NCBI RefSeq assembly: GCF_004010195.1
Contig: NC_057718.1
Span: 69,624,771-69,644,770 of the forward strand
DNA length: 20,000 nt
Reading direction: 5' to 3'
DNA from: Chiloscyllium plagiosum
Taxonomy: Eukaryota
Part shown: positions 1 to 20,000 of the stretch, piece by piece
Layout: every line of letters begins with the position of its first letter
Position numbering within the stretch: position 1 is the stretch's first letter
Notes under the pieces: model-generated
What the model saw: only the letters and a program-made list of their open reading frames with translations
The model's database searches: none
What the model was told of the DNA's origin: nothing
Position numbers and translations under genes: made by a program

Positions 1-1473
1 CATTAGGCAGCTCAGCATTCTTAGAGAGCAGAAGTCCGTGGATGAAAGGATGGTGGAAGGCTACAGACAGAAACTGCAATCATCATTCTTGAACAAAAGT
101 ATGGACCTGTGCAATTGTACATTGCTGATGAAAGTGGATTGTTTAGGTGTGCACTGCTGGACAAAACACTTGCAGCCACGGCAGAAAAGCAGGTGTTGGG
201 ACATAAAGTGCAGAAGAATTGCATCATGATTTTCACTTGTGTCAACGCCATTGGCACTCAATTTATCACTTGTCTGCATCGGCTGATATGCTAATCCATG
301 CTGCTTCAAGAACTGTGACAAAAACTCGTTTCCTGTGAAGTATAAAGCACAAAATAAGGCATGGATGTCATATCCACTTTTTTCATCCTAGTTCCATGAA
401 GATTTTGTACTTGCTATCAGATCACATTTGGCAAGCGCTGGACTCAAGCAATATTCCCTTCTGCTTGTTGACAATACAGGGGCACACACGGAAAAAGGTA
501 GCCAGTTAGAATCGGCAGACAGAGCTTTCAAGTGTTTATTTTTACCACCCACTTCAAGACTATAGCCGCTTGATCAGGGAATCATCGCAATTGTGAAAAA
601 ATATTATTGCCATTAACATGTTGCGTGCCATCCTGGGTGAAGGCAATACAGAGAAAAGAGTACGGGAAGTTATGAAGGCATTCACAGTCAAGGACACTTC
701 GTTCATGATTGCTGAATCTTGGGACTGCATCAAACCATCAACAATCGTGGAGTGTTGGCACAATGGCTTGTGTGTTGGTAACCATGCCAATGAAGAGGAC
801 ACCCGTCCAGTACAAAGGCAAACCACTGACATCATTGAAAACTGCAGACAGCTGGGATTAGGAGACTTTGTAGAGACTGAGATTGATGCTTAGGTGAACT
901 GTGACAACAACACTGGAACAGAGACAGAGACAGTCAGTGATGATCAGATAGTCAATGTAGTCACAGAAGAACAGTGGGAAAGTACAGACGCCATGGATGG
1001 TAAGGGAAATCTGATACTGACACCTCCTCCAGTCCCCGTTAACGAAGCTATTGAGAGTTTGCGACTTTTCATGGAGTGGTACAAGGCACAAGACAAAGTT
1101 GATGCCATTAAGTTGGTGAATCTTCACCAAATGTTATCATTCACGAAGAAAAGGAGGCAGCAGCACCTCAAACAACAGCAACTGGATATTTTCTTTGAAA
1201 ATAATAACCGACCTCCACCTCAATGAATTTGTGTACATGTACAGTAAATAAAAAAGTGATCTGATTTGTAAAATCTCATGAATTTTTAAGTGATGTCCAG
1301 TGTGTGTACAAATTTTAGCGATTGACTGAAATAAAAACTCTGTAAACATACTTTTTAATGCAATTATGTGCAGTATGGCTTCCTTGTTTAAGGTCAAATC
1401 AATTATCCAAATAATCAATTCTCTGAATGAAAAACTGCCTACCCATCTACTTCGGATAATTGAGGTTGCTCTG
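1..1473 (+). mobile_element. pogo/Tigger-type DNA transposon, 3' part (left end outside window)
   Basis: Decayed transposase, AATAAA at 1247-1252, and right TIR CGGATAATTGAGGTTGCTCTG (1453-1473; revcomp starts CAG) followed by TA at 1474-1475. Confidence 0.88.
109..1226 (+). pseudogene. Disrupted pogo/Tigger (CENP-B/jerky-like) DDD transposase
   Basis: Motifs YIADESGLF (D 127-129), GHKVQKN..FTCVNAIG, PVKYKAQNKAWM, LLLVDNTGAH (D 470-472), FLPPTSRL*PLDQGII (D 572-574) and C-terminal KQQQLDIFF. Stops at 563-565 and 891-893, plus frameshifts. Confidence 0.9.
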
Positions 1474-1475
1474 TA

Positions 1476-2429
1476 GGTGGGCAGACGGGGTGGGGTTGCC
1501 ATGCTAGTGAAAAATGCAATTAAATCAATAGCAATAAAAAAAAGTAGGCTCAGATGATGTAGAATCTGTGTGGGTAGAGTTGAGGAAACGCAAAAGTAAG
1601 AAAACCATAATGGGAGTTATCTATAGACCTCCAAACAGTAGTCAGGATTTGGGGCATAAGATACACCATGATATAGAAAAAGTATGTAAGAAAGGCAAAG
1701 TTACAGTGATCATGGGGAATTTCAATATGCAGGTGGACTAAGAAAGCCAGGTTAGTAGTGAATCGCAAAACAAGCAATTTGTGGAATGTCTAGGCGATGG
1801 CCATTTGGAGCAGCTTGTGGCAGGACATCTTCGAGGAGAAAGTGAGGGCTGCAGATCAGAGCTGAAAATGTGTTGCTGGAAAAGCGCAGCAGGTCAGGCA
1901 GCATCCAAGGGCTTATGCCCGAAACATCGATTCTCCTGTTCCTTGGATGCTGCCTGACCTGCTGCGCTTTTCCAGCAACACATTTTCAGCCCACTAGGGA
2001 ACAGGCAATACAGGATTTATTGTTGTGCAATGAGGCAGACTTGATAAGGAAGCTTAAGGTGAAGGAACCCTTAGGAGGCAGTGATAATAATATGATAGAA
2101 TTTACTCTACAATTTGAGGGGGAGAAAGTGGAATCAGATGTAACAGTATTACAGTTGAATAAATGTCACAACAGAGGCATGAGGGAGGAGAGGACCAGAA
2201 TTGACTGGAAGAGGAGCCTGGCAAGAAAGACAGTGAAACAGCAATGGCAGGGGCTTCTGGGGGTGATTTGAGAGAGACGGCAAAATTTCATCCCGAGGAA
2301 AAAGAAGCATGGTACTGGGAGGATGAGGCAACCATAGCTAACCAGGAAAGTCAGGGACAGCATAAAAGCAAATGAGAAAGCATATAATGTGGTGAAGGGC
2401 AGTGGGAAGCCAGAGCACTGAGAAGCCTA
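1476..2429 (+). mobile_element. CR1-clade LINE copy A, 5' segment (APE endonuclease region)
   Basis: GVAMLVK, VESVWVEL, GVIYRPPNS, MGNFN, PTREQAI.DLLLCNE and LGGSDNN motifs. Many stops. Interrupted at about 1824-1987. Confidence 0.88.
1824..1990. mobile_element. Short palindromic Penelope-like-element-derived insertion with partial hammerhead motif
   Basis: Perfect 50-bp inverted repeat 1861-1910/1941-1990, with GGGC-TTAT-GCCC-GAAAC at 1909-1925. It interrupts the LINE codons EQLVA|EPTRE. Confidence 0.75.
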
Positions 2430-4988
2430 ACTGACTGGGACTTCGATGTTGTGGCCATTTCGGAGACATGGTTAGAGCAGGGACAGGAATGGTTGTTGCA
2501 GGTTCCAGGATTTACATGTTTCAATAAGAACAGAGAAGATGGTAAAAGAGGGGGAGGTATGGCATTGTTGGTCAAGGACAGTATTACAGTCGCAGAAGGG
2601 ATGTTTGGGGACTCGTCAAATGAGGTTGTATGGGCTGAAGTTAGAAACAGGAAAGGAGAGGTCAACCTGTTGGGAGTTTTCTATAGGCCTCCGAATAGTT
2701 CCAGAGATGTAGAGGAAAGGATAGCAAAGATGATTCTCGATAGGAGTGAGAGAGACAGGGTAGTTGTCATGGGGGACTTCAACTTTCCAAATATTGACTG
2801 GGAAAACTATAGTGTGAGTACTATAGATAGGTCAGTTTTTGTCCAGTGTGTGCAGGAGGGCTTCCTGACACAGTATGTAGACAGGCCAACAAGGGGAAAA
2901 GCCACATTAGATTTGGTACTGGGTAATGAGCCCGGCCAGGTATTAGACTTGGAAGTAGGGGAGCACTTTGGTGAAAGCGATCACAATTCTGTTATGTTTA
3001 CTTTAATGATAGAAAGGGATAGGTGTATACCACTGGGCAAGAGTTACAGCTGGGGGAAAGGCAATTACGATGNNNNNNNNNNNNNNNNNNNNNNNNNNNN
3101 NNNNNNNNNNNNNNNNNNNNNNNNNNNNNNNNNNNNNNNNNNNNNNNNNNNNNNNNNNNNNNNNNNNNNNNNNNNNNNNNNNNNNNNNNNNNNNNNNNNN
3201 NNNNNNNNNNNNNNNNNNNNNNNNNNNNNNNNNNNNNAAAAGAATGACAAGAGTAAGATTAGGGCCAATCAAGGATAGTAGTGGGAAGTTGTGTGTGGAG
3301 TCAGAGGAGATAGGGGAAGCACTAAATGAATATTTTTCGACAGTATTCACTCTAGAAAACGGCAATGTTGTCGAGGAGATTACAGAGATACAGGTTACTA
3401 GACTCGGTGTGATTGAGGTTCACAAGGAAGAGGCATTAGAAATCCTGCAGAGTGTGCAAATAGATAAGTCCCCTGGACCGGATGGGATTTATCCTAGGAT
3501 CCTCTGGGAAGCCAGGGAGGAGATTGCCGAACCTTTGGCATTGATCTTTAAATCATCATTGTCTACAGGAATAGTGCCAGAAGATTGCAGGATAGCAAAT
3601 ATGGTTTTTCCCTGTTCAAGAAGGGGAGTAGAGACAATCCTGGTAATTATAGACCAGTGAGCCTTACTTCAGTTGTTGGTAAAGTGTTGGAAAAGGTTAT
3701 AAGAGATAGGATTTATAATCATCTAGAAAATAATAATTTGATTAAGGATAGTCAGCACGGTTTTGAAAAGGGTAGGTCGTGCCTCACAAACCTTACTGAG
3801 TTCTTTGAGAAGGTGACCAAACAGGTAGATGAGAATAAACCAGTTGATGTGGTGTATATGGATTTCAGCAAGGCGTTCGATAAGGTTCCCCACAGTAGGC
3901 TATTGTACAAAATGCAGAGGAATTGGATTTTATATAGCAGTTTGGATTAGTAATTGGCTTGCTGAAAGAAGACAGAGGGTGGTGGTTGATGGGAAATGTT
4001 CCTCCTGGAGTCCAGTTAACAGGGGTGTACCGCAAGGGTCGTTGTTGGGTCCACTGCTGTTCGTCATTTTTATAAACGACCTGGATGAGGGCGTAGAAGG
4101 GTGGGTTAGTAAATTTGCAGACAATACTAAAGTCGGTGGAGTTGTGGATAGTGACGAAGATGTTGTAGGTTATAGAGAGATAAAGATAAGCTGCAGAGCT
4201 GGGCTTAGAGGTGGCAAATGGAGTTTAATGCGGACAAGCGTGAGGTGATTCACTTTGGTCGGAGTAACCGGAATGCAAAGTACTGGGCTAATGGCAAGAT
4301 TCTTGGTAGTGTAGATGAGCAGAGAGATCCAGGTACACAGATCCTTGAAAATTGCCACCCAGGTTGACAGGGTTGTTAAGAAGACATACAGTGTCTTAAT
4401 AGAGGAATCGAGTTCCAGAACCATGAGGTTATGCTACAGCTGTACAATACTCTGGTGCGGCCTCACTTGAGTATTGTGTACAGTTCTGGTCACCACATTA
4501 TAAGGAGGATGTGGTAGCTTTGGAAAGGGTACAGAGGAGATTTACTACGATGTTGCCTGGTATGGAGGGAAGGTCTTACAAGGAAAGGCTGAGGGACTTG
4601 AGGCTGTTTTCGTTAGAGAGAAGAAGGTTGAGAGGTGACTTAATGGAGACATATAAGATAATCAGAAGGTTATATAGGGTGGACAGGGAGAGCCTTTTTC
4701 CAAGTATGGTGATGGCGAGCACGAGGGGGCATACCTTTAAATTGAGGGTTGATAGATATAGGACAGATGTCAGAGGTAGTTTCTTTACTCAGAGAGTAGC
4801 AAGGGTATGGAATGCTTTGCCTGCAATGGGAGTAGATTCACCAACTTTAAGTACATTTAAGTCGTCATTGGAGAAGCATTTGGACATACATGGAATAGTG
4901 AAGGTTAGATGGGCTTCAGATTGGTATGACAGGTCAGCACAACATTGAGGGCTGAAGGGCCTGTTCTGCGCTGTAATGTTCTATGTTC
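2430..4988 (+). mobile_element. CR1/HER1-like LINE copy B, 5'-truncated, nested in copy A
   Basis: AISETWL, GGGMALLV, YRPPNS, MGDFNFP, SDHN (APE domain); [36 protein letters not shown] (RT domain). 3' tail GGGCTGAAGGGCCTGTT...TGTTCTATGTTC. Confidence 0.95.
3073..3237. other. Assembly gap, 165 N
   Basis: Run of N inside LINE copy B. Confidence 1.
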
Positions 4989-6868
4989 GATAGAGGACAA
5001 CAAAGAAAGAAACAAGGAGGGAAAAGATTAAATATGAGGGTAAGTTATCCAGTAATATTAGGAAAGATTGTAAGAGTTTCTTTAGATATATCAAATGCAA
5101 AAGAGAGGTAAAAGTGGACATTGGGCCATTGGAAAATAATACTGGAGAAGTAGTAATGGGAAACAAAGAAATGGCTGAGGAACTGAATAAGTACTTTGCA
5201 TCAGTCTTCACAGTGGAAGGCAGGAGTAATATCCCAAAAATTCAAGAGAACCAGGGTCAGAGGTGAGTATGGTGGCGAACACCAAGGAGAAGGTGCTAGA
5301 AAAACTGAAAGGTCTGAACGTGGATAAATCACCTGGACCAGATGGTGTAGCATAGAGTTCTGAACGAGATAGCTGAAGAGATAGCGGAGGCTTTAGTAGT
5401 GATGTTTCAGGTATCATTGACGTCAGGGAGGGTCCTAGAGGAGCAGAAAATCGCTAATGTAACTCCCCTGTTTAAGAAGGGAGCAAGACAAAAGATGGGA
5501 AATTACAGACCGATTAGCCTGACCTCAGTCATTGGTAAGATTTGAGTCCATTGTGAAGGATGAGATTTCTGAATACTTGGAAGTGCATGGTAAAATAGAG
5601 CAAAGTCGGCATGGTTTTATCAAGGTGTTGCCAGACAAATCTGATGGAATTCTTTGATGAGGTACTGAACAAGTTACACCAAGGAGAGCCAAAGGATGTT
5701 ATCTATCTTGATTTCCAGAAGGCCTTTGATAAGGTGCCACACCCAGAGCTGCTGAGTAAGATATGGCCCACAGTGTTAGAGGCCAGGCACTAACATGGAT
5801 AGAAGATTGGCTGTCTGGCAGAAAGCAGGGATAAAGGTGTCTTTCTCAGGATGGAAGCTGGTAACTAATGGTTTTCCACAAGGATCAGTGTTGGAATCAC
5901 AACTTTTCACTTTATACAGTGAAATTATTTGGATGAAGGAACTGAGGGCATTCTGTCTAAGTTTCCAGATGATACAAGATAGATGGAGGATCAGGTAGTA
6001 TTTAGGCGGCAGGGAAGCTGCAGAAAGATTTGGACAGGTTAGGAGAGTGGGCAAAGAAGTGGCAGATGAAATACAATGTGAAAAAGTATGAGGTAATGTG
6101 CTTTGATAAGAAGAATACAGGCATAGATTATTTTCTAAATGGGAAGAAAATTTAGAAATCTGAAGTGCAAAGTGACTTGGATATCTTGATCCAGGTTTAT
6201 CTTAAGGTAAACTTGCAGGTTGAGTCAGTAGTTAGGAAGGCAAATGTAATGTTGTCATTCATCACAAAAGGAGTAGAATATAAAAGGAGGGATGTATTTC
6301 TGAGGCTTTAAAAGGCTCTAGTCAGAGTATTGTGAGCAGTTTAGGGTTACATACCTCAGGAAAGGTGTATTGGTCCTGCAGTGGGTCCACAGGATGTTAA
6401 CAAGAATGATCCCAGGAATGAAAGACTTAACATATGAGCAACATTTAAGGACTCTGCGATGGGGGGCGGGGGGAAATCTAACAAACTTTCAGAATACTGA
6501 ATGCCTAGACAAAGGGGATGTTGGGATGATGCTTCCATTGGCAGGATAGACAAGGACCCGAAGGCACAGTCTGAGAGTAAAGGGAAGACCTATCAGAACA
6601 GAAATAAGGGGAAACGTCTTTAGCCAGAGAGTGGTGAATCTGTGGAATTCATTGCCACAGAAAGCTGTGGAGGCCAGGTCATTGAGTATAATTTTAAAAA
6701 AAGAAATAGATAAGTTCTTGATTGCTAAGGGGATCAAAGGTTACAGGGAGAAAGCAGGAAAATAGGGTTGAAAAACTTATCAGCTGTGATCGAGTGGCAG
6801 AACAGACTCGATGGGCCGAATGGCCAAATTTCTGCTCCTTTGTCTCATGATCTAATAATCTTATAATC
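4989..6868 (+). mobile_element. CR1-clade LINE copy A, 3' segment (RT and 3' tail)
   Basis: LNKYFASVFT, DKSPGPDG, NYRPISLTS, YLDFQKAFDKV, PQGSVL, KFPDD, FSQRVVNLWNSLP. Tail GGGCCGAATGGCC...TCTTATAATC. It resumes the linker region broken at about 2429. Confidence 0.9.
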
Positions 6869-7718
6869 AACCTATTCCACATCCTGTTGTTTCTTTTTTG
6901 TGTCATTGGTGAGTAACACAGATTAAGCAGTGTAGATGCTGTCAATTTGAAAAGGATGTTTATTTAAGAGGATGATAACTGTGCATGATTTTATTTGGAT
7001 TGCACGTGGCAGTTAATCATCTGGTTACATCCCCGTCCTTGGCTCATTCGTATTTTCAGTTCCAAAAGAAACATAGCTCTTAAAGCAATAATATGCGGTC
7101 CCCTTGCTTTACAAGGCAAAATTCCATATACTGAATTAAAATATAGATAGGTTCTTGTAGTTGCAAAACTATTTCCATAGAATTAAGAATTGAACATTTT
7201 AAGAGCCTAAATGTCTGTATAATATACAATTCTTGTGATATGCATAACTCTTTAAAGATTTTAATTTCATGTCAGTGTTCTCAGCTTGTAGAGGTGTTGG
7301 AATTTTGTTTGCTGCTAGCATGTTGATTTTATCCTGATGCTATTCCACATCTTCATTATTGTTGTTTGTGTTTTGCGTACAATCAGAAAGTTTTACTGTT
7401 GCCTGAATTAGCTTCTGTTTTACCTCCATGTTGATTTGTTGTTGTAGAATCTAAGGTTACTGTCTACTTTGAACACCTCTGCAGGCAACCATGTTTTCTG
7501 TGTAAGACTCAAATTGTCCTACATTAAGTATAGACAGTTTCACAACACTATTTCGGTCACGCACCTTCTTCATTCTTCCTTGTTTTTGGGGTTGTTTCTT
7601 CTATATCTGAGAATTTAAGACAGGTAACAGCTTGGCAGGATTGTCCTAGCTTGCCTTACAAACATATCCCTTGCTGATGACAGTAGGCCCAGACACTGAA
7701 GTGTACATTTTTTGGTAC

Positions 7719-7820
7719 ATAAACAGAAGTTGCTGGAAAAGTTTAGCATGTCAGGCAACATCTGGAAAGAGAAATCAAAGTTAACGTTTCTGGTCCGATG
7801 ACCCTTCCTCAGAACTGAAG
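7719..7820 (-). mobile_element. Short Penelope-like-element terminal fragment
   Basis: Shares GTTGCTGGAAAAG..AGCA.GTCAGGCA.CATC with the 1861-1910 arm. Flanked by 9-bp direct repeat TTTTGGTAC (7710-7718, 7821-7829). Carries a hammerhead motif. Confidence 0.75.
7779..7816 (-). ncRNA. Minimal type I hammerhead ribozyme motif (stem II basal mismatch)
   Basis: Minus strand: AGUU-CUGAGGA-A-GGGUC-AUCG-GACCA-GAAA-CGUU-AACU. Stem I AGUU/AACU, stem II GGUC/GACC, palindromic ACGU in place of stem III. Confidence 0.7.
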
Positions 7821-7835
7821 TTTTGGTACCAGGTT

Positions 7836-8139
7836 TTAGATTAGATTAGATCCCCTACAATGTGGAAACAGGCCCTTCGGCCCAACAAGTCCACACCGAC
7901 CCTCCAAAGAGTAACCCACCCAGACCCATTCCCTCTGACTAATGCACCTAACACTATGGGTAATCTAGCTTGGCCAATTCACCTAACCTGCAGATCTTTG
8001 GACTGTGGAGGAAACAGGAGCACCCAGAGGAAACCCACGCAGATACGGGGAGAATGTGCAAACTCCACACAGTCACCCGAGGTTAGAATCGAACCTGGGA
8101 CCATGGTGCTGTGAGGCAGCCATACTAACCACTCAGCCC
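7836..8139 (-). mobile_element. HE1-like tRNA-derived SINE
   Basis: Minus strand: GCTGAGTGGTTAG (A-box region), GGTTCGATTC (B box), central core, CR1-like tail GGGCCGAAGGGCCTGTTTCC and (TCTAA)3. Confidence 0.92.
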
Positions 8140-9445
8140 CCTTTGTAGCAGTCAAAGTCAGATCCTATACTTTTACAAGGTGTCATTTTAGTCTAATTGG
8201 TACATTTATCAGTGATATGCTTCAAATAATTCCCAGTGGTTTGTGATCAGTAAATTGTTTGCTGAACAGATATTCACACACTTCAGAACAGTCAGATTTT
8301 GCTTCCAAGACATATCTGGATCCAATTGCAACTGATTTGCTATTATGCATCATGCACACTGCTAGCTGTTTCTGAGATGCATTGATTAACAGGATTGCCT
8401 TTTTTCTTGGGTCATAATACTGTACGATACAAGCTTCTGCTGATAATACTTATTTGGATGATTCAAATTGGTGTTGAATATCTTCCTGCCATACATCTTT
8501 CCTTATGAGCTCTCTCAACAACAATACTTTTCTGGAAAGATTTCTACATATGATGCTAAGCAGTTGAAAAGTCTGATGCATTGCTGTAGGTCTTCTTTGT
8601 CTTGAGTGTTAAGCATATGTCTTACACCTTCAAATTTGCTTATTACAGAAACAAAAAAGCTGATCTAAGCTACATTTACCTTGCATGTGTTGTTGTCAAA
8701 GACAAGTCATTTACACAGGCTACAGGCATTACTGAGTGCAGACTTTGGTTGTGCACTTGTTTGGTTCCATAAATCCCCAATATATTAGCAGCAATATATT
8801 CACATTCAAGAACATTTTCCGTAGTTCTGCCCATTTGCTGTTGGAACAAATCCTGACTGACAGACAGACTGAAAGGTAGTCTCCCGAAGCAACATCTTCC
8901 AAATAGTGTTCTAAAATAGCAATTTCCTGAGATTCACTTGTCAAGTTTACCAACTGATAAGTGTGTTTGTTATTCAGCTTGGAGAAGAATTTAGCTCCTG
9001 TGAATTTATGGTGCAGTTCCTTGAATGTTGGAATTTTGCATGGATACCTTTTTAGGAAATGATTTGAATGTCTTGGGTGAAATGTGCTTTGATTTTTCTT
9101 TAGCATGTACATGATAGAATTTCACTATTCTGCATTATAAACATGATAGATTATGCCATTATGTTCCACATACCCAAATCATTCTCGAACTTCACTTATA
9201 TTTGTACACAGCTTTTTCTGGCAGGATTGATTGATGGGATGACATCGTCTAAGGTGCACGAACACTTTAGACTGCCCTGTGAAATAGAATCTGTGTACTA
9301 TTGCTGTTAGCCCTGAAGTGGGATGCAATTAGAGGAGACTTAGTATATCCACTCGTATTTTGTTGATCTCATGAATGGTCACAATGTTAAGACCTGTGCA
9401 CACCAGTAATAGTGCTATGGTCCATTTCAGATGCATGTGAGGTGA

Positions 9446-11059
9446 AAAATATCCATATTACAGAGGTGTGGTGCTGGTCTTAAAATGCATAAAGATGGAT
9501 AAATCTCCAGGATCCAATCAGGTTTACCCTAGAACTCTGGGGGATGCTAGAAAAGTGATTTCTGGGCCCCATGCTGAGATATTTGGATCATCAGTAGTCA
9601 CAGGTAAGGTGCTAGAAGACTGAAGGTTGGTTAACATGGTGCCACTATTTAAGAAAGGTGGTAAGAGAAAGTCAGGGAAGTATAGACCGGTGAGCCTGAC
9701 ATCCATGATGGGCAAGTTGTTGGAGGGAATCCTGAGGGACAGGATTTACATATATTTGGATAGGCAAGGACCGATTAGAAATAGTTAACATAGCTTTGTA
9801 CATGGGAAATCATGTCCCACTAATTGATTGTGGTTTTGAAGAAGTAACAAAGATGATTGATGAGGGCAGAGTGGTAGACATGATCTATATGAACTTCAGT
9901 TAAGGCATTTAACAAGGTCCCTCATGATAGACTGATTAGCAAGGTTAGATCACATGGAATAGAAGGAGACTAGCCACTTGGGTATAGAACTGGGTCAAAG
10001 GTAGAAGACAGAAGATGGTGGTGGAGGGTTGCTTTTCGGACTGGAGGCCACGACCAGTAGTGTGACACAAAAATCAGTGCTGGGTCCACTGCTTTTCATC
10101 ATTTATGTAAATGATAGGAGATACAGTTAGTAAGTTTGTAGATGGCATCAAAGTTGGAGGTGCAATGGAAAGCGAAGAAGGTTACCTCAGAGTACAATGA
10201 AATCTTGATCAGATGGGCCAATAGGCTGAGGAATGGACATTAGTATTTAATTTAGTTAAAGGTGAGGTGCGCATTTTGGAAAGGCATGTCAGGGCAGGAA
10301 TTTTACACTAACTGGTAAGGTCTTGGTGAGTGTTGTTGAACAAAGACACCTTGGAGTGCAAGTTCATTGTTCCTCGAAAGTGGAGTCACAGTTAGAAAGG
10401 ATAATGAAGAAGGCATTTGGTATGCTTTTCTCTATTGGTCAGAGTTTTGAGTATAGGAGTTGGGAGGTCATGTTGCAGTTGTACAGGACATTGGTCAGGC
10501 CACTTTGGAATACTGTGTGCAATTCTGGTCTCCCTGCTACAGGAAGCCTGTTGTGAAACTTTATAAGAGTTCAGAGAAGATTTACAAGGATGTTGCCAAG
10601 ATTAGACAGTTTGAGCTACAGGGAGAGGTTGAATAGGCTGGGGCTGTTTTCCCTGAAGTGTCAGAGGATGAGGGGTGACCTTATAAAAGTTTTTAAAGTC
10701 ATGAGGAGCATGGAGAGGGTAAATAAACAAGGTCTTTTCCCTGGGGTGGGGGAGTCCAGAATTAGAGGACATAGGCATGGAGTGAGAGGGGAAAGATTTA
10801 AAAGGGACCGAAGTGTCAACTTTTTCACTCAGAGGGTGCTGTATGCATGGAATGAGTTGCCAGAGGAAGTGGTGCATGCAGGTACAATTACAACATTTAA
10901 AAGGCATCTGGATGGGTATATGAATAGGAAGGGTTTAGAGGAATATGGGCCAAGTGCTGGCAAATGGGACGAGATTAATTTAGGATATCTGGTCATGGAC
11001 GAGTTGGATGGAAGGGTCGGTTTCCGTATGGTATGTCTCTATGAGTCTATAAACCTATG
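9446..11059 (+). mobile_element. CR1/HER1-like LINE copy C, 5'-truncated, decayed RT
   Basis: DKSPG, YRPVSLTS, SVLGPLLF, KFVDG (degraded FADD), LYRTLVRP, ERLNRLGLFSL, FFTQRV..WNELP, and CTATGA-type tail. Confidence 0.92.
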
Positions 11060-11237
11060 ATGACCTTGGGCAAGGCAGACAAGGCAGGATAAACAGTACG
11101 ACCTTGGGAAGCACTCAGGATCACAGGGATCTTGGTGTGGACGTCCTTAAGATATCAGGACAGATGGATTAAGTGGTTAAGAAGGCAATTGTTATAGTTG
11201 CCTTTATTAGCTGAGACTTAACGTATTTGTGCAGAAA

Positions 11238-11559
11238 GGCAGCATGGTGATTCAGTGGTTAGCACTGCTGCCTCACAGCGCTAGAGACCCAGGTTTGATT
11301 CAAGCCTCGGATGACTGTCTGTGTTTGCACATTCTCCCAGTGTCTGCATGGGTTTCCTCTGGTGCTCCGATTTCCTCCCACAGACTAAATTGCCCATAAT
11401 GTTCAGGGATATGTAGGTTAGGTGCATTAGTCAGGGGTAAAATGTACAGTGGTAGGGAGGGGGAAGTGAGTTTGGGTGGGTTGCTCTTCAGCAGTTGGTG
11501 TGGACTTGTTGGGTCAGGTAGCCTGTTTCCATATTGTAGGGAATTCTATGATTCTATGA
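11238..11559 (+). mobile_element. HE1-like SINE (ATTCTATG-tail type)
   Basis: GGCAGCATGGTGATTCAGTGGTTAGCACTGCTGCCTCACAGC head, GGTTTGATTC B box, tail (ATTCTATG)2. Confidence 0.92.
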
Positions 11560-11630
11560 GGTTATGCTGGAGCTCTGCAAGACATTGTCTGGGCCACAGT
11601 TAGAATATCGTGTGAAGCTCTGCTACATTA

Positions 11631-11923
11631 TAGATTAGATTACATTACAGTGTGGAAACAGGCCCGACCACACCAACCCGCCAAAGCGCAACCCACCCAT
11701 ACCTCTACATTTACCCCTTACCTAACACTACGGGCAATTTAGCATGGTCAATTCACCTGACCTGCACATCTTTGGACTGTGGGAGGAAACCGGAGCACCC
11801 GGAGGAAACCCACGCAGACACAGGGAGAACGTGCAAACTCCACACAGTCAGTCGGTGGGAATTGAACCCGGGTCTCAGGCGCTGTGAGGCAGCAGTGCTA
11901 ACCACTGTGCCACCGTGCTGCCC
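11631..11923 (-). mobile_element. HE1-like SINE, intact head (TAATC-tail type)
   Basis: Minus strand GGGCAGCACGGTGGCACAGTGGTTAGC head and GGTTCAATTCC B box. Small deletion in the 3' stem-loop. Confidence 0.94.
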
Positions 11924-12787
11924 AGGTTCGAGTGCTTCCCAAGATCATTGTTAGAGAAATGTGATGGCACTGGAGGGGATGTGGAGATTTAACAGGATGT
12001 TGCCTCAGCTGAACAAGTATGAAGAGAGATTGGACAGTCTGAGGTTGTCTTCCTTAGAGAAGAATGAGAGGGCCTGATTGAGATGCACAAAATTATGAAG
12101 TGTATAGATAGGGTAGGCAGGAAGAAAAGTTTTCACTTGATGGAAAGGGATCAATGACCAGGGGCAAATATTTAAAGTAAGGTCGAAAAGGTTTAGAGGA
12201 GACACAAGGATAAGTTTTGTCACCAAGAGAGTGGTGGGAATCTGGAACTCACTGAACGTTAGAATTAGAAACTCATATAACAACATTTAAGAAGTATTTA
12301 TTCGTGCACATGCAATGCCAAGGTATACAAGACTATGGGCCAAGTACCAGAAAATGTGATTAGAATGGTTAGGGGTAGTGTTTGAAGCAGACATGATGGA
12401 TCTGTAGATCTGTAAGAGTTCGATGACTGTATGAGAAGAGGGTGAAGCTTAAGATGTAAAACAAGCCCTGTCTTGTAGGACATTGTCTCTGACACATCTA
12501 CACTCTCAACCAGCACAGATTCATTCACCTCAGTCAGTCCACTATCTATAGTAAGCTCAGGGATCAGTGTTTTGTGAGCACATCACTAATATGTATTCAC
12601 ACTTGGCAGATGAATCAACACCTGACATCTCTAGTACTCAAGAGGACAGCTGGAGTCCAGTCTTCTACTGAGCCCTATGCAGATGATATGCCTCATAACC
12701 CAACCAGGCAAGCGAACATCAGGCAGTGATGCTGGAGGCTCTTAATAGACTAGAGTGGTAGATTAAGAAAGTTCCATCAGTTGTAAC

Positions 12788-12870
12788 TTGTTAGGTGGCC
12801 ATTTTTGATTGGCACAGACACAATGATCCAAAGGGGCCTTTATGTTGTAGATCTCTACGAGTCTATGACT
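12788..12870 (+). mobile_element. Isolated CR1 3'-UTR/tail fragment
   Basis: GGCACAGACACAATG..CC.AAGGGGCC...TCTCTACGAGTCTATGACT resembles the tails of the other LINEs in the window. Confidence 0.6.
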
Positions 12871-13195
12871 ACTTTATTTTAGGCATATGTTGTCAACAGC
12901 GACAAAAGCTTTTACCTGTTTGACTTTATTCACATAACGTGTCAAGTTCACAATGTGAAAAGCCTGTTTGCTTTCTGTTCAAAGGTTTTTCATCTCTGAA
13001 TCATCACTCCCGTACATTTTGCTGTGAATGTGTTTCTGGCAGTGTCCAGTGTAAAGGTGTCCTTTGACAGCACTGCATTTGTGGAGTTCTTAGAATGCAG
13101 GAAAATTTTGTGGTGAGGGGAGCAGTCTCCACTTCTCTCACACCCTGCTTGCTGTGTTCCCTGGCTACTGTGTCAGTACTATTGGAGGTAAAATT

Positions 13196-13275
13196 ACCTG
13201 GTAATCCTCTTATTTTCAATATACTTATAAAAAGCCTTGGGGTTTTCAACTGCTTGTAGCTATTGTTTTCTGGCA
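13196..13275 (-). mobile_element. Small minus-strand CR1 ORF2 linker fragment
   Basis: Minus strand encodes ENPKAFYKYIENKRITR, compared with ENPKGFYKYIKDKRVTR at 19912-19962. Confidence 0.7.
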
Positions 13276-13425
13276 CTTATCGCCAATTAGTCATTTTGGA
13301 AAGCTTTAATAGGTGCTCTGAAAAATCAGTCTTAACCCTTGTCACAGCACCTACTGACAAACTATCAAATAATTCCTGTCTCTGTTGCCTGTAATATATC
13401 AATTGTTGATAATGAATTCTAAAAA

Positions 13426-13615
13426 TGATTTGGAGATGCCGGTGGTGGACTGGGGTGTACAAAGTTAAAAATCACACCATACCAGATTATAGTCCAACAG
13501 GTTTAATTGGAAACACTAGCTTTCGGAGCGCGACTCCTTCACCTGATGAAGGAGCGACACTCCGAAAGCTAGTGTGCTTCCAATTAAACCTGTTGGACTA
13601 TAACCTGGTGCTGTG
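13426..13615. mobile_element. Palindromic Penelope-like-element-derived insertion
   Basis: Imperfect ~77-bp inverted repeat (about 13465-13541 / 13547-13625). 13-bp flanking direct repeat TGAATTCTAAAAA (13413-13425, 13616-13628). Central hammerhead motif. Confidence 0.82.
13540..13574 (+). ncRNA. Minimal type I hammerhead ribozyme motif, complete core
   Basis: CAC-CUGAUGA-A-GGAG-CGACA-CUCC-GAAA-GCUA-GUG. Stem I CAC/GUG, stem II GGAG/CUCC, palindromic AGCU in place of stem III, CUA cleavage triplet. Confidence 0.78.
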
Positions 13616-13712
13616 TGAATTCTAAAAAGTTTTCTTTTACCCAAAGTTGAACTTCCAGATTTCCCATAGCTTAAAAGGGTCCTTTGGTCTTCTTGAGATA
13701 GCTGTGATGTTT

Positions 13713-13887
13713 TGACTCTTTTCAATTCGTTGGGCTGAATCTCACTTTTTTTCCCCTTTGTTTACAGACACCCTCCTTGGAAATTGATGCCATGTTCCTA
13801 ACCTCCCTACACTCCAGGTCCTGCACCCTGAAGCTACAATCTGACTCTTTTCAATTCGTTGGGCTGAATCTCACTTTTTTTCCCCTT
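13713..13887 (+). repeat. Perfect 46-bp direct repeat separated by 83 bp
   Basis: TGACTCTTTTCAATTCGTTGGGCTGAATCTCACTTTTTTTCCCCTT at 13713-13758 and 13842-13887. Confidence 0.97.
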
Positions 13888-13982
13888 AAGTGCAAGTTGT
13901 GTCAAGGTTTATTGGAGGAATTCACAGCACAAGGCCTAGTGAAATTTCCTGTTGTACTTTAACAAATGTGCCTCATTAACTA

Positions 13983-16434
13983 CAGGTAGTTCTTCTATAA
14001 CGTGTTTCATCAGCGCAAATTGGCTGTAATGCAATAGAAGAATTGTGGACATTATTTGCATAACGTGAACTTTCTGAACGGTTATAGCAGGTTTTCTACA
14101 GAACAATCATCGACAGCATGATTTCTACAGTGATCTCCCATTGGGCGAGGTAGCAGAGGAACACAATTGTCAGATCTCGCGGTGGGAGAGCACTTTGGTG
14201 ACAGTAATCACAACTGCCTCACATTTAGCATAGCCTTGGAAAGTGAAAGGAGCAATTACCGAGGGAAGATATTCAATTGGAGAAAAGGAAATTATGACGC
14301 TATCAGACAGGAGTTGGGAAGTATAGACTGGGAGCAATTGTTCCACAGAAAGGGCACAGCAGACATGTGGAGACTATTTCAGGAGCAGTTGTTGCGAGTG
14401 ATGCACAAATTTGTTCCTCTGAGACAGGTAAGAAGAGGAAAAATTAGGGAACCTTGGATGACAAGAATAGAGGAACTTCTCATCAAAAGGAAGAAGGCAG
14501 CATACGTAAGGTGGAGGAAGCAAGGATCTATTACAGCTTTAGAGGATTACAGGCTTGCTCGAAAGAAGCTCAGAAATGGACTGAGGAGAGCCAGGAGGGC
14601 GCACAAAAAAGGCTTGGCAAGAAGGATTAGAGAGAACCCAAAGGAATAAGAGAACGATCAGGGAGAAGGTAGGGCCGATCAGGGATAGCGGAGGGTACTT
14701 GTTGCATGGAGTTGAGCAGATAGGGGAAGCCCTAAATGAGTTTTTTGCTTCAGTTTTCACCAAGGAAAGGGAACTTGTTATAAATGAAAACTTAGAGGAG
14801 CTGGGATACAAGATTGATCAAGATGATGTGCTAGACATTTTGGAAAACATTAAGATTGATAAGTCCCCAGGACCAGACCAGATTTATCCTAGGATGCTCC
14901 GGAAAGCGAGAAAGGAGGTTGGTAAACTGCTGGCGAAGATCTTTGCCTCCTCACTCTCCATGGGAGTCGTACCGGAGGATTGGAAGGAGGCGAATGTTGT
15001 TCTTCTTTTCAAGAAGGGTAATAGGGAAATCCCTGGCAATTACAGACCAGTCAGTCTTACGTCTGTGGTCAGCAAAGTTTTGGAAAGAATTCTGAGGGAT
15101 AGGATTTATGACTATTTGGCAAAGCATAGTGCAATTAAAAGCAGTCAGCATGGCTTTGTGAGGGGCAGGTCATGCCTCACAAAATCTTACTGAGTTCTTT
15201 GAGTAGCTGTCAAGACAGGTCGATGAAAGTCGAGCAGTGGATGTGGTATATATGGAATTCAGCAAGGCATTTGATAGGGTTCCCATGGTACGCTCATTCA
15301 TAAAGTCAGGAAGTATGGGATACAGGGAGATCTGGCTATCTGGATTCAGAATTGGATGGTTGACAGAAGGCAGAGAGTGGTTGTAGATGGAAAGTATTCT
15401 GCCTGGAGGTCAGTGTTGAGTGGGGTCCCGCAGGGTTCTGTACTTGGGCCTCTCCTCTTTGTAGTTTTTATAAATGACTTGGATGAGGAGGTTGAGGGGT
15501 GGGCTAGTAAATTTGCAGATGACACAAAGGTTGGAGGAGTCGTCAATAGTAGAGAGGGCTACTGTAGGCTGCAGCGCAACATAGGCAGAATGCAGAGCTG
15601 GGCTGAGAAATGGCAGATGGAGTTCAACCTGGATAAATGCAAAGTGATACATTTTGGAAGGTCGAACTCGAATGCTGAATATAGGATTAAAGACAGGATT
15701 CTTGGCAGTGTGGATCCTTGGCAGTGTGTGGCAAGTACATAGATCCCTCAAAGTTGCCACCCAAGTGGATAGGGTTGTTTAGAAAGCATATGGTGTTTTG
15801 GCTTTCATCAACGGGGGATAGAGTTTAAGAGCCGTGAGGTTTTTCTGCAGCTCTACAAGTCCCTGGTAAGGCCACATTTGGAATATTGTGTCCAGTTCTG
15901 GTCACCCTACTATGGGAAAGATACATAGGCTTTGGAGAGGATGCAAAGAAGGTTTACCAGGATGGTGCCTGGACTGGAGAGGTTGCCTTATGAAGAAAGG
16001 TTGAATAGGCTCGGACTTTTCTCTCTGGAGAGAAGGAGGAAGACAGGAGACCTGATAGAGGTGTACAAAATAATAAGAGGAATAGATAGAGTCAATAGCC
16101 AGAGACTTTTCCCCAGGGCAGGATTGACTGGTACGAGAAGTCATGGTTTGAAGATATTGGAGGAAGGTATAAAGGAGACATCAAACGTAGGTTTTTTACA
16201 GAGAGTTGTGAATGCATGGAATGCGTTACCAGCGGTGGTGGTGGAAGCAGAGTCATTGGGGACATTCAAGCAACTGCTGGACATGCACATGGATAGCAGT
16301 GAGTTGAGGGGTGAGTAGGTTGTTACTATATTTTACATTAGGATTAAATCTCGGCACAACATCGTGGGCTGAAGGGCCTGTTCTGTGCTGTATGTTTCTA
16401 TGTTCTCATTGTTGAATTAGAGCAGAACGAGCTG
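13983..16434. mobile_element. Tigger/mariner-like MITE split by LINE copy D (pieces about 13983-14143 and 16407-16434)
   Basis: TA|CAGGTAGTTCTTCTATAACG on the left and AATTAGAGCAGAACGAGCTG|TA on the right (14/20 inverted match). Confidence 0.6.
14144..16406 (+). mobile_element. CR1/HER1-like LINE copy D, 5'-truncated, frameshifted
   Basis: EHFGDSNHN, DKSPGPD, NYRPVSLTS, QHGFVRGRSCLT, GVPQGSVLGP, intact FADD (15512-15523) and tail GGGCTGAAGGGCCTGTTCTGTGCTGTATGTTTCTATGTTC. Candidate TSD CATTG (14139-14143, 16407-16411). Confidence 0.95.
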
Positions 16435-16767
16435 TACTATAGCCCTTTGACTGTCTGCAAGCAGGTAAGGAGAGGTGTTTCAATCAACATGAGGGAATGC
16501 CACCACCTGTGGACGAGGGGTGTGGGTGGTTCATGCCCTCAGTACATGCTTTTGTATGCTGAGAAACACAGACATGTTCACAAGCGAAAGCGAGCCAAAG
16601 CAGCAGGTAGCTGCTCTGTCTTTCACACTGACTATATTGTCAACATCTAGCCTGTTCTGCTCATTTGGTAAGCTAGGAAATTAAATGCTAATGAGGTGAG
16701 TTGTAGCATTAATAAGGGTCTTAATTGGGAATTTACTGCTTACTAGTGAGAAACTCACTCTGCCACT

Positions 16768-17431
16768 AGTGGTGGGTAACATTCGTACAACAAAAATGAC
16801 AGGCTATGGTCATCACCAATAAGAAACAATCTAATCACCACCCCTGATGTTGAATGGTATTGCCATCACTGAACCCCCAATTACAACATCCTGGGGATTA
16901 CTATTGACCAGAAACTCAACTGGACTTATCACATAAACACAAAGGCCACAAGAGTCGGTCAGAGACTACGGGAGACTGTCTGCGTGAGTTTACGTTAGGT
17001 GCTCCAGTTTCCTTCCACAGTCCAAAGATGTGCAGGTTAGGTGGATTAGCAATGCCCATAGTATCCAGGGATGTGTGGGCTAGATGGATTAGTCTTGGGA
17101 AATGCAGTATACCCGGAGACAGTAAGGGCACTGGTGTGGGTGGGATGCTGTTCCGAGGAGCAATGTGGACTCAATAGGCCAAACAGACTGCTTCCATGCT
17201 GTAGGGATTCTATGAATACTGTGGCAAGCAACTCTCTGCCTGAGTCCCCAAAACCTGTCCATCATCAACAAGGTACAAGTAGGAGTGGGAGTCAACAGCA
17301 TATGGTCTGCAGGTGTTCAAGAAGGCAGCTCATCACCACCTTCTCAAGGGCAACCATGAATAGGCAATAATTATTGGCCAGCCAGATACCCACATCCTAC
17401 AAACCAATAAAAAACAAAACAAAATAAAAAA
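16768..17431 (+). mobile_element. 3' fragment of a distinct CR1/L2-group LINE with A-rich tail, internally deleted and SINE-interrupted
   Basis: NILGITIDQKLNWTYHIN (post-RT LG..D..L.W..HI motif), then LSPQNLSIINKVQV after the SINE, FKKAAHHHLL, and an AATAAA/A-rich end. Confidence 0.75.
16970..17214 (+). mobile_element. 5'-truncated, diverged HE1-like SINE
   Basis: Core GGTGCTCCAGTTTCCTTCCACAGTCCAAAGATGTGCAGGTTAGG and tail CTGTAGGGATTCTATG. No tRNA head. Confidence 0.85.
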
Positions 17432-17639
17432 GGCAAAAGCATAAAAGATACAGTGAGATGTTCCCAACTTTGAGATAGGTCTTGCTGGACTTATTTGATT
17501 CTGCTACAAATCACACCACAGCTCACACCGCTCAGACCCCTGTAAGATTCAACTCTCATTTCCAATGACTAACTTTCTTTTCACTGATTATCTGTTTCTG
17601 GAACAACTAAATCTAAAAAAGAAAGCATTTGAATCCTAT

Positions 17640-18440
17640 CAGATCAAATGGATCGGTTAGAACAACAGTTTATAAGCAATGAAAAATTTACAAGAGCAAG
17701 GGACGGCAATTGGTGGATGGCAATTATACGAAGAGAGAAAAGTCACAGATACAGTCACATAGATGGGTTAACTCCAGGAAAGGTAAGAGAGGTAGGCAGG
17801 TAGTGCAGGAATCTTCTGTGGCTATCCCTATTTCAAACAAGAATGCTGTTTTGGAAGATGTAGGGGGTGATGGATTCTCAGGGAATCTAGCATGAGCACC
17901 CAAACTTCTGGTATCAAGGTGGGATCGAATGCAAGGAAGGGTACAACAGGTGCCAAAAGATCAATTGTGTTAGGGGATGTTTCTGTGGCCAGCAGTGAAA
18001 AATCGGAATGGTGTGTTGCTTCCCTGTTGCCAGGATGAAGGATATCTCAAAGAAAGTGCAGAATGTTCACAAGGGGGAGAGGGCCCAGCAGAAGGTCATT
18101 GTACACGTTGGAACCAACGAAATAGGAAGGGAAAAGGATGAGATTCTGAAGGGAGAATATAGAGACTAAGGCAGGAATTTAAAAAGGAGGACCTTGAGAG
18201 TAGTAACATCTGAATTACTCCCAGTACTATGCGCTAGTGAGAGTAGGAATAGGAGGATAGAGCAGACGAATGCATGGCTGAGAAGCTGGTGTATGAGAGA
18301 AGGATTCACATTTTTAGATCATTGGAATCTCTTCTGGAGTAGAAGTGACCTGTACCAGAAGGGCAGATTGCACCTGAATTGGAAGGGGACCAATATGCTG
18401 GCAGGGAAATTTGCTAGAACTGCTTGGGAGGATTTAAACT
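17640..18440 (+). pseudogene. Disrupted LINE ORF1 with SGNH/GDSL esterase domain
   Basis: IPISNKNAVL, IVLGD (block I, truncated), VCCFPVAR (block II), VIVHVGTN (block III) and GRLHLNWKG (block V, DxxH degraded). Confidence 0.82.
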
Positions 18441-19045
18441 CAGGGAGACAGTGAGGAAAGAGATCAATCTGAAGACCAGTACAGTTGGGAAAGGGAGTCA
18501 GTCAAACAGTCAGGGCAGGCAGGGACAAAGCAGAGAACAAGGTAGGACTGAGAAATTAAACTACATTTATTTCATTGCAAGAGGGAAGGCAGATGAACTC
18601 AGGGCATGGTTGGGAACATGGGACCCAGATATCATAGCAATGACAGAAACTTGGCTCAGGGATGGGCAGGACTGGCAGCTAATGTTCCAGCATACAAATT
18701 GTATAGGAATAATAGAAAGGGGGTCAGGAGCTAAGGGGGAATGGCATTTTTGTTAAGGGATAGCATTACTGCTGAACTGAGGGTGGATGTTCCTGGGAAT
18801 ACATCCAGGGAAGTTATTTGGATGGAACTGAGAAAGAAGAAAGGGATGTTCACCTTATTGGGATTGTATTATAGACCCCCTAATAGTCAGTGGGAAATTA
18901 AGAAACAAATTTGTAAGGAGATTTCAGTTCTCTGCAAGAATAATAAGTTAGTTATGGTAGGGCATTTTAACTTTTCAAACATGGACTGGGACTGTCATTG
19001 TGTTAAGGGCTTAGATAGAGAGGAATTTAATAAGTGCGTACAAGA

Positions 19046-19354
19046 GTGGGCACAATGGTTAGCACTGCTGCCTCACAGCGCCAGAGACCCGGGTTCAATT
19101 CCCGCCTCAGGCGACTGACTGTGTGGAGTTTGCACATTCTCCCAGTGTCTGCGTGGGTTTCCTCCGGGTGCTCCGGTTTCCTCCCACAGTCCAAAAATGT
19201 GCAGGTCAGGTGAATTGGCCATGCTAAATTGCCAGTAGTGTTAGGTGAAAGGGTAAATGTAGGGGAATGGGTCTGGGTGGGTGCGCTTCGGCGGGTCGGT
19301 GTGGACTTGTTGGGCTGAAGGGCCTGTTTCCACAATGTAAGTAATCTAAAAAAA
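19046..19354 (+). mobile_element. HE1-like SINE inserted in LINE copy F
   Basis: TGGTTAGCACTGCTGCCTCACAGC head, GGTTCAATTCC B box, tail GGGCTGAAGGGCCTGTTTCC..TAATCT plus A-run. Candidate TSD AAGA (19042-19045, 19355-19358). Confidence 0.94.
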
Positions 19355-20000
19355 AAGAAAATTTTCTGATTCAATGTGTGGATGTACCTACTAGAGAAGG
19401 TGCAAAACTTGACCAACTCTTGGAAAATAGGCAGGGCAGGTGACTGAGGTGTCAGTGGGGGGAGAACTTTGGGGCCAGAAACCATAATTCCATTAGTTTT
19501 AAAGCTTTGATAGGAAAGGATAGACCGGATCTAAAATTTGAAGTTTTAAATTAGTGGAAGGCCAATTTTGATGGTATGTGACAAGAGCTTTCAAAAGTTG
19601 ATTAGGGGCAGATATTTGCAGATAAAAAGATGGCTGGAAAATGGGAAGCCTTCAAAATGAGGTAACAAGAGTCCAGAGACAGTGTGAATGGAAAAGTTAG
19701 GGTGAAAGGAAAAGTTGGTAGGTGTAGCGAATGCTGGATGACTAGAGAAATTGAGAGTTTGGTTAAGAAAAAGAAGGTAGCATATGAAAGGTATAGACAG
19801 GAGTGAGTGATTGAATCTTTGGAAGAGTATAAAGGCAGTAGGAGTATACTTAAGAGGGAAATCAGGAGGGCAAAAAGGGGACATGGGATATCTTTGGCAA
19901 ATAAAGTTAAGGAGAATCCAAAGGGTTTTTACAAATACATTAAGGACAAAAGGGTAACTAGGGAGAGAATAGGGCCCCTCAAAAATCAGCAAGGCAACCT

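Follow-up and report, generated by a model that had tools for sequence, protein, structure and literature searches.

Three short inserts in a Chiloscyllium plagiosum contig as probable truncated copies of Penelope-like terminal repeats, one with a complete minimal hammerhead

Do three short inserts in a single stretch of the Chiloscyllium plagiosum genome carry hammerhead ribozymes, what kind of element left them there, and how large is the population they come from? The preliminary description of this stretch, 20,000 nucleotides in all (the window), had seen in it three hammerhead-bearing elements with covarying stems, drawn from families of Penelope-like elements (PLEs). The inserts are named here E1 (1824-1987), E2 (7719-7820, minus strand) and E3 (13426-13615), and the stem II helices described for them all lie where they had been placed: GGGC/GCCC at 1909-1920, GGUC/GACC at 7803-7792 of the minus strand and GGAG/CUCC at 13551-13563. 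The window is of vertebrate type and rich in repeats, with a GC content of 0.43 and a CpG observed/expected ratio of 0.27; it holds several broken LINE copies, which we take to be of CR1 type, and Exo_endo_phos and RVT_1 domains were found in seven of the 30 frames scanned.

A full descriptor of the minimal type I hammerhead, composed after the sequence had been seen, matches once on the two strands of the window, at 13540-13574 in E3, and twice in total in 300 dinucleotide shuffles; when the palindrome is required, none of the 300 shuffles matches. A 4-bp stem followed by GAAA is weak evidence by itself, because the window has 25 of these and the shuffles 15.9 +/- 3.9. A looser search, for CUGANGA and then GAAA after 9-26 nt, picks out four places, two of them E2 and E3; the other two failed the full descriptor. 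Rfam at E<=1 returns four matches in the window with no hammerhead family among them, so that the earlier suggestion of a possibly under-annotated population holds for Rfam; the matches to mir-2756 and mir-2007 score below threshold and are artefacts of the hairpins.

E3 is a head-to-head stub of PLE type, 190 bp long. Its plus strand carries a complete minimal type I hammerhead (13540-13574): stem I, CAC/GUG, of 3 bp; the core CUGAUGA, with no mismatch to CUGANGA, and the extra A between A9 and G10.1; stem II (13551-13563) with its G10.1-C11.1 pair; GAAA; an AGCU palindrome at 15.1-16.1; and A17 at 13571, after which the cut is predicted. The motif fits the consensus published for minimal hammerheads (min-HHRs), NNN CUGANGAH G..C GAAAN palindrome NUH NNN (PMC4209133, supplement 2), which upholds its identification as a hammerhead of the PLE type. 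The long arm of E3 (13426-13541, minus strand) starts within the core, lacks CUGA and has a one-sided tail of 39-49 nt; a second hammerhead considered there was rejected, its apparent core being junction sequence with two mismatches. The two arms are about 85% identical to each other. A 13-bp target-site duplication (TSD; 13413-13425 and 13616-13628) flanks the insert, a length that none of 500 random boundary pairs reaches.

E2 is a 102-bp solo stub on the minus strand that starts 8 nt upstream of the core and lies between copies of a 9-bp TSD (7710-7718 and 7821-7829); at least 9 bp is attained by four of 500 random boundary pairs. The core (7812-7805) has no mismatch to CUGANGA, the extra nucleotide between A9 and G10.1 is present, and stem II (7803-7792), GAAA (7790-7787), an ACGU palindrome, U17 at 7783 and a stem I of 4 bp can all be traced. 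The stem as originally drawn is, however, displaced by one position: in the true register G10.1 stands opposite an A (7791), not the conserved C11.1. This A sits between GACC and GAAA, and the statement that GAAA follows each stem II therefore fails for E2.

E1 is a head-to-head stub of PLE type inside a CR1-type LINE, with no TSD longer than chance. Its left edge can be set at 1821-1824 because other, empty CR1 copies join 1818-1820 directly to 1987-1988. The long arm (1824-1910, minus strand) begins downstream of the ribozyme and consists of 3' body and a one-sided tail of 37-40 nt (1824 to 1860-1863); most of the raw reads that cross 1847 with an insertion have nine extra letters (84 + 47 of a depth of 301). 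The short arm (1907-1987, plus strand) has stem II (1909-1920) with the G10.1-C11.1 pair, GAAA (1921-1924), a decayed palindrome, ACAU, and C17 at 1928. The arms are 100% complementary between 1861-1910 and 1941-1990, and the AAGG at the centre (1907-1910) is compatible with either of them. This copy lost its CUGANGA core at the inversion junction: the 8 nt ahead of stem II mismatch CUGANGAN at five positions, and stem I is not formed. "Three hammerhead-bearing elements" was thus an overstatement: E3 is complete, E2 has A for C11.1 and the E1 copy is coreless.

The family to which E1 belongs can be followed beyond the window. Reads or contigs of four sequencing runs were mapped on 1770-2040 at 80% likeness, placing 52,448 contigs of X2 (organism A), 53,182 of X11 (organism B) and 12,044 of X17 (organism C), together with 2601 of the 12,955,460 raw RNA records of X21. 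That the family possesses the catalytic core, as the preliminary description required of it, follows from the loose ends before 1907, which share the 14 letters CCTCATTCCTGATG in 1269, 1483 and 314 contigs of X2, X11 and X17 respectively; the corresponding loose ends of 737 raw X21 reads differ from these at N7 (A). The extra nucleotide between A9 and G10.1 is also present. Farther upstream the loose-end consensuses of the four runs part company at most positions (0.44-0.50 of letters in agreement across 30), a result consistent with most copies having their start, like E2, about 8 nt before the core. Position 1926 is G in 69% of the depth in X2, 49% in X11 and 66% in X17, and in 471 of 580 and 605 of 861 reads in X21; with G the commonest or near-commonest letter there in all four runs, the guess that ACAU is a decayed ACGU was correct. 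The palindrome and the NUH letter after it are accordingly ACGU + U in E2 and AGCU + A in E3, and the E1 family, as distinct from the E1 copy, has ACGU. Among the changes listed for the family's ribozyme are C>T/G>A at the CpG sites 1920, 1921 and 1928 (5-8% of X2 depth) and, in the loop, changes at 1914 and 1915 (5-6%). Against the 3' strand of the E1 copy the family's stem I makes only two contiguous pairs, where a min-HHR should have at least 3 bp, and this counts against the reading given here. None of the four runs has a pile-up of read ends; a fragmented polyA single-cell library and contigs are uninformative on cleavage ends.

How many lineages do the three inserts represent, and do their stems covary? 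The 3' bodies of E1 and E2 align over 34 nt at 85% identity with a score that none of 2000 shuffles equals, and downstream of stem II the scores of E3 against E1 and E2 are reached in 559 and 1940 of 2000 shuffles. With a 3' body common to E1 and E2 and unrelated in E3, there are therefore two lineages and not three independent ones. In the true register, changes on both sides of stem II are confined to columns 10.3 (G-C, G-C and A-U in E1, E2 and E3) and 10.4 (C-G, U-A and G-C), a pattern that on these sequences is compatible with covariation. Comparing three sequences that had been picked for their pairing is nevertheless no covariation test, and to speak of covarying stems said too much, the three stems having been chosen by hand, with one of them out of register and the other two not all from unrelated families: E1 and E2 are kin.

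Evidence that ties these motifs to PLEs comes from a pattern search of metagenome contigs with the E3 ribozyme, 23 letters being fixed. It yielded two contigs, L001 and L002, which we count as one observation because they are near-identical (99.6% across 677 nt). Their ribozyme agrees with that of E3 at 35 of 38 nt; outside the fixed letters L002 equals E3 at 6/6 positions upstream and 4/4 downstream, letters that include the whole of stem I together with H17; in loop II two of five letters agree. Stem I of L002 has 5 bp, and the body downstream is weakly homologous to E3 (3 of 2000 shuffles). At 0.3-0.8 kb from the ribozyme lie a reverse transcriptase (RT) piece (RVT_1, E 1.5e-5, below the cut-off) and, in a second frame, a Cys-rich linker with a GIY-YIG-type motif, 44-47% identical to the RT+GIY-YIG proteins P0001 and P0002. 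P0034, a catshark protein of this group, shares 52% identity with the RT piece and likewise with the GIY-YIG-type piece; Pfam support for GIY-YIG is below the cut-off (E 0.0086 in P0001), and many relatives carry PF01541. In these contigs the ribozyme sits in a rearranged array on the strand opposite the RT piece, and because of the rearrangement they prove neighbourhood, not canonical position. For E1 and E2 the link to a PLE reading frame is one of architecture alone, because the window has none: a search of it with 120 PLE-type proteins gave three matches, all of one protein onto CR1 RT copies. When E1, E2 and E3 themselves are translated and compared with 120 PLE-type proteins, nothing credible comes up: the best match, at E 0.008, falls on a long arm, in its non-coding strand. 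No reading frame linked to the E1/E2 motif, nor the motif itself, was found in metagenome or viral contigs; the E3 motif has no match in viral contigs and the E3 body none in prokaryotic genomes.

Long inverted arms, as in E1 and E3, are also what MITE-type DNA transposons or microRNA hairpins would present, the hammerhead likeness then being due to chance, and Rfam does match mir-2756 at E1 with 44 bits. That score falls short of the 61-bit gathering score, however, and the match is present on both strands. MITEs have symmetric terminal inverted repeats and a fixed short TSD; the arms here are unequal, the tail is one-sided, and the TSDs are 13 bp in one case and absent in the other. With only two full-descriptor matches in 300 shuffles, and an E3 motif that adjoins RT/GIY-YIG fragments in L001/L002, we regard this explanation as scarcely credible.

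Nor do the inserts look like ribozymes at work. None of the three is predicted to fold as an active ribozyme in place. The stem I pairing predicted for E2 in its context is 0.002 or less. Folded alone, the E3 35-mer is predicted to form stems I and II with pair probabilities of 0.83-0.98; stem I pairing is 0.001 in the right arm alone and 0.000 in the whole element, which is predicted to collapse into a hairpin at -107.7 kcal/mol. The host might have kept some hammerheads as working ribozymes, so that the conserved stems would reflect selection on these very loci, a reading to which the behaviour of the isolated motif lends some weight, as does its intactness in an element with arms so diverged. 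It is very improbable all the same, for E1 and E2 are broken, the solo E3 should by prediction be trapped in its hairpin, and monomeric minimal hammerheads showed no cleavage (PMC4209133). Past selection on ribozyme function, as first proposed, is not a property of these decaying copies; where it is visible it is that of the parent lineages.

Might the stubs instead be mini-retroelements of a SINE-like or retrozyme-like sort, non-autonomous but transcribed and moved as units, with the ribozyme making their ends? The very high read depth is limited to a unit of 100-160 nt, the E1 family and E2 have in common a 5' edge that precedes the core by about 8 nt, and according to a 2026 preprint animal retrozymes descend from PLE pLTRs and are present in the sole chondrichthyan sampled (bioRxiv 10.64898/2026.07.22.740005). 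That edge, however, is upstream of the core and does not coincide with the cut site; the window has neither tandem nor additional copies of E1, E2 or E3; and the centres of E1 and E3 differ and break the core. The RNA speaks the same way: 98% of the 2601 X21 reads continue into unlike sequence, as passengers of host transcripts would, and the E1 family is for this reason likely to be transcribed as a passenger. (For the E3 region, 12400-13900, no RNA match is listed.) Independent mobility of the stubs is, on balance, unlikely.

We conclude that E1, E2 and E3 are likely to be dead-on-arrival copies of the 3' end of the terminal repeat of endonuclease-bearing PLEs, from two lineages; E3 has kept the whole hammerhead, E2 a damaged one, and in E1 it has been cut off. 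As such insertions might arise, the element's enzyme would nick the target and copy just the last 100-130 nt of its RNA, and copying would often halt just upstream of the core, as in E2. For E1 and E3 each target strand would act as primer, the first at the tail and the second 40-50 nt farther inward; microhomology of 4-5 nt in or beside the ribozyme would then let the two cDNAs anneal. In the parent elements selection would retain the ribozyme, which may cleave there as a dimer or with the help of protein, and the solo copies would be decaying passengers. Twin priming is suggested by two junctions, those of E1 and E3. In both, the tail-less arm holds more of the ribozyme, which disfavours a simple fold-back of one cDNA; the tail lengths of 37-49 nt depend on where the short arm is ended, the published range being 30-40. 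Two RT start sites bounding the tail, with extension of both strands, have been described in vitro (PMC11167929), and Arkhipova 2013 favoured self-priming on an antisense template (PMC3846280); a literature search on twin priming with Penelope, judged by titles and abstract openings, turned up no report of it. Because CTTCAC precedes the core in L002 too, the 5-bp inverted repeat CTTCA/TGAAG at the centre of E3 is a natural one, and both of the element's arms could use it.

As to the size of the population, three elements in 19,835 called bases amount to 151 per Mb (95% interval 31-442) and the single intact hammerhead to 50 per Mb (1.3-281), densities that both lean high because the window was chosen for this feature. 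Contig depth summed over stem II of E1 reaches 2.1 million in X2 and 1,300-13,000 on the flanking LINE. Summed contig depth is not copy number; divided by the single-contig depth of 6.7, and with up to 31-fold overlap allowed, it brackets the E1 family at 1x10^4 to 3x10^5 copies. The read depth of this family thus bears out the very large population foreseen from the window, with a copy number of probably 10^4 to 10^5 or more, possibly above the published maxima. Published counts are about 4,000 min-HHRs in coelacanth and 9,000 in Xenopus tropicalis, the highest counts in PMC4209133, and 14,255 retrozymes in axolotl (bioRxiv 10.64898/2026.07.22.740005); a Penelope expansion has been reported in whale shark introns (10.1101/443036). 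Counts of solo hammerheads in sharks were not found in the literature searched, which lay outside subscription papers, and the one chondrichthyan of the 2026 preprint may bear on novelty. Scale is where the matter could gain importance: dated copies from several families, numbering in the tens to hundreds of thousands, would make a strong test of min-HHR covariation, and would also give a statistical read-out of Penelope insertion ends. We offer, as a tentative idea that is rather more likely wrong than right, that no larger hammerhead population than that of this genome has yet been described, with 10^5 or more motifs and over 10x the published maxima, and that its stubs record the way in which Penelope completes insertion: two cDNAs, primed from both target strands, would join by microhomology where the ribozyme has its short natural inverted repeat (CUUCA...UGAAG in L001/L002), and the ribozyme would thereby shape ends without needing to cut.

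In kind, the inserts belong to what is known already, and what the window contributes is three unremarkable copies, of which two are broken. The same inference, of genomes with several families, stems that covary and solo copies by the thousand, was published in 2014 (PMC4209133). The min-HHRs of metazoan PLEs described there are alike in the core with its extra nucleotide, the G10.1-C11.1 pair, the palindromic 15.1-16.1 and the short stem I; they too fall into several families per genome with covarying stems and are mostly solo remains of truncated PLEs, some of them paired on opposite strands 100-700 bp apart. No shark was found in the text consulted or in two searched supplementary files of that work. 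The insertions of endonuclease-positive PLEs (Arkhipova 2013, PMC3846280; Craig 2021, PMC8557442) resemble ours in an inverted, 5'-truncated pLTR with a tail at one end, and in TSDs that are either about 8-10 bp long or lacking, with microhomology in the latter case; ours differ in consisting of pLTR only (100-190 bp) with no reading frame, in the 13-bp TSD of E3 and in tails of 37-49 nt. The L001/L002 relative has a Cys-rich RT-EN linker as described for Neptune/Nematis. The hammerhead is absent from Naiads (PMC8557442) and was dispensable for PLE insertion in vitro (PMC11167929). Poseidon PAc of Anolis (Frangieh 2024, PMC11167929) is alike in that its pLTR contains a hammerhead, the tail is set by two RT start sites, both strands are cut and extended, and no RNA-seq ends fall at the cut site; judging from the L002 linker it is probably of another clade than the families of the window, which are known by sequence. 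Non-LTR retrozymes (bioRxiv 10.64898/2026.07.22.740005), finally, are likewise non-coding, hammerhead-bearing and derived from PLE pLTRs, and occur in one chondrichthyan, but by definition they are arranged in tandem, two or more of their ribozymes being intact, whereas E1, E2 and E3 are solo or head-to-head and mostly broken.

The insertion ends of two of the Penelope-like stubs carry short likenesses between element and target. Within the target-site duplication on the right of E3, the stretch 13616-13625 is similar to E3 itself at the position where its short arm stops, with 8 of 10 letters matching in comparison with the long arm; and at the end of the E1 short arm the terminal 3 nt are common to element and target. 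Together these sequence likenesses hint that insertion may have been primed at microhomology. Further downstream, 85 nt beyond E3, lies a perfect 46-bp direct repeat (13713-13758 and 13842-13887, separated by an 83-bp spacer), which could be a very long target-site duplication, could have arisen by duplication in place, or could be an error of the assembly.

A potential pairing between the ribozyme core and the leader before it recurs in E2, E3 and the E1 family. The leaders of E2 (7806-7820, minus strand) and E3 (13536-13551) are able to pair with the core to form a small hairpin, and the same is possible, as judged by eye, for the leader of the E1 family as reconstructed from reads. Such a hairpin could keep the ribozyme inactive or halt reverse transcriptase.

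At 1847-1855 the tail of this E1 copy lacks 9 nt relative to many family reads, the gap falling between two similar 9-nt units. Among RNA reads of run X21 two CpG-type changes are skewed by strand: C>T at position 1920 (142/540 on one strand vs 80/786 on the other) and G>A at 1921 (52/543 vs 217/806). The skew may reflect a small number of expressed loci as their source.

Other repeats lie in the surrounding DNA. A SINE of about 300 bp with a tRNA-like head, putatively V-SINE/HE1, is present as five copies or pieces (7846-8142, 11238-11544, 11636-11922, 16977-17055 and 19045-19349). Broken frames at 46-1226 resemble, by motif, a pogo/Tigger transposase; none of three frames gave a Pfam match at E≤0.01.

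Two near-identical metagenome contigs carry an E3-like ribozyme within an animal-type Penelope-like fragment (L001, 964-1001; L002, 1328-1365); it is 92% identical to that of E3, yet the body downstream is strongly diverged. Finally, a GDSL-lipase-like frame (18170-18454; E = 6e-6, below the cut-off) lies upstream of a LINE endonuclease piece, the same placement as that of the ORF1 esterases of CR1-type elements.

Follow-up and report, generated by a model that had tools for sequence, protein, structure and literature searches.

A hairpin with a minimal hammerhead motif in Chiloscyllium plagiosum: probably a head-to-head pair of truncated Penelope-like element copies

In LINE-1 twin priming, two priming events contribute to one insertion and leave its 5′ part inverted. 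Inverted arrangements are also known from Penelope-like elements (PLEs): the available parts of Craig et al. (2021; PMC8557442) and Arkhipova et al. (2013; PMC3846280) describe an adjacent, inverted, 5′-truncated copy, together with a tail confined to one end and palindromic sequence where the inverted copies meet. Frangieh et al. (2024; PMC11167929) found that PLE reverse transcription starts at two adjacent internal sites, the spacing of which equals an optional 30–40-bp tail, and that the PLE protein cuts and extends both DNA strands in vitro. In the same work, the hammerhead ribozyme needed the protein and was dispensable for insertion in vitro, and no RNA reads ended at the ribozyme cut site. 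The minimal hammerhead (min-HHR) of metazoan PLEs (Cervera & De la Pena 2014; PMC4209133) has no helix III hairpin, contains a nucleotide between A9 and 10.1 as well as a G10.1-C11.1 pair, and combines a long helix II with a short helix I (4–5 bp). It was proposed to act as a dimer through the palindromic positions 15.2/16.2; its activity in vitro is weak, with monomers reported inactive, and pairs of the motif occur on opposite strands, 100–700 bp apart. Finally, the animal non-LTR retrozymes, as described in the available parts of Cervera & de la Pena (2020) and Li et al. (2026), are short non-coding elements with type I hammerheads, related to PLE terminal repeats.

The window analyzed here is a stretch of 20,000 nucleotides from the C. 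plagiosum genome, in which a 190-bp non-coding insert occupies positions 13426–13615 between two 13-bp direct repeats (Table 1). Our reading, to which we assign a probability of about 0.7, is that the insert comprises two 5′-truncated copies of the last ~75–120 nt of a PLE, placed head to head by a single insertion within a 13-bp target duplication. Exact repeats of at least 8 nt flank 27 of 30 copies, compared with 69 of 870 mismatched control pairs, which shows that the 13-bp repeats are a genuine target-site duplication. Across copies, the flanking repeats range from 8 to 18 nt (median 12, maximum 18), and such variation in duplication length across copies points to retroposition; the flank of the insertion differs in every one of the 30 aligned copies. 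The TGA with which the right duplication begins also fits the element and so is microhomology at the junction between element and target. The insert is predicted to fold into a long hairpin, with arms at ~13465–13541 and ~13547–13625 that are 86–87% complementary. Its RNA fold, at −107.7 kcal/mol, was matched by none of 200 shuffles (−47.1 ± 3.7 kcal/mol; z = −16.3), and in the outermost ~10 bp of this predicted structure the pairing partner is the duplicated target and not element sequence. An earlier note on this DNA, made from the sequence alone, had described both the 13-bp repeats around a non-coding insert of this length and a hairpin of ~77 bp, and both descriptions hold, with the qualification that the outermost base pairs belong to the target. 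Shortly after the insert, an 83-bp segment is bounded by a perfect direct repeat of 46 bp (13713–13758 and 13842–13887), which may represent either part of a 129-bp tandem duplication or a target duplication of unusual length.

Table 1 Features of the insert (positions in the 20,000-nt window; L097 is a linear PLE copy elsewhere in the genome)
Feature	Position	Strand	Basis or remark
Left target-site duplication	13413..13425	.	TGAATTCTAAAAA; exact repeat of 13616–13628 by repeat comparison
Long arm	13426..13541	−	Copies the terminal ~120 nt of the PLE in antisense; 90.6% identical to the 3′ end of L097
Complement of the optional ~35-nt PLE tail	13426..13462	−	Matches the terminal stretch of L097; outer end of the long arm, distal RT start site
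Short arm	13540..13615	+	Sense copy of the PLE 3′ end, no tail; 93.1% identical to the 3′ end of L097
Minimal type I hammerhead (PLE min-HHR), complete	13540..13574	+	Sequence read; sole descriptor match in the window
AUUAAA polyadenylation signal	13583..13588	+	Poly(A) after 13600/13603; mirror copy on the minus strand at 13502–13507
Right target-site duplication	13616..13628	.	TGAATTCTAAAAA; copy alignment; first 3 nt (TGA) also fit the element

A search of the insert's own genome (3.56 Gb in 101,977 contigs) returned 3164 first-look candidates, and all of the 40 scored matched over the full length, at 90–100% identity; one of the copies (L007) sits inside an older relative. Among 29 loci of this older family, 4 continue upstream of the hammerhead, 6 stop within ~10 nt of it, and 19 have an additional arm in inverted orientation, the length of which varies. 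Copies of the older family are 5′-truncated at variable points, from 0 to more than 460 nt upstream, and share a fixed 3′ end, which identifies the hammerhead strand as the sense strand. The longer copies contain degenerate ORF pieces upstream, and a protein search with one such piece yielded 23,369 first-look candidates. RT-type ORFs were present in the four loci examined (L095, L097, L099, and L104), including a 523-aa ORF in L099 that matches RVT_1 at E = 2e-7 and an open frame of 695 aa in L104. In these four loci, the hammerhead lies ~720–750 nt downstream of the ORF, after a 3′ UTR, and its motif is identical (L097, L099) or one base off (L095, L104) relative to the commonest motif of the 30 aligned hairpin copies. 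The ~135-nt end seen in the insert also follows RT-type ORFs elsewhere in the genome, and the window arm is 94–97% identical to the 3′ region of L099 and L104. The hammerhead came to the insert together with this 3′ end.

Among 8000 candidates, 1266 proteins are related to the L099 ORF at E ≤ 0.001, the best of them being shark proteins (up to 92% identity), followed by those of turtles and amphibians. The precomputed architecture of these relatives combines RVT_1 with PF28514 and PF26215, in some cases together with PF01541 (GIY-YIG), and the combination of RVT_1 and GIY-YIG was confirmed in a turtle relative (P0026). The C-terminal end of the L104 frame, read by eye, contains ...VVYLIRC...YIGET.... 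Pfam detected no GIY-YIG domain in the ORF pieces visible in the C. plagiosum genome, where the RT core of the longer copies is masked by N, and no family on the degenerate ORF pieces of L078, the N-masked L104 ORF, or the L104 C-terminus, in which one TGA was read as X. Runs of N occur at 3073–3237 of the window and in L016, L099, L104, and L105, the last an 8-kb locus that is mostly N; in L104 and L099, where the PLE copies are longer, they hide the RT core or the 3′ UTR and so restrict the assignment of domains. The parent is thus a predicted RT and GIY-YIG element, an architecture read from the relatives and from motifs recognized by eye, and would be a canonical endonuclease-type PLE. That the insert itself derives from a Penelope-like retrotransposon is, in our view, nearly certain. 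Of the two possibilities raised in the earlier note, the one upheld is therefore the first, in which a PLE insertion is truncated, includes a terminal copy in inverted orientation, and bears a minimal hammerhead of the PLE type; it is supported by arms 94–97% identical to the 3′ ends of RT-encoding elements, the min-HHR features, the one-sided tail, and the head-to-head arrangement. The link to an ORF combining RT and GIY-YIG, also anticipated there, stands in this genome for the RT; for GIY-YIG, it was confirmed in the relative P0026 and recognized only by eye in L104.

The hammerhead starts at the hairpin apex on the plus strand and consists of CAC (13540-42), CUGAUGA (13543-49), an extra A (13550), GGAG (13551-54), the loop CGACA (13555-59), CUCC (13560-63), GAAA (13564-67), G-C (13568-69), U (13570), A (13571), and GUG (13572-74), with a predicted cut after 13571. 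Both conserved boxes, CUGANGA (13543-49) and GAAA (13564-67), are present, with U 13570 as U16.1 and A 13571 as H17. The features of the min-HHR described in PMC4209133 are also found: an unpaired nucleotide after A9 (A 13550), a G10.1-C11.1 pair (G 13551/C 13563), and a palindromic 15.2/16.2 step (G 13568-C 13569). Differences from that description are the helix I of 3 bp (CAC/GUG), as opposed to 4–5 bp, and the helix II, which in the window copy has 4 bp after a CpG-type change; cleavage is here predicted from the sequence. On the minus strand, the apex reads CAUCAGGUGA, and the antisense arm lacks a CUGANGA box. With both strands of the window scanned, a min-HHR descriptor gave a single match, at 13543; in 462,868 nt of fetched loci it gave 101 matches, compared with 1 in the reversed control. 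Helix II differs in sequence among three PLE lineages of this genome (GGAGC/GCUCC, GGGC/GCCC, and GGGUC/GACCU), being maintained across them by compensatory change.

Rfam returned no hammerhead match in the whole window at the gathering score, and no hammerhead family match in 13380–13660 at E ≤ 10; these models miss the motif because it has no helix III hairpin. The sub-threshold matches, among them SNORA23 (20.4 bits against a gathering score of 45; E = 0.035) and MIR8643 (13.3 against 135), were taken as chance hits to a hairpin. In the predicted RNA fold, the antisense arm pairs with the hammerhead except for CUGAU. The hammerhead in the window copy is probably an inert passenger, given that it occurs singly, that a min-HHR depends on a partner or on the PLE protein, and that it is paired with the antisense arm. 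Thus, the account of the ribozyme in the earlier note stands in its main points: a complete minimal motif starting at the loop (13540–13574, the one descriptor match in the window), an antisense arm that stops before the CUGA box, and sequestration of the ribozyme by this arm, with which the predicted folds agree. Its expectation of covariation in helix II is likewise borne out by the three lineages with three helix II sequences and by the descriptor counts, whereas recognition by Infernal with Rfam hammerhead models, which it had also suggested, yielded nothing. The two min-HHR lineages other than that of the window (loci L056, L063, L095, L101, L103, and L162) both have an extra A after CUGANGA; one combines helix II GGGC/GCCC with GAAA-CGUC, and the other GGGUC/GACCU with GAAA-C(G/A)UU.

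Raw reads from one poly(A) single-cell run carrying the same species label were aligned to the window stretch, on which 1833 reads mapped at ≥90% identity, mostly from other copies; a second run (X22) yielded 0 reads. Depth on the sense strand reached ~1000 over 13540–13600. Non-templated A runs follow 13600/13603, 12–15 nt past AUUAAA, in 318 + 380 = 698 reads, and mirror T runs precede 13487 on the left arm in 145 reads; a head-to-head stub carries one used AUUAAA site per strand. The same poly(A) site is used in L097 (231–234 of that locus; 356 + 264 = 620 reads), where about one fifth to a quarter of the depth continues beyond it. Loose read ends upstream match the PLE 3′ UTR. The ribozyme strand is therefore transcribed and polyadenylated, at a site that follows the predicted ribozyme cut by ~30 nt and precedes both RT start sites. 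No pile-up of read ends was seen at the predicted cut in the window or in L097; a poly(A) library is blind to the cleaved 5′ product, and these data say only that uncut molecules are abundant.

The outer ends of the two arms correspond to alternative ends of linear copies. L097 ends at ...CAAATCATGAC, and the tail-less copies L095, L099, and L104 end ~35–40 nt earlier, near ...GATTTTTAAC. In the alignment of 30 hairpin copies, the left end is ...(GTCA)TGATTTGGAG... and the right end ...GATTTTTAAC(TTTGTAC). In the window copy, the left arm is tailed and the right arm tail-less. The long arm covers helix II, the GAAA box, the poly(A) signal, and the tail, and ends inside the catalytic box. The short arm begins 3 nt ahead of the hammerhead and does not quite reach the proximal RT start site, stopping ~10 nt before the usual proximal end (other copies go 8–15 nt further) with a 3-nt target overlap. 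The window copy is the outcome of one insertion event in which two copies face each other in antisense, with their outer ends at RT start sites and their inner ends joined at a self-complementary stretch.

Head-to-head pairs of this kind are widespread in the genome. A 25-nt core of the tail has 43,142 exact occurrences, and the first 100 matches listed include 18 pairs in −/+ order within 1.3 kb and none in +/− order. Seventeen of these 18 sampled pairs (L163–L179) were read, leaving out one of 1,267 bp (L180). The outer ends are bimodal: all 17 combine an arm end at +120..128 from C3 with one at +82..92, and each of these randomly sampled pairs (contig C1) has exactly one tailed arm. Consistently, in a sample selected for the tail (21 hairpins among 29 loci), the partner arm is tail-less in 18 of the 19 resolvable hairpins. 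The junction falls within ~10 nt of the hammerhead in 10 of the 18 sampled pairs. Such mini-pairs are a major form in this genome. The rule of one tail per pair is stricter than an independent choice of start site would give, so that some coupling is needed.

Several known systems share parts of this organization. In LINE-1 twin priming, different parts of one RNA are copied and no hairpin results, whereas here both arms copy one and the same terminal stretch. The closest counterparts are insertions of endonuclease-bearing (EN+) PLEs, which, in the available parts of PMC8557442 and PMC3846280, likewise show head-to-head arms, a one-sided tail (as in all 17 pairs read here), extensive 5′ truncation, a target duplication of variable length, a palindrome or microhomology at the junction, and a hammerhead in the terminal repeat region. 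They differ from the pairs described here in that both of our arms measure 75–120 nt and the whole insertion is a 190-bp hairpin without an ORF. As in PAc, a Poseidon PLE of Anolis (PMC11167929), the hammerhead is located 60–100 nt upstream of two adjacent RT start sites, the tail corresponds to the spacing of these sites, and there are no RNA reads ending at the cut. For PAc, cutting and extension of both DNA strands were observed in vitro, whereas our products are known from genomic footprints alone; joined head-to-head products were not described there. The likeness to non-LTR retrozymes lies in the short non-coding sequence, the type I hammerhead, and the relation to PLE terminal repeats; the retrozymes, as far as the two sources are available, form head-to-tail tandem arrays that give circular RNAs, in contrast to the inverted arrangement found here. 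A retrozyme-like tandem array was accordingly dropped as a candidate, as a pattern search found only 4 head-to-tail junctions genome-wide and there is no tandem array at the window site.

The hairpin might alternatively be a discrete, non-autonomous mini-element, i.e., a master hairpin that is transcribed and retrotransposed as a unit by the PLE machinery, with the ribozyme processing its RNA. The 40 of 40 scored whole-insert matches that are full length would fit such a family, as would the window junction common to 25 of 30 aligned copies and the 121 exact copies of its 23-nt junction sequence (compared with 15,163 for the linear context). However, the samples with full-length matches and a shared junction were picked by likeness to the whole query. 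In 20 loci selected for the junction alone, the arm with the complete ribozyme is tail-less in 10, tailed in 8, and of other form in 2, and the members come from both young and old subfamilies. Occurrence in both orientations and in two subfamilies implies that the window junction arose many times. Junctions also vary in the sample selected by the distal 65 nt and in the random sample, and a second recurrent junction, at the centre of the helix II palindrome, was found in 30 places (e.g., L160–L162); the stubs centred on helix II keep no catalytic box on either strand. Moreover, both outer ends are RT start sites of the PLE, which a hairpin transcript would not reproduce at its 5′ end, and head-to-tail arrays are nearly absent (the 4 junctions mentioned above). 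A self-propagating hairpin family is thus largely refuted, and we consider it very improbable. With it falls the second possibility raised in the earlier note, a discrete ribozyme-bearing mini-element: inversion points differ among copies not picked by whole-insert likeness, and the exact junction recurs in two subfamilies and in both orientations. Identities outside PLEs fare still worse. A MITE-type DNA transposon, a tRNA-derived SINE, or a structured RNA gene (snoRNA or miRNA hairpin) would share the long hairpin and could draw on the weak sub-threshold matches to SNORA23 and MIR8643, and a GGTTATAGTCC-like box at the left end may loosely resemble a B box. Against a MITE stand the target duplications of ~8 to 18 bp, which have no fixed length, and the unequal arms. 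Against a SINE, ARAGORN finds no tRNA in the insert, and RNA polarity and poly(A) put the sense on the strand opposite the presumed SINE head. Against all of these, the arms are copies of the 3′ terminus of RT-encoding elements. The link to PLE ORFs and the variable duplications refute this group of readings, and the left arm as a tRNA-SINE head with an antisense ribozyme was dropped on the 5′-truncation pattern, the ORF link, and the RNA polarity.

A more serious competitor concerns the way in which the second arm is made. Self-priming would have the first cDNA turn back on itself at a palindrome and serve as its own template, with the element endonuclease stopping or cutting the copy at the tail boundary. 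Self-priming was proposed for PLE inverted repeats, and endonuclease-mediated resolution for the tail, in the available parts of PMC8557442 and PMC3846280; it would naturally yield one tail per pair, as observed in 17 of 17, and palindromes do lie at the junctions, in the 121 exact members of the window class and in the 30 places at the helix II palindrome centre. Yet in 4 of the 17 random pairs (L164, L173, L178, and L179) the longer, loop-continuous arm is tail-less and its partner tailed, and in three of them (L164, L178, and L179) the longer arm reaches ~8 nt upstream of the hammerhead. A simple fold-back cannot make such a pair, as it would have no template for the tail. In addition, second arms often lack the apex-proximal part and yet end at an RT start site, and the flanks are direct duplications and not inverted copies of the flank. 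We therefore regard self-priming as unlikely, if clearly less so than a mini-element.

Priming at both ends of the break seems the better account, and we lean toward it. Here, both 3′ ends of a staggered DNA break would prime cDNA synthesis, and each arm would be a short strong-stop cDNA extending from an internal RT start site toward the 5′ end of the RNA. The template RNA would begin at a TATA-driven promoter ~8 nt upstream of the hammerhead, and the two cDNA 3′ ends would then anneal and join through the quasi-palindromic CATCAGGTG/CA-TG microhomology. CATCAGGTG is self-complementary at 6 of 9 positions, with 2 G-T pairs, and a heteroduplex through it that resolves either way would account for the recurrence of the junction in both orientations. 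As to the RNA start, TATAAA begins 38 nt before C3, and an arm ends 7–9 nt before C3 in 7 of the 17 random pairs, as does the linear copy L130. Against this start, the majority of poly(A)+ reads continue beyond it in the upstream direction, with loose ends before 13539/13540, and no pile-up of read starts was reported near it among the poly(A) reads of the window stretch and L097. We rate a promoter with a start ~8 nt before the hammerhead, and hence arms that are strong-stop copies, at even odds. RNA ends defined by the ribozyme cut were rejected as the cause of the arm boundaries, as no boundary coincides with the cut site in either the tail-selected or the random sample.

If the two sites were primed independently, exactly one tail in every one of the 17 pairs would not be expected on that ground alone, and this counts against double-ended priming in its plainest form. 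Tentatively, the mini-hairpins could be footprints of a dimeric PLE particle in which both strands of the break are primed with one RT start site per strand, a condition that would give exactly one tail per pair. The templates would be strong-stop RNAs starting ~8 nt before the hammerhead, with the quasi-palindrome flanking CUGAUGA and helix II serving as cDNA joints. This more specific proposal is doubtful in its entirety, being less probable than double-ended priming as such.

For annotation, the consequence is that a ribozyme hairpin of this kind is an ordinary by-product of PLE insertion, which repeat maskers and ribozyme scans should class as a PLE stub; there are probably thousands of such stubs in the genome. 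Head-to-head PLE pairs and the min-HHR were already known, and the interest of the present data, modest as it is, lies mainly in what the census numbers say about PLE insertion. They supply footprints of insertion in vivo, consistent with the in vitro finding that a PLE uses two internal start sites and extends both DNA strands from them. The features relevant to mechanism are one tail per pair, two fixed outer ends, inner ends ~8 nt before the hammerhead, and junction orientations in a ratio of 10:8. A head-to-head stub might also act as a two-way transcript terminator and a source of dsRNA. The window contains a second head-to-head hairpin at 1852–1990, which belongs to a different PLE lineage; its arms (...GCTGAAAATGTGTTGCTGGAAAAGC...) lie on either side of a partial hammerhead, GGGCTTATGCCC-GAAA-CATCG, without a CUGANGA box.
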